Below the pieces are notes generated by a model that was not told the DNA's origin, did no database searches, and saw nothing but the letters and a program-made list of their open reading frames with translations. Below, one piece after another: positions 1 through 64,000 of a stretch of DNA of 64,000 nucleotides. Location of the stretch: the NCBI RefSeq assembly GCF_988243305.1, contig NZ_OZ547136.1; one strand, given 5' to 3'. Positions within the stretch are counted from its first letter, which is position 1, and the number at the start of each line of letters is the position of its first letter. Position numbers and translations under genes: made by a program.

Positions 1-1102
1 CCAGTACCAGCAGGGCAAGAATAACCAGAATAGAGTGGACCACCGCCGAGATAGGGGACGTTGCCCCGGCACGGACGTTAGCGGCAGAACGCGCGATGGC
101 AGCTGTAGCGGTAATACCACCAAAGAACGGAGCGATAATATTCCCCAGCCCCTGTCCAACCAGTTCGCTATTCGCCTTGTGTTTTGTCCCGGTCATACCA
201 TCCAGCACCACGGCGCAGAGCAGAGATTCGATTGCGCCGAGCATTGCCATTGAGAATGCCGCAGGCAGCAGTGTGCGAATAGAATCCCAGGTTAGCGTGA
301 ATTCTGAATTGGGCAGGTCCCACGGCAGCACCAGTTGTGGCAGCAATTGCGGAATACCGTTACCCTGAGAACCATCGGCCAGAACGTAGTGGAACTGCGA
401 ACCGATGGTAGCAACATGTCCGCCGAGCAGGTTAACAATCCCCATCACCGCGCAACCAGCCAGCAAGGCCGGAAGGTGACCAGGCAAACGAATGCCCAGA
501 CGCGGCCAGAAAACCAGAATGCCAAGCGTCACAATGCCAATGGCTGCATCACCCACATTAATGGTCGGCAGCGCCATAAATAATGCGCCGACTTTTTGTA
601 GATAATGCTCCGGGACATGGGCCATTTGCAGACCGAGAAAATCTTTAATCTGCATGGTACCGATGGTGATCCCGATACCCGAGGTGAAACCTAAGGTCAC
701 GGAAACCGGAATATATTCAATCAAGCGTCCAAAACGTGCCAGCCCCATCAGGATCAAAAAGACACCTGACATGAGTGTCGCGACCAGCAGTCCTGCCAGT
801 CCAAACTGTTGCGAAACGGGATAGAGAATTACCACAAATGCCGCAGTCGGACCGGAAACGCTAAAGCGTGACCCACCCGTCAGAGCAATGACAATCCCCG
901 CAACAGCTGCGGTATATAAACCGTACTGGGGTGCCACACCACTACCAATAGCCAACGCCATTGCCAGCGGGATAGCAATAATCCCGACGGTTATCCCGGC
1001 AATCAGGTCACGGGTAAACCGTGCGGCAGTATATTTTTCTTTCCAGCAAGCGTCGATCAGAGCGCGGAAAGGCATCACATGTGAGGAAAATATTTTGTTC
1101 AC
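1..1102 (-). CDS. dauA: C4-dicarboxylate/sulfate transporter DauA (SulP family), partial; C-terminal part lies beyond window start
   Basis: Minus-strand frame from GTG at 1102 reads [24 protein letters not shown], the DauA/YchM N-terminus; no minus-strand ORF is listed here in the track, consistent with the frame running off the window; conserved position next to prs. Confidence 0.85.
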
Positions 1103-1226
1103 AATAATGTTTCATCCGTGAGCGCATCATCTGTCAACTAAATGGCAGGTGAAGGAGGCATAGGTCATACAAATGGATATTACAGACAAAAAAACCCGCC
1201 GCAGCGGGTCTTTGAGCCGGGTTCGA

Positions 1227-2300
<1,074 letters not shown>

Positions 2301-2324
2301 TCACCGAAACTCAGCTTGCCCGGC

Positions 2325-3175
2325 TTAAAGCATGGCTCTGTGCAATGGGGAAAGATTAACGCCTTTCGCCACAAAGCCATTGAGCCATTCCGGGGCTTGC
2401 TCTAGCACCTGGCGGGCTTCAGACTCTGTATCAAATTCAGCAAAGACACAGGCCCCTGTCCCAGTCAGGCGCGACGGGGCGTATTCTAACAGCCAGGAAA
2501 GCACCGCATCAACCTCGCGAAAACGTTTTCTTGCGATAACCTCGCAATCATTGCTGAATTCACATTTTAGCAACGTTTCTATTGACCTTTTTGGCGTATT
2601 GCGCGGGAGTTCAGGATCTTTAAAAATCACCGGTGTCGGAATACTTACACCAGGGTGCGCCACCAGATACCACTTCTCTGGCGGATCCACCGGCGTTAGT
2701 ATTTCACCAACGCCTTCGGCAAACGCGGCATGCCCCCGAACAAAGACAGGAACATCTGCGCCCAGCGTCAGCCCCATTTCCGCCAGCTCATCCATGCTTA
2801 GTCCGCATTGCCAGAGATAATTTAACGCCACCAGAACCGTCGCGGCATTGGAAGAACCACCGCCGAGACCGCCGCCCATCGGCAAACGCTTATCAATGCT
2901 GATATTCGCACCGCTTCCCGTCGGAAGACGCCCGCTGTCTGCCGCAGTTTTCATCAACAACCGTGCTGCGCGAACGATCAGGTTATCTTCATGTTCCACG
3001 CCTTCAACGGGCGTTAACAGACGAATATCCCCATCGTCACGAAGCTCAATGCTGATGGTGTCGCCGTAATCAAGAAACTGAAACAGCGTTTGCAGCGTGT
3101 GGTAACCATCCGCACGCTGACCGGTAATGTATAAAAACAGATTAAGTTTTGCCGGAGAGGGCCACTGTGTCCGCA

Positions 3176-3176
<1 letters not shown>
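2325..3176 (-). CDS. ispE: 4-diphosphocytidyl-2-C-methyl-D-erythritol kinase
   Basis: 283-aa [31 protein letters not shown]... matches IspE; GHMP kinase glycine-rich motif [14 protein letters not shown]. Confidence 0.95.
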
Positions 3177-3868
<692 letters not shown>

Positions 3869-4012
3869 CTATGTTCAAGTTGTCTTAATTGCCAGAATCT
3901 AACGGCTTTCGGCAATTACTCCAAAAGGGGGCGCTCTCTTTTATTGATCTTACGCATCCTGTATGATGCAAGCAGACTAACCCTATCAACGTTGGTATTA
4001 TTTCCCGCAGAC

Positions 4013-5269
4013 ATGACCCTTTTAGCACTCGGTATCAACCATAAAACGGCACCTGTATCGCTGCGAGAACGTGTATCGTTTTCGCCGGATAAGCTCGATC
4101 AGGCGCTTGACAGCCTGCTTGCGCAGCCGATGGTGCAGGGCGGCGTGGTGCTGTCGACGTGCAATCGCACGGAACTTTATCTTAGCGTTGAAGAGCAGGA
4201 TAACCTGCAAGAGGCGTTAATCCGCTGGCTTTGCGATTATCACAATCTTAATGAAGAAGATCTGCGTAAAAGCCTCTACTGGCATCAGGATAACGACGCG
4301 GTTAGCCATTTAATGCGTGTTGCCAGCGGCCTGGATTCACTGGTTTTGGGGGAGCCGCAGATCCTCGGTCAGGTTAAAAAAGCGTTTGCCGATTCGCAAA
4401 AAGGCCATATGAAGGCCAGCGAACTGGAACGCATGTTCCAAAAATCTTTCTCTGTAGCGAAACGCGTTCGCACTGAAACAGATATCGGTGCCAGCGCTGT
4501 GTCTGTCGCTTTTGCGGCTTGTACGCTGGCGCGGCAGATCTTTGAATCGCTCTCTACGGTCACAGTGTTGCTGGTAGGCGCGGGCGAAACCATCGAGCTG
4601 GTAGCGCGTCATCTGCGCGAACATAAAGTACAGAAGATGATTATCGCCAACCGCACTCGCGAACGTGCCCAAATTCTGGCAGATGAAGTCGGCGCGGAAG
4701 TTATTGCCCTGAGTGATATCGACGAGCGTCTGCGCGAAGCCGATATCATCATTAGTTCAACTGCAAGCCCGTTACCGATTATCGGTAAAGGCATGGTGGA
4801 GCGGGCATTAAAAAGCCGTCGCAACCAACCAATGCTGTTGGTGGATATTGCCGTTCCGCGCGATGTTGAGCCGGAAGTTGGCAAACTGGCGAATGCTTAT
4901 CTTTATAGCGTTGATGATCTGCAAAGCATCATTTCGCACAACCTGGCGCAGCGTAAAGCCGCAGCGGTTGAGGCGGAAACTATTGTCGCTCAGGAAACCA
5001 GCGAATTTATGGCGTGGCTGCGTGCACAAAGCGCCAGCGAAACTATTCGCGAGTATCGCAGCCAGGCAGAGCAAGTTCGCGATGAGTTAACCACTAAAGC
5101 GTTAGCGGCCCTTGAACAGGGCGGCGACGCACAAGCCATTATGCAGGATCTGGCATGGAAACTGACTAACCGCTTGATCCATGCGCCAACGAAATCACTT
5201 CAACAGGCCGCCCGTGACGGGGATAACGAACGCCTGAATATTCTGCGCGACAGCCTCGGGCTGGAGTAG
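4013..5269 (+). CDS. hemA: glutamyl-tRNA reductase
   Basis: Track ORF 3815-5269; internal ATG at 4013 gives [21 protein letters not shown]..., the 418-aa HemA. Confidence 0.95.
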
Positions 5270-5309
5270 CAGTACATCATTTTCTTTTTTACAGGGTGCA
5301 TTTACGCCT

Positions 5310-6392
5310 ATGAAGCCTTCTATCGTTGCCAAACTGGAAGCCCTGCATGAACGCCATGAAGAAGTTCAGGCGTTGCTGGGTGACGCGCAAACTATCGCCG
5401 ACCAGGAACGTTTTCGCGCATTATCACGCGAATATGCGCAGTTAAGTGATGTTTCGCGCTGTTTTACCGACTGGCAACAGGTTCAGGAAGATATCGAAAC
5501 CGCACAGATGATGCTCGACGATCCTGAAATGCGTGAGATGGCGCAGGATGAACTGCGTGAAGCTAAAGAAAAAAGCGAGCAACTGGAACAGCAATTACAG
5601 GTTCTGTTACTACCAAAAGATCCTGATGACGAACGTAACGCCTTCCTCGAAGTCCGTGCCGGAACCGGCGGCGACGAAGCGGCGCTGTTCGCAGGCGATC
5701 TGTTCCGTATGTACAGCCGTTATGCCGAAGCCCGCCGCTGGCGGGTAGAAATCATGAGCGCCAGCGAGGGTGAACATGGTGGTTATAAAGAGATCATCGC
5801 CAAAATTAGCGGTGATGGTGTATATGGTCGTTTGAAATTCGAATCTGGCGGTCATCGCGTGCAACGTGTTCCTGCTACGGAATCGCAGGGGCGTATTCAT
5901 ACTTCTGCTTGTACCGTTGCGGTAATGCCAGAACTGCCTGACGCAGAACTGCCGGACATCAACCCGGCAGATTTGCGCATTGATACTTTCCGCTCGTCAG
6001 GGGCGGGTGGTCAGCACGTTAACACCACCGATTCGGCAATTCGTATTACTCACTTGCCGACCGGGATTGTTGTTGAATGTCAGGACGAACGTTCACAACA
6101 TAAAAACAAAGCTAAAGCACTTTCTGTACTCGGTGCTCGCATCCACGCTGCAGAAATGGCAAAACGGCAACAGGCCGAAGCGTCTACCCGTCGTAACCTG
6201 CTGGGGAGTGGCGATCGCAGCGACCGTAACCGTACTTACAACTTCCCGCAGGGGCGCGTTACCGATCACCGCATCAACCTGACGCTCTACCGCCTGGATG
6301 AAGTGATGGAAGGTAAGCTGGATATGCTGATTGAACCGATTATCCAGGAACATCAGGCCGACCAACTGGCGGCGTTGTCCGAGCAGGAATAA
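5310..6392 (+). CDS. prfA: peptide chain release factor 1
   Basis: 360-aa ORF with GGQ motif (SGAGGQHVN) and PAT tripeptide; hemA-prfA-prmC order. Confidence 0.97.
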
Positions 6393-7225
6393 TGGAATAT
6401 CAACACTGGTTACGTGAAGCAATAAGCCAACTTCAGGCGAGCGAAAGCCCGCGGCGTGATGCTGAAATCCTGCTGGAGCATGTTACCGGCAAAGGGCGTA
6501 CTTTTATTCTCGCCTTTGGTGAAACGCAGCTGACTGACGAACAATGTCAGCAACTTGATGCGCTACTGACACGTCGTCGCGATGGTGAACCCATTGCTCA
6601 TTTAACCGGGGTGCGAGAATTCTGGTCGTTGCCGTTATTTGTTTCGCCAGCGACCTTAATTCCGCGCCCGGATACGGAGTGTCTGGTGGAGCAGGCACTG
6701 GCGCGGTTGCCTGAACAACCTTGCCGTATTCTCGATCTCGGGACGGGTACCGGGGCGATTGCGCTGGCGCTGGCTAGCGAGCGCCCGGACTGCGAAATTA
6801 CCGCTGTAGATCGTATGCCAGATGCTGTCTCTCTGGCGCAACGTAATGCCCAGAATCTGGCGATCAAAAACATCCATATTCTGCAAAGCGACTGGTTTAG
6901 CGCGCTAGCCGGGCAGCAGTTTGCGATGATTGTCAGTAATCCGCCGTATATTGACGAGCAGGACCCACATCTTCAACAAGGCGATGTCCGCTTTGAGCCG
7001 CTCACTGCGCTGGTTGCGGCAGACAGTGGAATGGCAGACATCGTGCATATCATCGAACAGTCGCGTAACGCGCTGGTATCCGGCGGCTTTCTGCTTCTGG
7101 AACATGGCTGGCAGCAGGGCGAAGCGGTGCGACAGGCATTTATCCACGCGGGATATCATGACGTCGAAACCTGTCGGGACTATGGTGATAACGAGCGCGT
7201 AACGCTCGGCCGCTATTATCAATGA
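6392..7225 (+). CDS. prmC: release factor glutamine N5-methyltransferase (HemK)
   Basis: 277-aa ORF with SAM motif DLGTGTGAIALA and NPPY motif (VSNPPYI); start overlaps prfA stop. Confidence 0.95.
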   Translation: MEYQHWLREAISQLQASESPRRDAEILLEHVTGKGRTFILAFGETQLTDEQCQQLDALLTRRRDGEPIAHLTGVREFWSLPLFVSPATLIPRPDTECLVEQALARLPEQPCRILDLGTGTGAIALALASERPDCEITAVDRMPDAVSLAQRNAQNLAIKNIHILQSDWFSALAGQQFAMIVSNPPYIDEQDPHLQQGDVRFEPLTALVAADSGMADIVHIIEQSRNALVSGGFLLLEHGWQQGEAVRQAFIHAGYHDVETCRDYGDNERVTLGRYYQ

Positions 7226-7614
7226 CAAGTTTTTCTACACTGCTTAGCGTTCATCTCATTAGCATTGCGCTTTCTGTAGGGCTATTAACCTTACGTTTCT
7301 GGCTACGTTATCAGAAGCATCCTCAGGCATTTTCGCGCTGGACGCGCATTGTGCCGCCGATTGTCGATACGGTGTTATTGTTAAGTGGCATTGCGTTGAT
7401 GGCTAAAGCGCACATCCTGCTATTTTCCGGGCAGGCACAGTGGCTGACTGAAAAGCTGTTTGGAGTTATCATTTATATCGTTTTGGGTTTTATTGCACTC
7501 GATTATCGTCGTATGCACAGTCAGCAGGCGCGCATTATTGCCTTCCCGCTGGCGTTGGTGGTGCTGTACATCATCATTAAACTCGCCACCACAAAAGTAC
7601 CGTTACTGGGGTAA
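7222..7614 (+). CDS. sirB2: SirB2 family inner membrane protein (YchQ)
   Basis: 130-aa hydrophobic ORF in conserved position after prmC. Confidence 0.85.
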   Translation: MTSFSTLLSVHLISIALSVGLLTLRFWLRYQKHPQAFSRWTRIVPPIVDTVLLLSGIALMAKAHILLFSGQAQWLTEKLFGVIIYIVLGFIALDYRRMHSQQARIIAFPLALVVLYIIIKLATTKVPLLG

Positions 7615-7617
7615 GTC

Positions 7618-8427
7618 ATGAGATCGTTAGCTGATTTCGAATTTAATAAAGCGCCATTGTGCGAAGGCATGATCCTGGCTTGCGAAGCAATCCGCCGCGA
7701 TTTTCCCTCGCAAGATGTTTACGACGAACTGGAGCGTCTCGTTAGTCTGGCGAAGGAAGAAATCAGCCAGCTTCTGCCTTTAGAAGAGCAGCTGGAAAAA
7801 CTGATCGCGCTGTTTTACGGCGACTGGGGATTTAAAGCCTCACGCGGCGTTTATCGTCTTTCCGATGCATTATGGCTGGACCAGGTGTTAAAGAATCGAC
7901 AGGGCAGTGCGGTATCATTAGGTGCCGTTTTATTATGGGTCGCGAATCGTCTCGATTTGCCGCTGCTGCCGGTGATTTTCCCTACGCAGCTGATATTGCG
8001 CATTGAATGTCCGGATGGCGAAATTTGGTTGATTAATCCTTTTAACGGTGAATCCTTAAGCGAACATATGCTGGACGTATGGTTAAAGGGAAATATCAGC
8101 CCGTCGGCGGAACTGTTTTATGAAGACCTTGATGAAGCTGATAACATTGAGGTAATCCGCAAATTGCTGGATACACTCAAAGCTTCGTTGATGGAAGAAA
8201 ATCAGATGGAGCTGGCGTTACGTACCAGCGAAGCTTTATTACAATTCAACCCGGAAGATCCCTATGAAATTCGCGATCGCGGGTTGATTTATGCGCAACT
8301 GGATTGCGAACACGTTGCGTTGAACGATTTAAGTTATTTCGTTGAACAGTGTCCGGAAGACCCGATCAGCGAAATGATCCGTGCGCAAATAAATAACATC
8401 GCGCATAAACATATTGTGCTGCATTAA
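7618..8427 (+). CDS. sirB1: SirB1 family protein (YchA), transglutaminase-like/TPR
   Basis: 269-aa ORF in conserved position between sirB2 and kdsA. Confidence 0.85.
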   Translation: MRSLADFEFNKAPLCEGMILACEAIRRDFPSQDVYDELERLVSLAKEEISQLLPLEEQLEKLIALFYGDWGFKASRGVYRLSDALWLDQVLKNRQGSAVSLGAVLLWVANRLDLPLLPVIFPTQLILRIECPDGEIWLINPFNGESLSEHMLDVWLKGNISPSAELFYEDLDEADNIEVIRKLLDTLKASLMEENQMELALRTSEALLQFNPEDPYEIRDRGLIYAQLDCEHVALNDLSYFVEQCPEDPISEMIRAQINNIAHKHIVLH

Positions 8428-8453
8428 TTAATCGACATTTTACTCAAGATTAA

Positions 8454-9317
<864 letters not shown>

Positions 9318-9389
9318 TCTTTTTTGCTTGAAAACTAAAGCCTTAGCGTTCTGCGTTAAGGCTTTTTTCATGGGGCCGGATACAAAAAA

Positions 9390-9924
9390 GGCCGCAGGCT
9401 GTTACTCCTGCGGCCGGTTTCGGGCGCATATTGCCATCACGGCAGCCTGACGCCCGTTTTCACCTTACTTCCGGTTACGCCACCAGCTGACAATCGCTGC
9501 GGTAATAATTCCCGCCAGGATCGGTGCTGCCAGGTCGTGCCAGAAAGTCATGGCAAACTGCGCGAGCGTCATATAGCCGCCTTGTTGTAATGACAACATT
9601 TTGCGGCTATTCTTGAATTGTTCTGGTTCAAGATTAGCCCCCGTTCTGTTGTCAGGTTATACCTCTCAACGTGCGGGGGTTTTCTCTTTCCAGCAACCAA
9701 TGCCACCAGGGATAGAGCCCCCGCAACATTGCGCCTCACCGGATAACGCCGGCTTGGTGTGGATACTACGACTCAATTAATCTTCACTTCATCCCTGAAA
9801 TGTATGCAATGAAGAGTGCATTCCGGTTTTTCAACAGCTGTTACAGTCGTTTCATGAGTGCTCTGGATGATGCTTCCAGCTCGGGTTGCCAATATTTACT
9901 TGTGGAAGAGATAAAGACAAAAAA
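9390..9924. repeat. long direct repeat (LDR) unit 1, about 535 bp, carrying an ldr toxin gene and expected Rdl antisense sRNA region
   Basis: 9390-9924 is repeated almost identically at 9925 to about 10400; corresponds to the LDR elements between kdsA and chaA in E. coli. Confidence 0.85.
9465..9572 (-). CDS. ldr: type I toxin-antitoxin small toxic peptide Ldr (35 aa)
   Basis: Minus-strand ORF MTLAQFAMTFWHDLAAPILAGIITAAIVSWWRNRK; below the 60-aa track cutoff; matches the Ldr toxin family. Confidence 0.8.
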   Translation of the reverse strand: MTLAQFAMTFWHDLAAPILAGIITAAIVSWWRNRK

Positions 9925-10400
9925 GGCCGCAGGCTGTTACCCCTGCGGCCGGTTTCGGGCGCATATTGCCATCACGGCAGCCTGACGCCCGTTTTCACCT
10001 TACTTCCGGTTACGCCACCAGCTGACAATCGCTGCGGTAATAATTCCCGCCAGGATCGGTGCTGCCAGGTCGTGCCAGAAAATCATGGCAAACTGCGCGA
10101 GCGTCATATAGCCGCCTTGTTGTAATGACAACATTTTGCGGCTATTCTTGAATTGTTGATGGTTCAAGATTAGCCCCCGTTCTGTTGTCAGGTTTTACCT
10201 CTCAACGTGCGGGGGTTTTCTCTTTCCAGCAACCAATGCCACCAGGGATAAAGCCCCCGCAACATTGCGCCTCACCGGATAACGCCGGCTTGGTGTGGAT
10301 ACTACGTCTCAATTCATCTTCACTTCATCCCTGAAATGTTTGCAATAAAGAGTACATTCCGGCTTTTCAACAGCTGTTGCAGTGGTTTCGTGCAGGTTCT
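9925..10400. repeat. long direct repeat (LDR) unit 2
   Basis: Second tandem copy; homology to unit 1 decays near 10400 before chaA. Confidence 0.8.
10000..10107 (-). CDS. ldr: type I toxin-antitoxin small toxic peptide Ldr (35 aa), second copy
   Basis: Minus-strand ORF MTLAQFAMIFWHDLAAPILAGIITAAIVSWWRNRK; one substitution (I vs T at residue 9) relative to copy 1. Confidence 0.8.
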   Translation of the reverse strand: MTLAQFAMIFWHDLAAPILAGIITAAIVSWWRNRK

Positions 10401-10512
10401 GGTACAGGCTCGCAATTCTGATTAACAACCTGTTCAGGTAGTATGAAGAAATACAATAAGCAGGAATTTATATTATCTCCCCCGATTTCTGTCATCGGAG
10501 GAGATATAACTG

Positions 10513-11613
10513 TCAGGCAAATATCGTCATCAAATAGGCGGCAAACAGTGCGAGATGCGCTGCGCCATTGAGCACGTTAGTACGTCCGGTGGAGAAGGAG
10601 ATATGGCACAGCACTAAAGAGGCCACCATCACCACCATTTCTGGCGCACCAAGTGCAAACTGCAATTCGTTACCCGTCATAAAGGCAATTAGCGTGACGA
10701 CAGGTACGGTAAGCGAAATGGTTGCTAACACTGAACCAAAGAACAGATTCATCGCGCGCTGGACCTGGTTGTTCAACACTGCTTTTAACGCACCTAAACC
10801 TTCCGGCGACAGAATCAACAGAGCCACCAGGAAGCCAGTAAAGGCGACAGGGGCATTCATGCTGTCGAGCAATGTCTCCAGCGGGCTGGCGTTCATTTTG
10901 GTCACCGCAATAACGGCAATCAGATGGACAATCAACCAGATAGCATGCCACAGGCTGCTATGGGCAGACGGTTTACCGTGGTGCGGGTCGTCATCATCAC
11001 TGTCATCTTCGTGCTCGTAGACAAATAAACTTTGATGCGTTTTGGTCTGGATCAGCAAAAATACGCCATACATTGCCGCAGAAATTAATGCTACCAGTAA
11101 CGCCTGACCGGTTGAAAAATTCGCCGCAGGCAGAGCCATTGGAAATACCAGTACGATTATCGCCAGGGGGAACAGCGCAATTAAATACTGCTTGATACCA
11201 AACAGATTCATATATTGGGTGGCAAACTTGCGTCCGCCCAACAATAATGAAAAGCCAACCAGCCCACCGGTAACAATCATAATGATTGAATAGAGCGTAT
11301 CACGCATTAGCGTTGGCGCGGCGTCGCCGGTTGCCATTAAAGCTGAAATCAAACTGACTTCAAGAATAACCACTGAAAGGCTAAGAATAAGCGAACCGTA
11401 AGGTTCTCCCAGGCGATGGGCTAATACGTCCGCATGACGGACAACACTAAAGGCGCTACTTAAAATACCAATAAGAGCAAGAAGATTGATGCCAATGACC
11501 ACTGGTAGTGTCTGGCTGCTTCCCCACAGGAACAGCACTACCAGCGCCAGAACCGGGAAAATAAGCGAAGTCTCCTTGTGGCGGGTTTTTACCGCCTCTT
11601 GAGCATTTGACAT
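10513..11613 (-). CDS. chaA: Na+/K+:H+ antiporter ChaA
   Basis: Track ORF 10513-11700; internal ATG at 11613 gives MSNAQEAVKTRHKETSLIFPV..., the 366-aa ChaA; acidic EHEDDSDDDD loop. Confidence 0.93.
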   Translation of the reverse strand: MSNAQEAVKTRHKETSLIFPVLALVVLFLWGSSQTLPVVIGINLLALIGILSSAFSVVRHADVLAHRLGEPYGSLILSLSVVILEVSLISALMATGDAAPTLMRDTLYSIIMIVTGGLVGFSLLLGGRKFATQYMNLFGIKQYLIALFPLAIIVLVFPMALPAANFSTGQALLVALISAAMYGVFLLIQTKTHQSLFVYEHEDDSDDDDPHHGKPSAHSSLWHAIWLIVHLIAVIAVTKMNASPLETLLDSMNAPVAFTGFLVALLILSPEGLGALKAVLNNQVQRAMNLFFGSVLATISLTVPVVTLIAFMTGNELQFALGAPEMVVMVASLVLCHISFSTGRTNVLNGAAHLALFAAYLMTIFA

Positions 11614-11882
11614 TATGGTTATCCCTTTGCAGATGAATTTATCGAAAATGTAAAAAATAGGTAGGAAAAATAACAGAAAGTGTCTGGATATCGGTAACAT
11701 TTTACGAATTTTTACCCCGCTGTCGATTTTTTACTCATCGGGCCATAAAAATAAGCAATGCGTTTAGACAATGTTTGTTTTAGCGTTTCTTAAGAAGAGT
11801 CTGACATGAAAATTCTTATGTTTTGGCAAGAGTGGATATTGTTGACCACACTTAATGTTCAACTTTGTAAAAGGAGTCAACG

Positions 11883-12113
11883 ATGCCGTATAAAACGAAA
11901 AGCGATCTGCCGGAAAGCGTAAAGCACGTGCTTCCGTCTCATGCCCAGGATATCTATAAAGAAGCGTTTAACAGCGCATGGGATCAATATAAAGATAAAG
12001 AAGATCGGCGTGATGACGCCAGTCGCGAAGAAACCGCGCATAAAGTGGCCTGGGCTGCTGTGAAGCATGAATATGCCAAAGGGGATGATGATAAATGGCA
12101 TAAAAAATCGTAA
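11883..12113 (+). CDS. chaB: cation transport regulator ChaB
   Basis: 76-aa ORF MPYKTKSDLPESVKHVLPSHAQDIYKEAF... matches ChaB. Confidence 0.93.
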   Translation: MPYKTKSDLPESVKHVLPSHAQDIYKEAFNSAWDQYKDKEDRRDDASREETAHKVAWAAVKHEYAKGDDDKWHKKS

Positions 12114-12270
12114 AACCGGTAGCTTAGTTAAAGCTATTCGTGCGGTGTTGCCTTGCAAGTGGTCCGTGGATTGCATATTGTCCCGTTAGTGGTTTCAAAA
12201 TGAGCAGTAAAAATGTCCGGAAGACACCAAAAAGTTGTCGCAGGGAAGTATGCAGTGGCGGAGGTGTAAG

Positions 12271-12966
12271 GTGATAACGCGTGATTTCTTGATGAATGCC
12301 GATTGTAAAACGGCATTTGGTGCCATTGAAGAATCACTCTTATGGTCAGCAGAGCAACGGGCGGCTTCGCTGGCGGCGACGCTGGCTTGTCGACCTGATG
12401 AGGGACCGGTGTGGATCTTCGGTTATGGATCGTTGATGTGGAATCCGGCACTGGAGTTTACCGAGTCGTGCACCGGTACACTGGTTGGATGGCATCGCGC
12501 GTTTTGCCTGCGCCTGACCGCCGGGCGCGGGACTGCGCACCAGCCGGGACGGATGCTTGCACTGAAAGAGGGCGGACGCACCACAGGCGTCGCCTATCGA
12601 CTGCCAGAAGAGACGCTGGAGCAGGAACTAACCCTGTTGTGGAAGCGCGAGATGATTACCGGCTGTTATCTGCCAACCTGGTGTCAGCTTGATCTTGATG
12701 ATGGACGCACAGTAAACGCCATTGTGTTTATTATGGACCCGCGACATCCAGAATATGAATCTGACACTCGCGCTCAGGTCATCGCGCCGTTGATTGCAGC
12801 GGCGAGCGGTCCACTGGGAACCAACGCACAATACCTGTTTTCACTGGAACAGGAGCTTATCAAACTGGGAATGCAGGACGATGGGCTGAATGATTTGCTG
12901 GTATCGGTAAAAAAACTGCTGGCGGAGAATTATCCGGATGGTGTGTTACGGCCGGGATTCGCCTGA
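12271..12966 (+). CDS. chaC: glutathione-specific gamma-glutamylcyclotransferase ChaC
   Basis: Track ORF 12235-12966; GTG at 12271 gives (M)ITRDFLMNADCKTAFGAIEE..., the 231-aa ChaC; start choice is the annotated one, not proven here. Confidence 0.88.
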   Translation: MITRDFLMNADCKTAFGAIEESLLWSAEQRAASLAATLACRPDEGPVWIFGYGSLMWNPALEFTESCTGTLVGWHRAFCLRLTAGRGTAHQPGRMLALKEGGRTTGVAYRLPEETLEQELTLLWKREMITGCYLPTWCQLDLDDGRTVNAIVFIMDPRHPEYESDTRAQVIAPLIAAASGPLGTNAQYLFSLEQELIKLGMQDDGLNDLLVSVKKLLAENYPDGVLRPGFA

Positions 12967-13009
12967 GTAAACTTCCCTCATCGTGGGGCGTCAGACGCCC
13001 CCTCAAACA

Positions 13010-13363
13010 TTAAAATGTGAGCACTTTATCGGCTGACAGCGTCCATTGCGCCAGTTCCACAAGCGTACCGATTTCCACCCCATCAATCAGAGGAAGTGTG
13101 CTAATCCCGCGCCCGTCGGTACAGGTTTTGCACAATTTCACCGGTACATTCTGAGCGGTAAGGATCTCCAGCATTTGCTGAATGTTGTAGCCTTCCCCTG
13201 GTTTTTGCCCGCGCAACCCGGCTGTGACCGCATCAGACATCAGGAACAGACGCAGATCCAGATTGTTCTCCTGCTCTCGTAACGCAATGGCCAGCCGCAA
13301 GCTGTTAAACAAGGATTCGCTCCCGTAAGGCGCGCCATTGGCAACGATCACGATTTTTTGCAT
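13010..13363 (-). CDS. ychN: DsrE/DsrF-like family protein YchN
   Basis: 117-aa ORF MQKIVIVANGAPYGSESLFNSLRLAIAL... matches YchN. Confidence 0.92.
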   Translation of the reverse strand: MQKIVIVANGAPYGSESLFNSLRLAIALREQENNLDLRLFLMSDAVTAGLRGQKPGEGYNIQQMLEILTAQNVPVKLCKTCTDGRGISTLPLIDGVEIGTLVELAQWTLSADKVLTF

Positions 13364-13380
13364 TATTTACTCCTGTATTC

Positions 13381-13484
<104 letters not shown>

Positions 13485-13512
13485 TTGCCAGTAATCGTTA
13501 TTCTTTAGGGCT

Positions 13513-14943
13513 ATGGTTTTTCATTTTTTACCGGAAGTTACCGACGTTTTGAGCCGTTTCGTTCCTCGCATTATTCCGTTTTATTTACTCTTGCTGGCGG
13601 CAGGCGGTACAGCTAACGCACAATCTACCTTCGAGCAAAAAGCGGCAAATCCCTTTGATAATAACAATGATGGTCTGCCGGATTTAGGCTTGGCACCTGA
13701 AAATCATGATGGGGAAAAACACTTTGCTGAAATTGTGAAAGATTTCGGCGAAACCAGTATGAATGATAACGGGCTGGATACTGGCGAGCAGGCAAAAGCT
13801 TTCGCATTGGGAAAAGTCCGCGATGCGCTTAGTCAACAGGTTAATCAGCACGTAGAGTCCTGGCTATCAGCGTGGGGAAATGCCAGTGTTGACGTCAAAG
13901 TGGATAACGAAGGACATTTCACCGGCAGTCGTGGAAGCTGGTTTGTGCCGTTACAAGATAATGATCGTTATCTCACCTGGAGCCAGCTTGGTCTTACTCA
14001 GCAGGATGATGGGCTGGTGAGCAATGTGGGCGTTGGGCAACGCTGGGCGCGCGGCAGCTGGCTGGTGGGTTATAACACTTTTTATGACAACTTGCTGGAC
14101 GAAAATCTTCAGCGAGCGGGCTTCGGTGCCGAAGCGTGGGGCGAATATTTGCGACTATCGGCAAACTTTTATCAGCCGTTTGCTGCATGGCATGAACAGA
14201 CAGCCACGCAGGAACAACGGATGGCGCGCGGGTACGACCTGACAGCCCGGATGCGCATGCCGTTTTATCAACACCTCAATACCAGTGTCAGCGTAGAACA
14301 GTATTTTGGTGATCGTGTTGATTTGTTTAACTCTGGTACGGGTTATCACAATCCCGTCGCATTGAGTCTGGGATTAAATTACACCCCTGTGCCCTTAGTC
14401 ACTGTGACGGCCCAGCATAAACAGGGTGAAAGTGGTGAGAATCAAAATAACCTCGGGCTGAATCTTAACTACCGCTTTGGTGTCCCGCTCAAAAAACAAC
14501 TTTCTGCGGGCGAGGTTGCCGAAAGTCAGTCGTTACGTGGTAGTCGCTATGATAATCCGCAGCGAAATAATCTACCGACTCTTGAGTACCGACAGCGAAA
14601 AACGTTAACGGTGTTTCTGGCGACACCGCCGTGGGATCTAAAACCTGGCGAAACAGTGCCGCTGAAATTACAAATCCGCAGTCGTTACGGTATTCGGCAA
14701 CTGATTTGGCAGGGCGATACGCAGATATTAAGTTTGACGCCGGGCGCACAAGCCAACAGCGCGGAGGGCTGGACGCTGATCATGCCTGACTGGCAGAACG
14801 GGGAAAGGGCGAGCAATCACTGGCGATTGTCGGTGGTGGTGGAAGATAACCAGGGGCAGCGTGTCTCCTCCAATGAGATCACGCTAACGCTTGTCGAACC
14901 GTTCGACGCATTGTCAAACGACGAACTGCGCTGGGAACCGTAA
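13513..14943 (+). CDS. ychO: putative invasin/intimin-family outer membrane protein YchO; start codon uncertain
   Basis: 476-aa ORF with N-terminal signal-like hydrophobic segment, conserved position between ychN and narL; true start may be downstream of 13513. Confidence 0.8.
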   Translation: MVFHFLPEVTDVLSRFVPRIIPFYLLLLAAGGTANAQSTFEQKAANPFDNNNDGLPDLGLAPENHDGEKHFAEIVKDFGETSMNDNGLDTGEQAKAFALGKVRDALSQQVNQHVESWLSAWGNASVDVKVDNEGHFTGSRGSWFVPLQDNDRYLTWSQLGLTQQDDGLVSNVGVGQRWARGSWLVGYNTFYDNLLDENLQRAGFGAEAWGEYLRLSANFYQPFAAWHEQTATQEQRMARGYDLTARMRMPFYQHLNTSVSVEQYFGDRVDLFNSGTGYHNPVALSLGLNYTPVPLVTVTAQHKQGESGENQNNLGLNLNYRFGVPLKKQLSAGEVAESQSLRGSRYDNPQRNNLPTLEYRQRKTLTVFLATPPWDLKPGETVPLKLQIRSRYGIRQLIWQGDTQILSLTPGAQANSAEGWTLIMPDWQNGERASNHWRLSVVVEDNQGQRVSSNEITLTLVEPFDALSNDELRWEP

Positions 14944-15594
14944 TCAGAAAATGCGCTCCTGATGCACCCATACCGCTGCTTCCACGCGAGACTTGAGCTT
15001 CATTTTCTTCAGCATGTGCTTGACGTGCACTTTTACTGTGCTTTCGGTGATGTCCAGGCGGCGGGCAATCATCTTGTTCGGCAAACCCTGGGCAATCAGC
15101 TTGAGAATATCGCGCTCGCGTGGGGTTAACTGGTTAACATCGCGCTCAGTAGTGGCACGGTTAGCGCGCAAGCTGGCGGCCAGAACAGGCGTTAATGCTT
15201 CGCTTAATACCATTTCGCCAGCAGCTGCCTGATGCAATGCTTTCAGCAGATCTTCCGGTTCCATATCTTTTAACAGATAGCCATCCGCGCCGCGTTTCAG
15301 TGCGGTGACCACATCTTCTTCATGGTTAGAGACGCTGAATACCACAATGCGCCCTGAGAGGGACTTTTCGCGCAGTTTATCCAGCGTTTCCAGACCATTC
15401 ATGCCGGGCATATTGAGATCTAACAGGATCAGATCGGGATCAAGAGATTCCGCCAGTTCAATACCCTGTTCGCCATTACTCGCTTCGCCAACCACGCTGA
15501 TATCTGGTGCCATACTGATAAGCTGTTTTACGCCAGTTCGCAGCATCGGGTGATCGTCGATCAGCAGGATAGTAGCCGGTTCCTGATTACTCAT
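14944..15594 (-). CDS. narL: nitrate/nitrite response regulator NarL
   Basis: Track ORF 14944-15708; internal ATG at 15594 gives [26 protein letters not shown]..., the 216-aa NarL; receiver domain plus LuxR-type HTH. Confidence 0.96.
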
Positions 15595-17383
15595 GGGTAT
15601 CTCCTTGGACGTCAGTGAAAGTTTTTTCGGGAATAAAGGTGACCACCACTTCGGTGCCACCTGATTCACGACGGCGGACGCGGCAATCGCCTCGTAAACT
15701 TTGCGCACGGTCGCGCATTATTATCATGCCGTAGTGATTGCTGCGGATGGCATTTTCAGGCACGCCGCAGCCGTTATCCTGGACGGTCAGTTTGACCTGA
15801 TTATCGTTTTGCGCCACCGTCACCACGACTTCACTCGCTTGCGAATGTTTGAGGGCGTTACTTAATGCCTCACGGGCAATTTGCAACAAGTGGATTGCCT
15901 GATGCGAAGGCACCAGACGAGGCGGCAATTGATAATTCAGCTTCACCGGGAAGCCAAATTTGGCGCTGTACTCTTCGCAACTCGCCTCCAGCGCCGGACG
16001 TAATCCAGGCTCGGTGAGCTGCAAACGGAATGTGGTGAGCAATTCACGCAACTGCGCCCAGGATGCATTCAGTTCGTTACGGATCTGACTTAACAGTTCG
16101 CGACTGCTTTCTGGCAGCGCATCGCCCTGCATCTGTAAACAACTCACCTGCATCTTCATGCAAGAGAGAGATTGGGCAATAGAATCATGCAGTTCGCGCG
16201 CAATGGTGGCACGCTCTTCCATCACGATCAACTGTTGCTGACGTTCCTGATGGCGATCCAACGCCAGCGTGGCGGTGAGTTGTTCAACCAGGGTATCCAC
16301 CAGTTGTTGTTGATCATGGCTAAGATGACGCCCCTGCGGCAGGGTCGCCAGCAAAATACCGTACTGCGTATGAGAGTCAGCCAGCCGCCACTTCAGGGTT
16401 GTGCCGCGATCGCCAACGGGTAATACGCCGCGCGGGCAGAGCTGGCAGCCTTTATCATCACAAGTCATATCTGGCTGGCAGGTAAACTCCTGATGATTCT
16501 CTTCATCATCAGTGTCATACACCCGCAGTTCAATATCACGTAGCAGGGTCAAATTCTGTAAGCCGTTGAGTACAGGTGACAGGCGTTCACACAGCGGGGC
16601 GCGGGAATGCAATCGGCGGTTGGCCTGCCATAAAAAAGAGAGGATCTGATTTTTATGCTCCAGCCCGGCGGTTTTCTCCTGAACCCGCTGCTCAAGTATG
16701 GCATAACTTTCGGCCAGTTCTGCAGACATATTGTTCAACGCAGTTCCAAGCATCGCCATTTCGTTGCGCCCGCTGATGTTCGCGCGTTGGGTAAAATCGC
16801 GATGGCTGACGGCACTCGCCATTGCCAGCAGTTGCCGCCACGGTTGTAGCAATCGCGCCCGCAACCAGATAATAGTGAACACCAGTAAAAGTGCCATAAA
16901 TACCGCCATTACCCGATGGACCAGCACCACTGTCTCAATACGCATTTCCGTGGTGCGGTCAAAACCAGATACCAGCTGATCAAGCCCGGCAACAAACTGG
17001 CTGACATCCGCTGACACCGTTTCGCGGTTTTGTGCACGCATCAGCGCAGGGATCAGTTCATTACGCCAGTAATCTTGTAAACCCTGTAATTGCGCCAGTT
17101 GTCCGTCTCGTTCTGCTGCTCGGGTTAATTCGGCGCTAAATGCTGTTTGTTCCATCTCTTTAATTAAGGACTTGTCTTTCTCGCTTAATGGCACTGCTGC
17201 CAACAGACGGTAACTTTGCATGCGCAGCGATCCCGCTTTGTTGATCGCATGGGCGCTGCCCTGAACGCCTTGCACCAGCCAGCCAGAAACCGCCATCCCT
17301 GCCAGTCCAATAGCAGTAGAAAGCAACACAATAAGCGCAACCTGATTAACCAGGGTGAGCGGAGAGAGACAACGTTTAAGCAT
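15587..17383 (-). CDS. narX: nitrate/nitrite sensor histidine kinase NarX
   Basis: 598-aa ORF with two TM segments and [10 protein letters not shown]-box; 3' end overlaps narL start by 8 nt. Confidence 0.96.
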
Positions 17384-17648
17384 GTAAACCTCTTCCTTCA
17401 GGCTTTAAATGAGCAATAACCTTAATGAATGTGACGATACATTCTGGAATGGCAGTATTCTCGGCTATTGGCTGAAGTATACCCATACCCGGAAAGAGTT
17501 ACTCCTTATTTGCCGTGTGGTTAGTCGCTTTACATCGGTAAGGGTAGGGATTTTACAGCACCGTGAAAAATCTCATAATTTTTATGAAATCACTGTACTC
17601 ACTATGGGTAATGATAAATATCAATGATAGATAAAGTTATCTTATCGT

Positions 17649-17662
17649 TTGATTTACATCAA
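17649..17662 (+). promoter_or_regulatory. FNR-type binding site (TTGAT-N4-ATCAA) in narK promoter
   Basis: TTGATTTACATCAA about 60 bp upstream of the narK start codon. Confidence 0.6.
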
Positions 17663-17721
17663 ATTGCCTTTAGCTACAGACACTAAGGTGGCAGACATCG
17701 AAACGAGTATCAGAGGTGTCT

Positions 17722-19113
17722 ATGAGTCACTCATCCGCCCCCGAAAGGGCTACTGGAGCTGTCATTACAGATTGGCGACCGGAAGATCCTGCGTTCTGGC
17801 AACAACGCGGTCAACGTATTGCCAGCCGCAACCTGTGGATTTCCGTTCCCTGTCTGCTGCTGGCGTTTTGCGTATGGATGTTGTTCAGCGCTGTTGCGGT
17901 GAACTTACCAAAAGTTGGTTTTAATTTTACGACCGATCAGCTATTTATGTTGACTGCGCTGCCTTCGGTTTCTGGCGCGTTATTACGTGTTCCATACTCC
18001 TTTATGGTTCCTATCTTCGGTGGTCGTCGCTGGACGGCGTTCAGCACCGGTATTCTGATTATTCCTTGCGTCTGGCTGGGTTTTGCCGTGCAGGATACCT
18101 CCACGCCTTATAGCGTCTTCATCATCATCTCTCTGCTGTGCGGCTTTGCTGGCGCGAACTTCGCTTCCAGTATGGCAAACATCAGCTTCTTCTTTCCGAA
18201 ACAGAAGCAGGGTGGCGCGCTGGGTCTGAATGGTGGTCTGGGCAACATGGGCGTCAGCGTCATGCAGTTGGTTGCTCCGCTGGTGGTATCACTGTCGATT
18301 TTCGCAGTATTTGGTAGCCAGGGTGTTAAACAGCCGGATGGGAGTGAGCTGTATCTGGCGAATGCGTCCTGGGTATGGGTGCCGTTCCTTGCCATCTTCA
18401 CCATTGCGGCGTGGTTTGGCATGAACGATCTTGCTACCTCGAAAGCCTCCATCAAGGAGCAGTTGCCGGTACTCAAACGGGGTCATCTGTGGATTATGAG
18501 CCTGCTGTATCTGGCAACCTTCGGCTCCTTCATCGGCTTCTCCGCGGGCTTTGCGATGCTGTCAAAAACGCAGTTCCCGGATGTTCAGATTCTGCAATAC
18601 GCTTTCTTCGGGCCGTTTATTGGTGCGCTGGCGCGTTCTGCAGGTGGTGCATTATCTGACCGTCTGGGCGGAACTCGTGTCACACTGGTGAACTTTATCC
18701 TGATGGCGATTTTCAGCGGCCTGCTGTTCCTGACCTTACCGACTGACGGGCAGGGCGGAAGCTTCATGGCGTTCTTCGCGGTCTTCCTGGCGCTGTTCCT
18801 GACAGCTGGGCTGGGTAGTGGTTCCACTTTCCAGATGATTTCCGTGATCTTCCGTAAACTGACAATGGATCGCGTGAAAGCAGAAGGGGGTTCTGACGAA
18901 CGTGCGATGCGTGAAGCGGCAACCGACACGGCGGCGGCGCTGGGTTTCATCTCTGCGATTGGCGCGATTGGTGGCTTCTTTATCCCGAAAGCGTTCGGTA
19001 GCTCGCTGGCATTAACGGGTTCGCCAGTCGGCGCAATGAAAGTATTTTTGATTTTCTATATCGCCTGTGTAGTGATTACCTGGGCGGTATATGGTCGGCA
19101 TTCTAAAAAATAA
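17722..19113 (+). CDS. narK: nitrate/nitrite transporter NarK (MFS)
   Basis: Track ORF starts at GTG 17716; ATG at 17722 gives MSHSSAPERATGAVITDWRPEDPAFWQQ..., the 463-aa NarK. Confidence 0.95.
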   Translation: MSHSSAPERATGAVITDWRPEDPAFWQQRGQRIASRNLWISVPCLLLAFCVWMLFSAVAVNLPKVGFNFTTDQLFMLTALPSVSGALLRVPYSFMVPIFGGRRWTAFSTGILIIPCVWLGFAVQDTSTPYSVFIIISLLCGFAGANFASSMANISFFFPKQKQGGALGLNGGLGNMGVSVMQLVAPLVVSLSIFAVFGSQGVKQPDGSELYLANASWVWVPFLAIFTIAAWFGMNDLATSKASIKEQLPVLKRGHLWIMSLLYLATFGSFIGFSAGFAMLSKTQFPDVQILQYAFFGPFIGALARSAGGALSDRLGGTRVTLVNFILMAIFSGLLFLTLPTDGQGGSFMAFFAVFLALFLTAGLGSGSTFQMISVIFRKLTMDRVKAEGGSDERAMREAATDTAAALGFISAIGAIGGFFIPKAFGSSLALTGSPVGAMKVFLIFYIACVVITWAVYGRHSKK

Positions 19114-19238
19114 ATCTTAATATTTGATTATCCTTTGCGCGGCATGATGTCGCGCTTTTTTTATCTGTCGTTTAGTTACAACATACTAATGTGTAAGTGG
19201 CTTATTTCGCCGGATTTCATTAAGAGCCATTAATATGT

Positions 19239-19268
19239 TACCCATGGGGAATACTCCTTAATACCCAT
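19239..19268 (+). promoter_or_regulatory. cluster of NarL heptamer-like sites (TACCCAT, TACTCCT, TACCCAT) upstream of narG
   Basis: Three TACYYMT-type heptamers about 240-270 bp upstream of the narG start, where the upstream NarL-binding region of narG is known to lie. Confidence 0.55.
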
Positions 19269-19411
19269 CTGCATAAAAATCTTAATAGTTTAAATAACTA
19301 CAGGTATAAAACGTCTTAATTTACAGTCTGTTATGTTGTGGCTGTTAATTATCCTAAAGGGGTATCTTAGGAATTTACTTTATTTTTCATCCCCATCACT
19401 CTTGATCGTTA

Positions 19412-19425
19412 TCAATTCCCACGCT
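19412..19425 (+). promoter_or_regulatory. FNR binding site (TTGATCGTTATCAA) of the narG promoter
   Basis: Near-perfect FNR consensus TTGAT-N4-ATCAA about 80 bp upstream of the narG ATG. Confidence 0.7.
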
Positions 19426-19506
19426 GTTTCAGAGCGTTACCTTGCCCTTAAACATTAGCAATGTCGATTTATCAGAGGGCCGACAGGCTCCCACAGGAGA
19501 AAACCG

Positions 19507-22500
19507 ATGAGTAAATTCCTGGACCGGTTTCGCTACTTCAAACAGAAGGGTGAAACCTTTGCCGATGGGCATGGCCAGCTTCTCAATACCAACCGTGACT
19601 GGGAGGATGGATATCGCCAGCGTTGGCAGCATGACAAAATCGTCCGCTCTACCCACGGGGTAAACTGCACCGGCTCCTGCAGCTGGAAAATCTACGTTAA
19701 AAACGGTCTGGTGACCTGGGAAACCCAGCAGACTGACTATCCGCGTACTCGCCCGGACCTGCCAAACCATGAACCTCGCGGCTGCCCGCGTGGTGCCAGC
19801 TACTCCTGGTATCTTTACAGCGCCAACCGTCTGAAATACCCGATGATGCGCAAACGCCTGATGAAAATGTGGCGTGAAGCGAAGGCGCTGCATAGCGATC
19901 CGGTTGAGGCATGGGCTTCTATCATTGAAGACGCCGATAAAGCGAAAAGCTTTAAGCAGGCGCGTGGACGCGGTGGTTTTGTTCGTTCTTCCTGGCAGGA
20001 AGTGAATGAACTGATCGCCGCCTCTAACGTTTACACCATCAAAAACTACGGCCCGGACCGCGTCGCTGGCTTCTCGCCAATTCCGGCAATGTCGATGGTT
20101 TCTTACGCTTCCGGCGCGCGCTATCTCTCGCTGCTTGGCGGTACTTGCTTAAGCTTCTACGACTGGTACTGCGACCTGCCTCCTGCATCTCCGCAAACCT
20201 GGGGCGAGCAGACTGACGTACCGGAATCTGCTGACTGGTACAACTCCAGCTACATCATCGCCTGGGGTTCAAACGTGCCGCAGACGCGTACCCCGGATGC
20301 TCACTTCTTTACTGAAGTGCGTTACAAAGGCACCAAAACTGTTGCCGTCACGCCAGACTACGCTGAAATCGCCAAACTGTGCGATCTGTGGTTGGCACCG
20401 AAACAGGGCACCGATGCGGCAATGGCGCTGGCGATGGGCCACGTAATGCTGCGTGAATTCCACCTCGACAACCCAAGCCAGTATTTCACCGACTATGTGC
20501 GTCGCTACACCGACATGCCGATGCTGGTGATGCTGGAAGAGCGCGACGGTTACTACGCTGCGGGTCGTATGCTGCGCGCTGCCGATCTGGTGGATGCGCT
20601 GGGCCAGGAAAACAATCCGGAATGGAAAACAGTCGCCTTTAATACCAATGGCGAAATGGTTGCGCCGAACGGTTCTATTGGCTTCCGCTGGGGCGAGAAG
20701 GGCAAATGGAATCTTGAGCAGCGCGACGGCAAAACTGGCGAAGAAACCGAGCTGCAACTGAGCCTGCTGGGTAGCCAGGATGAGATCGCTGAGGTGGGCT
20801 TCCCGTACTTTGGTGGCGACGGCACTGAACACTTCAACAAAGTGGAACTGGAAAACATTCTGCTGCACAAGCTGCCGGTGAAACGCCTGCAACTGGCTGA
20901 TGGCCGCACCGCTCTGGTGACCACCGTTTACGATCTGACGCTGGCAAACTATGGTCTGGAACGTGGCCTGAACGACGTTAACTGCGCAACCAGCTACGAC
21001 GATGTGAAAGCTTACACCCCTGCGTGGGCCGAGCAGATTACCGGCGTTTCTCGCAGCCAGATTATTCGCATCGCCCGTGAATTTGCCGATAACGCGGATA
21101 AAACGCACGGTCGTTCGATGATTATCGTCGGTGCGGGGCTGAACCACTGGTATCACCTCGATATGAACTATCGTGGTCTGATCAACATGCTGATTTTCTG
21201 CGGCTGTGTCGGTCAGAGCGGGGGGGGCTGGGCGCACTATGTAGGTCAGGAAAAACTGCGTCCGCAAACCGGCTGGCAGCCGCTGGCGTTTGCCCTCGAC
21301 TGGCAGCGTCCGGCGCGTCACATGAACAGCACCTCTTATTTTTATAACCACTCCAGCCAGTGGCGTTATGAAACCGTGACCGCAGACGAGTTGCTGTCGC
21401 CGATGGCGGATAAATCCCGTTATACCGGACACTTGATCGACTTTAACGTCCGTGCAGAACGTATGGGCTGGCTGCCGTCTGCGCCGCAGTTAGGCACTAA
21501 CCCGCTAACTATCGCTCGCGAAGCGGAAAAAGCGGGCATGAATCCGGTGGATTACACCGTGAAATCCCTGAAAGAGGGTTCTATCCGTTTTGCGGCAGAA
21601 CAACCAGAAAACGGTAAAAACCACCCGCGCAACCTGTTCATCTGGCGTTCTAACCTGCTCGGTTCTTCCGGTAAAGGTCATGAGTTTATGCTCAAGTACC
21701 TGCTGGGGACGGAGCACGGTATCCAGGGTAAAGATCTGGGGCAGCAGGGCGGCGTGAAGCCGGAAGAAGTGGACTGGCAGGACAATGGTCTGGAAGGCAA
21801 GCTGGATCTGGTGGTGACGCTGGACTTCCGTCTGTCGAGCACCTGTCTCTATTCCGACATCATTTTGCCGACGGCGACCTGGTACGAAAAAGACGACATG
21901 AATACTTCGGATATGCATCCGTTTATTCACCCGCTGTCTGCGGCGGTCGATCCGGCCTGGGAAGCGAAAAGCGACTGGGAAATCTACAAAGCCATCGCGA
22001 AGAAATTCTCCGAAGTGTGCGTTGGTCATCTGGGTAAAGAAACTGACATCGTCACGCTGCCTATCCAGCACGACTCTGCCGCTGAACTGGCGCAACCGCT
22101 GGATGTGAAAGACTGGAAAAAAGGCGAATGCGACCTGATCCCAGGTAAAACTGCACCGCACATTATGGTCGTAGAGCGCGATTATCCGGCAACTTACGAA
22201 CGCTTTACCTCTATCGGCCCGCTGATGGAGAAAATCGGTAACGGCGGTAAAGGGATTGCCTGGAACACCCAGAGCGAGATGGATCTGCTGCGTAAGCTCA
22301 ACTACACCAAAGCGGAAGGTCCGGCAAAAGGCCAGCCCATGCTGAACACCGCAATTGATGCGGCAGAGATGATCCTGACGCTGGCACCGGAAACCAACGG
22401 TCAGGTAGCTGTAAAAGCCTGGGCTGCCCTGAGCGAGTTTACCGGCCGTGACCATACGCATCTGGCGCTGAATAAAGAAGACGAGAAGATTCGCTTCCGC

Positions 22501-23250
22501 GATATTCAGGCACAGCCGCGCAAAATCATCTCCAGCCCGACATGGTCTGGCCTTGAAGATGAACACGTTTCTTACAACGCCGGTTACACCAACGTTCACG
22601 AGCTGATCCCGTGGCGTACGCTCTCTGGCCGTCAGCAGCTGTATCAGGATCACCAATGGATGCGTGATTTCGGTGAAAGCCTGCTGGTTTATCGTCCGCC
22701 GATCGACACCCGTTCGGTGAAAGAAGTGATGGGCCAGAAATCCAATGGCAACCCGGAAAAAGCGCTCAACTTCCTGACGCCACACCAGAAGTGGGGTATC
22801 CACTCCACCTACAGCGACAACCTGCTGATGCTGACTTTAGGTCGCGGTGGTCCGGTGGTCTGGCTGAGTGAAGCCGATGCCAAAGAGCTGGGTATCGCCG
22901 ATAACGACTGGATTGAAGTCTTCAACAGCAACGGTGCTCTGACTGCCCGTGCGGTTGTCAGCCAGCGTGTTCCGGCAGGGATGACCATGATGTACCACGC
23001 GCAGGAACGTATCGTTAACCTGCCGGGTTCGGAAATTACCCAACAGCGTGGTGGTATCCATAACTCGGTCACCCGTATCACGCCGAAACCGACGCATATG
23101 ATTGGCGGCTATGCCCATCTGGCATACGGCTTTAACTACTACGGCACCGTAGGTTCTAACCGCGATGAGTTTGTTGTAGTGCGTAAGATGAAGAACATTG
23201 ACTGGTTAGATGGCGAAGGCAATGACCAGGTACAGGAGAGCGTAAAATGA
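19507..23250 (+). CDS. narG: respiratory nitrate reductase 1 alpha subunit
   Basis: 1247-aa ORF; N-terminal Cys/His cluster (HGVNCTGSCSWKIY) and molybdopterin oxidoreductase features. Confidence 0.97.
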   Translation: MSKFLDRFRYFKQKGETFADGHGQLLNTNRDWEDGYRQRWQHDKIVRSTHGVNCTGSCSWKIYVKNGLVTWETQQTDYPRTRPDLPNHEPRGCPRGASYSWYLYSANRLKYPMMRKRLMKMWREAKALHSDPVEAWASIIEDADKAKSFKQARGRGGFVRSSWQEVNELIAASNVYTIKNYGPDRVAGFSPIPAMSMVSYASGARYLSLLGGTCLSFYDWYCDLPPASPQTWGEQTDVPESADWYNSSYIIAWGSNVPQTRTPDAHFFTEVRYKGTKTVAVTPDYAEIAKLCDLWLAPKQGTDAAMALAMGHVMLREFHLDNPSQYFTDYVRRYTDMPMLVMLEERDGYYAAGRMLRAADLVDALGQENNPEWKTVAFNTNGEMVAPNGSIGFRWGEKGKWNLEQRDGKTGEETELQLSLLGSQDEIAEVGFPYFGGDGTEHFNKVELENILLHKLPVKRLQLADGRTALVTTVYDLTLANYGLERGLNDVNCATSYDDVKAYTPAWAEQITGVSRSQIIRIAREFADNADKTHGRSMIIVGAGLNHWYHLDMNYRGLINMLIFCGCVGQSGGGWAHYVGQEKLRPQTGWQPLAFALDWQRPARHMNSTSYFYNHSSQWRYETVTADELLSPMADKSRYTGHLIDFNVRAERMGWLPSAPQLGTNPLTIAREAEKAGMNPVDYTVKSLKEGSIRFAAEQPENGKNHPRNLFIWRSNLLGSSGKGHEFMLKYLLGTEHGIQGKDLGQQGGVKPEEVDWQDNGLEGKLDLVVTLDFRLSSTCLYSDIILPTATWYEKDDMNTSDMHPFIHPLSAAVDPAWEAKSDWEIYKAIAKKFSEVCVGHLGKETDIVTLPIQHDSAAELAQPLDVKDWKKGECDLIPGKTAPHIMVVERDYPATYERFTSIGPLMEKIGNGGKGIAWNTQSEMDLLRKLNYTKAEGPAKGQPMLNTAIDAAEMILTLAPETNGQVAVKAWAALSEFTGRDHTHLALNKEDEKIRFRDIQAQPRKIISSPTWSGLEDEHVSYNAGYTNVHELIPWRTLSGRQQLYQDHQWMRDFGESLLVYRPPIDTRSVKEVMGQKSNGNPEKALNFLTPHQKWGIHSTYSDNLLMLTLGRGGPVVWLSEADAKELGIADNDWIEVFNSNGALTARAVVSQRVPAGMTMMYHAQERIVNLPGSEITQQRGGIHNSVTRITPKPTHMIGGYAHLAYGFNYYGTVGSNRDEFVVVRKMKNIDWLDGEGNDQVQESVK

Positions 23251-24785
23251 AAATTCGTTCACAAGTCGGCATGGTGCTGAATCTCGATAAGTGCATCGGC
23301 TGCCACACCTGTTCAGTTACCTGTAAAAACGTCTGGACCAGCCGCGAAGGCGTGGAATACGCGTGGTTCAACAACGTGGAAACCAAGCCGGGCCAGGGCT
23401 TCCCGACTGACTGGGAAAACCAGGAAAAATACAAAGGCGGCTGGATTCGTAAAATCAACGGCAAACTGCAGCCGCGCATGGGTAACCGTGCCATGCTGCT
23501 GGGTAAAATCTTCGCTAACCCGCATCTGCCGGGGATCGACGATTATTACGAGCCGTTCGATTTTGACTATCAGAACCTGCATACCGCGCCGGAAGGCAGC
23601 AAATCGCAGCCGATTGCCCGTCCGCGTTCGCTGATTACCGGGGAACGGATGGCGAAAATCGAAAAAGGGCCGAACTGGGAAGATGACCTGGGCGGTGAGT
23701 TTGACAAACTGGCGAAAGACAAGAACTTCGACAACATCCAGAAGGCGATGTATAGCCAGTTCGAAAACACCTTCATGATGTATTTGCCGCGCCTGTGCGA
23801 ACACTGCCTGAACCCGGCATGTGTGGCGACCTGCCCGAGCGGTGCGATTTACAAGCGTGAAGAAGATGGCATCGTCCTGATCGACCAGGATAAATGCCGT
23901 GGCTGGCGTATGTGCATCACCGGATGCCCATACAAAAAAATCTACTTCAACTGGAAGAGCGGTAAGTCTGAGAAGTGCATCTTCTGCTATCCGCGTATTG
24001 AAGCGGGTCAGCCGACGGTGTGCTCTGAAACCTGTGTCGGTCGTATCCGTTATCTCGGCGTGCTGCTGTACGATGCGGACGCCATTGAACGTGCAGCCAG
24101 CACCGAGAACGAGAAAGATCTCTACCAGCGTCAGCTGGAGGTGTTCCTCGATCCGAACGATCCGAAAGTCATCGAGCAGGCAATTAAAGACGGTATTCCG
24201 CTGAGCGTTATTGAAGCCGCACAGCAGTCGCCGGTTTATAAAATGGCGATGGAATGGAAACTGGCGCTGCCGCTGCATCCAGAATATCGCACACTGCCGA
24301 TGGTCTGGTACGTGCCGCCTCTGTCTCCGATTCAGTCTGCAGCAGACGCGGGTGAGCTGGGCAGCAACGGCATTCTGCCAGACGTCGAAAGCCTGCGTAT
24401 TCCGGTACAGTATCTGGCGAATCTGCTGACCGCCGGTGATACCAAACCGGTACTGCGCGCGCTGAAACGTATGCTGGCGATGCGTCATTACAAACGTGCT
24501 GAAACCGTTGACGGTAAAGTCGATACCCGTGCGCTGGAAGAGGTCGGTCTGACCGAAGCCCAGGCACAGGAGATGTACCGTTATCTGGCGATTGCTAACT
24601 ACGAAGATCGCTTTGTGGTGCCGAGCAGTCATCGTGAACTGGCGCGGGAAGCCTTCCCGGAGAAAAATGGCTGCGGCTTTACCTTTGGTGATGGCTGCCA
24701 CGGTTCAGATACCAAATTCAATCTGTTCAACAGCCGCCGTATCGATGCCATCGACGTAACCAGCAAAACGGAGCCGCACCCATGA
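23247..24785 (+). CDS. narH: respiratory nitrate reductase 1 beta subunit (Fe-S)
   Basis: 512-aa ORF with multiple ferredoxin-type Cys clusters (CIGCHTCSVTC, CEHCLNPACVATCPSGA); overlaps narG stop. Confidence 0.97.
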   Translation: MKIRSQVGMVLNLDKCIGCHTCSVTCKNVWTSREGVEYAWFNNVETKPGQGFPTDWENQEKYKGGWIRKINGKLQPRMGNRAMLLGKIFANPHLPGIDDYYEPFDFDYQNLHTAPEGSKSQPIARPRSLITGERMAKIEKGPNWEDDLGGEFDKLAKDKNFDNIQKAMYSQFENTFMMYLPRLCEHCLNPACVATCPSGAIYKREEDGIVLIDQDKCRGWRMCITGCPYKKIYFNWKSGKSEKCIFCYPRIEAGQPTVCSETCVGRIRYLGVLLYDADAIERAASTENEKDLYQRQLEVFLDPNDPKVIEQAIKDGIPLSVIEAAQQSPVYKMAMEWKLALPLHPEYRTLPMVWYVPPLSPIQSAADAGELGSNGILPDVESLRIPVQYLANLLTAGDTKPVLRALKRMLAMRHYKRAETVDGKVDTRALEEVGLTEAQAQEMYRYLAIANYEDRFVVPSSHRELAREAFPEKNGCGFTFGDGCHGSDTKFNLFNSRRIDAIDVTSKTEPHP

Positions 24786-25492
24786 TCGAACTCGTGATTG
24801 TATCGCGTCTCCTTGAATATCCGGATGCTGCTTTATGGCAGCATCAACAAGAGATGTTTGAGGCAATTGCTGCGTCGAAAAATCTGTCGAAAGAAGATGC
24901 CCATGCGCTGGGCATTTTCCTGCGCGATTTAACGACGATGGATCCGCTCGATGCCCAGGCGCAGTACAGCGAACTGTTCGATCGTGGTCGCGCCACGTCG
25001 CTGTTGCTGTTTGAACACGTTCACGGGGAATCCCGCGATCGCGGTCAGGCGATGGTGGACCTGCTGGCACAGTACGAGCAGCACGGTTTGCAGTTAAACA
25101 GCCGCGAATTGCCGGACCACCTGCCGCTGTATCTGGAGTATCTGGCGCAGCTGCCGCAAAGCGAAGCCGTGGAGGGTTTGAAAGATATTGCGCCGATTCT
25201 GGCATTGCTGAGCGCGCGTCTGCAACAGCGTGAAAGCCGTTATGCCGTGCTGTTTGATCTGCTGCTGAAACTGGCCAATACCGCTATCGACAGTGACAAA
25301 GTGGCGGAAAAAATTGCCGACGAAGCGCGCGACGATACGCCGCAGGCGCTGGATGCTGTCTGGGAAGAAGAGCAGGTTAAATTCTTTGCTGACAAAGGCT
25401 GCGGTGATTCAGCAATCACTGCTCATCAGCGTCGCTTTGCCGGTGCCGTCGCGCCGCAATATCTGAATATCACCACCGGAGGACAGCACTAA
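24782..25492 (+). CDS. narJ: nitrate reductase molybdenum cofactor assembly chaperone NarJ
   Basis: 236-aa ORF in narGHJI operon position. Confidence 0.95.
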
Positions 25493-26169
25493 TGCAATTC
25501 CTGAATATGTTCTTCTTTGATATCTACCCGTACATAGCCGGGGCGGTCTTCCTGATTGGTAGCTGGCTGCGTTATGACTACGGGCAGTACACCTGGCGCG
25601 CGGCGTCCAGCCAGATGCTGGATCGCAAAGGGATGAACCTGGCGTCGAACCTGTTCCATATCGGTATTCTGGGGATTTTTGTCGGTCACTTCTTTGGTAT
25701 GCTGACGCCGCACTGGATGTATGAAGCCTGGCTGCCGATTGAAGTGAAACAGAAAATGGCGATGTTTGCTGGTGGTGCCAGCGGCGTGCTGTGTCTGATT
25801 GGCGGCGTGCTGTTGCTGAAACGTCGTCTGTTCAGCCCACGCGTGCGTGCAACGACTACCGGAGCGGATATCCTGATCCTGTCTCTGCTGGTTATCCAGT
25901 GCGCTCTGGGCTTGCTGACCATTCCGTTCTCCGCCCAGCATATGGACGGTAGCGAGATGATGAAACTGGTTGGCTGGGCGCAGTCGGTAGTGACCTTCCA
26001 CGGTGGCGCTTCTCAACACCTTGATGGTGTGGCGTTTATCTTCCGTCTGCACCTGGTGCTGGGGATGACGTTATTCTTGCTGTTCCCGTTCTCACGTCTG
26101 GTGCACATCTGGAGCGTACCGGTGGAGTATCTGACACGTAAGTATCAGCTGGTGCGCGCTCGTCACTAA
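25492..26169 (+). CDS. narI: respiratory nitrate reductase 1 gamma subunit (cytochrome b)
   Basis: 225-aa hydrophobic ORF, last gene of the narGHJI operon. Confidence 0.95.
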
Positions 26170-26188
26170 GCGAATTTTAGTTTGCATA

Positions 26189-26214
26189 GACCCCGCTTCG
26201 GCGGGGTTTTTTTA
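26189..26214 (+). terminator. rho-independent terminator after narI
   Basis: GC hairpin CCCCGC-TTCG-GCGGGG followed by a T-run directly after the narI stop. Confidence 0.8.
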
Positions 26215-26232
26215 TGGGCACGGTACGGGGTG

Positions 26233-26310
26233 AGTTGTCGGATGCGCTTCGCTTATCCGACCTACAGGGGAGGATATTGTAGGTCCGGTAAACGCGGTGC
26301 CATTGGGTAG
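26233..26310. repeat. REP/BIME-like palindromic units
   Basis: TGTCGGATGCGCTTCGCTTATCCGACCTACA and an inverted partner (TGTAGGTCCGG...) resemble REP extragenic palindromes. Confidence 0.6.
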
Positions 26311-26350
26311 AATTAGCTCGGAGTAACAGGTTTTGAGTATTTACAGGAAG

Positions 26351-27063
26351 TGATGGTGGTGGGGGAAGGATTACTCAGCGCTGCGCGCTTCACCCTTCGG
26401 GTCGTTGCCTGCGGCAACGCTTTCTCGCTGGCGCTCGAGTCGCACCTTGGTCGAAGCTTCTCATCCTTCCCCGCATGGGCAGAATATTTAATTGCGGATT
26501 CGTTTGAGAGTTCACGGACTTTTGAAAAGTGATGGTGGTGGGAGAAGGATTACTCAGCGCTGCGCGCTTCGCCCTTCGGGTCGTTGCCTGCGGCAACGCT
26601 CTCTCGCTGGCGCTCAAGTCGAACCTTGGTTGAAGCTTCTCATCCTTCCCCGCATGGGCAGAATATTTGATTGCGGATTCGTTTGAGAATTCCGGGGCTT
26701 TTGAAAGTTATGGTGGTGGGGGAAGGATTACTCAGCGCTGCGCGCTTCGCCCTTCGGGTCGTTGCCTGCGGCCACGCTCTCTCGCTGGCGCTCGAGTCGA
26801 ACCTTGGTCGAAGCTTCTCATCCTTCCCCGCATGGGCAGAATATTTAATCGCGGATTCGTTTGAGAGTTCACGGACTTTTGAAAGTGATGGTGGTAGGGG
26901 AAGGATTACTCAGCGCTGCGCGCTTCGCCCTTCGGGTCGTTGCCTGCGGCAACGCTCTCTCGCTGGCGCTCGAGTCGAACCTTGGTCGAAGCTTCTCATC
27001 CTTCCCCGCTTGGGCAGAATATTTAATTACGGATTCGTTTGAGAGTTCAGGGACTTTTGAAAG
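26351..27063 (-). repeat. rttR: about 178-bp tandem repeat array downstream of the tyrT-tyrV tRNA genes (rtT RNA / tpr region)
   Basis: Four tandem copies beginning near 26351, 26529, 26709 and 26886, each opening with TGGTGGTGGGGGAAGGATT that mimics the tRNA-Tyr 3' end; known architecture of the tyrT operon. Confidence 0.85.
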
Positions 27064-27066
27064 TGA

Positions 27067-27151
<85 letters not shown>

Positions 27152-27185
27152 AGGGGTAATTCAAATTTTGAGGTAATGCTTGAGA

Positions 27186-27270
<85 letters not shown>

Positions 27271-27429
27271 ACGGGGTAATGCTTTTTACTGGCCTGCTCC
27301 CTTATCGGGAAGCGGGGCGCATCATATCAAATGACGCGCCGCTGTAAAGTGTTACGTTGAGAAAAATGAACTGGTTGCGTAATTTTCACCCGTAACGGAT
27401 TAAAGGTAACCAGTTATTTTTGCTGGCGA

Positions 27430-28272
27430 TTAAAGAATAATCGTCCGATTACCGTAAACAAAGACGCGCTGCGCCAGTACTTTGTAGAGTGCGCGACTTA
27501 AGACGTTTTTCTCGACGTCACGACCTGCGCGCATCATATCTTCAGCTGTGTAGGTATGATCGACATGAATAACGTCCTGCATGATGATTGGACCTTCGTC
27601 CAGATTGTCATTCACATAGTGAGCGGTTGCGCCAATAATCTTCACGCCACGTTCATAGGCCTGGTGATAAGGACGTGCGCCGATAAACGCTGGCAGGAAT
27701 GAATGGTGAATATTGATGATCTTATTCGGGAAGCGTGCCACAAATTCTGGCGTTAATACCCGCATATACTTCGCCAGCACCACGTAGTCAGGCTGATAAG
27801 CATCAATGGCATCCGCCATCTTTTGATCGTGCTCGTTGCGGCTTAACCCTTCATGGCTTACCAGCTCAAACGGAATATCAAAACGCTCAACCAGAGAACG
27901 TAAAGTATCGTGGTTACCAATAACTGCCGCGATTTCGACATCCAGGCCGCCGTAATTGGCTTTCATCAACAAATCGCCAAGGCAATGCGCCTCTTTAGTG
28001 ACCAGAATCACTATCCGGCGACGACCAGCAGGATTCAGCTCACGTACGGAGCCTTCTGGCAATGCGCTGTCGAGATCCGCCAGCAGGGTGGAATCATTAA
28101 AAATTCCTTCCAGTTCCGTGCGCATAAAAAAGCGCCCGGTACGGTGATCAACAAATTCATTGTTCTGTACGATATTTAACTCGTGCTTGTAGCAAATATT
28201 GGTAATACGTGCGATCAGACCTTTTTGGTCCGGACAAATAGTACGCAGAACTTTACGTTGGAGTGAATGCAT
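27430..28272 (-). CDS. purU: formyltetrahydrofolate deformylase
   Basis: 280-aa ORF MHSLQRKVLRTICPDQKGLIARITNICYKHELNIVQNNEF... matches PurU (ACT domain plus formyltransferase domain). Confidence 0.96.
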   Translation of the reverse strand: MHSLQRKVLRTICPDQKGLIARITNICYKHELNIVQNNEFVDHRTGRFFMRTELEGIFNDSTLLADLDSALPEGSVRELNPAGRRRIVILVTKEAHCLGDLLMKANYGGLDVEIAAVIGNHDTLRSLVERFDIPFELVSHEGLSRNEHDQKMADAIDAYQPDYVVLAKYMRVLTPEFVARFPNKIINIHHSFLPAFIGARPYHQAYERGVKIIGATAHYVNDNLDEGPIIMQDVIHVDHTYTAEDMMRAGRDVEKNVLSRALYKVLAQRVFVYGNRTIIL

Positions 28273-28321
28273 TGCTGGAAAAACCTTGTTGAGAGTGTTT
28301 GCTAAACCGTACCGTCAACCA

Positions 28322-28780
28322 TTATTGGCCGCAGCACTTTTTAAATTTTTTACCTGAACCACAAGGGCAGGGATCGTTGCGGCCAAACTGCGGACGTGTA
28401 CCGTCAATATAGTACCATTGACTGTTTTCTTTCAAAAATCGCGAACGTTCAATGATTGCACCTGTTTTGCCACCTTCGGTAAATCGCGCAACAAAACTGA
28501 CAAATCCGATATTGTCGACGTCCTGCCAACAATGTTCAAATACGGTCAATCCCAACCATTCAGTATGCGCAAATCCGGCAATCAATTCGGCACGTAACGC
28601 CGCCGCTCCACAAGATGGATGCCAGGTCTTTATTAAATAATCTGCGTCTTTCATCACAAAAGCGCAGTAACGCGAACGCATGAGATGTTCTGGATCAGGT
28701 GCAACCTTTTCACCAGACACATAAGGGTGGCAACATAGGCTATACTCGACAGCACTACCACAGGGACAAAGCTGAGACAC
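28322..28780 (-). CDS. ychJ: SEC-C motif protein YchJ
   Basis: Track ORF 28322-28801; GTG at 28780 gives (M)[19 protein letters not shown]..., 152 aa, with C-terminal [18 protein letters not shown] metal-binding motif. Confidence 0.88.
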
Positions 28781-28892
28781 AAATAATCTCCCTGGAAACA
28801 ATAACGGCGTATTAACCGCCTGAGTAGCACTATGTTAACCGAGCAGTAGCGATGTTGCTACGATTGCATTCCAGGGGAATCTTGCGGGAATA

Positions 28893-29798
28893 ATGAGAAA
28901 GATAAAAATAGGGCTGGCGCTGGGATCTGGCGCGGCGAGAGGTTGGTCGCATATTGGCGTTATTAATGCGCTAAAAAAAGTGGGTATTGAAATTGATATC
29001 GTTGCAGGATGTTCAATTGGTTCGCTGGTGGGCGCTGCCTATGCATGCGATCGACTATCTGCGCTGGAAGATTGGGTGACCTCTTTCAGTTATTGGGATG
29101 TTTTACGCCTGATGGATCTCTCCTGGCAGCGCGGTGGGTTACTGCGCGGCGAGCGTGTCTTCAATCAATATCGCGAAATAATGCCGGAAACCGAGATCGA
29201 AAATTGTTCCCGTCGCTTCGCGGCTGTTGCCACCAATTTAAGTACTGGGCGCGAATTATGGTTTACTGAAGGCGATCTTCATCTTGCTATTCGTGCATCA
29301 TGCAGTATTCCAGGACTAATGGCACCCGTTGCGCATAACGGCTACTGGCTGGTTGATGGCGCTGTAGTTAACCCAATTCCTATTTCGCTCACGCGTGCAT
29401 TGGGTGCTGATATTGTGATAGCGGTCGACCTGCAGCACGATGCTCATTTGATGCAACAAGATCTGCTCTCCTTTAATGTCAGTGAAGAAAATAGCGAGAA
29501 TGGTGATTCTCTGCCGTGGCATGCGCGTCTGAAAGAAAGGTTGGGCAGCATAACGACACGTCGGGCGGTGACAGCGCCAACGGCAACAGAGATTATGACC
29601 ACTTCTATCCAGGTGCTGGAGAACCGCCTTAAAAGGAACCGCATGGCAGGTGATCCGCCCGATATTCTGATTCAACCTGTTTGCCCGCAAATATCTACGC
29701 TTGATTTCCATCGCGCGCACGCTGCCATTGCGGCCGGGCAGCTGGCAGTGGAAAAGAAAATGGACGAACTTTTGCCGTTGGTACGCACCAACATTTGA
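28893..29798 (+). CDS. rssA: patatin-like phospholipase RssA
   Basis: 301-aa ORF with patatin GxSxG motif (GCSIGSLVGA) and oxyanion-hole GSGAARG. Confidence 0.92.
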   Translation: MRKIKIGLALGSGAARGWSHIGVINALKKVGIEIDIVAGCSIGSLVGAAYACDRLSALEDWVTSFSYWDVLRLMDLSWQRGGLLRGERVFNQYREIMPETEIENCSRRFAAVATNLSTGRELWFTEGDLHLAIRASCSIPGLMAPVAHNGYWLVDGAVVNPIPISLTRALGADIVIAVDLQHDAHLMQQDLLSFNVSEENSENGDSLPWHARLKERLGSITTRRAVTAPTATEIMTTSIQVLENRLKRNRMAGDPPDILIQPVCPQISTLDFHRAHAAIAAGQLAVEKKMDELLPLVRTNI

Positions 29799-29889
29799 CC
29801 AGAATTTTTATCTACACTTAAGTTAATTCTGACAGGCGCAGGTGGCAATAGCATGCCACTATTGAGTAAAGCCAGTCAGGGGAGAGAAC

Positions 29890-30903
29890 ATGACGCAGCC
29901 ATTGGTCGGAAAACAGATTCTCATTGTTGAAGATGAGCAGGTATTTCGCTCGCTTCTGGATTCGTGGTTTTCCTCATTGGGAGCGACAACGGTACTGGCG
30001 GCTGATGGGGTGGATGCCCTTGAGTTGCTGGGAGGTTTCACTCCAGACCTGATGATATGTGATATCGCGATGCCACGAATGAACGGGCTTAAACTGCTGG
30101 AGCATATACGTAACAGAGGCGACCAGACCCCAGTTCTGGTGATATCTGCCACTGAAAATATGGCAGATATTGCCAAAGCGTTACGTCTGGGCGTTGAAGA
30201 TGTTTTGCTGAAACCAGTTAAAGATCTGAATCGCTTGCGCGAGATGGTTTTTGCCTGTCTCTATCCCAGCATGTTTAATTCCCGCGTTGAGGAAGAGGAA
30301 AGGCTTTTTCGCGACTGGGATGCAATGGTTGATAACCCTGCCGCAGCGGCGAAATTATTACAGGAATTGCAACCGCCGGTTCAGCAGGTGATTTCCCATT
30401 GCCGGGTTAATTATCGTCAATTGGTTGCCGCGGACAAACCCGGCCTGGTGCTTGATATTGCCGCACTTTCGGAAAACGATCTGGCATTTTATTGCCTTGA
30501 TGTCACCAGAGCTGGACATAATGGCGTACTTGCTGCCTTGTTATTACGCGCATTGTTTAACGGATTATTACAGGAACAGCTTGCACATCAAAATCAACGG
30601 TTGCCAGAGTTGGGCGCGTTATTGAAGCAGGTAAACCATTTACTCCGTCAGGCCAATCTGCCGGGGCAGTTTCCGCTATTAGTTGGCTATTATCATCGCG
30701 AACTGAAAAATCTCATTCTGGTTTCTGCGGGGCTGAATGCGACGTTAAATACCGGCGAACACCAGGTGCAAATCAGTAATGGTGTTCCGTTAGGCACTTT
30801 AGGTAACGCTTATTTGAATCAATTGAGCCAGCGATGCGATGCCTGGCAATGCCAAATATGGGGAACCGGTGGTCGGCTTCGCTTGATGTTGTCTGCAGAA
30901 TGA
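29890..30903 (+). CDS. rssB: RpoS degradation adaptor/response regulator RssB
   Basis: 337-aa ORF with N-terminal receiver domain (ILIVEDEQVFRSLL, DLMICDIAMP). Confidence 0.95.
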   Translation: MTQPLVGKQILIVEDEQVFRSLLDSWFSSLGATTVLAADGVDALELLGGFTPDLMICDIAMPRMNGLKLLEHIRNRGDQTPVLVISATENMADIAKALRLGVEDVLLKPVKDLNRLREMVFACLYPSMFNSRVEEEERLFRDWDAMVDNPAAAAKLLQELQPPVQQVISHCRVNYRQLVAADKPGLVLDIAALSENDLAFYCLDVTRAGHNGVLAALLLRALFNGLLQEQLAHQNQRLPELGALLKQVNHLLRQANLPGQFPLLVGYYHRELKNLILVSAGLNATLNTGEHQVQISNGVPLGTLGNAYLNQLSQRCDAWQCQIWGTGGRLRLMLSAE

Positions 30904-31104
30904 GCAAACGATAACGCGGGCTAAATTTGCATTACCAGCTAATGTCGGCTGGTGGTACTATCGTCGCCATTCGTATAAGTAATTGTCTTAATTATGCTAA
31001 CTCGCCTCCTTTTCAGAACTTAGCCCCTTCGGGGTGCTGATATACTGGGATGCGATACAGAAATATGAACACGTTCAAAACACGAACAGTCCAGGAGAAT
31101 TTAA

Positions 31105-32013
31105 ATGGCTGCCATTAATACGAAAGTCAAAAAAGCCGTTATCCCCGTTGCGGGATTAGGAACCAGGATGTTGCCGGCGACGAAAGCCATCCCGAAAGAG
31201 ATGCTGCCACTTGTCGATAAGCCATTAATTCAATACGTCGTGAATGAATGTATTGCGGCTGGCATTACTGAAATTGTGCTGGTTACTCACTCATCTAAAA
31301 ACTCTATTGAAAACCACTTTGATACCAGTTTTGAACTGGAAGCAATGCTGGAAAAACGTGTAAAACGTCAACTGCTTGATGAAGTGCAGTCTATTTGTCC
31401 GCCGCACGTGACTATTATGCAAGTTCGTCAGGGGCTGGCGAAAGGTCTGGGACACGCGGTATTGTGTGCTCACCCGGTAGTGGGTGATGAACCTGTGGCT
31501 GTTATTTTGCCTGACGTTATTCTGGATGAATATGAATCCGATTTGTCACAGGATAACCTGGCAGAGATGATCCGCCGCTTTGATGAAACGGGTCATAGCC
31601 AGATCATGGTTGAACCGGTTGCTGATGTGACCGCATATGGCGTTGTGGATTGCAAAGGCGTTGAATTAGCGCCGGGTGAAAGCGTACCGATGGTTGGCGT
31701 GGTTGAAAAACCAAAAGCGGATGTTGCGCCGTCTAATCTCGCTATTGTGGGTCGTTACGTACTTAGCGCGGATATTTGGCCGTTGCTGGCAAAAACCCCT
31801 CCGGGAGCTGGTGATGAAATTCAGCTCACCGACGCAATTGATATGCTGATCGAAAAAGAAACGGTGGAAGCCTATCATATGAAAGGGAAGAGCCATGACT
31901 GCGGTAATAAATTAGGTTACATGCAGGCCTTCGTTGAATACGGTATTCGTCATAACACCCTTGGCACGGAATTTAAAGCCTGGCTTGAAGAAGAGATGGG
32001 CATTAAGAAGTAA
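31105..32013 (+). CDS. galU: UTP--glucose-1-phosphate uridylyltransferase
   Basis: 302-aa [38 protein letters not shown]... matches GalU. Confidence 0.97.
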
Positions 32014-32104
32014 CATCCGTATCGGTGTTATCCACGAAACGGCGTTGAGCAATCGACGCCGTTTTTTTATAGCTTATTCTTATTAAATTGTCTTAAACCG
32101 GACA

Positions 32105-32136
32105 ATAAAAAATCCCGCCGATGGCGGGATTTTTAA
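32105..32136. terminator. bidirectional rho-independent terminator between convergent galU and hns
   Basis: Hairpin ATCCCGCC-GATG-GCGGGAT flanked by A-run and T-run. Confidence 0.75.
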
Positions 32137-32157
32137 GCAAGTGCAATCTACAAAAGA

Positions 32158-32571
32158 TTATTGCTTGATCAGGAAATCGTCGAGGGATTTACCTTGCTCA
32201 TCCATTGCTTTTTTGATTACAGCTGGAGTACGGCCCTGGCCAGTCCAGGTTTTAGTTTCGCCGTTTTCGTCAACGTAGCTATATTTTGCCGGACGCTGAG
32301 CACGTTTAGCTTTGGTGCCAGATTTAACGGCAGCAAGGCTATTCAGCAGTTCGTTCGGGTCAATACCGTCAGCGATCAGCATTTCGCGATATTGCTGCAG
32401 TTTACGAGTGCGCTCTTCAACTTCAGCAGCAGCCGCGCTTTCTTCTTCGCGACGTTCGTTAACAACAACTTCTAATTTTTCCAGCATTTCTTCCAGCGTT
32501 TCAAGTGTACATTCTCTTGCCTGCGCACGAAGAGTACGGATGTTGTTCAGAATTTTAAGTGCTTCGCTCAT
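32158..32571 (-). CDS. hns: nucleoid-associated protein H-NS
   Basis: 137-aa [44 protein letters not shown]... matches H-NS. Confidence 0.98.
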
Positions 32572-33174
32572 TGTAGTAATCTCAAACTTATATTGGGGTG
32601 GTTTGTTGAGGTAATAATAGAGCCTTAAATTCAGTTGTGCAATAGCCAGGAATGTAAGGAATTCAAAATTGTTCTTTATTTTGTGCCGCCAATAAATATC
32701 TTTTCATAAAATTAGCCAGAAAAGACGCGGCATATAGCCCTATTTGCGCCGATGATTTCGCAGCACGTGAGGTTAAAACTTCCTGATTCATGTCACATTT
32801 TATGGGGAGATTATCGTAGGCTGACGACCTTTCAGTCTTCTGTATTAGTCGTGTTTACGAGAATTCCCTATTAAGCGAATGATGAAAAGTAGAACAGTCG
32901 CAATAAGAGCAGGGACTTAGTATTGCACTATCTCCTGGAGGTCAACAGAGGGCTATTACTTGCGCAACAGGTTAAAGATTGTGAATAGTTACCAGCAGTC
33001 ATTTACCCGCTTATAACAAGCGAGGCAGTTGTAATGATAGCTCAGAAGGATTATGCAAGGCTTCGTAAGGGAGAACGCATATACCACTTCTGTGCATACT
33101 GTTGAGCTGAAAAACTGACGAATTATGATAAACTCCAGCCAACTTTAATTCATATCATTGAGGGCCTGTGGCTG

Positions 33175-33792
33175 ATGGCACAGCTATATTTCTACTATTC
33201 CGCAATGAATGCGGGTAAGTCTACAGCATTGTTGCAATCTTCATACAATTACCAGGAACGCGGCATGCGCACTGTCGTATATACGGCAGAAATTGATGAT
33301 CGCTTTGGTGCCGGGAAAGTCAGCTCGCGTATAGGTTTGTCATCGCCTGCAAAATTATTTAACCAAAATTCATCATTATTTGATGAGATTCGTGCGGAAC
33401 ATGAACAGCAGGCAATTCATTGCGTACTGGTTGATGAATGCCAGTTTTTAACCAGACAACAAGTATATGAATTATCGGAGGTTGTCGATCAACTCGATAT
33501 ACCCGTACTTTGTTATGGTTTACGTACCGATTTTCGAGGTGAGTTATTTATTGGCAGCCAATACTTACTGGCATGGTCCGACAAACTGGTTGAATTAAAA
33601 ACCATCTGTTTTTGTGGCCGCAAAGCAAGCATGGTGCTGCGTCTTGATCAAGCAGGCAGACCTTATAACGAAGGTGAGCAGGTGGTTATTGGTGGTAATG
33701 AACGCTACGTTTCTGTATGCCGTAAACACTATAAAGAGGCGTTAGAAGTCGGTTCATTAACGGCTATTCAGGAAAGGCATCGTCACGATTAA
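33175..33792 (+). CDS. tdk: thymidine kinase
   Basis: 205-aa ORF with P-loop (MNAGKST) and C-terminal zinc-binding cysteines. Confidence 0.96.
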
Positions 33793-34039
33793 TAAGAATT
33801 TCTTTACTGACAGGGTGAGCAGGGCGCTTTTATCCTGTCAGTTCGTTTTACTCACTTCATCCGGTGTATATACCCTTCTCGACAGTTCTTTAACGCCACT
33901 ATACCCCTCACAGAGCGCTTTTACAGTGACGTTGACTTGTGACCTGTAAAGTACAATATCGCTGTGTGTAGGCGTTATACATCGCCGTAAATATGATGAA
34001 GGCAAATGCTGTCGGTTTATGGGAAAGTTGCTTTGGGTA

Positions 34040-34075
34040 AAACAAAAAAACGGCCCCAGAAGGGACCGTTTATGT
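34040..34075 (-). terminator. rho-independent terminator after adhE
   Basis: Minus-strand hairpin (AAACGGTCCC/GGGGCCGTTT) followed by a T-run, just downstream of the adhE stop. Confidence 0.65.
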
Positions 34076-34094
34076 TGCCAGACAGCGCTACTGA

Positions 34095-36770
34095 TTAAGC
34101 GGATTTCTTCGCTTTTTTCTCAGCTTTAGCCGGAGCGGCTTCTTTTTTCGCTGCAGTTTCACCTTCTACATAATCACGACCGTAGTAGGTATCCAGCAGA
34201 ATCTGTTTCAGCTCGGAGATCAGTGGGTAACGCGGGTTAGCGCCGGTGCACTGGTCATCGAATGCATCTTCAGACAGTTTATCCACATTCGCCAGGAAGT
34301 CTGCTTCCTGAACGCCAGCTTCACGGATAGATTTCGGAATACCCAGTTCAGCTTTCAGCGTTTCCAGCCATGCCAGCAGTTTCTCGATCTTAGCAGCAGT
34401 ACGGTCGCCCGGTGCGCTCAGACCCAGGTGGTCAGCAATTTCAGCATAACGACGGCGAGCTTGCGGACGGTCATACTGGCTGAATGCAGTCTGCTTGGTC
34501 GGGTTGTCGTTCGCGTTGTAGCGAATAACGTTACAAATCAGCAGGGCGTTTGCCAGACCGTGCGGAATATGGAACTGGGAACCCAGTTTGTGCGCCATTG
34601 AGTGACATACACCCAGGAAGGCGTTCGCAAACGCGATACCCGCGATAGTTGCTGCACTGTGAACACGTTCACGCGCTACCGGATTTTTAGATCCTTCGTG
34701 GTAGGACGCTGGCAGATATTCTTTCAGCAGTTTCAGCGCCTGCAGAGCCTGACCATCAGAGAACTCAGATGCCAGTACAGAAACATAAGCTTCCATGGCG
34801 TGAGTTACTGCGTCCAGACCACCGAAAGCACACAGGGACTTCGGCATGTCCATAACCAGGTTGGCATCGACAATCGCCATATCCGGGGTCAGCGCATAGT
34901 CTGCCAGCGGATATTTCTGACCAGTAGCGTCGTCAGTTACAACCGCAAACGGAGTGACTTCAGAACCTGTACCAGAAGTGGTGGTGACAGCGATCATTTT
35001 CGCTTTCACGCCCATTTTCGGGAACTTGTAGATACGTTTACGGATATCCATAAAGCGCAGCGCCAGTTCTTCGAAGTGAGTTTCCGGATGTTCGTACATA
35101 ACCCACATGATCTTCGCGGCGTCCATCGGGGAACCACCACCCAGCGCGATAATCACGTCTGGTTTGAAGGAGTTTGCCAGTTCTGCACCTTTACGAACGA
35201 TGCTCAGGGTCGGGTCAGCTTCTACTTCGAAGAAGACTTCAGTTTCAACGCCTGCTGCTTTCAGTACGGAAGTGATCTGATCAGCATAACCATTGTTAAA
35301 CAGGAAGCGGTCAGTCACGATGAGCGCACGTTTGTGGCCATCAGTAATCACTTCATCCAGCGCGATTGGCAGGGAGCCACGGCGGAAGTAGATAGATTTC
35401 GGAAGTTTGTGCCACAACATGTTTTCAGCTCGCTTAGCAACGGTTTTCTTGTTGATCAGGTGTTTCGGACCAACGTTTTCAGAGATGGAGTTACCACCCC
35501 AGGAACCACAACCCAGAGTCAGGGAAGGTGCGAGTTTGAAGTTATACAGGTCACCGATACCACCCTGAGAAGCCGGGGTGTTAATCAGGATACGAGCCGT
35601 TTTCATTTTCTGACCGAAGTAAGAAACGCGAGCCGGTTGGTTATCCTGGTCAGTGTACAGGCAAGAGGTATGACCGATACCGCCCATAGCAACCAGTTTC
35701 TCTGCTTTTTCTACCGCGTCTTCGAAATCTTTAGCGCGGTACATTGCCAGAGTCGGGGACAGTTTTTCATGTGCGAACGGTTCGCTTTCATCAACAACGG
35801 TCACTTCACCGATCAGAATCTTGGTGTTTTCTGGTACAGAGAAGCCTGCCAGTTCAGCAATTTTATAGGCTGGCTGACCAACGATAGCCGCGTTCAGCGC
35901 ACCGTTTTTCAGGATAACGTCCTGAACAGCTTTCAGCTCTTTACCCTGCAACAGATAGCCGCCGTGGGTTGCGAAACGTTCACGTACTGCGTCATAAACA
36001 GAGTCAACAACAACAACAGACTGTTCAGAAGCACAGATTACGCCGTTGTCGAAGGTTTTGGACATCAGTACAGATGCAACTGCACGTTTGATATCAGCAG
36101 TTTCATCGATAACAACTGGAGTGTTGCCCGCGCCTACGCCGATAGCTGGTTTACCGGAGCTGTATGCGGCTTTAACCATGCCCGGACCACCAGTCGCGAG
36201 GATCAGGTTGATGTCTGGGTGGTGCATCAGTGCGTTAGACAGTTCAACAGAAGGTTGATCGATCCAGCCGATCAGATCTTTCGGAGCACCGGCAGCGATA
36301 GCAGCCTGCAGAACGATATCAGCTGCTTTGTTGGTTGCATCTTTTGCACGCGGGTGCGGGGAGAAGATAATGGCGTTACGGGTCTTCAGGCTGATCAGCG
36401 ATTTGAAGATAGCAGTTGAAGTCGGGTTAGTGGTCGGAACGATACCGCAAATAATACCGATTGGTTCAGCGATAGTGATGGTACCAAAAGTGTCGTCTTC
36501 AGACAGAACACCACAGGTTTTTTCATCTTTATAGGCGTTGTAGATATATTCAGAAGCAAAGTGGTTTTTGATCACTTTATCTTCGACGATACCCATGCCG
36601 GATTCGGCAACGGCCATTTTCGCGAGTGGGATTCGAGCATCTGCAGCAGCCAGAGCGGCGGCGCGGAAGATTTTGTCTACTTGCTCTTGAGTGAAACTGG
36701 CATATTCACGCTGGGCTTTTTTTACACGCTCTACGAGTGCGTTAAGTTCAGCGACATTAGTAACAGCCAT
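34095..36770 (-). CDS. adhE: bifunctional aldehyde/alcohol dehydrogenase
   Basis: 891-aa [49 protein letters not shown]... matches AdhE. Confidence 0.98.
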
Positions 36771-37246
36771 AATGCTCTCCTGATAATGTTAAACTTTTTT
36801 AGTAAATCATCTGCTCGAATACGAGAGTATAGTCAGTGCGGTGATGATTTGCTTAACCGGTGAAAATCAAAAGCTTACTCGCGCTCACACTCACTGTGAT
36901 TTACTAAAAGAGTTTAAACATTAGAGTTATTATCTCTAATGCGTCACTTCCAGGTGGCGTAAGCAAGATTACTCACTTCTGGGTACTGATTACGTGATCC
37001 AAATCAAATTTTTGCAAAGCTGACACCTTTCAGCATCGCTTTTCGCCATTATAGCTAACAGTTAATAAATTGTAGTATGATTTGTTGGCTACATTATCAT
37101 GTTTTGCACAACCAGATAACAATAACGAATGATAGCAATTTTAAGTAGTTAGGAGGTGAAAAATGCTGTCAAAAGGCGTATTGTCAGCGCGTCTTTTTAA
37201 CCTTATTTATGGCTAACATTATCCGGCTTTTGCTTCGGAGCTAACC

Positions 37247-37894
37247 GTGATTCAGACCCTTTTTGATTTTCCCGTTTACTTCAAATTTTTCATCGGGTTA
37301 TTTGCGCTGGTCAACCCGGTAGGGATTATTCCCGTCTTTATCAGCATGACCAGTTATCAGACAGCGGCAGCGCGAAACAAAACTAACCTTACAGCCAACC
37401 TGTCTGTGGCCATTATCTTGTGGATCTCGCTTTTTCTCGGCGACACGATTCTGCAACTTTTTGGTATATCAATTGATTCGTTCCGTATCGCCGGGGGCAT
37501 CCTGGTGGTGACGATAGCGATGTCGATGATCAGCGGCAAGCTTGGCGAGGATAAACAGAACAAGCAAGAAAAATCAGAAACCGCGGTACGTGAAAGCATT
37601 GGTGTGGTGCCACTGGCGTTGCCGTTGATGGCGGGGCCAGGGGCGATCAGTTCTACCATCGTCTGGGGTACGCGTTATCACAGCATTAGCTATCTGTTTG
37701 GTTTCTTTGTGGCTATTGCATTGTTCGCTTTATGTTGCTGGGGATTGTTCCGCATGGCACCGTGGCTGGTACGGGTTTTACGCCAAACCGGCATCAACGT
37801 GATCACGCGTATTATGGGGCTATTGCTGATGGCATTGGGGATTGAATTTATCGTTACTGGTATTAAGGGGATTTTCCCCGGCCTGCTTAATTAA
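37247..37894 (+). CDS. ychE: MarC-family inner membrane protein YchE
   Basis: 215-aa multi-TM ORF in conserved position between adhE and oppA. Confidence 0.9.
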   Translation: MIQTLFDFPVYFKFFIGLFALVNPVGIIPVFISMTSYQTAAARNKTNLTANLSVAIILWISLFLGDTILQLFGISIDSFRIAGGILVVTIAMSMISGKLGEDKQNKQEKSETAVRESIGVVPLALPLMAGPGAISSTIVWGTRYHSISYLFGFFVAIALFALCCWGLFRMAPWLVRVLRQTGINVITRIMGLLLMALGIEFIVTGIKGIFPGLLN

Positions 37895-38631
37895 TTCCTT
37901 TCAAATGAAACGGAGCTGCCATGCTCCGTTTACTTCGTCATTATTTTTACTTTGTTCCGGTGCAGTTATCAAAAGCAAAAGGAATAGGTAAAAATATTCT
38001 TCTCAAATTACAGTTAGTTATAAGGATTTCCTTAACTGCTTCTCCTCACCATCATGTTATTTTCGCCACATCATAATCCTGGGCTTGCTGAAGAATAATT
38101 GAAATGATATTAGTAATTCCACTGCCTTTGGTAGAGGAAAGTGCTAAATAATAATCAATTGTTAAATTATTGTGCATTTCACTACTGGAACTGTAATCAG
38201 AAAAGAGAGACATGCTTAACCAATCTCTATTTGATTGAATTAAAAGATGTTTGTTAAGACATGGATGCAAGCTATAGATTCTGATACGGTCAATAAAAGA
38301 GAATTGCTTAACAATTTTGCAAAATGTATTGGCGAGTAAGAAGCGCATTTGGTACTTTCCGGGCAACCGCCAGACGATTCTTTATTGGTAATGAGAATAA
38401 TTAACAATTAAAGAGCGTCGCGAAAGAATAATGTGTCTCGACAGGGGAGACACAGTACGAATCGACATAAGGTGATCGTCTGAATCACCAGAATAAATAA
38501 AGTCGGTGATAGTAATACGTAACGATAAAGTAACCTGACAGCAGAAAGTCTCCGAGCCTGTGCAGGGTCCCAATCCGGGATTACACATGCTGGTTAATAC
38601 CAGTAATTATAATGAGGGAGTCCAAAAAACA

Positions 38632-40263
38632 ATGACCAACATCACCAAGAGAAGTTTAGTAGCAGCTGGCGTTCTGGCTGCGCTTATGGCAGGGAATGTC
38701 GCGCTGGCAGCTGATGTACCCGCAGGCGTCACACTGGCGGAAAAACAAACGCTGGTACGTAACAATGGTTCAGAAGTTCAGTCATTAGATCCGCACAAAA
38801 TTGAAGGTGTTCCGGAGTCTAATATCAGCCGAGACCTGTTTGAAGGCTTACTGGTCAGCGATCTTGACGGCCATCCGGCACCTGGCGTCGCTGAATCCTG
38901 GGATAATAAAGACGCGAAAGTCTGGACCTTCCATTTGCGTAAAGATGCGAAATGGTCTGATGGCACGCCAGTCACAGCCCAAGACTTTGTGTATAGCTGG
39001 CAACGTTCTGTTGATCCGAACACCGCTTCTCCGTATGCCAGTTATCTGCAATATGGGCATATCGCCGGTATTGATGAAATTCTTGAAGGGAAAAAACCGA
39101 TTACCGATCTCGGCGTGAAAGCTATTGATGATCACACATTAGAAGTCACCTTAAGTGAACCCGTTCCGTACTTCTATAAATTACTTGTTCACCCGTCAAC
39201 TTCACCGGTGCCAAAAGCCGCTATCGAGAAATTCGGCGAAAAATGGACCCAGCCTGGTAATATCGTCACCAACGGTGCCTATACCTTAAAAGATTGGGTC
39301 GTAAACGAACGAATCGTTCTTGAACGCAGCCCGACCTACTGGAACAACGCGAAAACCGTTATTAACCAGGTAACCTATTTGCCTATTGCTTCTGAAGTTA
39401 CCGATGTCAATCGCTACCGTAGTGGTGAAATCGACATGACTTATAACAACATGCCGATCGAATTGTTCCAGAAGCTGAAAAAAGAGATCCCGGACGAAGT
39501 TCACGTTGATCCATACCTGTGCACTTATTATTACGAAATTAACAACCAGAAACCGCCATTTAACGATGTACGTGTGCGTACCGCACTGAAACTGGGTATG
39601 GACCGCGATATCATTGTTAATAAAGTGAAAGCGCAGGGCGACATGCCCGCCTATGGTTACACTCCACCGTATACTGATGGCGCAAAATTGACTCAGCCGG
39701 AATGGTTTGGCTGGAGCCAGGAAAAACGTAACGAAGAAGCAAAAAAACTGCTGGCTGAAGCGGGTTATACCGCAGACAAACCGTTGACCATCAACCTGTT
39801 GTATAACACCTCCGATCTGCATAAAAAGCTGGCGATTGCAGCCTCTTCATTGTGGAAGAAAAACATTGGTGTAAACGTCAAACTGGTTAACCAGGAGTGG
39901 AAAACGTTCCTCGACACCCGTCACCAGGGCACTTTTGATGTGGCCCGTGCAGGCTGGTGTGCAGACTACAACGAACCAACTTCCTTCCTGAACACCATGC
40001 TGTCGAACAGCTCGATGAATACCGCGCATTATAAGAGCCCGGCCTTTGACAGCATTATGGCGGAAACGCTGAAAGCGACTGACGAGGCGCAGCGCACAGC
40101 TCTGTACACTAAAGCAGAACAACAGCTGGATAAGGATTCGGCCATTGTTCCTGTTTATTACTACGTGAATGCGCGTCTGGTGAAACCGTGGGTTGGTGGC
40201 TATACCGGCAAAGATCCGCTGGATAATACCTACACCCGGAATATGTACATTGTGAAGCACTAA
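38632..40263 (+). CDS. oppA: oligopeptide ABC transporter periplasmic binding protein
   Basis: Track ORF 38560-40263; ATG at 38632 gives MTNITKRSLVAAGVLAALMAGNVALAADVPAGV..., the 543-aa OppA precursor. Confidence 0.97.
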   Translation: MTNITKRSLVAAGVLAALMAGNVALAADVPAGVTLAEKQTLVRNNGSEVQSLDPHKIEGVPESNISRDLFEGLLVSDLDGHPAPGVAESWDNKDAKVWTFHLRKDAKWSDGTPVTAQDFVYSWQRSVDPNTASPYASYLQYGHIAGIDEILEGKKPITDLGVKAIDDHTLEVTLSEPVPYFYKLLVHPSTSPVPKAAIEKFGEKWTQPGNIVTNGAYTLKDWVVNERIVLERSPTYWNNAKTVINQVTYLPIASEVTDVNRYRSGEIDMTYNNMPIELFQKLKKEIPDEVHVDPYLCTYYYEINNQKPPFNDVRVRTALKLGMDRDIIVNKVKAQGDMPAYGYTPPYTDGAKLTQPEWFGWSQEKRNEEAKKLLAEAGYTADKPLTINLLYNTSDLHKKLAIAASSLWKKNIGVNVKLVNQEWKTFLDTRHQGTFDVARAGWCADYNEPTSFLNTMLSNSSMNTAHYKSPAFDSIMAETLKATDEAQRTALYTKAEQQLDKDSAIVPVYYYVNARLVKPWVGGYTGKDPLDNTYTRNMYIVKH

Positions 40264-40348
40264 TGGCAATACGTGGGGCAGGCGTGTCCTGCTCCACGGT
40301 GTCTGATTTTTATCGCATTACAGAAGGCACAGGCCAGAAGGTAGGGCA

Positions 40349-41269
40349 ATGTTAAAATTTATTCTACGTCGCTGTCTGGAAGCGATTCCGACGCTATTTA
40401 TTCTTATTACTATTTCGTTCTTCATGATGCGCCTCGCGCCGGGAAGCCCTTTTACCGGCGAACGTACTTTACCGCCAGAAGTGATGGCCAATATCGAAGC
40501 GAAATATCATCTTAATGATCCGATCATGACACAGTATTTCAGCTACCTGAAACAACTGGCGCATGGCGATTTCGGTCCATCGTTTAAATATAAAGATTAT
40601 TCGGTCAACGACCTGGTTGCATCCAGTTTTCCCGTTTCTGCCAAACTGGGAGCCGCAGCATTTTTCCTTGCGGTAATACTGGGTGTTAGTGCTGGCGTTA
40701 TTGCCGCATTAAAACAAAACACCAAATGGGACTATACCGTGATGGGGCTGGCAATGACCGGGGTTGTTATCCCTAGTTTTGTGGTTGCGCCATTATTAGT
40801 CATGATATTTGCGATCATTTTGCATTGGCTGCCGGGCGGTGGCTGGAATGGTGGGGCGCTTAAATTCATGATATTGCCGATGGTGGCGTTGTCACTCGCC
40901 TATATCGCCAGTATTGCGCGTATTACCCGTGGCTCTATGATTGAGGTTTTACACTCCAACTTTATTCGTACTGCCCGGGCGAAAGGGTTACCTATGCGGC
41001 GGATCATTTTACGCCACGCATTAAAACCTGCTCTGTTACCCGTGCTCTCCTATATGGGCCCCGCATTTGTCGGCATTATTACCGGTTCTATGGTTATCGA
41101 AACCATTTATGGTTTGCCGGGGATTGGGCAACTGTTCGTTAATGGCGCATTGAACCGTGACTATTCCTTAGTGTTAAGCCTGACTATCCTGGTTGGTGCG
41201 TTAACCATTTTGTTTAATGCCATTGTCGATGTGCTATATGCGGTTATCGACCCGAAAATCCGTTACTGA
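40349..41269 (+). CDS. oppB: oligopeptide ABC transporter permease
   Basis: 306-aa multi-TM ORF, second gene of opp operon. Confidence 0.96.
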   Translation: MLKFILRRCLEAIPTLFILITISFFMMRLAPGSPFTGERTLPPEVMANIEAKYHLNDPIMTQYFSYLKQLAHGDFGPSFKYKDYSVNDLVASSFPVSAKLGAAAFFLAVILGVSAGVIAALKQNTKWDYTVMGLAMTGVVIPSFVVAPLLVMIFAIILHWLPGGGWNGGALKFMILPMVALSLAYIASIARITRGSMIEVLHSNFIRTARAKGLPMRRIILRHALKPALLPVLSYMGPAFVGIITGSMVIETIYGLPGIGQLFVNGALNRDYSLVLSLTILVGALTILFNAIVDVLYAVIDPKIRY

Positions 41270-41283
41270 TACTGGAGCTCGCG

Positions 41284-42192
41284 ATGATGTTAAGTAAGAA
41301 AAACAGCGAGACGCTGGAAAATTTCAGTGAAAAGCTGGAGGTCGAAGGGCGCAGCTTGTGGCAGGACGCACGTCGACGTTTTATGCATAACCGTGCGGCG
41401 GTTGCCAGTCTGATAGTGCTGGTGCTGATCGCGTTATTTGTAATCCTGGCACCGATGCTTTCGCAGTTTGCCTATGACGATACTGACTGGGCGATGATGT
41501 CCAGCGCCCCGGATATGGAGTCCGGTCACTACTTTGGTACTGACTCATCCGGTCGCGACCTGCTTGTACGCGTTGCGATTGGCGGGCGTATCTCACTCAT
41601 GGTCGGTGTTGCTGCGGCACTGGTGGCTGTGGTCGTCGGGACACTTTATGGTTCGCTTTCCGGTTATCTGGGCGGTAAAGTGGATTCGGTAATGATGCGT
41701 CTGCTGGAAATCCTCAACTCCTTCCCATTCATGTTCTTCGTCATTTTGCTGGTGACCTTTTTCGGTCAAAACATCCTGCTGATTTTCGTGGCGATAGGCA
41801 TGGTTTCCTGGCTGGATATGGCTCGTATTGTGCGTGGGCAAACCCTGAGTCTGAAGCGCAAAGAGTTTATTGAGGCGGCACAAGTTGGCGGTGTATCGAC
41901 GTCGGGCATTGTTATTCGCCACATTGTGCCGAATGTACTCGGTGTGGTGGTGGTCTACGCATCACTTCTGGTGCCCAGCATGATCCTCTTTGAATCTTTC
42001 CTTAGCTTCCTGGGGTTGGGTACGCAAGAGCCGTTAAGCAGCTGGGGTGCATTGCTGAGTGATGGCGCGAACTCGATGGAAGTCTCTCCATGGTTACTGT
42101 TGTTCCCAGCGGGATTCCTCGTGGTGACGCTGTTTTGTTTCAACTTTATCGGCGATGGCTTGCGTGATGCCCTCGACCCGAAAGATCGTTAA
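41284..42192 (+). CDS. oppC: oligopeptide ABC transporter permease
   Basis: 302-aa multi-TM ORF, third gene of opp operon. Confidence 0.96.
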   Translation: MMLSKKNSETLENFSEKLEVEGRSLWQDARRRFMHNRAAVASLIVLVLIALFVILAPMLSQFAYDDTDWAMMSSAPDMESGHYFGTDSSGRDLLVRVAIGGRISLMVGVAAALVAVVVGTLYGSLSGYLGGKVDSVMMRLLEILNSFPFMFFVILLVTFFGQNILLIFVAIGMVSWLDMARIVRGQTLSLKRKEFIEAAQVGGVSTSGIVIRHIVPNVLGVVVVYASLLVPSMILFESFLSFLGLGTQEPLSSWGALLSDGANSMEVSPWLLLFPAGFLVVTLFCFNFIGDGLRDALDPKDR

Positions 42193-42203
42193 GGAGTGCA
42201 GCC

Positions 42204-43217
42204 ATGAGCGTAATTGAAACTGCAACTGTGCCGCTCGCACAACAACAGGCTGACGCACTGCTGAACGTGAAAGATTTGCGTGTCACCTTTAGTACCCCGG
42301 ACGGCGACGTCACGGCGGTCAATGATTTGAATTTTTCCCTACGTGCCGGAGAAACGCTGGGCATTGTAGGTGAGTCTGGTTCGGGTAAATCGCAAACTGC
42401 ATTTGCGTTGATGGGCCTGTTGGCTGCCAACGGACGTATTGGCGGATCGGCAACCTTCAATGGGCGTGAAATCCTCAATTTGCCAGAGCATGAACTCAAT
42501 AAACTGCGCGCTGAACAAATCTCAATGATTTTTCAGGACCCAATGACTTCGTTGAATCCCTATATGCGTGTCGGTGAGCAGTTGATGGAAGTGCTGATGC
42601 TGCATAAGAACATGAGCAAAGCTGAGGCGTTTGAAGAGTCGGTGCGGATGCTCGATGCGGTAAAAATGCCGGAAGCGCGTAAACGCATGAAAATGTACCC
42701 GCACGAATTTTCTGGCGGCATGCGTCAGCGAGTCATGATTGCGATGGCATTGCTATGTCGACCTAAGCTGCTGATTGCGGATGAACCCACTACTGCGCTG
42801 GACGTCACCGTACAGGCACAGATCATGACGCTATTAAATGAACTGAAGCGGGAATTTAATACCGCCATCATTATGATCACCCACGATCTTGGCGTGGTGG
42901 CGGGGATCTGCGACAAAGTGCTGGTAATGTACGCCGGGCGCACGATGGAATATGGCAATGCGCGCGATGTCTTTTATCAACCCGTTCATCCTTATTCTAT
43001 CGGTTTGCTCAACGCGGTGCCGCGTCTTGATGCGGAAGGTGAAACAATGTTGACCATCCCGGGTAATCCGCCAAACTTGCTGCGATTACCGAAAGGTTGC
43101 CCGTTCCAGCCACGTTGTCCGCATGCGATGGAAATTTGTAGTAGCGCACCGCCGCTGGAAGAGTTTACGCCTGGCCGTCTGCGTGCTTGCTTTAAACCGG
43201 TGGAGGAACTGTTATGA
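42204..43217 (+). CDS. oppD: oligopeptide ABC transporter ATP-binding protein
   Basis: 337-aa ORF with Walker A GESGSGKS and ABC signature FSGGMRQR. Confidence 0.96.
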   Translation: MSVIETATVPLAQQQADALLNVKDLRVTFSTPDGDVTAVNDLNFSLRAGETLGIVGESGSGKSQTAFALMGLLAANGRIGGSATFNGREILNLPEHELNKLRAEQISMIFQDPMTSLNPYMRVGEQLMEVLMLHKNMSKAEAFEESVRMLDAVKMPEARKRMKMYPHEFSGGMRQRVMIAMALLCRPKLLIADEPTTALDVTVQAQIMTLLNELKREFNTAIIMITHDLGVVAGICDKVLVMYAGRTMEYGNARDVFYQPVHPYSIGLLNAVPRLDAEGETMLTIPGNPPNLLRLPKGCPFQPRCPHAMEICSSAPPLEEFTPGRLRACFKPVEELL

Positions 43218-44218
43218 ATGCTGTAACTGAAGGAAGAAAAGTCCTCCTTGAAATCGCCGATCTGAAAGTGCACTTTGAAATCAAAGATGGCAAACAGTGG
43301 TTCTGGCAACCGCCGAAAACGCTCAAAGCCGTCGATGGTGTCACTCTTCGCCTGTATGAAGGGGAAACTTTAGGTGTGGTAGGGGAATCGGGATGCGGTA
43401 AGTCCACCTTTGCTCGCGCCATCATCGGTTTGGTCAAGGCGACCGACGGTCATGTTGCCTGGTTAGGTAAAGAGTTGCTGGGCATGAAGCCCGATGAATG
43501 GCGTGCCGTTCGCAGTGATATTCAGATGATTTTCCAGGATCCGTTGGCATCGCTTAACCCGCGTATGACCATCGGCGAGATCATCGCTGAACCACTGCGT
43601 ACTTATCATCCGAAAATGTCACGCCAGGAAGTTCGCGAGCGCGTGAAGGCGATGATGCTGAAAGTCGGGTTATTGCCTAACCTGATTAACCGCTATCCGC
43701 ATGAGTTCTCTGGTGGGCAGTGCCAGCGTATCGGGATTGCTCGTGCTCTTATTCTTGAACCGAAGCTGATTATCTGTGATGAGCCGGTGTCGGCGCTGGA
43801 CGTGTCAATTCAGGCGCAGGTGGTCAACCTGCTCCAGCAGCTGCAACGCGAGATGGGATTGTCATTAATTTTTATCGCTCACGACCTGGCCGTGGTAAAA
43901 CACATTTCCGATCGTGTGCTGGTGATGTATCTCGGCCATGCGGTAGAACTGGGGACCTATGATGAGGTCTACCACAATCCACTACATCCTTACACCCGGG
44001 CATTGATGTCGGCAGTCCCCATACCTGATCCGGATCTGGAGAAGAACAAAACCATCCAGTTACTGGAAGGGGAATTACCGTCGCCGATCAACCCGCCTTC
44101 CGGTTGTGTTTTCCGTACCCGTTGCCCGATTGCCGGTCCGGAGTGCGCCAAAACACGTCCTGTTCTGGAGGGGAGTTTCAGACACGCCGTTTCTTGCCTG
44201 AAAGTCGATCCGCTTTAA
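43214..44218 (+). CDS. oppF: oligopeptide ABC transporter ATP-binding protein
   Basis: 334-aa ORF with Walker A GESGCGKST and signature FSGGQCQR; overlaps oppD stop. Confidence 0.96.
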   Translation: MNAVTEGRKVLLEIADLKVHFEIKDGKQWFWQPPKTLKAVDGVTLRLYEGETLGVVGESGCGKSTFARAIIGLVKATDGHVAWLGKELLGMKPDEWRAVRSDIQMIFQDPLASLNPRMTIGEIIAEPLRTYHPKMSRQEVRERVKAMMLKVGLLPNLINRYPHEFSGGQCQRIGIARALILEPKLIICDEPVSALDVSIQAQVVNLLQQLQREMGLSLIFIAHDLAVVKHISDRVLVMYLGHAVELGTYDEVYHNPLHPYTRALMSAVPIPDPDLEKNKTIQLLEGELPSPINPPSGCVFRTRCPIAGPECAKTRPVLEGSFRHAVSCLKVDPL

Positions 44219-44270
44219 ACACAATAAGGGCTGACAGTTGTCAGCCCTTTTTCACGCCGAAAGCGATTAT

Positions 44271-46095
<1,825 letters not shown>

Positions 46096-46237
46096 AGATT
46101 AGAAATCCTTTTGAAAGCGCATTGTTATGAGTTTACCCATATGGATTCATCTGGCAAATAAAAACGCGGGAAAAGCACTGGTCAGCGTCGGGGGCGGAGG
46201 TATAATGACCATTCTGTTATTGCATAGAGTAGTTAAC

Positions 46238-46411
46238 ATGAAGCGGAGTAGAACGGAAGTGGGGCGCTGGCGCATGCAGCGTCAGGCTAGCCGACGTAAA
46301 TCGCGTTGGCTTGAGGGGCAGTCGCGCCGAAATATGCGTATCCACAGCATCAGGAAGTGCATTCTAAACAAACAGCGTAACTCGTTATTGTTTGCGATCT
46401 ACAATATCTAA
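46238..46411 (+). CDS. yciY: small basic protein YciY
   Basis: 57-aa ORF MKRSRTEVGRWRMQRQASRRKSRWLEGQSRRNMRIHSIRKC... within track ORF 46127-46411; matches the small yciY gene between cls and kch. Confidence 0.7.
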   Translation: MKRSRTEVGRWRMQRQASRRKSRWLEGQSRRNMRIHSIRKCILNKQRNSLLFAIYNI

Positions 46412-46465
46412 ATGTACTGGGCACCATTGCGGTGCCCAATAAGTTTACTCTTCCGTCTTTAAAGT

Positions 46466-47719
46466 CTATTTTTGCGCCGATTCTTTATTGTCAGCTTTCG
46501 TTTCTTGTTCATCGTTATCGCTGAAAATACCATGACCGGAGTTCAACAACATTGAAACGAGCATATCATTATTAATCTCTTCACCATTTAAAACTCGCGC
46601 CAGAATTTCGCTGCCAAACAGTTGCGGTGAGAGAATGATATCCGGATGTACCATCTTAATCTTATTCAGGTTTTTGCTATCACTGACGGCGAGAACTGTT
46701 TTGACATCACTGCTCATATCTTTTGCCGAGAGTACAACAAACGCGTTATCTGCATCGTTATCACTCAGCGCCAGAATGGCCCGGCATCGATCGATTCCTG
46801 CTTTCTTTAATACTGAACTGTCATTACTGTCACCGGGGATAACATCAGCGTTATCACCTAAGCGTTGCTCAAGTTGCTTGATATCATCTTCAGGCAAATT
46901 GCTGATAACCGTTACGTTTTGTCCGCGTTGATTCAGTTGCAGAATCGTATTGATGGCGAGAATCGAATGTCCGCAAACAATAAAATGATCTTTACGATGC
47001 ATTGTATGATTGTTTCCTTTTACAAGTTTGTTGAATCCCCCGCGGATAAGCGGACCAAAAATTGAAGTCATGGAGGTGGCAAAAACGGTAATGCCGGAAA
47101 TAATGACCGAAATAGTGAACAATCGTGCTGATTCAGAAACAGGGACAATATCGCCATAGCCGACGGTTGACATGGTTTCTATCGAAAAATAGAACGCGGT
47201 CATCAAACTTTCTATTCGCGGATTAAAACCTTCGCTTAAATAAAGCGCACCGTAGGTGGAGTAAAAAAGTAACGTCGTGAAACTAATAAATGCGAAAATT
47301 GTCCCGGCTGCGGCGCTACTGTGGGAGAAGTCTTTGCGCAGTATCAGCAAAAACACCAGCGTAAAAATGCAAAATCCAATACTAAATTTCAGCCAGGGAT
47401 AAAAATGCAGGGTGTAAATTAGCGCTATCAACAACAAAATGATACTGATTGCCCATGCCAGCTTTGCCCGGAACAGTAAGCCAATGGAGTTCAGGACAAG
47501 AAAGACGCCGAGCATAAAGAGTGGGGCGTTTGCCAGCAAGGAGAGATCCAACTCTGAAAATGCTTTGATATGGAAAATATCAAGCAAATTGACCGACATA
47601 CCATAGATTGTTTTAAAAATAAGCAATCCATTTAAAAAGACGGCCAGCGCGAGAATGTCGTGCCGTAGGGTCACCCATAAATTTGTTGCTGTTTGTTTGA
47701 ATGTAGCCCAGTGACTCAC
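46466..47719 (-). CDS. kch: voltage-gated potassium channel Kch
   Basis: Track ORF 46466-47737; GTG at 47719 gives (M)SHWATFKQTATNLWVTL..., 417 aa, with K+ selectivity filter TVGYGD and RCK domain. Confidence 0.93.
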   Translation of the reverse strand: MSHWATFKQTATNLWVTLRHDILALAVFLNGLLIFKTIYGMSVNLLDIFHIKAFSELDLSLLANAPLFMLGVFLVLNSIGLLFRAKLAWAISIILLLIALIYTLHFYPWLKFSIGFCIFTLVFLLILRKDFSHSSAAAGTIFAFISFTTLLFYSTYGALYLSEGFNPRIESLMTAFYFSIETMSTVGYGDIVPVSESARLFTISVIISGITVFATSMTSIFGPLIRGGFNKLVKGNNHTMHRKDHFIVCGHSILAINTILQLNQRGQNVTVISNLPEDDIKQLEQRLGDNADVIPGDSNDSSVLKKAGIDRCRAILALSDNDADNAFVVLSAKDMSSDVKTVLAVSDSKNLNKIKMVHPDIILSPQLFGSEILARVLNGEEINNDMLVSMLLNSGHGIFSDNDEQETKADNKESAQK

Positions 47720-48019
47720 TGATACCTCTGTAACCACAATTTTGTTTAATTATCTCAACGTGCACATTTTCTGAACATACATGCGGCACGTGAATGTGTT
47801 AAACAATAGTAGATGACTTTATCCGCAGTAATCAAAGGTTTTGAGTGAGCAACTCTGCGTCAGGAAAGGGCATTTTTCCTGAATATGCTCACATCATATA
47901 AAGAAATACAGATAAAGTTATTATCTGCTTGTGGGGGGGAATGCACTGACCGACCTATAAGGAAAGGCCAAACAAGAACACGGTTGCAAAAACCGTGCCC
48001 TTAAATATTGAATCTCTAT

Positions 48020-48316
48020 TCAGAACACTTTCTTAAATGGTTTCACTGAAACGTGTTCATAGACTCCTGCCGCTACGTACGGGTCAGCATCGGCCCAGGC
48101 CTGAGCTGCTTCCAGCGATTCAAATTCAGCAATAACGGTTGAGCCAGTAAATCCCGCAGCCCCTGGATCGTTACTGTCTACTGCTGGCATTGGACCGGCG
48201 GTCAACAAACGACCTTCATCATGCAGTAACTGTAAACGTGCTAAATGTGCCGGACGAACGGAAAGGCGTTTTTCGAGGCTATCAGCTTTGTCTTGAGCGT
48301 AAATAACATACAACAC
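48020..48316 (-). CDS. yciI: YciI-like protein (Dabb fold)
   Basis: Track ORF 48020-48412; GTG at 48316 gives (M)[24 protein letters not shown]..., 98 aa. Confidence 0.88.
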
Positions 48317-48469
48317 GGGCACAACTCCTTGTTCGGGAAAGTTGTAAAGTACGTTATTTGAAAGGGCGAAGATCTGCAACGGAAAGATGATGTCTTTGTT
48401 AAGACCATGCATAAAGTAAGGTCAATTACGCCAAAAATGACATTTTCACTGATCCTGATCGTCTTGCCT

Positions 48470-48495
48470 TATTGAATATGATTGCTATTTGCATT
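48470..48495 (+). promoter_or_regulatory. putative Fur box in tonB promoter
   Basis: GAATATGATTGCTATTTGC resembles the Fur consensus, about 50 bp upstream of the tonB ATG; tonB is known to be Fur-regulated. Confidence 0.5.
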
Positions 48496-48539
48496 TAAAA
48501 TCGAGGCCTGGTTTTTCTACTGAAATGATTATGACTTCA

Positions 48540-49259
48540 ATGACCCTTGATTTACCTCGCCGCTTCCCCTGGCCGACGTTACTTTCGGTCTGCATTCATG
48601 GTGCTGTTGTGGCGGGTCTGCTCTATACCTCGGTACATCAGGTTATTGAACTACCTGCGCCTGCGCAGCCAATTTCTGTCACGATGGTTGCGCCTGCGGA
48701 TCTCGAACCGCCACAAGCCGTTCAGCCGCCACCGGAGCCGGTGGTAGAGCCAGAACCGGAACCTGAGCCGATCCCCGAACCGCCAAAAGAAGCACCGGTG
48801 GTCATTGAAAAGCCGAAGCCGAAACCTAAGCCAAAACCGAAGCCGGTGAAAAAGGTACAGGAACAGCCAAAACGCGATGTCAAACCCGTAGAGTCGCGTC
48901 CGGCATCACCGTTTGAAAATACGGCGCCCGCGCGCCCGACATCAAGTACGGCGACGGCTGCAACCAGCAAGCCGGTTACCAGTGTGGCTTCAGGACCACG
49001 CGCATTAAGCCGTAATCAGCCGCAGTATCCGGCACGAGCACAGGCATTGCGCATTGAAGGGCAGGTTAAAGTTAAATTTGACGTCACGCCGGATGGTCGC
49101 GTGGATAACGTACAAATCCTCTCAGCCAAGCCTGCGAATATGTTTGAGCGTGAGGTGAAAAATGCGATGCGCAGATGGCGTTATGAGCCGGGTAAGCCAG
49201 GCAGTGGGATTGTGGTGAATATCCTGTTTAAAATTAACGGCACCACCGAAATTCAGTAA
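48540..49259 (+). CDS. tonB: energy transducer TonB
   Basis: Track ORF 48489-49259; ATG at 48540 gives [28 protein letters not shown]..., 239 aa, with Pro-Glu and Pro-Lys repeats ([16 protein letters not shown]). Confidence 0.96.
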
Positions 49260-49298
49260 GCATAAAGTCAAAAGCCTCCGACCGGAGGCTTTTGATTA

Positions 49299-49697
49299 TT
49301 ACTCAACAGGTAAGGCGCGAGGTTTTCCTTCAGGATCAACCGCGACATACTTAAATAATGCTTCTGTCGCTTTATAGCGTTGCCCAATGGGTTCAGACGC
49401 GACTTTTTTCACCCACACTTCAATATTAATGCTAACCGATGTCGTCCCTTTCTGGACACAGCGTGCATAGCAGCACACCACATCGCCGACCGCAACCGGT
49501 CGTAAGAAAGTCATTCCTTCAACCCGCACGGTCACTACGCGACCGTGGGCAATTTCTTTCGCCAGAATAGCGCCGCCAATATCCATTTGTGACATTAACC
49601 AACCACCAAAGATGTCACCATTGGCATTGGTATCGGCGGGCATGGCTAAAGTACGTAAAACAAGATCGCCCTGAGGGACGTTATGTGTTGTAGACAT
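49299..49697 (-). CDS. yciA: acyl-CoA thioesterase YciA
   Basis: 132-aa hotdog-fold ORF MSTTHNVPQGDLVLRTLAMPADTNANGDIFGGWLMSQMD... Confidence 0.93.
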   Translation of the reverse strand: MSTTHNVPQGDLVLRTLAMPADTNANGDIFGGWLMSQMDIGGAILAKEIAHGRVVTVRVEGMTFLRPVAVGDVVCCYARCVQKGTTSVSINIEVWVKKVASEPIGQRYKATEALFKYVAVDPEGKPRALPVE

Positions 49698-49801
49698 GGT
49701 AAAACCGACTTAAAAGGAAAATCACAGGCGCGATGCTACTATGATTTTCCTGAGGAGAACAGAGGAGATACAGCGCCAGCCCCGAAGGACTGGCAGTCTG
49801 G

Positions 49802-50341
49802 TTAGGATTTATCTTCCTGCGGCATGTGGCGGTAGATATAGATACCGCTTAACAATGTGAAGATTAAGGTAAGGGCGGTCAGGCCAAAGACTTTAAAGTT
49901 GACCCAAATATTTTGCGGCAGCCAGAATGCGATGTAGATGTTTGCCAGACCGCAAAGGATAAAGAAAACAGCCCAGGCCAGATTCAGCTTCGACCATACC
50001 GGTTGCGGCAGCGTGAGTTCTTTACCCAGCATCCGCTGAATTAGCGGCTTTTTCATCACCCATTGGCTGACTAACAGGGCACCCGCAAACAGGGCATAAA
50101 TGACAGTAACCTTCCATTTAATAAACTCATCATTGTGGAAGAACAGGGTCAAGCCACCGAAGACGACCACCAGAACAAAAGTGATCAGGGCCATCTTCTC
50201 AACCTTACGAAAGCGAACCCAGCTATATATAAGCACAATCGCCGTGGCGACGATCAGCGCCGCAGTAGCCGCATAGATGTCATAAATCTTGTAAAACGCG
50301 AAAAAGACAACCAGCGGTAAAAAATCAAGAAACTGCTTCAT
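49802..50341 (-). CDS. yciB: inner membrane protein YciB (intracellular septation protein A)
   Basis: 179-aa multi-TM ORF in conserved position. Confidence 0.92.
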
Positions 50342-50370
50342 TTTACGATTCCGTAATCAAATGCTTAAGG

Positions 50371-51114
50371 TTATTGGCGAATCAACATATACAGGCGGAA
50401 CAGATAGATGAGCAGTATGGCTGAAATCAGGTTGCTCAAGGTGTTCGCCAGTACGGCACCAATTTCCGGGGTTAATGCGGCAAAAGAAGAGGCAAAAAGC
50501 AGCAACAGTGTTTTTGCCAGCAACCAGCTCAGTACTGCGGGTGCCACCAGACGCATATTCGCCCAAGTCAGCCGCATACTGCTACGCATCGAGGCAAAAA
50601 CGCCCATTTTGTCCTGTACCAACATCACCGGTGCCAGGGCCAGTAAAATGGCCATGATAATTCCCGGAACGACCACCAGCATGATGCCAATCTGTACTAA
50701 AAGGGTAGTCAGAAAAATCAGAATAAATAACTTTGGCAATATCGGCGCACTGGCACCAATAGCTCGCAGCGCACTGACTCTCTGACCCGCAGACACCAGC
50801 TGGATAATTAATATTACGCCTCCGGCGAGAATGGCGTTACCGATTAATCCTGAAAAAGTGGACGCCGCTGAAGCCTGCAGCAAAATTTGTTGCTGTTCCG
50901 GTGACATATTCTGAACCAGGTCGAACAACCCACTACTGCCGCTAACGGGCACGCCGTCATTGAGCTGCGCAAGCTGTGCATCACTGGGTGAGAAAACATG
51001 CCCTAACACCACTGTGATAAACGCACATAGCAACGATACCAACAGAATGGTCATAAATTGATTACGGAAGAAATTTCCGGTGTCACGGTATACGGACTGC
51101 GCCGTGATAGACAT
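50371..51114 (-). CDS. yciC: inner membrane protein YciC
   Basis: 247-aa multi-TM ORF in conserved position. Confidence 0.9.
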
Positions 51115-51470
51115 GCACTCTCCTTGAGTTTTATGCAGGTGTTAATTAGCGGGCAATTGTACCCTGGTTAAGCCTCGGGTGGCAGCATCAGGTCTTGTAT
51201 GGAAAAGCATATCTTTGTAAAGCGGAGGTAATTGCTGGCCTTCAGGCGTGGGCAAACCGCTGCAAGTGGCGAGCGAGTTAATATTTGCGTAGCGAAAATA
51301 TTTAAAAATTGATTTAAATCACATTAACCAGGATTTTCAATGCAACTTCTAAATTAATCCAGATCAATAAAGGGTGAATTATCATATGTAATGTGATCTA
51401 TGTAGGATCATTTGTTACTCCAATGTAGGTATATTCGTCACGTTTTTATAACCATAACGACGGAGCGGAT

Positions 51471-52109
51471 ATGAAAAAGTTAACAGTGGCGGCTTTGGCA
51501 GTAACAACTCTTCTCTCTGGCAGTGCCTTTGCGCATGAAGCAGGCGAATTTTTTATGCGTGCAGGTTCTGCAACCGTACGTCCAACAGAAGGTGCTGGTG
51601 GTACGTTAGGAAGTCTGGGTGGATTCAGCGTGACCAATAACACGCAACTGGGCCTGACGTTTACTTATATGGCAACCGATAACATTGGTGTGGAATTGCT
51701 GGCAGCGACGCCGTTCCGCCATAAAATCGGCACCCGAGCGACCGGCGATATTGCAACCGTTCATCATCTGCCGCCAACACTGATGGCGCAGTGGTATTTT
51801 GGTGATGCCAGCAGCAAATTCCGTCCTTACGTTGGGGCAGGTATTAACTACACCACCTTCTTTGATAATGGATTTAACGATCATGGCAAAGAGGCGGGGC
51901 TTTCCGATCTCAGTCTGAAAGACTCCTGGGGAGCTGCCGGGCAGGTGGGGGTTGATTATCTGATTAACCGTGACTGGTTGGTTAACATGTCAGTGTGGTA
52001 CATGGATATCGATACCACGGCTAAGTACAAATCTGGTGTTACTACCGTAAAAGACTCGGTACGACTGGATCCGTGGGTGTTTATGTTCTCCGCAGGATAT
52101 CGTTTTTAA
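51471..52109 (+). CDS. ompW: outer membrane protein W
   Basis: 212-aa ORF with signal peptide MKKLTVAALAVTTLLSGSAFA and C-terminal aromatic residue (YRF) typical of beta-barrel OMPs. Confidence 0.96.
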   Translation: MKKLTVAALAVTTLLSGSAFAHEAGEFFMRAGSATVRPTEGAGGTLGSLGGFSVTNNTQLGLTFTYMATDNIGVELLAATPFRHKIGTRATGDIATVHHLPPTLMAQWYFGDASSKFRPYVGAGINYTTFFDNGFNDHGKEAGLSDLSLKDSWGAAGQVGVDYLINRDWLVNMSVWYMDIDTTAKYKSGVTTVKDSVRLDPWVFMFSAGYRF

Positions 52110-52154
52110 TTTTCTCTGCAAAACCTCTGCAAAACCCCTCTGCAAAACTGGTCA

Positions 52155-53285
52155 TCAAATGACCAGTTTTTTCCATTCCTTACCGCGTGCGTCGTTGTAA
52201 ATATCGGTCATTTTTTGATTCGAATGGCCTAGCAAAATTTTGGTATCAACCCCCTGCTCTCTGAACAATCGCTCTGATAAAGATCTCTGCTCATGGAAAG
52301 AGGGAGGGGTGCCATTAGCACGCCAGTTGTAATCCACAGAATCCCGGGCTTTTTTAAATGCAACGGTTAATGTTGCTGGCTTAACCATCCCGCCGCGCTT
52401 AGCTGTCCCTTTCGCGTGATGGTGGTGCAATAGCCACGGACTAAGAACGCAATCGCGGCAGGATGACACCACATCATCCAGGGTGAGATTTAATTTATCG
52501 CAACGCAGAGCCAGAGGGATGGCAATCCGGGTTCCTGTTTTTTGCTGTTCGACATGAAGATAACCATCCCGGATATCCGAAAATTGCATTTTGCAAATAT
52601 CTGAAAGGCGCTGGCCTGTCATCAGTGCCAGCAGCATACCGCGCTGTAAAAAGTAACCATCCTTTTCCGCTGCGTTATAAATCATCATCCACTCATCAAA
52701 AGTCAGTCGCTGTCTTGATATCCGCACCTGCGGTTTTTTTGCCGATTCTGCAGGGTTAAAGCCTGGCGGGACATCGCCCGTTTGCTGAGCTTCCCGGAAA
52801 ACATCGATCAGTACTTTCCTGAAAATTTGTCCCATTCTGTTATGTCCTCTGGCCTTGTACTCTTCCAGTACTGATACCACATCTTTTACGGTTATGGCAT
52901 CTAACGGTCTGGTGCCAAAACGTTCATCAAATACCCTGAGAGGGGCCGCTTTCTGTTTCAGCGTGTTGAGTTTGATCTCGCCGTTTTCATATCTTTCCTG
53001 TTGAATTTTTCTGTAATTATTCAGAAAAATGGTAACGGTTGATGAACCGCCGGTATCACTAATAATTTTCTCCTGCAGACTGAGCATTTGTTCCATTTGC
53101 TGCCGGGCAAGACGGCTGTTCGCTTCTGCTGCAATAGTTTCTGCCAGTTTCTGGTCAATACTGCCGAGACCGTGATTTTTGCCTGTTATGGGATGCCTGT
53201 AACGCCAGTAAACTTTGTTATTTCTTTTGTCAAAATACGGAGATAATCCCGGAACATCGGTTTTATATTTTCGCGGGCGCGCCAT
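52155..53285 (-). CDS. int: phage tyrosine integrase (lambda Int family)
   Basis: 376-aa ORF; C-terminal catalytic region with LGHSNQKMTDIYNDARG (Tyr nucleophile context); 3' end overlaps the hairpin adjacent to ompW. Confidence 0.9.
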   Translation of the reverse strand: MARPRKYKTDVPGLSPYFDKRNNKVYWRYRHPITGKNHGLGSIDQKLAETIAAEANSRLARQQMEQMLSLQEKIISDTGGSSTVTIFLNNYRKIQQERYENGEIKLNTLKQKAAPLRVFDERFGTRPLDAITVKDVVSVLEEYKARGHNRMGQIFRKVLIDVFREAQQTGDVPPGFNPAESAKKPQVRISRQRLTFDEWMMIYNAAEKDGYFLQRGMLLALMTGQRLSDICKMQFSDIRDGYLHVEQQKTGTRIAIPLALRCDKLNLTLDDVVSSCRDCVLSPWLLHHHHAKGTAKRGGMVKPATLTVAFKKARDSVDYNWRANGTPPSFHEQRSLSERLFREQGVDTKILLGHSNQKMTDIYNDARGKEWKKLVI

Positions 53286-53511
53286 CTTCCAGTATCCTCT
53301 TCAAAGCAGGGTGATCTGTGGCGATCACCTCCGGCTTGTTTACCATTCCGACAAAGCGAGCTTGCGGATCCACTCGCCAGCGTCTTCCAACTTTTTTGGG
53401 GAGAGGAAATATCATTCCGGCTTTAGCGTATTTACTTAACGTACTCGGAGTAGGGACCGGTTCACTGAATTCCTCTTTTGCCCACTCAGTGAGCAGAATA
53501 AGTCTTGCCAT
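53263..53511 (-). CDS. xis: excisionase-like DNA-binding protein
   Basis: 82-aa ORF MARLILLTEWAKEEF... with a winged-helix pattern similar to lambda Xis (MYLTLQEWNARQ...); overlaps int start by 23 nt. Confidence 0.7.
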   Translation of the reverse strand: MARLILLTEWAKEEFSEPVPTPSTLSKYAKAGMIFPLPKKVGRRWRVDPQARFVGMVNKPEVIATDHPALKRILEDGAPAKI

Positions 53512-53575
53512 GAGCGTCGTTCGCTAATCATGGTCGCCGCCACTATAGCTGGTGGGCAACGACCGGGGTTGAACA

Positions 53576-56050
53576 TTAAAAATCAGCCTGATTCGGGATC
53601 AGTTTTTGCCAGATAGTTGAAACGTATTTTGCCTGGTAACGGGCATCATCCAGCGCATTGTGGCGCTCACCTTCGAATGGAATAGCCGCCCTGGCATCGA
53701 AGTCCATGGCTTTTCCCAGCTCAACGATTGTGCGTACATCGCGATCGTTGTAGTAACGCCACGGGCAGGGGATCCCCTGCCGTTCGTATGAACGGCGCAA
53801 AATCGTGTTGTCGAAGTTGGCTCCATTTCCCCAGACCTGAACAAAAAATTCGCCGGAGTTTTCGTCGATAAATTCCCGCAATTGCAGCAGTGCATCATCT
53901 AACGGGATTTCATCGGTCAGAATGGCAGATTGCGCCTCCCGTGATTGCTTAAGCCACCATTTAATGGTGCCACGATCAATGACTCCGCCAGCAGTATCCA
54001 TATCGATGGTCTTACTAAATTCCGGCCCCATATCTCCGGTTTGCGGATCGAAAAATATTGCACCTATTGAGATAAGCGGGGCATCGGGATTTTTTCCCAT
54101 GGTTTCAAGGTCGATCATCATGTGGTGCCACATTCTGCTGGTGGATGTGATTTCTTGATGACCGTTCACCTTAATTGAGTGATCTGCCGTCTCGCCAGTT
54201 TCATTATCGCTATCGTGATGCTGATTGCCGCCAGTGTTCTCCTTGTGTGGATGTTCAGCGCCTTCCATTTCCTCTGGATCATCTTCCTGAACTTCAGGCT
54301 GATACTCTTCATCGAATGTTTCCTGGTATGTTGCGTCGCCCATTACCGCGCCACAATCAGGGCAGTTGCCGCCGCCGGTCTGACCGCAGGCGGTGCAGAC
54401 TTTTTCCACTTCCTGTTGCGCCACTGATTCAGGCTGTTTCGTTTCTGGCTCGTTTTGTAACGCATTTGGGCTGTTTTGTTCCGCTTTCTGGTCGTTCTGT
54501 TCCGTTTCTTGCTGGTTCTGGTTCACAGAATCGCGGGTCTGGTTCCCCTTAACCCATTTCGGATCATTCGGGTCGCTAATCCCTTCAACAAATTCACCAC
54601 GTGATACTGCAAGCAGTTCATCGGCGTCAGGCTGGCTGATATTGGCTGCCTGCATAATTTTGTTTACTTCGTCAGCGGTAACTTTTACTGGCTCTGGTTG
54701 TGCGGTCGTGTCAGATGCACCAGTATTTTGTTGTGAACCTGAGTATGTACCGTTTTTACGTGCGAAGTATTCCTCTTTTGTGATTTCCGTAGCTCCCAGG
54801 GCCAGTGCTTTTTCCAGACCAGAAAGTTTGTTTGCGCGACCGTATTTTTCGCCGTCCTTATCGGTGAAAAGGAAGTAGAACGGTCCCTCACGCTCTACAG
54901 ATGGTTCGTCTTCCACTTCGCATTCGGTTTTTTCGTTGTCCGGCATTGCCGTTTCCACTGCATCAGTTTCTGGTACTGGTGACGGGAGAGTACCAGCTGT
55001 GCCCTGATTTGTTCCTTCGTCATCTTCAAACACGCCCTTGGTAGTCAGGTATTCAGTGATGTATTTGTTCAGTGCTACGGGATCTTTGTGAATGTCGATC
55101 GGACGCTCACGGACAAGGCCAAAAATAGTCTGACGGTCGTAGCGAACGGCATCGGGTTGTTTGCGCATTGATGCGGAAATGCGCTTCCAGTCTTCGCGAT
55201 CTTTGTCGATAACTTCATTTTTTGCCCAGCGATGGATGCTGCCGTCAATGTTTCCGGTATCAATATCGCCAGGCCAGAGAGCGTAGGCCAGTTCTTCATC
55301 CAGCGTTTTCCATGTCTGCTTGTATTCGCGACAAATGGCGGCAGTGACTGGGTTGATTTTTCCTGCTGAGTTTTCAGTGTTCTGTTGATTGACTCTGGCG
55401 CGGGCGAGATCAACAACAGACGTGTATTTTCCGGTTTCCTTGCGTTCACCTTCGCGACGTTTTTTCCAGATGCGCATCTCTGCCTGAATTTCGGGCCATT
55501 TGGCACCAGGCTTACATTTATGCTTAACCCACCCGATGGCATGCAGCTTAAGCTCCGGATACATGGCGTTAACTTCTGGCATTTTCATCAACGCTTCAAC
55601 GATATGTCCGTCGAATGTTGCCATGTCTTCCTGCAACAATTCCTGTGCGCTAATAACCATATCAACGGTGATGTTTTCACATGTGTCGAACTTAACCATG
55701 ACAGCGTTCTGTACTTCAGGGGCCAGCTTGTCAAAAGTGACGTTCATCGGATCGGATTCAGTCTCAACCGGGACAAAGGAAGCAGACTCCTCATCCCAGC
55801 GGTTTTCCTGCATATATTCAGCATCCCAGGAATCGAGGGCAGGGCGGGGTATACCGGGTTTATCCTCGCAGACAAGAAATTTATAAGCGCAGTCCTGAGC
55901 AGCCGGATAATGCTCCAGGAATTGCCAGTGAAATTTTGCGCGGGCGCGACGTTCATCACCGGCTTCAATGGCAGTGGCTACAGCGACGGCACCTTCTTCC
56001 TTTATTGCCTGTTCGTCCGGAATGGCGGCGCAAATAAAGACTTTACTCAT
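53576..56050 (-). CDS. large prophage exonuclease: RecE/exonuclease VIII-like positional homolog with C-terminal DnaQ-like (DEDDh) 3'-5' exonuclease motifs and an internal CxxC-x8-CxxC zinc ribbon
   Basis: 824-aa ORF; C-terminal motifs MIDLETMG (Exo I), WGNGANFD (Exo II), HNALDDARYQA (Exo III); Cys pair CTACGQTGGGNCPDCG; acidic low-complexity linker; positioned between dicB and xis like lambdoid exo genes. Confidence 0.7.
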   Translation of the reverse strand: MSKVFICAAIPDEQAIKEEGAVAVATAIEAGDERRARAKFHWQFLEHYPAAQDCAYKFLVCEDKPGIPRPALDSWDAEYMQENRWDEESASFVPVETESDPMNVTFDKLAPEVQNAVMVKFDTCENITVDMVISAQELLQEDMATFDGHIVEALMKMPEVNAMYPELKLHAIGWVKHKCKPGAKWPEIQAEMRIWKKRREGERKETGKYTSVVDLARARVNQQNTENSAGKINPVTAAICREYKQTWKTLDEELAYALWPGDIDTGNIDGSIHRWAKNEVIDKDREDWKRISASMRKQPDAVRYDRQTIFGLVRERPIDIHKDPVALNKYITEYLTTKGVFEDDEGTNQGTAGTLPSPVPETDAVETAMPDNEKTECEVEDEPSVEREGPFYFLFTDKDGEKYGRANKLSGLEKALALGATEITKEEYFARKNGTYSGSQQNTGASDTTAQPEPVKVTADEVNKIMQAANISQPDADELLAVSRGEFVEGISDPNDPKWVKGNQTRDSVNQNQQETEQNDQKAEQNSPNALQNEPETKQPESVAQQEVEKVCTACGQTGGGNCPDCGAVMGDATYQETFDEEYQPEVQEDDPEEMEGAEHPHKENTGGNQHHDSDNETGETADHSIKVNGHQEITSTSRMWHHMMIDLETMGKNPDAPLISIGAIFFDPQTGDMGPEFSKTIDMDTAGGVIDRGTIKWWLKQSREAQSAILTDEIPLDDALLQLREFIDENSGEFFVQVWGNGANFDNTILRRSYERQGIPCPWRYYNDRDVRTIVELGKAMDFDARAAIPFEGERHNALDDARYQAKYVSTIWQKLIPNQADF

Positions 56051-56222
56051 TTTGTTTTACCTCATTACAGATTTAAGGGTGAACAAATCCCTGCCATTGC
56101 TGGCATATAAGAATGAAACCGGATATTTATTACGGAACTGTTTTAAAGACCTGCCGGGATTTCGATATCAACTGGCTCTCCGGAAACAAGAAAAACTGTC
56201 AGAACAAGTGCAAATGCTGTAT

Positions 56223-56411
56223 TCATTGCCAGCATCCTTTTTGTATCGGACGTAAACGGGCCAGCATTGAAAGAATGCATATTTTATTTAATAGCTCCCG
56301 TTCGTGTTTTCTCTTGTTAATGGCATCTTCAGTAAATACAGGGTTACTGATAGTGACACCAATTTCAAAACAACCTTCAGACGTATTAACGTTTGGTAAT
56401 AACGTTTCCAT
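56223..56411 (-). CDS. dicB: cell division inhibitor DicB
   Basis: 62-aa ORF METLLPNVNTSEGCFEIGVTISNPVFTEDAINKRK... from ATG 56411 (GAGG SD upstream) inside track ORF 56223-56516; lies about 170 nt downstream of DicF as in the dicB operon. Confidence 0.75.
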   Translation of the reverse strand: METLLPNVNTSEGCFEIGVTISNPVFTEDAINKRKHERELLNKICILSMLARLRPIQKGCWQ

Positions 56412-56585
56412 TATCGCGTCCTCAACAATGAATTTTGTGATGCGGTGCCTGGTGCCTCCAGGTGACGTTAACCAGTTAACAATTAACGCCGGATACAGAG
56501 AATCCACCCATAACACTGTTTTTGGTTTTAACTGTTCCGCGTGCGCTCAGCCGCATTCACCACATCACAAAATTCACTTTAAAAA

Positions 56586-56638
56586 GGGCGGCAGAGCAGT
56601 CACGGAGTAAAACTGATACCGCCAAACGTCACCAGAAA
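56586..56638 (-). ncRNA. dicF: DicF small regulatory RNA (ftsZ-targeting)
   Basis: Reverse complement reads TTTCTGGTGACGTTTGGCGGTATCAGTTTTACTCCGTGACTGCTCTGCCGCCC followed by a T-run; matches the 53-nt DicF sequence as recalled, with its 3' terminator hairpin. Confidence 0.75.
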
Positions 56639-56977
56639 ATTGATAACAGAGGGCGTTGCAGCGGGGTTGTCACTTAAGCGTATGGTCAACCTGACAACCC
56701 GGTGTCCTCAACGGGGGAAGGAATAACCCCGCCATACTTACCGCCGCGCCATTTCGCGGATTGCCACAACCGGAAGCGCACGGTCGACGAAAATTTAACG
56801 ACAGGCTATCTATGAACCAGCTACCTCGCCGTGCGCTTTCGCGTTATGGTCTGACTTTTCAGGGAAATATCCTTTCAGTAAACTGTCAGTGCCGGATTCT
56901 TATCCGTGTCCGGCGCACGACCACACGCTGTCACGAGAGGTCTCCATTCTCAACCAGTAACCTCAATGGAGGATAAA

Positions 56978-57172
56978 ATGTCAGAGCAGGAGTTAAAACT
57001 TGGTGCATGTTATTGTGTTCTCAAGGAGCTGGTACACATGCTTCCATCTACTCAGTATCAACAGTTAGTTGGCAATTTAAATCAGCGAATCGAAGCTATG
57101 TTAAAATCTGATGGTTTTAATAACGTAGAAACGCTGATGCTAAAAAGATATCTTGATGGATTAATCAGATAA
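56978..57172 (+). CDS. hypothetical small protein (64 aa) encoded convergently within the early-left region
   Basis: ATG at 56978 preceded by a strong SD (TGGAGGATAAAATG); MSEQELKLGACYCVLKELVHMLPSTQYQQLVGNLNQRIEAMLK...; inside track ORF 56906-57172; no competing minus-strand ORF over 25 aa in this interval. Confidence 0.5.
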   Translation: MSEQELKLGACYCVLKELVHMLPSTQYQQLVGNLNQRIEAMLKSDGFNNVETLMLKRYLDGLIR

Positions 57173-57499
57173 CATTTTTTTACGGCGTTCATATTCGTTA
57201 ATATTTATGAAGCCTGTTGCCAGAAGCAGTTCGTTAATTTCATGGTTGTTTGGCTGTTTCTGGCTCTTTGAGCTGGGATCTTCCACTTCTTTTTCTGCAA
57301 ATTGTTTTGCTGTATCCTCTGTGCCATGGATATTTAAAGCTGTATCTGAAAACAGCCCAGTAAACGCATCGCGCACATTACGAGCCATATTATCAGTGTC
57401 TTTTTTTGTTACCGATTCCAATTCAAGTTCGTTCAGACGATGACGAAGTGTGTGTGCTGCAATCTCCTGGATTGAAGGAGGTAAATCTTTAAATTCCAT
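57161..57499 (-). CDS. hypothetical early-left protein (112 aa)
   Basis: Track ORF 57161-57511; start placed at second ATG 57499 (MEFKDLPPSIQEIAAHTL...) which has a GAGG SD; 3' end overlaps the convergent plus-strand ORF by 12 nt. Confidence 0.55.
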   Translation of the reverse strand: MEFKDLPPSIQEIAAHTLRHRLNELELESVTKKDTDNMARNVRDAFTGLFSDTALNIHGTEDTAKQFAEKEVEDPSSKSQKQPNNHEINELLLATGFININEYERRKKMLSD

Positions 57500-57510
57500 C
57501 GTCAACCTCA

Positions 57511-57744
57511 TCAGTCAGTGTTTCTTGCTAACCAGCGATGCGCGCCAGCTGCGGTTTTAAACGTTTTACTTTTGGTATACGTCATCGCGGTGAAGGTGCC
57601 GTCCTGGTTAGGGAACACACCGCATACCAGAGATTCGTTGTTGCCAAGATCGATAGTATCCATGCTGACCTCATTTCCCCTTAACGCCGGGGTAGCGGAA
57701 CAAAAACCTGCTGCATAGTTATTAAAGTTGAACCCTGCCGTCAT
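57511..57744 (-). CDS. hypothetical early-left small protein (possibly YdfB-like); start ambiguous (57744 or internal ATG 57663)
   Basis: Track ORF of 77 aa; both ATG 57744 and ATG 57663 (MDTIDLGNNESLVCGVFPNQDGTF...) have GAGG SD sequences upstream; first gene downstream of the OL-type operator. Confidence 0.55.
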   Translation of the reverse strand: MTAGFNFNNYAAGFCSATPALRGNEVSMDTIDLGNNESLVCGVFPNQDGTFTAMTYTKSKTFKTAAGAHRWLARNTD

Positions 57745-57846
57745 GTTCTTACGCCTCGGGCTGGCTACTTACCCCCTGACCACTGCTTGGTAACTCGAAG
57801 TATTGCCCGGCGTTCTGTGGGGCGGGGTGGGTTGGTATGTTGTTAA

Positions 57847-57860
57847 GGTAACAAGAGTTA
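57847..57860. promoter_or_regulatory. candidate left operator (OL) for the prophage repressor
   Basis: 14-bp palindrome GTAACAAGAGTTAC (GTAAC-N4-GTTAC), same motif as the two sites between the cI-like and cro-like genes. Confidence 0.55.
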
Positions 57861-57903
57861 CCTTTCGAGTCAATACAATGTTGCAAAAGGTACATTCGAG
57901 GGC

Positions 57904-57930
57904 ATAAAAAACCCGCAATGAATGCGGGTT
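57904..57930 (-). terminator. rho-independent terminator after the repressor gene
   Basis: Minus-strand hairpin ACCCGCATTCATTGCGGGT followed by a T-run immediately after the cI-like stop. Confidence 0.7.
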
Positions 57931-57935
57931 CTGAC

Positions 57936-58610
57936 TCAGTCTAAGTATTGATGTATTTGTGAAACTTTACCTTTAATGGTGTAACCACCATTAAGTTCGA
58001 TGGGTTTGTAAAGCGGATTCAGTGACAACAGATAGATGTTTGGTCCGTCAATCGCAACTTTTTTTAGTGTTACGTTTGGCGTTCCTTCCAATTGGATTAA
58101 GATTATTTTTCCCACCAGTTCTCTAATGTTACTTGAGCATGGTGTGATCAGCACGGTAGATCCGTCGGGGATGGTTGGGAGGCCGTTAGAGTTTGTCATC
58201 GCATCTCCCTCAACATGCAATAAAAAAGAGTTTTCAGCGGTTTTTGTCATGACATCAACCCAATTCTTAATACCAGGAATCTCGGTTACTGGACAACTCA
58301 TATCCCAATAACCAGCCTGTTCCCACGTTAAAACGGGCAACCGGGCGATGTTGTCACTAATGTAAGGGTACTGATTCAGACGCAGATCATCGGCTTTATC
58401 GTGACCGTCCTTTCCATAAAGAATCCATTCAGGAGATTTGGAAAGCAATTTTGACAGTAGATACAAATTCTCACCGTCAGGTTTTGAAGAGCCATTTTCC
58501 CATTTTGTTACGGATACACGAGATATGCCGATTGCTTTCGCAACCTGCTGTTGGGTTAATCCAACGTCTTTTCGACGATTCCGAATACGTTCGCTGATAG
58601 TGTTTTTCAT
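57936..58610 (-). CDS. prophage CI-like repressor (XRE HTH N-terminal domain plus S24/LexA-like autopeptidase C-terminal domain)
   Basis: Track ORF 57936-58709; start placed at ATG 58610 (MKNTISERIRNRRKDVGLTQQQVAKAIGISRVSVTKWENG...) by close resemblance to the P22 C2 N-terminus; C-terminal Ser/Lys dyad context (GDAM...KK). Confidence 0.85.
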   Translation of the reverse strand: MKNTISERIRNRRKDVGLTQQQVAKAIGISRVSVTKWENGSSKPDGENLYLLSKLLSKSPEWILYGKDGHDKADDLRLNQYPYISDNIARLPVLTWEQAGYWDMSCPVTEIPGIKNWVDVMTKTAENSFLLHVEGDAMTNSNGLPTIPDGSTVLITPCSSNIRELVGKIILIQLEGTPNVTLKKVAIDGPNIYLLSLNPLYKPIELNGGYTIKGKVSQIHQYLD

Positions 58611-58624
58611 GTAACCAATGTTAC
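58611..58624. promoter_or_regulatory. candidate right operator site (PRM-proximal)
   Basis: Palindrome GTAACCAATGTTAC immediately upstream of the repressor start. Confidence 0.55.
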
Positions 58625-58658
58625 TACCAAGTGATGTTGCTATGGTTGACATTGTTAT

Positions 58659-58672
58659 GTAACTATTGTTAC
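58659..58672. promoter_or_regulatory. candidate right operator site (PR-proximal)
   Basis: Palindrome GTAACTATTGTTAC adjacent to a TTGACA hexamer (58646-58651) upstream of the cro-like gene. Confidence 0.55.
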
Positions 58673-58701
58673 CCTTCTGCTCGAAATAACAGGAGAGTTT
58701 T

Positions 58702-58917
58702 ATGTTCAAAGATGATGTTCTGCGCTATTTCAAAAAAAAGCGACTAGTAGCTGAGGCTCTTGGAATTTCACATGTGGCTGTTGTGCGGTGGAAAGCAGTT
58801 ATTCCCAAACTTCGCGCAATGGAACTGGATGAAATTACTAACGGTGAATTGAAATACAACCCAGAACTTTACAAGAAGCAGGATAGCACCTCAAACGAAG
58901 GAAAGAATGATTCATGA
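58702..58917 (+). CDS. Cro-like/YdaS-family HTH DNA-binding protein
   Basis: 71-aa ORF with SD AGGAGAG; HTH segment LVAEALGISHVAVVRW; divergent from the repressor gene. Confidence 0.7.
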   Translation: MFKDDVLRYFKKKRLVAEALGISHVAVVRWKAVIPKLRAMELDEITNGELKYNPELYKKQDSTSNEGKNDS

Positions 58918-59339
58918 AAATCAAGCATGAACACATCCGCATGGCGATGAATGTCTGGGCGCATCCGGACGGCGAAAAAGTGCCGGCTGCGAAAATTACC
59001 AAAGCGTATTTCGAGCTGGGAATGACGTTCCCGGAACTGTATGACGACAGCCATCCGGAAGCCCTGGCCCGTAATACCCAGAAAATTTTCCGTTGGCTGG
59101 ATAAAGACACCCCTGATGCTGTTGAAAAAATGCAGGCTCTGTTACCGGCGATCGAAAAGGCGATGCCGCCTTTGCTGGTGGCCCGTATGCGCAGCCACAG
59201 TTCTGAATATTACCGTGAGATCGTCGAACGGAGGGATCGGCTGGTGAAGGATGTCGATGATTTTGTTGCGTCAGCGGTTGTTTTGTATGACCAGATGAAT
59301 CGCGGCGGCCCGGCAGGGAATGCTGTGGTGATGCACTAA
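58914..59339 (+). CDS. CII-like/YdaT-family prophage regulator
   Basis: 141-aa ORF overlapping the cro-like stop; size and position match the YdaT family that follows ydaS in Rac-type prophages. Confidence 0.55.
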   Translation: MKIKHEHIRMAMNVWAHPDGEKVPAAKITKAYFELGMTFPELYDDSHPEALARNTQKIFRWLDKDTPDAVEKMQALLPAIEKAMPPLLVARMRSHSSEYYREIVERRDRLVKDVDDFVASAVVLYDQMNRGGPAGNAVVMH

Positions 59340-59361
59340 AAGCACGGTGTTCGGGGGTTTT

Positions 59362-60324
59362 ATGAGCAGCAAGCTTCATGGTCTTGTCTGGGAAGGGTGC
59401 GCCTTCACCGGCATGATCTTATCCAGGGTGGCGGTTATGGCCCGTCTTGCAGACTACAGCAATGACGAGGGCGTGTCATGGCCTGCCATTGAAACTATCC
59501 GGCGTCAGATCGGTGCAAGAAGTGAATCCACAGTGAAATCGGCTATTGCAGAACTGGCGAAAGAGGGCTGGCTGACGAAGGAAGAGCGTAAGGTCGGTGG
59601 GCGTAATGTAAGCAATATCTATCGGCTTAATGTGGAAAAACTCGAAGCAGCTGCGGCGGCGGCGCGTGAGTCATATAAACCGAAAAGAAAAATTAGCCCG
59701 GCAAAAAATGACCCGTTAACAGTTGACCCGTCAAATATTGACCCCTCAACGGTTGACCCGTCAAATTTTGATGGATCAACTGTTGATAAAAAACTGCCGA
59801 TTAGGGGGGCGATGATTGACCCCGATCCGTCAGTATTAAAACCTGATCCGTCAGATAAAAGATCTTCTTGTCCGGACGCTTCGCAACCGGACCCGCAGAC
59901 GGCTGAACAGGATTTTTTAACCCGACACCCTGACGCGGTTGTGTTCAGTGCGAAAAAACGCCAGTGGGGAAGTCAGGAAGATTTGGTGTGCGCACAGTGG
60001 ATCTGGGGACGAATCGTGAGTCTTTACGAGCAGGCGGCCAGCTATGATGGCGAGATCACTAGACCGAAAGAACCCAACTGGACAGCATGGGCCAATGACG
60101 TTCGCACAATGCGGATGCTGGATGGCAGAACTCACAGACAAATTTGTGAAATGTTTGGGCGTCTCCAGCGGGATTCGTTCTGGGTAAAAAACATCATGAG
60201 TCCGGCAAAACTCCGGGAAAAATGGGATGAACTGGTTATCCGCCTGGGGCGTTCGCCTGCGCAGCGTTGCGTGAATCACATTTCTGAACCGGACACTGAA
60301 ATTCCGCCGGGCTTCAGGGGGTAA
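59362..60324 (+). CDS. phage replication initiator (lambda O-like, HTH N-terminal domain) containing internal iteron-like repeats
   Basis: Track ORF from GTG 59347; ATG 59362 has a GGGGG SD; N-terminal winged-helix segment (LSRVAVMARLADYSNDEGVSWPAIETIRRQIG); central DPS-rich linker encoded by repeated TTGACCCGTCAA units. Confidence 0.6.
   Translation: MSSKLHGLVWEGCAFTGMILSRVAVMARLADYSNDEGVSWPAIETIRRQIGARSESTVKSAIAELAKEGWLTKEERKVGGRNVSNIYRLNVEKLEAAAAAARESYKPKRKISPAKNDPLTVDPSNIDPSTVDPSNFDGSTVDKKLPIRGAMIDPDPSVLKPDPSDKRSSCPDASQPDPQTAEQDFLTRHPDAVVFSAKKRQWGSQEDLVCAQWIWGRIVSLYEQAASYDGEITRPKEPNWTAWANDVRTMRMLDGRTHRQICEMFGRLQRDSFWVKNIMSPAKLREKWDELVIRLGRSPAQRCVNHISEPDTEIPPGFRG
59708..59790. repeat. iteron-like direct repeats (candidate phage replication origin) inside the replication gene
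   Basis: About five copies of a 12-15 bp unit (TTGACCCGTCAAAT and variants, each an internal dyad TTGAC/GTCAA) followed by an A-rich stretch GATAAAAAACTG. Confidence 0.6.
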
Positions 60325-60364
60325 GTGTTAATTTCTGGTCATGAGGTAATTTTCAGGAGGACTT

Positions 60365-60640
60365 GTGGCAAAAGTTTTTACACAAGAAGAGCGGGAAAAA
60401 ATTAAAGGGCTGATCGTGGAATTCGTACGCCTTAACGGACGAGGCACGATTCGGCAGTTATCGGATGAAATTGGTGTCAGTCATACGTCTGTCGGTCGTT
60501 TATGCATGGAGCTGGCCGCCAGTGGTGATGTTTACAATTCCGGTTACGGAGTATTCCCGTCTGAGCAGGCGCGCAAGGACTGGCAAAACGCCCGCAAAAA
60601 AACTCTCAAGGGCAAAGCTGAAGAAACCATCTGTGGTTGA
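60365..60640 (+). CDS. hypothetical small protein with predicted winged-helix/HTH segment
   Basis: 91-aa ORF from GTG with SD CAGGAGGAC; HTH-like GTIRQLSDEIGVSHTSVGRLCMELAASG. Confidence 0.5.
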   Translation: MAKVFTQEEREKIKGLIVEFVRLNGRGTIRQLSDEIGVSHTSVGRLCMELAASGDVYNSGYGVFPSEQARKDWQNARKKTLKGKAEETICG

Positions 60641-60788
60641 TCCGGACCTTATCTGGCTATTACCTGACGGAGAAATACGTCGCTACGACAGGCGTCAGAA
60701 CATAATCTGTCGCGAGTGCCGGAAGAGCGAAGTTATGCAGCGCGTACTGGCGTTTTATCAGGGGAATTTTCAGGAGGTAGCGCAGTGA
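60633..60788 (+). CDS. hypothetical micro-protein (51 aa), translationally coupled
   Basis: GTG at 60633 overlaps the upstream stop (GTGGTTGA); its stop overlaps the next start (GTGA); part of track ORF 60465-60788. Confidence 0.35.
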   Translation: MVDPDLIWLLPDGEIRRYDRRQNIICRECRKSEVMQRVLAFYQGNFQEVAQ

Positions 60789-61273
60789 GTGCACCGGCAA
60801 CCATTCTTGATATGTGCTGTGGCAGCCGTATGTTCTGGTTCGATAAGAATGACGACCGGGCGATATTTAGCGATATCAGAAAAGAAGAGCACACATTGTG
60901 TGATGGACGACGCCTGATTATCAGTCCTGACCTGATAGCAGATTTTCGAGCATTACCATTTGCAGACGCATCGTTTCCGGTTGTTGTATTCGACCCTCCG
61001 CATCTTGAGTGTGTTGGTGATAAAGCCTGGATGGGAAAGAAATATGGACGGTTGAATAAAGATACCTGGCGTGATGATTTGCGGCAGGGATTTAAAGAAG
61101 CTTTTCGTGTGTTGTGGCCACATGGCGTTCTGATTTTTAAATGGAATGAAACGCAAATATCTGTCCGCCAGATATTGGCACTAACCGACGCGAAACCAAT
61201 CATCAGCCAGCGCACCGGTAAGAACGATAAAACACATTGGATTATTTTTGTGAAGGAGGCGACCAGTGGGTAA
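60785..61273 (+). CDS. putative SAM-dependent (DNA) methyltransferase, orphan
   Basis: Track ORF 60716-61273; GTG at 60785 preceded by SD CAGGAGG; motif I-like ILDMCCGSRMF and motif IV-like FDPPHL; no adjacent restriction endonuclease gene. Confidence 0.5.
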   Translation: MSAPATILDMCCGSRMFWFDKNDDRAIFSDIRKEEHTLCDGRRLIISPDLIADFRALPFADASFPVVVFDPPHLECVGDKAWMGKKYGRLNKDTWRDDLRQGFKEAFRVLWPHGVLIFKWNETQISVRQILALTDAKPIISQRTGKNDKTHWIIFVKEATSG

Positions 61274-61520
61274 ATCAAAATGCCAGGTTTATGGCAACAA
61301 GATAGAACCGTGTACGACCCTGGCAAAATCCCTTGAGCATGATGCTGAATACACGATGCGAAAAGGTCTGCTGATATACAAAATCTGGAATGAGAGTTTA
61401 ACTCGCGGTCCTGATTTTGTGATGTTGCGTTCCGGTGAATTTTCTAAATTACCAGTTCGGGTTTCATTTTGTCCGTTCTGTGGTGAAAGTCTGAAAACGT
61501 GGGAGAACAGAAATGAATGA
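61266..61520 (+). CDS. hypothetical zinc-ribbon protein
   Basis: 84-aa ORF with Cys pairs C6/C16 and CPFC near the C-terminus; overlaps neighbours by 8 nt on each side. Confidence 0.45.
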   Translation: MGKSKCQVYGNKIEPCTTLAKSLEHDAEYTMRKGLLIYKIWNESLTRGPDFVMLRSGEFSKLPVRVSFCPFCGESLKTWENRNE

Positions 61521-61824
61521 AATTAAAGAAATACCAGTAGTACGTGATGAATATGGCTACTGGACGCATCCTGAATATGAAAAATTCTGTGACGGTCGGG
61601 AATATATTTCAACGGAAGAGTTTAACGCCTGGATGGAGGAAAATAATCTTCAATACGTCCTCTGCTTCAGAGATGAAGGATGTGCTGACCTTGATGCGTG
61701 TGATGCTGATATTTCTGCATGGGAACCGGAACGACCAGAGGGCAATGGATGGTTTATTGGTTCAATACATGACACCGAAGATGGCCCGGTTTGTGTATGG
61801 CTGAGAAATAAGGCCGAAGCATAA
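61513..61824 (+). CDS. hypothetical acidic phage protein
   Basis: 103-aa ORF, D/E-rich (DEGCADLDACDADISAWEPERPEG). Confidence 0.45.
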   Translation: MNEIKEIPVVRDEYGYWTHPEYEKFCDGREYISTEEFNAWMEENNLQYVLCFRDEGCADLDACDADISAWEPERPEGNGWFIGSIHDTEDGPVCVWLRNKAEA

Positions 61825-61952
61825 AGGCTATAAACCGACTAACAACTAAATACTGAAGATTTAAATCAGAAACGATTTTTATTAAATCCTTAACCGGAGG
61901 GATTCCTGCACCCTCAGAACATCAGGAGGCCGTCCGAAAGGGCGGTAGTGAA

Positions 61953-62135
61953 ATGCGAAAATTCAAAATAATTATTGAAACGGGAATAGCCGGTGGAGAT
62001 TTCGAGGATGAATTCGAAGTGGATGATGATGCAACACCAGATGAAATACAGGATGAAGCTAAAGATATTTTCTTTAACTACTGCAATTACTCATACCACG
62101 AAATAAAAGACGAAGAGGAAGAACAAAATGGCTGA
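61953..62135 (+). CDS. hypothetical very acidic small protein (60 aa)
   Basis: About one third of residues are D/E (FEDEFEVDDDATPDEIQDEAKD...KDEEEEQNG). Confidence 0.45.
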   Translation: MRKFKIIIETGIAGGDFEDEFEVDDDATPDEIQDEAKDIFFNYCNYSYHEIKDEEEEQNG

Positions 62136-62304
62136 TTTTGGTTCAACTAAATATAACGCCAGTTTTGAAGAATGGCATGAACTGTTAATGGATTATGCAG
62201 AGTTACGCGGTGGAAGTGCCGCTGATGCTGAAGCATGGCGTGATGATTATGAAGCAGGGAAAACACCGGTCGAAGCATATTGTGATGAGTGGGGCGATGA
62301 ATGA
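62128..62304 (+). CDS. hypothetical acidic small protein (58 aa)
   Basis: ATG 62128 overlaps upstream stop (ATGGCTGA); MADFGSTKYNASFEEWHELLMDYAELRGGSAADAEAWRDDYEAGKTPVEAYCDEWGDE; below track size cutoff. Confidence 0.4.
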   Translation: MADFGSTKYNASFEEWHELLMDYAELRGGSAADAEAWRDDYEAGKTPVEAYCDEWGDE

Positions 62305-62660
62305 GCGAGATTAATTATCAGGAAGGGCATGAAAAGGTAGGGCAGGCAAAACCAGTGGCATGGCGATATCGCTACGTGAAAAAAGGCGTTACAGACTTTC
62401 AGGGGAAGCAGTGGGTTGGTGACTGGAAATATGTCCCGACAAAAGAGGATTGTAACGACAGACCAAACTATGAAATTCAGGCGTTATTCACGGCCCCGCC
62501 AGCTTCGGTGACATCAGAAGGACTGGTTAAAGCTGTGCGCTTTTATGAACAGGTACGGCGTGAGGATCCGCCAGTTGAAACCGGAGCATGGAAAGACGCT
62601 ATTGACTGGGTACTCAAGGAGGCCTGCCTGGTTGTAAACACGGGCATCAAAGGAGGCTGA
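62301..62660 (+). CDS. hypothetical phage protein
   Basis: 119-aa ORF, start overlaps upstream stop (ATGA). Confidence 0.45.
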   Translation: MSEINYQEGHEKVGQAKPVAWRYRYVKKGVTDFQGKQWVGDWKYVPTKEDCNDRPNYEIQALFTAPPASVTSEGLVKAVRFYEQVRREDPPVETGAWKDAIDWVLKEACLVVNTGIKGG

Positions 62661-62876
62661 ATGGGTATTGCCGCAAGTTATACCATGCATCTCTATTGTG
62701 ATTGCCGCCAGTGTACGGATGGCAAATATCAGTCGCCAGATTTTGGTGAGTATATCGGTACGTCATGGGCTGGCTGTGCAAAAGAGGCACGTAAAGATGG
62801 GTGGCGAATAAGTGCCGACAAAACGCGTGCTTTTGCGCCAAGGCATAAAATTTTGAGGAGCAACAAAGGAGAGTGA
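62661..62876 (+). CDS. hypothetical Cys-rich small protein
   Basis: 71-aa ORF with CDCRQC motif, immediately after the previous stop. Confidence 0.4.
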   Translation: MGIAASYTMHLYCDCRQCTDGKYQSPDFGEYIGTSWAGCAKEARKDGWRISADKTRAFAPRHKILRSNKGE

Positions 62877-62877
62877 T

Positions 62878-63096
62878 GTGCCTACATTATTCAGAAAAGA
62901 ATATCCGCGAAAAAGTAGAGCGACAGAATTTTTGTTTCTCATTCTGTTTATCGTGTTGATGATACCGATATCCCCGTTAATTCTGGTATGGGGAATCGGA
63001 AAAATAATTGAGCCAGTTATTGAATTGTATAACGACGTGGTATGGGCTCCGTTCAACACACTGCACAATAAAATTAATCCGTATAAGGAAAACTGA
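62878..63096 (+). CDS. hypothetical small membrane protein
   Basis: 72-aa ORF with one strongly hydrophobic segment (FLFLILFIVLMIPISPLILVWGIG). Confidence 0.4.
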   Translation: MPTLFRKEYPRKSRATEFLFLILFIVLMIPISPLILVWGIGKIIEPVIELYNDVVWAPFNTLHNKINPYKEN

Positions 63097-63097
63097 T

Positions 63098-63361
63098 ATG
63101 GCAACTTTGACAAAAAAAGAACAGGCATGGTTGAACGAATTACAGGACGTTCTTGATCGCTGTCCATCACCGAAAAAAATTGGTTTTTACACCATTGGCG
63201 ATAAAAGCATTTACCTGTATGACCTGCGCCGCATGGATGAAATCATGGAGGCTCTTGATAATCGTTCGTCAATGGATTGGTGTGTTGCTGTCCATGATAT
63301 GAATGCAGGGTTTGATGAAAAGATTTTGTTCCCCTCATCAGTTGAAAGCACTGCGGGTTAA
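63098..63361 (+). CDS. hypothetical phage protein
   Basis: 87-aa ORF from ATG 63098 (MATLTKKEQAWLNELQDV...) within track ORF 63008-63361. Confidence 0.4.
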   Translation: MATLTKKEQAWLNELQDVLDRCPSPKKIGFYTIGDKSIYLYDLRRMDEIMEALDNRSSMDWCVAVHDMNAGFDEKILFPSSVESTAG

Positions 63362-63371
63362 GGAGTAACAC

Positions 63372-64000
63372 ATGACCACTATTACCAAAGAACGTATTGA
63401 ATTGTTCATTAAAAACCCGCTTGAAAACGGGCTTACCCGTGGTGAACAAATGGAACTGGCACGGATTGCGCTGGCATCGCTGGAAGCAGATCCAGTTAAA
63501 CGAGTTAACTCAGATCAGATGCGCCGAGTCTGCTTAGAAGCTAATCGCCATTTAGATAAATATGACGCGATGGCGAAAGAGGTAAATAAGTTGCTTGGAC
63601 GCATCGCCCCGCCAGCGCCGGTAGTGCCGGAAGAAGCAACTCCGGAAAACGTAGAAATGCTCTCTGGCTATGTTTCCACGTACAAATTAACCGATAGCGA
63701 GCGCGATATTGCTGCCGAAATATGGAACGCCTGCCGCACCGCCATGCTTCAGTCCGGAAACTTTCGGGAAAGCAAGAATTCGTCAACCAATAATTTTCGG
63801 GAAATCCCGGAAGCGTCAACCAGCTCTCCGGTAACTCCGGCTCTTCTGCCTGGTGGTTTCACCATTGAGGAGGCGAAGGAATTACATGAAGACCTGGTAC
63901 GCAGCCACATAAGCAAGGCCTTAAGTGGCGAAAAGATGAAAAAGAAAGATCGCGATGCTGATTTGCGCTGGATTCATGGCGTTATAGTTCAGGCAGCGTG
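63372..64000 (+). CDS. hypothetical phage protein, partial (runs off window end)
   Basis: ATG 63372 with SD AAGGAG; open frame MTTITKERIELFIKNPLENGLTRGEQMELARIALASLEADPV... without stop to 64000. Confidence 0.5.
   Translation, partial: MTTITKERIELFIKNPLENGLTRGEQMELARIALASLEADPVKRVNSDQMRRVCLEANRHLDKYDAMAKEVNKLLGRIAPPAPVVPEEATPENVEMLSGYVSTYKLTDSERDIAAEIWNACRTAMLQSGNFRESKNSSTNNFREIPEASTSSPVTPALLPGGFTIEEAKELHEDLVRSHISKALSGEKMKKKDRDADLRWIHGVIVQAA

What the first reader, a model, noticed from the sequence alone, without database searches (positions are those of the whole stretch)
61513..62304. Run of very acidic small proteins, candidate DNA mimics or anti-defence factors
Three adjacent small ORFs are strongly D/E-rich: 103 aa (61513-61824), 60 aa with about one third acidic residues (61953-62135), and 58 aa (62128-62304), the latter two translationally coupled. 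Highly acidic small phage proteins are the typical signature of DNA-mimic anti-restriction proteins (Ocr and ArdA types), and they sit right after the orphan methyltransferase.
Basis: inference. Interest (0 to 1): 0.5.

Follow-up and report, generated by a model that had tools for sequence, protein, structure and literature searches.

The report
Three acidic lambdoid prophage accessory proteins
Three adjacent, very acidic small genes in an E. coli lambdoid prophage are real, widely conserved phage accessory genes of unknown function; a relative of one is published as the trigger of a bacterial suicide defence, so an anti-defence role is plausible, but nothing here shows they imitate DNA.

Summary
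ORFs at 61513-61824 (A, 103 aa), 61953-62135 (B, 60 aa) and 62128-62304 (C, 58 aa) exist as described. They are the three most negatively charged of 76 non-overlapping ORFs in the window.

They lie in the early rightward operon of a Rac/Qin-type lambdoid prophage. They are three unrelated gene families that are shuffled independently:
- A belongs to phrog_1372. It is 44% identical to mEp213 orf184, which Silas et al. showed triggers cell death through the P4-satellite gop-beta-cII abortive-infection system.
- B is a DUF7167 (PF23768) protein. The family occurs in phages of both Proteobacteria and Enterococcus and is almost always acidic.
- C belongs to phrog_519. The family occurs in several phage families and on 561 plasmids, mostly conjugative.

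The most likely role is early-expressed small proteins that bind host or rival-element proteins, probably in counter-defence. DNA mimicry is untested and unsupported beyond size and charge.

Verdict: ordinary members of known families of unknown function, of moderate interest, with clear experiments available.

The parts
61266..61520 (+). 84-aa Cys-containing ORF (C6, C16, CPFCG at residues 69-73). It overlaps the methyltransferase stop and the ORF A start by 8 nt each and is a frequent partner of A.
   Evidence: ORF and sequence. phrog_4030, unknown function, 5.7e-37. No Pfam match, Lar_restr_allev included. Found directly upstream of A in 54 of 80 IMG/VR loci.
61513..61824 (+). ORF A, 103 aa, net charge -17. 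Member of the orf184/phrog_1372 family, whose mEp213 member triggers the gop-beta-cII abortive-infection system.
61825..61952 (+). 128-nt intergenic spacer that is a mosaic junction between the [84-aa ORF + A] block and the [B-C-D-E-F] block.
   Evidence: Megablast hits end or begin inside it: H8 covers window 61253-61945, H4 covers 61881-63121, H9 covers 61922-63122. A is followed by B-C in only 18 of 77 related loci.
61925..61955 (+). Candidate split ribosome-binding site for B: GGAG (61925-61928), then a 7-bp G+C-rich hairpin with a GAAA loop (61929-61946), then 6 nt, then AUG (61953).
   Evidence: Local fold -14.2 kcal/mol, z = -2.45. The same hairpin is present in L001 and L002; L001 has a U-to-C change that turns a G.U pair into G-C. 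The function is inferred, not tested.
61953..62135 (+). ORF B, 60 aa, net charge -15. DUF7167 (PF23768, phrog_1997) protein.
   Evidence: Pfam DUF7167 1.6e-14 over residues 2-53. phrog_1997 2.7e-30. PGAP name 'DUF7167 family protein'. 111 representatives at 50% clustering. Model: strands 2-8 and 17-23, helix 29-43, disordered acidic tail.
62128..62304 (+). ORF C, 58 aa, net charge -12. phrog_519 family, translationally coupled to B and to the next ORF.
   Evidence: phrog_519 8.5e-23. tblastn matches in 219 phage records and 561 plasmids. Model: three helices at C residues 13-26, 34-42 and 47-55, with pLDDT above 90.
62301..63361 (+). Four further tightly packed small ORFs that travel with B-C in part of the relatives: D 62301-62660, E 62661-62876, F 62878-63096, G 63098-63361. 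They are not especially acidic.
   Evidence: ORFs and charges. phrog_660, phrog_926, phrog_1832 ('released from the phage upon host infection', named DUF4014 by PGAP) and phrog_1714. Co-occurrence patterns.

Best explanation
These are three genuine, unrelated accessory genes in the early rightward (pR) operon of a Rac/Qin-type lambdoid prophage. They lie between the replication genes and the nin/Q region. Each encodes one small, compact, strongly acidic domain with no enzymatic or DNA-binding signature.

The most likely mode of action is this. Each is made early after induction or infection. Each acts stoichiometrically, by binding and blocking or decoying a host or rival-element protein. A counter-defence or host-takeover function is the most probable purpose.

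For ORF A the family already has a published phenotype. Its mEp213 homologue, orf184, is the protein that sets off the Gop-beta-CII abortive-infection module of P4-like satellites. A is therefore predicted to be an effector that some hosts guard against.

**Shown here:** gene reality, conservation, acidity, family membership, early-operon position, modular shuffling.
**Taken from a paper:** the trigger phenotype of a 44%-identical homologue.
**Inferred:** that A, B and C act by protein binding, and that the targets are defence-related. Whether any of them imitates DNA is left open.
For: **Context.** The prophage has an integrase, a RecE-like exonuclease, a repressor, a cII-like gene and an O-like gene, all confirmed by PHROGs. 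A, B and C follow on the same strand as cro/cII/O with overlapping or abutting stops and starts.

**Families.** phrog_1372, DUF7167/phrog_1997 and phrog_519. None matches NCBIfam or PADLOC, and apart from B's DUF7167 hit none matches any Pfam family.

**A.** It is 44% identical to orf184. orf184 triggers gop-beta-cII cell death and shares an accessory region with ral. In mEp213 it sits just after N in the pL operon. Foldseek finds the A domain inside longer proteins that UniProt names 'Restriction alleviation protein, Lar family'. A Lar-type Zn-ribbon gene lies directly upstream of the A-like gene in 3 of 80 Pseudomonas-type loci. DNA methyltransferase genes lie nearby in PY54, phiAH14a and this window.

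**B.** Relatives sit in early or recombination modules of very different phages: N-Ral-Y8K6-DUF7167-cIII, GamL-RecT...DUF7167, and next to the exonuclease and annealing protein in Klebsiella Guernseyvirinae. Acidity is kept across 100+ representatives while few positions are invariant. This suggests selection for overall charge.

**C.** It occurs in temperate and virulent phages and on 516 conjugative plasmids. That is the distribution expected of a general tool of mobile elements.

**Independence.** A is followed by B-C in only 18 of 77 loci. C occurs without B in Enterobacter prophages.
Against: - No target is known for any of the three.
- The primary function of orf184 is unknown; the authors marked it 'checked but nothing meaningful found'. 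It is reported as a cell-death trigger, not as a counter-defence hit.
- B and C relatives were not in that 200-gene screen. No paper mentions DUF7167.
- Placement in accessory regions is weak evidence, because most genes there have unknown function.
- In Ackermannviridae, C sits just after the major capsid gene rather than in an obvious early region. One homologue is not acidic.
- The Lar-fusion lead rests on UniProt names in the Foldseek output. I could not confirm it from sequences.
Confidence: 0.5

Rival explanations
1. One reading: one or more of A, B and C is a DNA mimic in the manner of Ocr, ArdA, lambda Gam or T7 gp5.9. Its carboxylates would imitate the DNA backbone, and it would plug the DNA-binding site of a restriction, BREX or RecBCD-type enzyme.
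For: - Small size, pI about 4.05-4.14 and 24-33% D/E fit the general profile of DNA mimics. The Silas paper gives pI about 4 for Ocr/ArdA.
- Acidity is conserved family-wide for A and B.
- B has a helix with one acidic face plus an acidic tail.
- A natural tandem-duplicated DUF7167 (P0271) hints at a two-fold arrangement.
- B lies near recombination and exonuclease genes in several phages.
Against: - No sequence match to Ocr, ArdA, Gam or any PDB chain.
- A is a globular alpha/beta domain, not an elongated helical rod.
- The A-family member orf184 is not reported among the triggers of Ronin/EcoR22I, which respond to Ocr and ArdA.
- One C homologue has net charge 0.
- Acidity alone is not specific.
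Confidence: 0.15
2. They are not anti-defence genes. They modulate phage development or host physiology, like the small ORFs of the lambda/Stx-phage exo-xis region (orf60a, orf61, orf63, orf73, Ea8.5; named from my own knowledge). They would bind host replication, transcription or cell-cycle proteins to tune induction, lysogenisation or burst.
For: - In Stx2a phage ArgO145 the B-C pair sits in the exo-xis/ea region, between the recombination genes and int.
- C relatives sit beside xis-int or in the nin region, next to Ead/Ea22-like genes.
- The A domain is one of many swappable C-terminal modules of mosaic proteins in Pseudomonas-type prophages.
- No defence-related domain was detected.
Against: - B and C also occur in strictly virulent phages (Herelleviridae, Ackermannviridae, Autographiviridae) and C on plasmids. 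Tuning lysogeny is irrelevant for those elements.
- The only experimental phenotype in any of the three families is an immune trigger.
Confidence: 0.25
3. They are lysogenic-conversion or superinfection-exclusion genes. They would be expressed from the prophage to protect the lysogen against other phages.
For: - The neighbouring gene 60365-60640 matches a 'Ren-like exclusion protein' PHROG.
- Prophage accessory regions often carry defence genes (general knowledge).
Against: - No own promoter stands out. Promoter-like sites number 7 against 5.6 expected, with none in the spacer before B.
- The genes are embedded in the repressed pR operon.
- There is no PADLOC match.
- They are soluble acidic proteins without membrane or nuclease features.
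- B and C are present in virulent phages.
Confidence: 0.05

Closest known systems
orf184 of phage mEp213 (AFM76385.1; Silas et al., bioRxiv 10.1101/2023.04.06.535777)
   Same: Same protein family as ORF A: 44% identity over the full length at 6e-30, same PHROG, same length class, same conserved motifs (RDExGYWTHPEY and GWFxGSIHDTEDGPxCVW). Both are early lambdoid accessory genes.
   Different: orf184 lies in the pL operation just after N. ORF A lies in the pR operon after the replication genes. At 44% identity, trigger specificity for gop-beta-cII may or may not be kept. The primary function is unknown for both.
DUF7167 (Pfam PF23768; phrog_1997)
   Same: ORF B matches the whole model at 1.6e-14. 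It shares the family consensus M-R-K-x-K-V-x-I-E-T...E-V-x-D-D-A-T-x-E-E-I...F-N-x-C-N-Y and the family's acidity.
   Different: Nothing distinguishes it from the family. The family itself has no known function and no literature.
Ocr (T7 gp0.3) and ArdA, DNA-mimic anti-restriction proteins
   Same: Small, pI about 4, very D/E-rich, encoded by mobile elements and expressed early.
T7 gp5.9 and lambda Gam, small acidic inhibitors of RecBCD (from my own knowledge)
   Same: gp5.9 shows that a protein of about 50 aa can act as a DNA mimic when dimeric. B and C are of that size and charge, and B relatives lie near recombination genes.
   Different: There is no sequence similarity to any solved chain. 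The B model is beta-beta-alpha and the C model is a three-helix bundle, not a coiled-coil dimer. RecBCD binding was not tested.
Small ORFs of the lambda/Stx-phage exo-xis and nin accessory regions (from my own knowledge)
   Same: Same kind of genomic neighbourhood and the same mosaic, shuffled behaviour.
   Different: No homology to those with solved structures. B and C extend far beyond lambdoid phages.

Membership tests
orf184 / phrog_1372 family (ORF A) | Full-length sequence homology to mEp213 orf184 and to the PHROG profile | tested here: met
   BLASTP 44% identity, 6e-30; phrog_1372 8.5e-56.
orf184 / phrog_1372 family (ORF A) | Expression triggers gop-beta-cII-dependent cell death | not testable with these tools
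   Shown only for the mEp213 protein in ECOR59 and in a reconstituted lab strain.
DUF7167, PF23768 (ORF B) | Match to the Pfam model over its full length | tested here: met
   i-Evalue 1.6e-14, model positions 1-60 of 60; PGAP uses the same name.
phrog_519 (ORF C) | Match to the PHROG profile | tested here: met
   8.5e-23, matching profile positions 76-137 of 143.
Ocr-type DNA mimic | Sequence or profile similarity to Ocr | tested here: not met
   No Pfam hit of that kind; no PDB-sequence hit at E up to 10.
Ocr-type DNA mimic | Elongated all-helical dimer whose shape follows bent B-DNA | tested here: not met
Ocr-type DNA mimic | Surface carboxylates that superimpose on DNA phosphates | not testable with these tools
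   Model coordinates are not exposed. Only the linear charge and conserved acidic columns could be computed.
Ocr-type DNA mimic | Inhibition of type I R-M or BREX | not testable with these tools
   This needs plaque assays or binding assays.
ArdA-type DNA mimic | Sequence or profile similarity to ArdA, and its three-domain elongated fold | tested here: not met
Generic 'DNA mimic protein' profile (small, pI below 5, D/E-rich) | Size under about 25 kDa, pI 3-5, high D+E content | tested here: met
   103, 60 and 58 aa; pI 4.14, 4.05 and 4.05; 24-33% D/E. This criterion is necessary but far from specific.
Lar/Ral restriction-alleviation proteins | Lar_restr_allev Zn-ribbon domain in A, or in its coupled upstream 84-aa ORF | tested here: not met
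   Neither has such a Pfam hit. There is only association: UniProt 'Lar family' names on longer proteins that contain the A domain, and Lar-type genes upstream in 3 of 80 loci.
SUKH / SMI1-KNR4 immunity proteins | Fold or profile similarity | tested here: inconclusive
Known anti-phage defence proteins (PADLOC) | Match to any PADLOC model | tested here: not met
   No family at E up to 1 for A, B, C or their neighbours.

The most novel reading that the evidence does not exclude
DUF7167 (ORF B) is a polyanionic mini-domain used by phages from lambdoids and Klebsiella Guernseyvirinae to Enterococcus Herelleviridae. As a dimer it would imitate nucleic acid to block a conserved host DNA-end-processing or defence hub, such as RecBCD/AddAB-class or SbcCD-class nucleases. 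This would explain its invariant acidity and its recurrent place among early recombination and replication genes. ORF A would be a second, independent effector whose activity is what Gop-beta-CII guards.
Probability: 0.12. Interest if true: 0.7.

Novelty: new member of a known kind. Interest (0 to 1): 0.35.

Why it matters
Small acidic accessory proteins make up much of the unexplained gene content of phages, and a few of them (Ocr, ArdA, gp5.9) turned out to be potent immune inhibitors. This locus offers three tractable candidates.
- A ties a very common E. coli prophage gene to a published trigger of an abortive-infection system. This could help identify what Gop-beta-CII actually senses.
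- B belongs to a DUF that spans Gram-negative and Gram-positive phages and has no literature.
- C is shared between phages and conjugative plasmids, including IncI2 plasmids.

Finding their targets would add to the catalogue of counter-defence mechanisms. If no targets exist, the result warns against reading acidity as DNA mimicry.

Tried and rejected
1. **Database searches.** Pfam, NCBIfam, PADLOC and PDB-sequence searches on all three gave only DUF7167 for B.
3. **Fusion model of B and C.** With only two structure jobs available, I predicted B and C as one chain joined by a (GGGGS)x6 linker.
   - A block alignment made by MAFFT misaligned the C homologues onto B and was discarded.
   - I used arbitrary B-C concatenations instead.
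   - The model gives the two folds but says nothing about whether B and C interact; pTM was 0.40.
4. **'DUF7167 is linked to exonucleases'.** This holds for Klebsiella Guernseyvirinae (phrog_69 exonuclease). The 'exonuclease' beside it in Enterococcus phage MDA2 is not supported by PHROGs. I dropped this as a general rule.
5. **'The 84-aa upstream ORF is a Lar-type protein'** (it has a CPFCG motif). There is no Pfam support.
6. **'The N-terminal domain fused to A-like domains in Pseudomonas-type prophages is a dATP/dGTP pyrophosphohydrolase'.** This was a guess from memory. There is no Pfam match, and it matches only PHROGs of unknown function.
7. **Confirming the Lar-A fusions named by UniProt.** I could not retrieve those sequences. 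Two IMG/VR scans gave only adjacency, in 3 of 80 loci.
8. **Literature.** There is nothing on DUF7167 or the RefSeq WP accessions. B and C motifs are absent from the Silas 200-gene list and from two other papers' supplements.
9. **Intergenic RNA.** The whole 154-nt stretch spanning the spacer (61822-61975) does not fold better than shuffles, z = -1.24. Only the local hairpin before B does.
10. **Surface electrostatics.** This was not possible, because no coordinates are available.

Full report
**What is there**

The window's last 12 kb is a lambdoid prophage. PHROG matches identify an integrase (52155-53285, minus strand), a RecE-like exonuclease (53576-56050, minus strand), a repressor (57936-58709, minus strand), a cII-like activator and an O-like replication initiator.

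From cro onwards every gene is on the plus strand and tightly packed:
- a Ren-like/DUF977 gene (60365-60640);
- a DNA methyltransferase (60716-61273, phrog_954);
- an 84-aa Cys-containing ORF (61266-61520);
- ORF A (61513-61824);
- a 128-nt spacer;
- ORF B (61953-62135), ORF C (62128-62304) and four more small ORFs up to 63361.

The nearest annotated relatives are Rac/Qin-like prophages of E. coli. There, PGAP calls A 'hypothetical protein', B 'DUF7167 family protein' and C 'hypothetical protein'.

**Check of the observation**

- A: 103 aa, 24% D/E, net charge -17.
- B: 60 aa, 33% D/E, net -15.
- C: 58 aa, 28% D/E, net -12. All three have pI of about 4.05-4.14.

B and C overlap by 8 nt, and C and D overlap by 4 nt. 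Among 76 non-overlapping ORFs of at least 50 aa in the window, these three have by far the lowest net charge per residue: -0.25, -0.21 and -0.165, against -0.089 for the next.

They are real genes.
- Each matches a PHROG family strongly.
- Each has distant homologues.
- The 1.5-kb region 61200-62700 matches, at least in part, 2500 of 5426 complete E. coli genomes.

One detail of the finding is inexact. The ORFs do not directly follow the methyltransferase, and that neighbourhood is not conserved: the methyltransferase was present in 2 of 80 related loci.

**Three unrelated modules**

*ORF A* has no Pfam family.
- It belongs to phrog_1372. Relatives occur in temperate phages and prophages of Enterobacterales, Pseudomonas, Burkholderia, Ralstonia and Vibrio.
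- The domain also occurs inside longer proteins: phi1026b gp46, PY54 ORF48, and about 200-aa proteins of Pseudomonas-type prophages.

*ORF B* is DUF7167.
- An exhaustive search found 111 cluster representatives, nearly all 50-60 aa long.
- tblastn finds it in lambdoid phages, Klebsiella Guernseyvirinae, Enterococcus Herelleviridae, a Pseudomonas phage and large E. coli phages.

*ORF C* belongs to phrog_519.
- It occurs in Ackermannviridae, an Autographiviridae phage and lambdoid prophages.
- It also occurs on 561 plasmids, 516 of them conjugative. IncI2 plasmids carry it next to DUF1187 and a CaiF/GrlA-type regulator near repA.

The three do not travel together.
- In 80 IMG/VR loci with a near-identical A, the 84-aa ORF precedes A in 54. 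B-C follows A in only 18 of 77.
- C occurs without B in Enterobacter prophages.
- The spacer 61825-61952 is a recombination junction between blocks.
- In Stx2a phage ArgO145 the B-C pair lies in the leftward exo-xis/ea region instead.

**The one experimental link**

A peptide search of the supplements of Silas et al. (bioRxiv 10.1101/2023.04.06.535777) found an A-family protein among their 200 tested accessory genes. It is orf184 (UDP0184, AFM76385.1) of phage mEp213. It is 44% identical to A over the full length, at 6e-30.

The paper reports the following.
- Expressing orf184 activates the toxicity of the gop-beta-cII abortive-infection locus of a P4-like satellite in ECOR59. This was confirmed after cloning the locus into a lab strain.
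- orf184 is 'widely distributed among coliphages'.
- It lies in the same accessory region as the anti-restriction gene ral.

In mEp213 the gene sits just downstream of N. The authors found nothing informative about its own function. In the same study the true DNA mimics Ocr and ArdA triggered different systems, EcoR22I and Ronin. orf184 is listed only for gop-beta-cII. B and C relatives were not in that gene set.

**Structure**

*Model of A.* The AlphaFold2 model, built from an 80-sequence alignment, has mean pLDDT 80 and pTM 0.71.
- It has two helices (20-26, 34-43) and three strands (46-52, 80-88, 91-99).
- An acidic loop at residues 53-79 has low confidence.
- Foldseek against AFDB50 returned its own family. 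It also returned longer proteins that UniProt names 'Restriction alleviation protein, Lar family', an Rv2179c-like exoribonuclease-domain protein and a 'Knr4/Smi1-like' protein.

*The Lar lead.* I could not retrieve those sequences. As a partial check, a Lar-type Zn-ribbon multidomain gene lies directly upstream of the A-like gene in 3 of 80 Pseudomonas-type loci. The lead is therefore real but weak.

*Model of B and C.* These were modelled as one artificial fusion.
- B is a beta-hairpin (2-8, 17-23) packed against a helix (29-43), followed by a disordered acidic tail.
- C is a confident three-helix bundle.

*Conservation.* In DUF7167, few positions are invariant but ten columns are at least 70% acidic. 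This fits selection for charge rather than for a catalytic site.

**Interpretation**

These features point to small protein-binding effectors made early in the lytic programme:
- an early-operon position;
- no enzymatic, membrane or DNA-binding signature;
- compact acidic domains;
- free shuffling between accessory regions;
- presence in virulent phages and plasmids;
- an immune-trigger phenotype for one family.

Counter-defence is the most probable purpose (confidence about 0.5).

The specific DNA-mimic idea remains possible, at about 0.15. It rests only on size and charge. It is weakened by the lack of any sequence or fold relation to known mimics, and by orf184 not behaving like Ocr or ArdA.

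A role in tuning phage development, like the lambda exo-xis ORFs, is the main alternative (about 0.25). A lysogen-protecting role is unlikely (about 0.05).

**Novelty and value**

All three proteins fall into existing families: phrog_1372/orf184, DUF7167 and phrog_519. This is a new instance of known kinds whose functions are still unknown. It is not surprising to a phage biologist.

It does give three clean experimental candidates and one immediately testable prediction: that A triggers gop-beta-cII. I score interest at 0.35.

**Side observation**

B appears to have a split ribosome-binding site.
- GGAG lies 25 nt upstream of the AUG.
- A 7-bp hairpin with a GAAA loop (-14.2 kcal/mol, z = -2.45) would bring the GGAG to about 6 nt from the start codon.
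- The hairpin is conserved in two related loci. One of them has a change that turns a G.U pair into G-C.

Noticed in passing
window 61925-61955 (+): Possible split ribosome-binding site for ORF B. GGAG is followed by a 7-bp G+C-rich hairpin with a GAAA tetraloop, then 6 nt, then AUG. Folding would bring the Shine-Dalgarno sequence to a normal distance from the start codon. Local fold is -14.2 kcal/mol, z = -2.45. The hairpin is conserved in L001 and L002, and L001 has a U-to-C change that strengthens a G.U pair.
   Followed up: partly
window 61825-61952: The spacer between A and B is a mosaic breakpoint. Megablast matches from different phages stop or start between 61881 and 61945, so [84-aa ORF + A] and [B-C-D-E-F] are separate exchangeable blocks.
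   Followed up: partly
window 61266-61520 (+): 84-aa ORF with Cys6, Cys16 and a C-terminal CPFCG motif (phrog_4030). It is translationally coupled both to the methyltransferase and to A, and precedes A in 54 of 80 related loci. It looks like a zinc ribbon but has no Pfam match, Lar included.
   Followed up: partly
L010 (IncI2 plasmid pHZ001, NZ_MN476093.1) 9001-9177; 561 plasmids in all: An 86%-identical copy of ORF C (WP_000753050.1) sits on about 60-kb IncI2 conjugative plasmids. It is coupled to a DUF1187 gene, downstream of a CaiF/GrlA-type regulator near repA. More distant copies are on large Klebsiella and Raoultella plasmids.
   Followed up: partly
protein P0271 (105 aa): A natural tandem duplication of the DUF7167 domain in one polypeptide. 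It hints that the domain may work as a dimer.
   Followed up: no
PP818812.1 'Actinobacillus phage vB_Apl-pPE4' 11347-12584: A phage recorded as infecting Actinobacillus pleuropneumoniae carries the B-to-F block at 93.6% nucleotide identity to this E. coli prophage. That is an unexpected host label for such a close match.
   Followed up: no
L147, L177, L182 (IMG/VR, Pseudomonas-type prophages), ORFs ending near 2321: The A-like domain forms the C-terminal half of proteins of about 200 aa. Their N-terminal domain of about 100 aa matches the C-termini of many large PHROGs of unknown function and has no Pfam match. In L138, L180 and L185 a multidomain protein with a Lar-type zinc ribbon lies directly upstream of the A-like gene.
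   Followed up: partly
window 62878-63096 (+): ORF F (72 aa, DUF4014, phrog_1832 annotated 'released from the phage upon host infection') has a long hydrophobic stretch (FLFLILFIVLMIPISPLILVWGIG). It is probably a small membrane protein within the same block.
   Followed up: no
window 53576-56050 (-): The RecE-like exonuclease of the prophage (824-aa ORF, phrog_2082) is itself markedly acidic, with net charge -65. It ranks fifth in the window by net negative charge per residue.
   Followed up: no
L005 (Enterococcus phage MDA2) 3471-4013: The gene annotated 'exonuclease' next to the DUF7167 homologue does not match any exonuclease PHROG. Its best named match is an 'RNA-binding protein' family, so the deposited annotation looks unreliable.
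   Followed up: partly

Follow-up and report, generated by a model that had tools for sequence, protein, structure and literature searches.

A PHROG 926 protein with a predicted zinc site and a DUF4014 membrane protein encoded side by side in the early region of a Qin-like Escherichia coli prophage

Results

Gene arrangement and start signals

The stretch of DNA analysed, henceforth referred to as the window, comprises 64,000 nucleotides of contig NZ_OZ547136.1 (assembly GCF_988243305.1), and all positions given below refer to it. Two small genes follow one another on the + strand near its end. The first, ORF A (62661-62876, + strand), begins with ATG and encodes a 71-aa member of PHROG 926 that starts MGIAASYTMHLYCDCRQCTDGKYQ and is identical to RefSeq protein WP_000510387.1. 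The second, ORF B (62878-63096, + strand), begins with GTG and encodes a 72-aa protein that starts MPTLFRKEYPRKSRATEFLFLILFIVLMIPISPLILVWGIGK, is identical to RefSeq protein WP_001142588.1 and belongs to the DUF4014 family (PF13198; PHROG 1832) of predicted bitopic membrane proteins. Both genes had been picked out in an initial annotation made from the sequence alone, as a Cys-rich 71-aa ORF containing CDCRQC and a 72-aa ORF with one strongly hydrophobic helix, and both descriptions were confirmed at these positions. The spacing given there, a 2-nt gap, was corrected to 1 nt, with the stop codon of ORF A occupying 62874-62876 and the GTG of ORF B starting at 62878.

The ATG of ORF A directly adjoins the TGA of an upstream 119-aa ORF (62301-62660, + strand; phrog_660), the counterpart of which in the E. 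coli 042 RefSeq annotation is WP_001289989.1. A Shine-Dalgarno sequence for ORF A, AAGGAGG (62650-62656, + strand), is located within the 3' end of that upstream ORF, an arrangement of translational coupling. The corresponding site for ORF B, AAAGGAGAG (62865-62873, + strand), is located within the 3' end of ORF A. A possible alternative start of ORF B, an ATG at 62876 in another frame, was rejected: it opens a frame of only 27 codons, and the GTG frame fits the DUF4014 model from model position 2. Downstream, an 87-aa ORF (63098-63361, + strand; phrog_1714) starts 1 nt past the stop codon of ORF B. Its first codons form a junction, CTGATATGGCAACTTTG, that is shared with phages D6 and 933W and beyond which the sequences diverge, and which reads as a typical module boundary.

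Coding status of both ORFs

Chance ORFs about 70 codons long are common. Both genes were identified as full-length members of catalogued protein families, although the initial annotation had stated that nothing in the sequence identifies them. ORF A was matched over its full length by the family HMM phrog_926 (E 4.6e-35, positions 1-69 of 69), and ORF B by the family HMM phrog_1832 (E 2.9e-45, full length) and by the Pfam HMM PF13198 with 89.7 bits against a cut-off of 23.2 bits (model positions 2-72 of 72). The identical RefSeq proteins, named "hypothetical protein" for ORF A and "DUF4014 family protein" for ORF B, occur in E. coli 042, EC931 and other strains.

Substitution rates were estimated by the Nei-Gojobori method. 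The resulting dN/dS values were 0.12-0.25 for ORF A compared with diverged homologues in 933W, RCS47 and PhiR57_1, and 0.16-0.33 for ORF B compared with diverged homologues in 933W, HK225 and D6. Synonymous sites were saturated in the comparisons of ORF B with epsilon15, ES18 and g341c, yet its length and motifs were kept there. Values of 0.12-0.33 show purifying selection on both ORFs, and both are conserved.

An antisense 135-aa ORF overlapping ORF B (62763-63170, - strand) was evaluated as an alternative gene and judged to be a chance ORF. Its frame is closed in epsilon15, ES18, HK225 and g341c and open in close relatives only, and it carries no RefSeq annotation. No RNA family was found by an Rfam scan of positions 58000-64000.

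One or both frames could in principle have arisen by chance, a reading that draws on their length of only 71-72 codons and, for ORF B, on the GTG start, the low GC content (0.37) and the long overlapping antisense ORF. Against it stand the dN/dS values of both ORFs, the constant length of ORF B homologues down to 51% identity, the at least 470 clusters matched by the ORF A profile, the Shine-Dalgarno site before each ORF and the lack of conservation of the antisense frame. The chance-frame reading is effectively refuted. Because of the full-length HMM matches, the dN/dS values, the identical RefSeq proteins and the non-conserved antisense competitor, ORFs A and B are real genes.

Prophage and operon context

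The host element is a Qin-like, lambdoid E. coli prophage located next to ompW. Its close relatives are inserted next to that gene and contain int, xis, a recE-like exonuclease gene, dicB, ydfB and ydfC, then a LexA-type repressor gene, cro, a ydaT-like gene and replication genes, and further on hokD, rusA, the Q antiterminator gene, tRNAs, holin and lysozyme genes. In the window, a CI-like repressor gene (57936-58709, - strand) is followed by cro (58702-58917, + strand), a ydaT-like gene and a replication gene (59347-60324) with HTH_36/DnaD_N domains. The replication gene is followed by ten small + strand ORFs that are separated by tiny gaps or overlap and continue up to the end of the window. 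ORF A is the seventh of these ten and ORF B the eighth, about 4 kb downstream of cro, with gaps of 0-1 nt to the neighbouring genes.

Promoter-like and terminator-like sites were found at chance frequency. A consensus scan, of a kind that could miss weak promoters, returned 8 promoter-like sites where 8.0 were expected and 6 terminator-like sites where 5.9 were expected, and none of either type brackets ORF A or ORF B. Since the genes are tightly packed past cro and these signals do not exceed chance, ORFs A and B are read as parts of the rightward early transcript, which would be silent in the repressed prophage. A weak internal promoter may nevertheless express ORF B in the lysogen.

Family and anatomy of the ORF A protein

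The ORF A protein, read as soluble, contains Cys at positions 13, 15, 18 and 39 and His at positions 10 and 62, has a net charge of +4 and contains no hydrophobic segment. At 90% identity its close relatives fall into 43 clusters, drawn from Escherichia, Salmonella, Shigella, Pantoea and Kosakonia, in which Y12, C13, D14, C15, C18, G47 and W48 are invariant. A further stretch, ARKDGWRIS-D--R-(F/Y)AP-HK, is nearly invariant. C39 is not conserved. A profile built from the family, searched against 1.84 billion representative sequences, matched at least 470 clusters (50% identity) at E<=1e-3, nearly all of them stand-alone proteins of 60-80 aa. The consensus of 78 diverse members is MIxxGYxLxLYCDCxxC...ExxG....C.R.ARxxGWxI......C..P.H, with C13 and G47 invariant and Y7, Y12, A43, W48 and P60 near-invariant, and all 78 match phrog_926. 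Recognised PHROG 926 members such as 933W L0068 (NP_049468.1), Vi01_032 and RCS47 p0093 share with ORF A the signature MIxxGYxLxLYCD ... ARxxGW ... P-x-H/C.

Distant relatives (about 35-46% identity) were identified in 283 phage records. Most of these are virulent Ackermannviridae such as Vi01, CBA120 and Klebsiella phage Magnus; the remainder are Klebsiella siphophages and one Drexlerviridae phage. The family spans virulent Ackermannviridae, Drexlerviridae, P1-like and lambdoid phages, and its genes are always placed among strings of small early genes. The neighbours vary by phage, and no conserved neighbour was found in the annotated phage records or in two metagenomic contigs. Occasional variants are present in the family: in P0164 the protein is duplicated in tandem, and in P0196 it is fused to a Lar-like ribbon. 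In many Ackermannviridae genomes the gene has been left unannotated.

Domain searches with other collections were negative. Pfam, NCBIfam and PADLOC gave no match to ORF A or its flanking ORFs, and Pfam and NCBIfam gave nothing credible for the 78 diverse relatives, PHROG 926 being without a model in those collections. An AF2 model calculated from the family's own alignment (pLDDT 80.6) predicts a beta-beta-alpha core, with strands at residues 7-13 and 28-33, a helix at 36-45 and two short C-terminal strands. A test for likeness in fold to known zinc ribbons, treble clefs or knuckles was negative.

Several small phage proteins resemble ORF A in general terms. Rac YdaE, lambda Ea8.5, which has a hybrid homeodomain/zinc-finger fold, and the Lar family are likewise small, Cys/His-rich and encoded among ea-type genes. 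Homology to Rac YdaE (hhalign probability 0.3%) and to lambda Ea8.5 (hhalign probability 0.4%) was rejected, and the Lar-like ribbon of the ORF A relative P0196 is a fusion partner rather than a sign of homology. The only hit of a PDB profile search with the ORF A family, a marginal one to a ZF-HD homeodomain (E 0.013), covered just the ARxxGWRI helix and was judged to be chance or convergent.

Predicted metal site of the ORF A protein

The CDCRQC motif of ORF A (residues 13-18, C13-D-C15-R-Q-C18; codons at 62697-62714, + strand) is predicted to form the N-terminal part of a metal site, and H62 in the APRHK segment (codon at 62844-62846, + strand) is its predicted fourth ligand. In the diverse alignment C13 is invariant, C18 is present in 66/78 members, and position 62 is His in 48/78 and Cys in 27/78. 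Members that lack both C39 and C57 still have C13, C15, C18 and H62.

The third ligand position showed a distinctive pattern. Cys15 and Cys59 are close to mutually exclusive among the 78 members, with Cys15 only in 42, Cys59 only in 33, both in 3 and neither in 0 (table [[3,42],[33,0]]; Fisher p 6.5e-19, a value uncorrected for phylogeny). This pattern looks like a ligand exchange in which the third ligand has migrated between two positions. Within PHROG 926, ORF A falls in the branch carrying CDCxxC and AP-x-H, where Cys15 would be the ligand, and the other branch has C-x-C-P-x-C, where Cys59 would take its place. A complete four-ligand set was counted in 63/78 aligned members. In the remaining 15/78 one canonical position out of the four is missing from the alignment, and in these the site may be built differently or the alignment may be imperfect.

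Because of the Cys/His conservation and the Cys15/Cys59 exchange pattern, a single tetrahedral site is proposed, with zinc as the most likely metal. The ORF A protein probably binds one zinc through C13, C15, C18 and H62.

Family and anatomy of the ORF B protein

ORF B encodes one strongly hydrophobic helix, predicted to cross the membrane (residues 17-41; 62926-63000, + strand) and containing a conserved P30-I-S-P33 kink; it was delimited by hydropathy, the AF2 model and invariant residues. The Kyte-Doolittle maximum over a 19-residue window is 3.01, at residues 19-37. The AF2 model (pLDDT 79) contains helices at residues 14-28 and 32-66, broken at the prolines. The 16 N-terminal residues, with a basic K-x-YPR-x-SR segment, carry a net charge of +4 and the 30 C-terminal residues a net charge of -2. 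Topology prediction, proposed as a check in the initial annotation, gave a single helix in an N-in/C-out orientation by the positive-inside rule only, and the conserved tail would accordingly be periplasmic.

DUF4014 homologues form 147 clusters from Escherichia, Salmonella, Shigella and their phages, and nearly all are 72 aa long. Invariant residues down to 51% identity are K7, F24, L27, P30, G41, E45, Y51, F59, H63, N64, K65, N67, P68 and E71. Several of these fall in the C-terminal motif LHNKINPYKE (residues 62-71; 63061-63090, + strand), part of a tail, PF--LHNK-x-NPY-K/R-E, that is better conserved than any other polar part of the protein. The named members 933W L0067 (NP_049467.1), epsilon15 gp46 (NP_848254.1), ES18 gp39 and HK225 gp56 are equal in length to ORF B, have the same transmembrane helix and LHNK-NPY tail, and show no material difference. 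They also share with it an early-operon position among ea, Ead, EaA and DUF551 genes. Placement within the early region differs, on the cro/replication side for ORF B in the window and on the int/xis side for the DUF4014 genes of 933W, ES18 and g341c.

That a bitopic peptide keeps such a polar tail conserved points to a particular partner more than to unspecific damage of the membrane. This bears directly on the proposal that ORF B is a membrane-damaging peptide for host killing or lysis timing (holin-, Hok- or Kil-like), with ORF A unrelated. A small protein with one strongly hydrophobic helix would suit such a role, and prophages of this type carry the small toxic peptide genes hokD and dicB. 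The lysis cassette is distant, however, with a class II holin and lysozyme about 10 kb downstream in related prophages; Pfam revealed no homology to Hok or holin families; and the best conservation is found in the polar tail, which fits a specific partner better. We regard a killing or lysis role as highly improbable.

Origin of the product names of ORF B homologues

Homologues of ORF B carry product names that imply a function. In RefSeq, those of 933W, Min27, HK225, g341c and epsilon15 are named "released from the phage upon host infection", while a "(sugar) acetyltransferase inhibitor" name is attached to those of ArgO145, MG40 and to some E. coli proteins. The g341c gp23 record quotes NP_848254.1 in a note as "acetyltransferase inhibitor protein epsilon15p46", whereas the present name of NP_848254.1 is "released from the phage upon host infection" and the primary epsilon15 record describes gp46 as hypothetical. 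Since NP_848254.1 has borne each name in turn, both legacy names descend from one epsilon15 record and are not evidence of function.

A literature search returned no paper mentioning DUF4014, PF13198, the PHROG 926 family or the accessions, and no experimental paper on inhibition of acetylation by epsilon15 gp46. A review describes the proposed inhibitors as "not investigated to date".

The name nevertheless corresponds to a definite proposal, that ORF B inhibits a host O-antigen acetyltransferase of the AT3 type, as was once written for epsilon15 gp46. ORF B is 51.4% identical to gp46 over 72 aa (E 6e-12), epsilon15 abolishes O-acetylation, the name persists in the g341c note and in the derived names of ArgO145, MG40 and E. 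coli proteins, and a single-pass peptide could plausibly block a polytopic membrane enzyme. The label is, however, a legacy guess that the primary record does not contain and that RefSeq has replaced by an equally unsupported one. Members also occur in Stx phages, HK225, ES18 and the P1-like phage D6, some hosts of which are not known to have a WbaK-type O-acetylation target. In addition, the gene is placed in an early lytic operon, away from the conversion genes expressed in lysogens. Inhibition of an O-antigen acetyltransferase is consequently considered very unlikely.

Distribution of ORFs A and B

The two genes were treated in the initial annotation as a pair, a view that their distribution contradicts. 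Across 5,426 complete E. coli genomes, megablast detected ORF A in 620 genomes at 705 places and ORF B in 1,011 genomes at 1,720 places, with up to 6 copies per genome. Plasmids account for 123 of the 705 ORF A places, and these are probably P1-like phage-plasmids. At least one of the two genes was present in 1,201/5,426 genomes, and the adjacent arrangement (the 436-bp block, >=80% covered) in 351/5,426.

Each gene is also found alone in individual phages. ORF A occurs without ORF B in the P1-like RCS47 and in PhiR57_1, where it is followed by an EaA/DUF551-type gene. The Ackermannviridae likewise appear to have ORF A without ORF B, as suggested by the lack of any Ackermannviridae record among the ORF B tblastn matches. 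Conversely, ORF B occurs without ORF A in epsilon15 (gp46), ES18 (gp39), HK225 (gp56) and g341c (gp23), in which the gene ahead of it is Ead-like, an HNH gene or another small gene. In the P1-like phage D6, ORF B is present with a 71-aa ORF (orf102) immediately upstream. The complete block is shared with Stx phages at about 93% DNA identity (L0068 and L0067 in 933W), where it belongs to the leftward operon, at the int side of the early region.

With ORF A in 620 genomes, ORF B in 1,011, the two adjacent in only 351 and each found alone elsewhere, they are not a two-gene module. ORFs A and B form no functional pair, and their adjacency is the product of mosaic shuffling of ea/nin-type genes.

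Superinfection exclusion and abortive infection

The initial annotation had pointed to superinfection exclusion or abortive infection, that is, to ORF B, alone or with ORF A, protecting the lysogen. ORF B is indeed a small protein predicted to be bitopic, and the known exclusion proteins HK97 gp15, T4 Imm, P22 SieA and lambda/Rac SieB are likewise small and located in the inner membrane. The ORF B family is frequent in E. coli prophages (1,011/5,426 genomes, up to 6 copies). Early lytic expression would be compatible with exclusion, T4 Imm and Sp being early genes too. ORF B has, however, no sequence relationship to HK97 gp15, T4 Imm, P22 SieA or SieB, and it is probably not an independently transcribed moron.

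Several further results weaken the proposal. PADLOC returned no match at E<=0.1 for ORF A, ORF B or both flanking ORFs, and no defence family of Pfam or NCBIfam was matched. The genes are embedded, with gaps of 0-1 nt, in the cro-side early operon, and because promoter and terminator signals there do not rise above chance, expression from a repressed prophage is not expected. ORFs A and B form no conserved pair, and relatives of ORF A are also present in strictly virulent phages. Protection of the lysogen by ORF B, with or without ORF A, is therefore judged unlikely.

Discussion

We propose that the locus holds two real small genes that act independently. With regard to the structural and contextual statements taken as a whole, we are reasonably confident; any specific target is held with much less confidence. 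Zinc binding by ORF A, the topology of ORF B, the timing of their expression and any target of either protein are features that we infer.

Both genes belong to a freely shuffled "ea/nin-type" block in the rightward, cro-side early operon. The product of ORF A would be a basic alpha/beta mini-domain of some 70 aa in the cytoplasm, most likely stabilised by a single zinc ion, and could act during early lytic growth as a small module that binds nucleic acid or a protein of host or phage. ORF B would encode an inner-membrane peptide with a cytoplasmic N-terminus and a proline-kinked helix running into the LHNK-x-NPY-K/R-E tail helix, and may engage a host inner-membrane or periplasmic protein through helix and tail during lytic development.

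A more specific reading of both families is doubtful but can be stated. PHROG 926, found in lambdoid and P1-like temperate phages as well as in Vi01-like and T1-like virulent ones, might be a very widespread zinc-dependent early factor with one shared host target, acting for example in anti-defence or host takeover. DUF4014 might be an inhibitor of a host inner-membrane enzyme, and as a small-peptide inhibitor it may revive the "acetyltransferase inhibitor" idea for epsilon15. Support for the shared-target and enzyme-inhibitor readings is limited to conservation and anatomy.

Both ORFs encode ordinary members of families that are already on record. As it stands, the finding carries little weight, as both proteins are catalogued and no system is involved. 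This analysis adds the prediction of a zinc site with a Cys15/Cys59 exchange, the finding that PHROG 926 extends over different phage lifestyles and lacks a Pfam model, the demonstration that the two genes are not a unit, and the origin of the misleading product names. Those legacy names propagate through RefSeq and PHROGs and should not be taken as function. Given its size, its presence across lifestyles and the Cys15/Cys59 exchange, the ORF A family could reasonably be put forward as a new domain family. Roughly one in five complete E. coli genomes carries DUF4014, frequently in several copies, so that a phenotype, should one be found for it, would be of wide relevance that extends to Stx phages.

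Annotation of the ORF A and ORF B families

Clear homologues of ORF A (62661-62876, +), the predicted zinc-binding mini-protein of 71 aa, were identified at ~44% identity (E ~1e-8) in unannotated stretches of many Ackermannviridae records. In CBA120 (JN593240), for example, the homologue lies at 19177-19374 with no gene annotated, as is likewise the case in many Kuttervirus genomes, and this type of gene appears to have been systematically overlooked in the annotation of Ackermannviridae. The 933W homologue, NP_049468.1 (3429-3716 of the 933W record), is annotated in RefSeq as a 288-nt gene compared to 216 nt in the window, and the excess length is a 5' extension. The conserved N-terminus of the family, M-[AI]-I-A-A-S-Y, favours the shorter start and suggests that it is the true one. 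Two variant architectures were also observed: a single 134-aa protein (P0164) in which the ORF A domain is duplicated in tandem, and a protein coupling the domain to a C-terminal Lar-like ribbon, CxxC...CPxC...WN (P0196).

The functional names carried by the family of ORF B (62878-63096, +), the DUF4014 single-pass membrane protein, trace to one record. NP_848254.1 (epsilon15 gp46) was called first "acetyltransferase inhibitor" and later "released from the phage upon host infection", both putative designations. Names derived from this entry now stand on 933W, Min27, HK225, g341c, MG40 and ArgO145, and have also reached the PHROG 1832 label and some E. coli proteins.

Flanking modules and the junction at the end of ORF B

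Upstream of ORF A, a 185-aa ORF (60716-61273) with weak, sub-threshold matches to SAM-methyltransferases (Methyltransf_11/25) overlaps an 84-aa ORF (61266-61520) that ends in a CPFCG motif. A DUF977 gene occupies this position in the related prophage of E. coli EC931; the difference is therefore a local module replacement. At the far end, an ORF starting at 63373 remains open past the end of the window (63373-64000), and its position in related genomes is held by DUF551-type genes, some annotated as partial or as pseudogenes.

In orf103 of the P1-like phage D6 (2501-2956 of its record) and in one metagenomic protein (P0148), the DUF4014 ORF continues in frame into the "MATLTK..." ORF that follows it. 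The fusion arises because the A-run ahead of the stop is shorter by one A, reading GGAAAC in the fused versions versus GGAAAAC in the window (63087-63100); it may be genuine, or may reflect slippage or a sequencing error in the homopolymer. The junction itself, CTGATATGGCAACTTTG (63094-63115), comprises the ORF B stop and the opening codons of the next ORF. It is common to the window, D6 and 933W, while the downstream ORFs differ immediately past it; CTGATATGGCAACTTTG looks like a recombination boundary separating mosaic modules.

Follow-up and report, generated by a model that had tools for sequence, protein, structure and literature searches.

The open reading frame that runs off the right-hand end of a 64,000-nucleotide stretch of DNA (contig NZ_OZ547136.1 of assembly GCF_988243305.1; the whole stretch is hereafter called the window) is, by sequence comparison, the first 209 codons of an ordinary and already catalogued 300-codon E. 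coli prophage gene, the product of which carries a C-terminal DUF551 domain. The short direct repeat within this frame is, as read from its distribution among relatives, an old and stable tandem duplication of an 11-codon unit and not a variable tract. It lies in a linker of the protein, referred to below as L2, and the observations fit a flexible tether under relaxed constraint which would also be a mosaic joint. We put the probability of the gene identity and the linker-joint reading, taken jointly, at about 0.8.

The window contains the chromosomal segment opp-cls-kch-tonB-ompW followed by a lambdoid prophage, which is Qin-like and integrated beside ompW. The integrase gene (52155-53285, minus strand) comes directly after ompW, and a LexA/CI-like repressor is encoded at 57936-58709, also on the minus strand. 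The rightward strand of the prophage carries cro, a YdaT-family gene, an O-like replication initiator (59347-60324, plus strand; phrog_391), a truncated DUF977 gene and a SAM-dependent methyltransferase (60716-61273, plus strand). Next come several small, closely spaced genes of unknown function, DUF7167 and DUF4014 genes among them, and the gene analysed here is the last of these. An ORF at 62301-62660 was considered as a relative, as it and the N-terminal half of our protein both match phrog_660, and was rejected: the two have no pairwise similarity and this PHROG is heterogeneous. The gene begins with an ATG at 63372 and the sequence AAGGAG, read as its ribosome binding site, is found 6 nt upstream of the start codon (63360-63365, plus strand). 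The preceding ORF ends at 63361, so that the genes are tightly packed ahead of this ATG. A search of the plus strand found no terminator-like site from the upstream genes through to the 3' end of this gene, and the gene order suggests, as the simplest reading, that this gene belongs to the pR early transcript.

A sequence-only reading of the window had described this feature as a partial ORF with partner genes out of view, and had proposed extending it to the right. The frame is indeed open from the ATG to the last base (63372-64000, plus strand; 209 codons without a stop), and the extension was made through genomes that are 99.9-100% identical here, yielding a 300-residue protein of which the window holds the first 209. 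The last kilobase of the window is 99.9% identical to several E. coli chromosomes. Alignment with EC931 covers 701 nt with one difference, which is synonymous, and the 209-codon part of the protein is identical. In EC931 the ORF is intact at 300 codons (L001:9373-10275), the protein ends in ...HWMPLPEPPQEVNQ before the stop codon, and the genes downstream are hokD, DUF968, RusA and the Q antiterminator; these are the partners that lie beyond the window. The identical 300-residue protein is present on 670 contigs, where its NCBI name is "DUF551 domain-containing protein".

The same reading held that no function could be assigned, and this stands for the complete protein, the only family matches of which are DUF551 (PF04448; InterPro IPR007539) and PHROG 60, both of unknown function. 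The DUF551 match in the complete EC931 ORF covers residues 231-296 and the whole of the model (positions 1-68 of 68) with a score of 75.6 bits (cut-off 22; E = 5.7e-21), and the protein as a whole is assigned to PHROG 60. The 209 residues inside the window have no DUF551 match in Pfam, the domain being located past the window end. A weak, sub-threshold Pfam match to DUF1843 was disregarded. The homology search on the complete protein that had been called for gave no antirepressor or replication accessory match, the outcome named in advance as speaking against the sequence-only reading, in Pfam, PHROGs, PADLOC or the PDB. Antirepressor families (Ant/KilAC, Bro-N and similar) were absent from Pfam and PHROGs for the full-length protein and from NCBIfam for the 209-residue part, for which NCBIfam returned noise only. 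The PADLOC-DB defence models gave 0 families at E up to 1. In a sequence search of the PDB the single sequence had no match and the DUF551 profile had one chance-level match (E = 0.38).

The DUF551 domain combines a conserved frame with a hypervariable interior. Across 40 diverse aligned domains P19, W67 and P71 are invariant, and W11, I12, S15, E16, R17, M18, P69 and P74 are conserved in at least 90%. Between the W-I-S-E-R-M-P start and the W-M-P-L-P end the middle of the domain varies greatly in both sequence and length. Our protein has all of the conserved frame residues, with WIxxSERMP at the start and HWMPLPEPP at the end. Modelled alone, the domain is predicted with a pLDDT of 90.3 and a pTM of 0.76, and this model matches BFVD models named DUF551 from many phages (probability 1.00, best E = 6.7e-4). 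Many members of the family are stand-alone domains of 65-120 residues, from which our protein does not differ in kind, although it carries a modular N-terminal extension of 230 residues.

The homology of this extension is piecewise in both protein and DNA, and the protein is therefore a mosaic, in which modules A, B, C, D and DUF551 are joined by three linkers (L1-L3). An exhaustive HMMER search of 1.84 billion representatives recovered 2,204 relatives (E up to 1e-3), with matches to separate pieces of the query. Breakpoints in the protein were mapped by aligning the query to the 150 best representatives with BLASTP, counting an end only if the subject runs on for more than 15 unrelated residues. 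Homology ends cluster at residues 41-45, 126-130, 156-160 and 216-220, and starts cluster at 26-30, 76-85, 151-160 and 211-225. At the DNA level (5,426 complete E. coli genomes; 60 places listed among about 6,800) the breakpoints fall at gene nt 126, 234, 352, 380, 460-467, 650-667 and 720. Short DNA islands (for example nt 352-467 and 661-722) recur alone in otherwise unrelated genes annotated as DUF551, ead/Ea22-like or dATP/dGTP pyrophosphohydrolase. DUF551 itself is present in 111 of the 150 representatives, fused to Ead_Ea22 in five and to dATP/dGTP pyrophosphohydrolase in four.

The first of the modules, A, is an N-terminal cap (residues 1-41, MTTITKER...ELARIALASLEADPV; 63372-63494, plus strand) with predicted helices at 6-14 and 23-38. 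It is matched on its own by several PHROGs (phrog_3323 at residues 1-47, phrog_10451 at residues 1-34), and in many genomes the DNA homology is restricted to gene nt 1-126; protein homology ends at residues 41-45 in five representatives and starts at 26-30 in 13. Module B (residues 42-78; 63495-63605, plus strand) is a variable helical pair, predicted at 47-59 and 61-74, which the alignment and the comparisons with phages P13374 and PhiR5_1 show to be swapped for unrelated sequence in relatives. It is followed by L1, the proline-rich APPAPVVPEE (residues 79-88; 63606-63635, plus strand), around which homology starts cluster (residues 76-85 and gene nt 234) and in which the motif (A/T)PPxPVVP is kept across the family. 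Module C (residues 89-127; 63636-63752, plus strand) consists of two helices, modelled at 91-103 and 108-128, that end in the widely conserved EIWNACRTAMLQ, and homology ends cluster at its boundary (residues 126-130). L2 (residues 128-161, SGNFRESKNSSTNNFREIPEASTSSPVTPALLPGG; 63753-63854, plus strand) is of low complexity and predicted to be disordered, and it holds the repeat. Its fraction of P, S, T, N, G and Q is 0.47-0.67 in 15-residue windows starting at residues 126-151, and it is flanked by breakpoints on both sides (residues 126-130 and 151-160; gene nt 352/380 and 460-467). Module D is a helical hairpin (FTIEEAKELHEDLVRSHISKALSGEKMKKKDRDADLRWIHGVIVQAA...; residues 162-221 in the complete protein, helices modelled at 165-184 and 191-221), which begins at 63855 on the plus strand and is cut by the window end at residue 209 (position 64000). 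It recurs as an independent block, corresponding to query residues 150-217 in several representatives and to gene nt 460-686 in the DNA searches. L3, SGNSPATPDGW, lies past the window end between module D and DUF551.

These boundaries also draw on an AlphaFold2 model of the full-length monomer, computed from an alignment of 50 sequences of diverse relatives. The model has a mean pLDDT of 72 and a pTM of 0.30, so that local structure is confident and the global arrangement is not fixed. Besides the eight short helices given above, it contains strands at 244-252, 257-265 and 287-290, and the pLDDT falls below 50 only at residues 76-82, 130-153 and 221-226, with the middle stretch coinciding with the repeat. 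A Foldseek search of the whole model against the PDB returned nothing (best E = 0.34), as expected for a multi-domain model with this pTM.

The internal direct repeat, which had been placed at about 63760-63830, is borne out: the quoted strings are found there and the similarity is above chance. The direct-repeat search returned one repeat family, in which 63759-63789 aligns with 63792-63822 over 31 nt at 77% identity, with a start-to-start distance of 33 nt, or 11 codons in frame. The corresponding protein units are NFRESKNSSTN (residues 130-140; 63759-63791, plus strand) and NFREIPEASTS (residues 141-151; 63792-63824, plus strand). The shared strings are TTTCGGGAAA, at 63762-63771 and 63795-63804, which has only these two copies in the 64-kb window (0.21 expected), and CGTCAACCA, at 63781-63789 and 63814-63822. 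In the chance test, an ungapped self-alignment scored at +1/-1 over offsets of 6-120 was compared with codon and base shuffles; the observed score of 17 was reached by one of 1000 codon shuffles and by none of 1000 base shuffles. Stricter scoring at +1/-2 catches just the exact 10-mer seed, which is not significant alone (56/500 and 24/500 shuffles). Tandem Repeats Finder gave no hit, as two imperfect copies are too few to pass its thresholds. The reality of the repeat is also backed from outside the window, because rare relatives have lost exactly one unit. Two of them (P0063 and P0104) each lack a single 11-residue unit, in different registers (NFRESKNSSTSSP and NFREIPEASTSS), the outcome expected of unequal exchange between the copies. 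A third relative (P0077) has an internal duplication of a larger block.

Relatives of the protein are encoded in 598 phage records, and the closest comparison with a described phage is ORF12 of P13374, the Stx2 phage of the E. coli O104:H4 outbreak (YP_006906829.1), which is 57% identical over the full length. The two proteins share the cassette with two NFR units, module D and the DUF551 C-terminus; they differ in modules B and C, and the middle of the DUF551 domain in ORF12 is of another subtype. From the cassette to the start of DUF551 they differ at only 8 nt over 116 codons (97.7% DNA identity), and all six resulting amino-acid changes fall in L2 or L3, with none in module D. ORF12 is located in the leftward exo-xis region beside ead/Ea22-like genes, whereas our gene is in the pR operon. 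In PhiR5_1, too, a homologue occupies the exo-xis interval, with ead/Ea22-like genes alongside, and its depositor labelled it 'Ea22'. We did not accept this label as family membership: our protein lacks an Ead_Ea22 domain and bears no resemblance in sequence to lambda Ea22.

These neighbours raise the possibility that our protein is itself Ea22-like, that is, an oligomeric early protein which biases the lysis-lysogeny decision toward lysogeny. Ea22 is described as a tetrameric, pro-lysogenic protein in which a short N-terminus is followed by a coiled coil and then by a portable C-terminal domain, and in a published Stx variant the C-terminal domain is DUF551 (PMC10834534; PMC7093339). When ea22 is deleted, lambda lysogenises less often, as does phi24B at an m.o.i. 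of 5 and 10 but not of 1, and the latent period of both phages becomes shorter (PMC7093339). The lambda Ea22/Ead family and our protein share a general plan of a short N-terminus, a helical region, a flexible segment and a portable C-terminal domain, and both are encoded by early accessory genes. In Stx phages, relatives that match over the full length (55-57% identity) are encoded within the exo-xis region, immediately adjacent to ead/Ea22-like genes, and the five Ead_Ea22 fusions join that domain to modules of our protein as well as to DUF551. On the other side, the full-length protein has no match to Ead_Ea22 (PF13935) at E up to 1, while the same scan gives lambda Ea22 itself 100.9 bits, and BLASTP against lambda Ea22 gives E = 7.4. 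Our gene is outside exo-xis, on the rightward strand downstream of cro, the O-like gene and nin-like genes. The monomer model has short helices and no long coiled coil, and the proteins tested by experiment are non-homologues of ours. On balance we consider an Ea22-like role unlikely.

The repeat cassette extends well beyond this gene. A 116-nt segment that spans the end of the helix and the cassette was located at 1,764 places, distributed over 1,069 of the 5,426 complete E. coli genomes (about 20%); a single genome has as many as six copies, and 112 of the places are on plasmids. Among 150 diverse representatives the WNACRxAML helix was found in 62 contexts: two intact N-F-R units come after it in 22 and two units with one motif substituted in 4, the rest having unrelated linkers. 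The cassette itself precedes at least five different downstream modules, namely module D, 'SEVLSAILKVARVRADFDDFDGDRRG', DUF551 directly, 'DGLSTVCAEAYQ' and 'DGWVMVPVEPT'. On one 96.8-kb plasmid an intact ORF of 294 residues has the same cassette and an identical DUF551 domain with a different middle module. In every lineage the first unit reads NFRE[N/S]K[N/D]SST and the second NFR[E/K]I[P/A/S/T]E[A/T]ST; since the two are distinct in all lineages, the duplication predates the spread of the cassette.

A conserved pair of motifs carried in front of several modules could be a functional short linear motif, with the twin NFRE units docking a host or phage protein in addition to their role in a tether. 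N-F-R and S-S-T are invariant in both units among nine divergent DNA copies, the cassette is kept ahead of all of these downstream modules, and the two-unit state is almost never lost. Nevertheless, the nine unique DNA copies give a pS of 0.084 and a pN of 0.091 (ratio 1.09), which shows a cassette apparently free of purifying selection at the amino-acid level. Synonymous sites within the invariant blocks are invariant too, and for this reason recent common ancestry of the DNA seems a better account of the conservation than selection on the peptide. Unrelated linkers are found in 34 of the 62 WNACR-helix contexts, and the natural one-unit deletions of P0063 and P0104 are in otherwise intact proteins. 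A docking function of the repeat is thus improbable, and the linker of relaxed constraint remains our preferred reading of L2.

Several RefSeq records present the gene as fragments, which would be expected if the ORF were a decaying pseudogene. PGAP annotates 'incomplete; partial in the middle of a contig' pieces in EC931, on the 96.8-kb plasmid and in other strains. In both records checked, however, the ORF is open from start to stop (300 residues in L001 and 294 in L007), and the full 300-residue protein is called by other sources on the 670 contigs mentioned above. The annotated pieces (gene nt 1-126, 364-465 and 715-903) coincide with the mosaic homology islands, and this suggests that they are an annotation artefact of local protein matches. 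Decay is accordingly a very remote prospect for a gene that we read as intact and that has the look of an expressed one. In the output of the RefSeq pipeline, intact ORFs of this family recurrently appear as such 'partial' pseudogene pieces plus a 62-residue DUF551 protein, and prophage pseudogene counts are inflated as a result.

A tandem repeat within a phage gene might also be a slippage-prone contingency tract in which the copy number varies and changes the protein, as the two natural contractions in different registers and the larger duplication in P0077 could be taken to indicate. Against this, the NFR motif is found twice in 116 of the 120 closest proteins and, but for a substitution in one motif, in a further one; a single unit is missing from two, and in none has the 11-residue unit itself been expanded. 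The length of the two-unit cassette is all but fixed, as the 116-nt segment is covered to at least 80% in 1,077 of 1,098 E. coli records. With just two units, 77% identical, and nothing reported by Tandem Repeats Finder, a contingency tract is scarcely credible. A nucleic-acid signal is equally hard to credit, in which two palindromic TTTCGGGAAA sites 33 bp apart would serve a DNA-binding protein or the repeat would form an RNA structure: TTTCnnGAAA is a small palindrome that occurs just twice in the window at a spacing of three helical turns, but folding of the RNA from 63735-63850 is unremarkable (z = -0.64), no Rfam match falls inside the gene at E up to 1, the palindrome of unit 2 is destroyed by common natural variants (GAA to AAA, giving NFRK), and the 10-mer amounts to F-R-E codons copied by the duplication.

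In the literature, the only DUF551 protein that we found with a phenotype is YfdS of the cryptic prophage CPS-53 in E. coli K-12. Its deletion causes sensitivity to H2O2, and either YfdS or YfdT is needed with YfdQ and YfdR for the multicopy inhibition of DnaA-dependent initiation (PMC4776307). YfdS and our protein both have a C-terminal DUF551 domain preceded by a helix. YfdS is 120 residues long, however, with 29% identity over 52 residues (pairwise E = 0.024); it is without modules A-D and the linker cassettes, and its partners YfdQ and YfdR are absent from the operon of our gene. Because the relative is this distant, the YfdS phenotype is not transferable and was set aside as a guide to function.

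The preferred reading can be drawn together as follows. The 300-residue product would be a beads-on-a-string mosaic consisting of the cap, the helical pair, L1, the two-helix module ending in WNACRxAMLQ, L2, the hairpin, L3 and the DUF551 beta domain. Within the protein, the repeat-bearing L2 would act as a flexible tether; in the DNA, the linkers would mark joints where prophage genes have exchanged modules, and would provide short patches of homology that permit such exchange. As for function, we suggest that the protein may be an early, non-essential accessory factor which acts by protein-protein binding. The helical N-terminal modules could mediate self-association or scaffolding, and the DUF551 head, with its conserved frame and hypervariable middle, could contact a host or phage target. 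We offer this binding-adaptor function tentatively, with the odds somewhat against it.

A bolder extension is that the three linker cassettes (APPAPVVP, the twin-NFRE cassette ending in SPVTP, and SGNSPxTPDGW) might be more than residues of recombination and constitute a maintained "splice grammar", in which short patches of DNA homology encode disordered peptide. We looked in the literature for known junction sequences of lambdoid mosaics and found nothing specific, and we regard the idea as speculative and probably incorrect. Were it true, lambdoid prophages would shuffle modules and DUF551 heads combinatorially and would arrive quickly at new target specificities.

For biology at large the import of these findings is small, as they concern a catalogued family of unknown function which is abundant in E. 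coli prophages and Stx phages. The gene is nonetheless a clear example of intragenic mosaicism with the joints in predicted disordered linkers, and, because its PHROG and Pfam matches are piecewise, it is useful for the clustering and naming of phage proteins. If the DUF551 heads do bind host targets, then this architecture would help to explain how specificities are swapped.

The open reading frame that begins at 63372 (plus strand) and runs off the end of the window is, in its complete form, 300 codons long and carries a C-terminal DUF551 domain (PF04448). Members of its family are split by RefSeq/PGAP in the E. coli EC931 locus (L001:9373-10275, which matches the window from 63372 onward), on plasmid NZ_CP023961.1 (L007:3165-4049) and in three further records (L008, L009 and L013). 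The split consists of two pseudogene pieces, labelled 'incomplete; partial in the middle of a contig', and a short DUF551 CDS, which in both EC931 and the plasmid is the 62-aa WP_032352565.1. We checked the frame in these two loci and found the ORF intact in both. Because the pseudogene pieces coincide in position with the mosaic homology islands of the gene, the split looks like a systematic annotation artefact.

In an alignment of 40 DUF551 domains, the frame formed by an N-terminal WIxxSERMP and a C-terminal HWMPLPxxP is almost invariant, and the 30–50 residues in the middle are completely different from one subtype to the next, an arrangement that, by analogy, resembles variable binding domains. 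In Stx phage P13374 (O104:H4), genes for DUF2303 (YfdQ-like) and DUF551 proteins share the exo-xis neighbourhood (L004:2232-3053 and 5001-5897), echoing the yfdQ-yfdR-yfdS cluster of the K-12 cryptic prophage CPS-53 (L006: yfdQ, yfdS), and the two may form a conserved functional pairing. The 119-aa product of a neighbouring ORF (62301-62660) matches phrog_660 (E = 1.8e-42), as do residues 1-133 of the protein encoded from 63372; no pairwise similarity was found between these two proteins, and phrog_660 itself seems to consist of mosaic pieces strung together.

The integrase gene of the prophage occupies 52155-53285 on the minus strand, immediately downstream of ompW (51471-52109). The EC931 prophage is Qin-like, with homologues of dicB, ydfB and ydfC on its left and hokD, DUF968, RusA, Q, three tRNAs and iraM on its right. 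Within the O-like replication initiator gene of the window (59347-60324) there is an array of four overlapping iterons (59688-59762; 30-nt unit, 15-nt spacing, TTGACCC(G/C)TC-type) encoding the peptide DPLTVDPSNIDPSTVDPSN. In lambda, ori sits inside the O gene, and by analogy the array is plausibly the prophage replication origin; an Rfam match to mir-250 at the same spot (E = 0.26) is at chance level. The region that follows (60365-61273) differs from EC931: the DUF977 product is shortened to 91 aa (about 140 aa in EC931), and after its gene comes one for a SAM-dependent DNA methyltransferase of 185 aa (phrog_954), which EC931 lacks at the same position. No Pfam model matches the methyltransferase, which is annotated in E. 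coli 55989 as a 'class I SAM-dependent methyltransferase'.

The 116-nt cassette encoding the end of the module C helix and the two 11-residue NFRE repeat units of the linker is present in ~20% of complete E. coli genomes in the genome collection, and a single genome can carry as many as 6 copies. It occurs at 112 places on plasmids, which are ~90–100 kb in size among the rows listed. Since the copy on NZ_CP023961.1 (96.8 kb) sits amid ead/Ea22-like and small hypothetical genes, the plasmids that bear the cassette may be phage-plasmids. In one relative (P0077, 389 aa), a whole block, running from the end of module C through the twin-NFRE linker into the beginning of module D, is duplicated internally, which shows that larger unequal exchanges also happen in this protein family.
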